9,265 nt of DNA from a virus (Monodnaviria; Loebvirae; Hofneiviricota; Faserviricetes; Tubulavirales; Inoviridae): IMG/VR virus record IMGVR_UViG_2609459852_000001. One strand, written 5' to 3'. Both the position numbers and the translations under genes were made by a program. The number at the start of each line of letters is the position of its first letter. The first letter of the stretch is position 1. This document shows, one piece after another, positions 1 through 9,265 of the stretch. The notes beneath the pieces were generated by a model. The model searched no databases. It had not been told where the DNA came from and worked only from the letters and a program-made list of their open reading frames with translations.

Positions 1-2125
<2,125 letters not shown>

Positions 2126-2206
2126 TCATGAAGATATTCCGCTTCCTCGACCACTCGCTCACTACGTTCGGTCGCTGGGTCTGCGGCGAGCGGAGTGTCC
2201 TCTGTC

Positions 2207-3421
<1,215 letters not shown>

Positions 3422-3434
3422 TTACCCCGCAAAA

Positions 3435-3794
3435 TTACTTGCCAATATTAAGTCCATTTGATTTAAATAAATCATAAACCAATCGATACACTCTATCCTT
3501 ATAAAGATATATGTATGAAATAAATTGAACATGGAGGATAATATTAAAGCAGTCCTGAATATTTAAAGGCAGGTAACTGAATGCAACTATAATAACATCG
3601 AGTTTATTAACATCGGAGATTTGACGAATAATAAAATTAACGGCAGATACAAGAGCATAATATGAAGTGTAGCAAAGACCAAGATAAGAAAGGAGCTTAG
3701 CCCATGCAACAGCTTTATCACCGATAACTCCTGCAATGAAACGTAGTGATTTTAAAACAACATCAACAAAAAAAGCACCTAAAATGGCCCACAT
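3435..3794 (-). CDS. pVI-like minor coat protein (distal tip, membrane protein)
   Basis: 119-aa strongly hydrophobic ORF at the gVI position between gIII and gI. Its ATG (3794-3792) overlaps the pIII stop codon (TGATG coupling), with GAGG about 10 nt upstream. AT-rich composition. Assignment by position, size and hydrophobicity. Confidence 0.6.
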   Translation of the reverse strand: MWAILGAFFVDVVLKSLRFIAGVIGDKAVAWAKLLSYLGLCYTSYYALVSAVNFIIRQISDVNKLDVIIVAFSYLPLNIQDCFNIILHVQFISYIYLYKDRVYRLVYDLFKSNGLNIGK

Positions 3795-5203
3795 CAGAGT
3801 TTTACCTCACGTTCAAATAATGTACGACGAGAAATAACAAAAACGCGTAACATGGTTATCATATAAATAGCATACTCAAGAACAGAACGAACATAATCGT
3901 CATAAGCTTTTGCAAAATGGCTTGTATCAATCTTGAAATTAATCGCGCCAGTCAACGGAAGATTAAAGCTAAATTGTAAAGTAAAAGGAAGAGCAGTTCC
4001 ATTATTTGTATTTACCAGTTTGTCAATATTAACTGTAAGCCAATTGTTATTATCATGACTCTCACTTCCCTGTCCTGGCAAGTAATGCGAAAGCTCCCCT
4101 AAAGGGAAATCCCCATCAGGCAAAGAAGAAGCTATATTCTGACTAATATCTTTAATACCATTGTCCAGTGAATTTAATGCATTATTCATATCAGTCTGAG
4201 AAACAGAAAAAGCATTATTTAAATCATTCACTGACACCCATATTGTTTTTAACCAGCCCAAAATACCATCAAGCCAGCCATTGTCATCGCCGGATGAGCC
4301 ACCGGAGCCTGAACTACCGCTACCGGATGAACCGCCGGAGCCCGAGCCGGAGCCACCGCTACCGGATGAACCACCGGAGCCTGAACCTGAACCACCACTG
4401 CCCGATGAGCCGCCGGAACCCGAGCCGGAGCCACCGCTACCGGATGAACCACCGGAGCCAGAACCTGAACCACCACTGCCGGATGAGCCGCCGGAACCCG
4501 AGCCGGAGCCACCACTGCCGGATGAACCGCCAGAGCCTGTCGTATTATCGCAATTGTCGTCGTCACAACCAGAGCCACTCCCTGTATTGTCGTCAGGATT
4601 TTTATTGGCGGCAGCCACGCCAACAGAACGCATACTCTGAGCGATACAATTCCCGTCGTCATCACACTCGTTAAAATCAATCAAATAACGACAGCCATTA
4701 ATTTCCAGGGACTGAGATTCCTGCCCGTTACCCGTATCAACCCAGACAACATCACCAAGAGAATATGAAAAGTCCTTAATTACCGGACGGGAAAGACAAT
4801 TTTCTTCGGTAACCGGCTTATTATATTCAGGTGTCAAATCACCCTCACCTCCCTGAAAAGCAAGGGTGCAGGTTTCCCACTCTTGCTTGTCTAAATCCCA
4901 GACTTTATATGCATGCCATTTGGCAGAAACAAAATTCCCAACGGTAGAAGGTGCGGCAGAAACCTTTGAAGGATTGTCGCCGCAATAATGAATTATTCCG
5001 GAACATGCATCAACACTGGCCCAGCCACAAAAAATATGACCAGCCCCCCTGGCTAATTTAATCGACGTCCCCGCGTCCGAATAAGCTGTCCTGCAGGATA
5101 AACGGCCTGCACACTGAACAAGTGCATCCGGATTTTCTTTCCCCTCAGCAAAAGAAAACGAGGAAAAGAACAAAAACAGAAACGGAAAAATAAGACGAAT
5201 CAA
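3794..5203 (-). CDS. pIII-like minor coat / adsorption protein with Gly/Ser-rich linker
   Basis: 469-aa ORF. Start is TTG at 5203-5201 (no in-frame ATG before the signal peptide) with AGGAG 7 nt upstream. Signal peptide MIRLIFPFLFLFFSSFSFA, a Cys-rich N-terminal domain, an ~80-residue Gly/Ser linker (GSGGSSGSGGSGS repeats), and a C-terminal domain ending in a hydrophobic anchor (YAIYMITMLRVFVISRR). This is the classic pIII architecture. Confidence 0.85.
   Translation of the reverse strand: MIRLIFPFLFLFFSSFSFAEGKENPDALVQCAGRLSCRTAYSDAGTSIKLARGAGHIFCGWASVDACSGIIHYCGDNPSKVSAAPSTVGNFVSAKWHAYKVWDLDKQEWETCTLAFQGGEGDLTPEYNKPVTEENCLSRPVIKDFSYSLGDVVWVDTGNGQESQSLEINGCRYLIDFNECDDDGNCIAQSMRSVGVAAANKNPDDNTGSGSGCDDDNCDNTTGSGGSSGSGGSGSGSGGSSGSGGSGSGSGGSSGSGGSGSGSGGSSGSGGSGSGSGGSSGSGGSGSGSGGSSGSGSSGSGGSSGDDNGWLDGILGWLKTIWVSVNDLNNAFSVSQTDMNNALNSLDNGIKDISQNIASSLPDGDFPLGELSHYLPGQGSESHDNNNWLTVNIDKLVNTNNGTALPFTLQFSFNLPLTGAINFKIDTSHFAKAYDDYVRSVLEYAIYMITMLRVFVISRRTLFEREVKL
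4289..4537. repeat. Tandem 39-bp (13-codon) direct repeats, about 6 copies, encoding the pIII Gly/Ser linker
   Basis: The motif CCGGATGA(A/G)CC(A/G)CCGGAGCC recurs at 4323, 4362, 4401, 4440, 4479 and 4518 (39-bp period), with a 33-bp variant at 4290. Copies alternate between two sequence variants, giving a 78-bp higher-order unit. In-frame with pIII. Confidence 0.9.
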
Positions 5204-5224
5204 GCAAAAACTCCTGAAATGATT

Positions 5225-5246
5225 AAAAAAGCGCCCCGAAGGGCGC
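5225..5246 (-). terminator. Rho-independent terminator downstream of the pVIII gene
   Basis: Perfect 6-bp GC stem GCGCCC (5231-5236) / GGGCGC (5241-5246) with a 4-nt loop, followed on the minus strand by a T6 run (A-tract 5225-5230 on plus). It lies 17 nt after the pVIII stop and just upstream of the pIII SD, matching the position of the strong terminator after gVIII in Ff phages. Confidence 0.65.
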
Positions 5247-5262
5247 TGTCGTTAAATAACTA

Positions 5263-5523
<261 letters not shown>

Positions 5524-5529
5524 TTAAAA

Positions 5530-5700
5530 TTAATTAACAGCATCGCTGAACATCCGGCAGACCAGAGTGAAAATAACACCAAGGCCAAAGCCAAGAAGCC
5601 AGCAGACAATCCAGACATACAGAACGGCCCAGTAAAGCTCTCCGTCCTGTACGCCAGAATTCAGTGCGGATAAAACACCGCTGAAATCAAATTCAGTCAT
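5530..5700 (-). CDS. Small hydrophobic protein at the gIX position (putative minor coat protein)
   Basis: 56-aa reading (MTEFDFSGV...YWAVLYVWIVCWLLGFGLGVIFTLV...) from ATG 5700-5698, which overlaps the stop of the upstream small ORF (ATGACTGA). The alternative GTG start at 5733 gives 67 aa. No clear SD for either start. Single TM segment. Confidence 0.35.
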   Translation of the reverse strand: MTEFDFSGVLSALNSGVQDGELYWAVLYVWIVCWLLGFGLGVIFTLVCRMFSDAVN

Positions 5701-5833
5701 AATAACGCTGAACAGTAATGCTTTGTGAGTCACAGGCGCGAATCAGTTTTATTCCGATGCCAAAACCTGAAGAAAATAAAATCATTGCAGGAGCAGCAAA
5801 TAAAACAAAGTTCAGAAAATCAGCGTCAGACAT
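5693..5833 (-). CDS. Small hydrophobic protein at the gVII position (putative minor coat protein)
   Basis: 46-aa reading from ATG 5833-5831, 2 nt after the stop (5838-5840) of the 141-aa ORF. MSDADFLNFVLFAAPAMILFSSGFGIGI... has one hydrophobic segment, and its N-terminus resembles remembered M13 pVII (MEQVADFDTIY...). The ORF track extends it to 5887 in another frame. Confidence 0.45.
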   Translation of the reverse strand: MSDADFLNFVLFAAPAMILFSSGFGIGIKLIRACDSQSITVQRYYD

Positions 5834-5837
5834 ATCA

Positions 5838-6263
5838 TCAGCCTTTTTCTTTACCAGCGGGCAGTGCACCCAGCGGCTGACCGTCAAAACGTTTCATGGA
5901 GCCGGAAATAAAACGATACCAGACACCATGACGTTCAGAGCCTGTCGACCATGAGTTAACATCCACCGTGAGATAAACAGGTTTGCCCTGCAAATCAGGA
6001 CATGAATTAAAAAATTTAAAATCCTCCTCAGTACAGGAAAAGCGCTCATGCTCCTCACGGCGGACTTTTAATTTTCGGTCCTCATACGGATAGGCAATAA
6101 CAATGGCATATTTGGGTTTGGCCTCAGGGTTATAATGAGAACCCGTGGGTTTTAACTCCTCATCATTTATGACAGTGGCGTGAATAAAATATCCCGCCAT
6201 TGTCATACCTGCGGTAAAACCCTCAGGGGAAGGAAACGGAAAACTGTCATAAATTTGATTCAT
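5838..6263 (-). CDS. Hypothetical protein at the gene V position (possible ssDNA-binding protein)
   Basis: 141-aa ORF with ATG at 6263-6261 and a strong SD (GAGGAG at 6278-6273, 9-nt spacer), 30 nt after the rep stop. It occupies the slot of gV in Ff synteny but is larger than M13 pV (87 aa). Only weak local resemblance (QGKPVYL vs M13 pV QGKPYSL), so function is inferred from position. Confidence 0.5.
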   Translation of the reverse strand: MNQIYDSFPFPSPEGFTAGMTMAGYFIHATVINDEELKPTGSHYNPEAKPKYAIVIAYPYEDRKLKVRREEHERFSCTEEDFKFFNSCPDLQGKPVYLTVDVNSWSTGSERHGVWYRFISGSMKRFDGQPLGALPAGKEKG

Positions 6264-6293
6264 AAATCAGACTCCTCAATGTTAAAAATTCAG

Positions 6294-9265
<2,972 letters not shown>

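Follow-up and report, generated by a model that had tools for sequence, protein, structure and literature searches.

Gene VI and the C-domain part of gene III in an Escherichia coli filamentous prophage appear, from a comparison of related loci, to be exchanged as a single unit, and the low GC content of this hypervariable cassette is a long-standing property across the prophage family. In the stretch of 9,265 nucleotides analysed here (the window), the segment from 3431 to 4252 has 33% GC, against 52% for pI, pIV and rep. The exchange pattern is that of ordinary phage mosaicism with a compositional correlate added.

The window matches the chromosome of E. coli O166:H15 at 100% identity and is best read as a chromosomal filamentous (inovirus) prophage, with the gene order rep-...-pVIII-pIII-pVI-pI(Zot)-pIV(secretin). 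A Pfam search of its proteins returned a P2 GPA-type rep and an IS110-type transposase. The backbone is well conserved, with amino-acid identities of 85–100% for pI across the prophage family and of 91–99% for pIV and 96–99% for rep against relatives. Among phages, the best relatives of pI are just 31–35% identical (fs2, VFJ, f1 and a Ralstonia phage), indicating that the family is absent from deposited phages; a megablast search of INPHARED phages with the whole window and a tblastn search of phages with pIII gave no match, and nothing was found on scanning GTDB species-representative genomes twice, once with pI and once with a pI alignment. This E. coli inovirus prophage family is uncharacterised. 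Some of its members form tandem copies beside hipA, in the dif region.

The AT-rich gene next to pI encodes pVI, homologous to that of Ff. A family profile aligned with a profile of M13, IKe, If1 and fs2 pVI (hhalign, 92% probability, E = 6e-7, 95 columns) and matched the PDB entry 8b3o ‘Head virion protein G6P’ over residues 15–108 (hmmsearch, E = 4.6e-5), while a single pVI sequence had no match in Pfam. The placement is as expected for a 110–120-aa hydrophobic protein between genes III and I: the gene starts where the pIII stop codon lies (3794), and 16 nt separate its end from pI. By its translation, pIII comprises a signal peptide, Cys-rich N-domains, a Gly/Ser linker (77–173 aa in relatives) and a C-domain that closes with a hydrophobic helix and then RR. 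The C-domain has no match among PDB sequences and its similarity to Ff g3p is confined to the membrane anchor (hhalign, 15.6% probability, 31 columns); an AlphaFold2 model of it from a 7-sequence alignment is of low confidence (pLDDT 41). Pfam Phage_Coat_A, the Ff TolA-binding N-domain, is not matched by the pIII of the window, and BLASTP of its N2 against M13 N1 gave E = 9.6. Sister N2 alleles do match Phage_Coat_A (34.8 bits in locus L004 and 30.8 bits in L005, cut-off 20.8), with E = 1e-10 in BLASTP, and on this basis the gene family is g3p and the window bears a different N2 module. Table 1 lists the features.

Table 1. Features of the cassette and its flanks in the window
Feature	Position	Strand	Description
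Gene I, Zot-type assembly ATPase	2207..3418	(-)	Pfam Zot; GC 0.49; conserved backbone flank of the cassette
pVI-pI spacer	3419..3434	(-)	Left compositional boundary (segmentation edge 3430/3431) and putative left recombination joint
Gene VI, putative pVI minor coat protein, 119 aa	3435..3794	(-)	ORF; family profile matches Ff/IKe/If1/fs2 pVI
pIII C-terminal domain, aa 309-469 and stop codon	3794..4279	(-)	GC 0.35, GC3 0.27
C-terminal membrane anchor of pIII	3815-3892	(-)	Within the C-domain
Conserved island opening the C-domain (GWLDGILGWLKTIWVSVNDLNNAFSVSQ)	4196..4279	(-)	Putative right-hand homologous-recombination joint
Gly/Ser linker	4280..4537	(-)	TRF: 39-nt (78-nt) tandem repeat, ~6 copies, GC 0.63-0.68
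pIII N-terminal part	4538..5203	(-)	Signal peptide and N1 4799-5203; N2 4538-4798; GC intermediate, 0.45
CLSRP island, N1/N2 boundary of pIII	4784..4798	(-)	Motif found in every pIII variant

The first-pass annotation had described pVI and the C-terminal part of pIII as an AT-rich block, and the measurements bear this out. GC is 0.338 over 3435–4288 (0.319 in pVI, the most AT-rich gene in the phage, and 0.352 in the C-terminal part of pIII), the difference from the remaining phage is highly significant (chi-square 78.9, p = 7e-19), and outside the block no 853-nt window of the phage goes below 0.424 GC. GC3 is 0.233 in pVI and 0.268 in the C-terminal part of pIII (CT), as compared with 0.39 in pIII-N, 0.45 in pI, 0.53 in pIV and 0.58 in rep. 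A 60-nt sample of pVI earlier given as about 27% GC proved typical of the gene, whose 60-nt windows have a median GC of 0.32 (0.22–0.45); in pIII-N, pI, pIV and rep, no 60-nt window had GC <= 0.30. Likelihood segmentation placed the boundaries at 3430/3431, in the 16-nt spacer between pI and pVI, and at 4252/4253, bordering the GC-rich Gly/Ser repeat, with 0.33 GC in the AT-rich segment and 0.46 and 0.66 in its neighbours. The apparent size of the break proposed at the repeat linker is inflated by the Gly/Ser codons of the repeat; GC3 changes only from 0.41 in N2 to 0.27 in CT, and certain relatives have a wholly AT-rich pIII and so no GC step at the linker. An approximate codon adaptation index, based on E. 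coli K-12 codon usage, is lower in the block (0.59–0.60 versus 0.62–0.70), though only by a small amount.

The segments pVI, CT, N1 and N2 were classed in an allele table of 20 loci of related prophages. Deep allele classes share 29–34% amino-acid identity in pVI and 44–49% in CT. Across the 20 loci the five CT classes give five combinations with pVI, and no pairing crosses between deep classes; N2 and CT occur in 10 combinations and N1 and CT in eight, as in free reassortment. This co-inheritance agrees with the earlier view of pVI and the pIII C-domain as one module, as does a comparison of the block with the N-domains, whose nearest relatives differ. For the block the nearest is L009, 97–99% identical to the window there and only 41% in N2; for N2 and the linker it is L008, which is 99–100% identical in these segments but 29% in pVI and 49% in CT. 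L004 has a pI ~100% identical to that of the window and a pVI just 34% identical.

The points at which homology breaks off define the candidate joints. In blastn comparisons with the window, the gaps extend over 3428–4781 in L004 and L007, 3428–5224 in L005 and L006, 3438–4187 in L008 and 4494–4781 in L009; on the left, homology of L004, L005, L007 and L008 stops at 3427–3437. On the right, the island that opens the C-domain is the sole part of the block alignable as DNA with other allele classes (72–79%). Sliding identity between the window and L008 rises from 0.53 to 0.95 near 4200, and chimeric proteins (e.g. P0012) change allele type within this island. At the CLSRP island, homology of L004, L007 and L009 to the window picks up again at 4782, and this island appears to be a further joint in relatives whose swapped tract takes in N2. 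The Gly/Ser repeat itself, earlier suggested as the recombination joint, has acted as one in part of the family: in the lineage of L009 and L020-22 the linker is chimeric, with an L004-type repeat followed by a window-type repeat, which places a crossover within the repeat in that one lineage, but for the window and L008 and for P0012 the joint lies in the C-domain island, which directly follows the repeat as the gene is read. Two other candidates were rejected, namely a conserved cis element within the block, as the alleles are unalignable as DNA outside the island, and an antisense gene, as the antisense ORFs are short or repeat artefacts.

The comparison of relatives also bears on the source of the low GC. 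Every cassette allele class in the 20 loci has 0.31–0.39 GC, against 0.48–0.55 for pI, pIV and rep of the same prophages, and the trough is kept in alleles that have co-diverged with their own backbone (L023, L026 and L010). A recipient-specific deviation was not seen among the 20 loci, sister alleles being equally low in GC, and the family-wide trough therefore carries no mark of a recent low-GC import. Distant relatives in Enterobacter, Salmonella and Edwardsiella have a weaker dip of roughly 10–18 points. The trough is absent from M13, IKe, If1 and fs2, where pVI is not AT-richer than its neighbour genes, ruling out that pVI is AT-rich in all inoviruses. Over eight segments, GC rises with conservation (Spearman rho = 0.88, p = 0.004), as does GC3 (rho = 0.76, p = 0.03). 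Between the a and a2 alleles, S/W differences are symmetric (71:67 and 66:76), and the polymorphism spectrum of the backbone (S>W 23 : W>S 11) gives an equilibrium GC of ~0.32, the block having 0.33. Polarised polymorphisms in the block show an AT>GC excess of 17:7 against ~12:12 expected (p = 0.04), with small numbers and an outgroup ~20% diverged; this excess is also compatible with a segment of foreign, lower-GC origin that is slowly ameliorating.

Acquisition from a lower-GC relative, as the first-pass annotation proposed, runs against the equal AT-richness of all allele classes and finds no low-GC homologues to draw on. Searches of two libraries of 5.8 and 1.84 billion proteins established no homologue of pVI or CT in lower-GC taxa, at a sensitivity limited by proteins that are short, divergent and fast-evolving; the named homologues in both libraries are from E. 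coli, bar a single member, on a 2.6-kb contig, that carries the label of a Porphyromonadaceae MAG, and E. albertii has a copy of the class B cassette. A recent acquisition of pVI and the pIII C-domain from the phage of a lower-GC host, with the Gly/Ser repeat as the joint and the GC content as donor signature, is in our estimation quite improbable. The GC3 drop is real and so is recent exchange (as between the pI and pVI of L004), a crossover did occur inside the repeat in the L009 lineage, the block has an AT>GC excess, and among the relatives in E. coli there is one whose backbone is lower in GC (L027, pI 0.44 and pVI 0.38). Yet the pVI of L027 is less AT-rich than that of the window, the window/L008 joint falls outside the repeat, named homologues apart from the one MAG member are confined to E. 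coli and E. albertii, and any allele filling the slot is AT-rich, such that exchange within the family leaves GC unchanged, while the a-lineage allele retained its trough as it co-diverged with the backbone. An older event is also unlikely, in which the ancestral pIII-pVI cassette was imported at low GC before the classes diverged, or in separate imports of classes that had diverged elsewhere, and is still unameliorated. The sharp left edge of the family-wide trough at a gene boundary, the 0.37–0.39 GC of pVI in E. coli Ff-type phages and the same AT>GC excess would suit it. However, with classes only 29–34% identical and synonymous sites saturated, a host-like local equilibrium should by now be visible in GC3; distant relatives with other replication modules have a similar dip, and the searches found no donor.

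Explanations that look to the encoded proteins or to regulation fare worse. Amino-acid composition is behind about half of the GC deficit, and AT-ending codons are behind the other half. The residues F/I/L/Y/N/K form 51% of pVI and 42% of CT, as compared with about 30% elsewhere; composition explains 0.11 of a deficit of 0.20 in pVI, and 0.075 of one of 0.17 in CT. That the trough is merely a by-product of two membrane-embedded, hydrophobic, Asn/Lys-rich proteins is nevertheless extremely unlikely, for the other half is synonymous (GC3 0.23–0.27 versus 0.45–0.58 in the backbone) and the homologous pVI genes of M13, IKe, If1 and fs2 do not stand out from their neighbours; the GC3 result refutes amino-acid composition as the sole cause. 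AT-richness could also be selected for regulation, by way of H-NS silencing of late prophage genes, slow translation of minor coat proteins that are low-copy and potentially toxic, or control of pI and pIV through polarity and internal promoters. E. coli H-NS generally binds DNA of the size and composition of the block (850 bp, 33% GC), promoter-like sites number 9 in 3200–5400 against 4.2 +/- 2.2 expected, and the codon adaptation index is slightly lower. We hold such selection to be very unlikely as the cause: any AT-rich DNA is expected to give promoter-like matches, the codon adaptation gap is small, no sequence element is conserved across alleles, and an Rfam search of the window matched no RNA family.

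We consider it probable that the segment is instead a hypervariable tip-cap cassette, swapped as a unit, whose low GC is long-standing and lies near an AT-biased mutational equilibrium. Such a cassette would comprise gene VI and the C-domain part of gene III, would cap one virion end by analogy with Ff, and would be maintained in the prophage family as several deeply diverged allele classes. Swapping would take place by homologous recombination at short conserved sequences flanking it, with the start of gene I and the spacer as the left joint; the right joint would be the ~28 conserved codons that open the C-domain or, in fewer cases, the Gly/Ser repeat. Being adjacent, with no conserved sequence between them, pVI and the C-domain would stay linked. 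In the Ff tip, five pIII C-domains are arranged around five pVI, and the complex closes the virion end and opens during infection (PMC10175506). To judge from this structure, the two prophage proteins would have to fit each other as well, though physical adjacency alone could be a sufficient explanation of their linkage. The low GC would most likely reflect poorly conserved alleles near an AT-biased mutational equilibrium, with the conserved, freely recombining backbone genes kept at a host-like GC. A more specific version, in which cassette alleles are too diverged for internal recombination and have relaxed to mutational equilibrium while GC-biased gene conversion or selection holds the backbone ~20 points higher, we regard as rather doubtful.

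In biological terms, phage mosaicism of this form is to be expected, and the finding is of modest interest as such. Its wider use is that a sharp GC trough in a prophage need not mean foreign import, and that sister genomes should be compared before a donor is inferred from a compositional ‘island’. The natural breakpoints suggest that N1 and N2 with the linker can be swapped independently and that the C-domain would have to travel with pVI, a map that helps in engineering the host range of filamentous phages and in designing display scaffolds. If the equilibrium reading is true, the cassette amounts to a natural experiment, inside one genome, on what sets the GC content of bacteria and phages; if it is general, ‘hypervariable, therefore AT-rich’ would explain low-GC cassettes without foreign donors.

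Among known systems, the prophage resembles Ff (f1/M13/fd; PDB 8b3o; Conners et al. 2023, PMC10175506) in its gIII-gVI-gI order, in a pVI homologous at profile level, and in a pIII that runs from signal peptide and N-domains through a Gly-rich linker to a C-domain with a membrane anchor at its C-terminal end. The succession of helices, beta strands and a long terminal helix predicted for the C-domain may be similar as well, judging by the model of pLDDT 41. It differs from Ff in its P2 GPA-type rep and IS110-type transposase and in a C-domain without significant g3p sequence similarity beyond the anchor; the pVI gene of Ff, IKe and If1 is not AT-richer than its neighbours, whereas gene VI of the prophage is. 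Mosaicism of this sort is familiar in filamentous phages such as VFJ-phi, a mosaic of the fs2 and VEJ/VCY groups (PMC3731265), with segments of different nearest relatives, short conserved joints and discordant gene phylogenies. In VFJ-phi, though, the foreign 700 bp lie beside the att/regulatory region, whereas the prophage unit is cut within gene III, at boundaries between domains, and always includes gene VI. CUS-1 and Ypf-phi, the dif-integrated prophages of E. coli K1 and Yersinia pestis (PMC4266046), are likewise enterobacterial inovirus prophages, and some members of the present family also lie in the dif region. Membership of that group was rejected, as L029, a CUS-1-like locus, lacks a secretin gene, carries a G2P-type rep together with an HTH repressor, and has a pI only 40% identical and a smaller GC dip (pVI 0.48 and CT 0.45 versus pI 0.55). 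Low-GC hypervariable cassettes with conserved flanks are also found in enterobacterial O-antigen gene clusters. The cassette shares with these its diverged alleles at one locus, its flanks as joints and the AT-richness of all alleles relative to the genome, but the O-antigen clusters are biosynthetic, whereas the prophage cassette is a 0.85-kb phage structural module.

The window, an inovirus prophage that sits between ybiB and hcxB, matches the chromosome of E. coli O166:H15 JNE070796 at 100% identity, and ~16 complete E. coli genomes out of 5426 contain near-unchanged copies. All of its genes lie on the minus strand (see table). We found no DNA-level match among deposited phages, and its pI shares just 31-35% identity with those of fs2, VFJ and f1. 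Together with related prophages it belongs to an undescribed family of inovirus prophages in E. coli; L numbers denote the loci compared. Membership in CUS-1/Ypf-phi was rejected, as the CUS-1-like L029 lacks a secretin gene, differs in its rep and has a pI identity of 40%.

Genes, exchange joints and blastn alignments, in window coordinates
Feature	Coordinates	Strand	Remark
DUF2726 gene	1-660	-	
pIV secretin	887-2095	-	
pI/Zot	2207-3418	-	
pI/pVI spacer			16 nt; joint, with gene I start
pVI	3435-3794	-	119 aa
pIII	3794-5203	-	469 aa
Conserved island, C-domain start	4196-4279		joint; sole block part alignable across classes
Gly/Ser linker	4280-4537		repeat interior a joint in L009/L020-22 lineage
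pIII N2	4538-4798	-	class A
CLSRP island	4784-4798		joint
pVIII-pIII spacer			joint
pVIII	5263-5505	-	
Two small ORFs		-	between pVIII and 141-aa protein
141-aa protein	5838-6263	-	
Replication endonuclease (rep)	6294-8297	-	P2 GPA-type
Transposase	8300-9265	-	IS110 family (DEDD)
L004, L007	21-3427, 4782-9265		aligned by blastn
L005, L006, L003	to 3427, from 5225		aligned by blastn
L008	to 3437, from 4188		aligned by blastn
L009	2137-4493		blastn, 97.6%; 4494-4781 not in common

The AT-rich block described in the first-pass annotation, covering pVI and the C-terminal domain (CT) of pIII, is borne out by its composition. GC over 3435-4288 is 0.338 (pVI 0.319, pIII C-terminal part 0.352; p = 7e-19 against the remaining phage), and the lowest value of any 853-nt window outside the block is 0.424. 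By likelihood segmentation, 3431-4252 stands out as a segment of 0.33 GC, with the pI/pVI spacer at one edge and the GC-rich Gly/Ser repeat at the other. In 60-nt windows, pVI has a median GC of 0.32 (minimum 0.22), while none at or below 0.30 occurs in pIII-N, pI, pIV or rep. GC3 is 0.233 and 0.268 in the block versus 0.39 in pIII-N, 0.45 in pI, 0.53 in pIV and 0.58 in rep. With the codon choice of the backbone (pI, pIV, rep) as reference, roughly half of the GC deficit lies in amino-acid composition (F/I/L/Y/N/K account for 51% of pVI residues and 42% of those in CT) and half in AT-ending codons; codon adaptation, by an approximate index, drops only a little there. The virion-protein segment 4543-6315 (pIII-N, pVIII, small ORFs, 141-aa protein) has an intermediate GC of 0.445 and a GC3 below those of rep, pI and pIV, so the phage has three compositional tiers, not two.

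Against related prophages, blastn returns highly identical flanks and abrupt gaps across the cassette. In the other allele classes, amino-acid identity with the window's proteins drops to 29-34% in pVI and 44-49% in CT, versus 85-100% for pI, 91-99% for pIV and 96-99% for rep; L004 has an essentially identical pI and a 34% identical pVI, so the exchange is recent. Across 20 loci (E. coli isolates, IMG/VR contigs and one E. albertii), pVI and CT are never mixed between deeply diverged classes, whereas N2 and CT occur in 10 combinations and N1 and CT in 8. Nearest relatives also differ along pIII, L009 leaving the window's sequence within pIII and L008 rejoining it there. These results support the earlier proposals of a single pVI-CT module and of its recombination, and the cassette is an ordinary, well-delimited case of phage modular mosaicism. 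The Gly/Ser repeat, suggested as the joint, serves as one in the L009/L020-22 lineage, whose linker is L004-type at its start and window-type at its end; usually the joint lies beside the repeat, in the C-domain island, where partial database proteins such as P0012 provide more chimeras. Relatives differ in repeat copy number, which gives linkers of 77-173 aa, and the long ORFs that cross the linker in other frames and on either strand (4168-4674 +, 4249-4680 -, 4281-4640 +) were discarded as repeat artefacts.

The instructive point of the case is that low GC is a trait of the locus, not of a donor. The postulated lower-GC relative is not supported: every cassette allele class is AT-rich (pVI 0.31-0.37, CT 0.35-0.39) in genomes whose pI, pIV and rep are at 0.48-0.55, and allele swapping inside the family would leave GC unchanged. 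The a2 and a3 alleles, diverged in step with their backbones, are also AT-rich; pI and pVI identities are 88% and 90% in L023, and 83% and 71% in L010 (overall nucleotide identity 73%). No lower-GC donor is visible among the homologues found, which fall into 4 pVI clusters by word search (8 at 50% identity among 1.84 billion representatives) and 9 CT clusters, the named ones all E. coli except for one short contig labelled Porphyromonadaceae MAG. The GC step where pVI meets pI is universal. The break reported at the linker does hold in the window, where the segment ends at the repeat edge, but it is allele-specific, since the entire pIII of L005 and L006 is AT-rich. More distant relatives have a pVI/CT dip of ~10-18 points (Enterobacter, pVI 0.40 and CT 0.42 vs pI 0.58; Salmonella, 0.42 and 0.43 vs 0.52; Edwardsiella, CT 0.36 vs 0.50), and such a dip is absent from M13, IKe, If1 and fs2.

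There are possible explanations for this AT-richness. When eight segments are compared, the better-conserved ones tend to have higher GC (rho = 0.88, p = 0.004) and higher GC3 (rho = 0.76, p = 0.03). S/W differences between a and a2 alleles run evenly in both directions (71:67 and 66:76), and composition has thus been stationary across ~20% divergence. Polarised polymorphisms in pI and pIV lean towards AT (S>W 23 : W>S 11), giving an equilibrium GC of ~0.32, near the 0.33 of the block. These observations fit a cassette that would sit at mutational equilibrium, with the backbone held at higher GC. Slow amelioration of the block would also fit, as W>S exceeds S>W there among polarised polymorphisms (17:7, p ~0.04 versus expectation, in a small sample). 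A regulatory role has no direct support: promoter-like matches are in modest excess, but a conserved element is absent, and an Rfam search gave no match.

A second AT-rich segment, 1-805, has a still lower GC of 0.286 and carries the nuclease-like DUF2726 gene at the prophage end opposite the transposase. L007 and L032 carry a shorter version of this gene, L005 one that is only ~73% identical, and a copy lies beside the Edwardsiella relative L031; none was seen in dif-type relatives. The gene looks like accessory cargo. The transposase gene abuts rep with a 2-nt gap (window, L001, L004, L007, L032) and travels with the prophage to varied intergenic sites (ybiB/hcxB, hcaE/hcaR, yoaB/yoaA). Members without it occur as tandem copies adjoining hipA, presumably at the dif site, so two alternative integration modules appear to exist in the family. 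The window goes no further than the start codon of the transposase gene, and a bridge or guide RNA region, if there is one, falls outside it. In L027, a metagenome relative (pI 51%), an IS110-type transposase likewise adjoins a GPA-type rep, and a TraX-family gene and another ORF are inserted between pI and the secretin gene (L027 7391-8152). Decaying copies include L006, a chicken isolate with a frameshifted pVI (L006 5055-5411), and L026 (4261-5559), where a frameshift removes the pIII C-terminal anchor. Between pVIII and pIII there is a strong terminator-like hairpin at 5230-5247 (-), AGCGCCCTTCGGGGCGCT with a T-run after it; in Ff phages, a terminator lies at the equivalent position after gene VIII.

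The 469-aa protein has g3p architecture, with a signal peptide, Cys-rich N-domains, a Gly/Ser repeat of 39-nt period and a C-domain that closes with a hydrophobic helix and then RR. In sister prophages, N2 matches Pfam Phage_Coat_A above threshold, with BLASTP to M13 N1 at E = 1e-10; the window's own N2 gave no Phage_Coat_A match. Its class A N2, also found in L008, L019 and E. albertii L032, is without this signature of the Ff TolA-binding domain, carried by class B and C relatives, and retains just the CLSRP start and similar Cys spacing; this domain may thus be a co-receptor-binding module of another kind. The 119-aa family profile matches that of Ff/IKe/If1/fs2 pVI (92% probability, E = 6e-7) and PDB 8b3o 'Head virion protein G6P' (E = 4.6e-5), with the motif LP-N---C--I in common. 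Because likeness of the pIII C-domain to Ff g3p is restricted to the anchor and its AlphaFold2 model is too poor for use, the co-functional pair put forward in the first-pass annotation draws on pVI homology and on Ff knowledge. By analogy with the f1 pointy tip, where five pVI are wrapped by five pIII C-domains (PMC10175506), the two products of the cassette would likewise act together.
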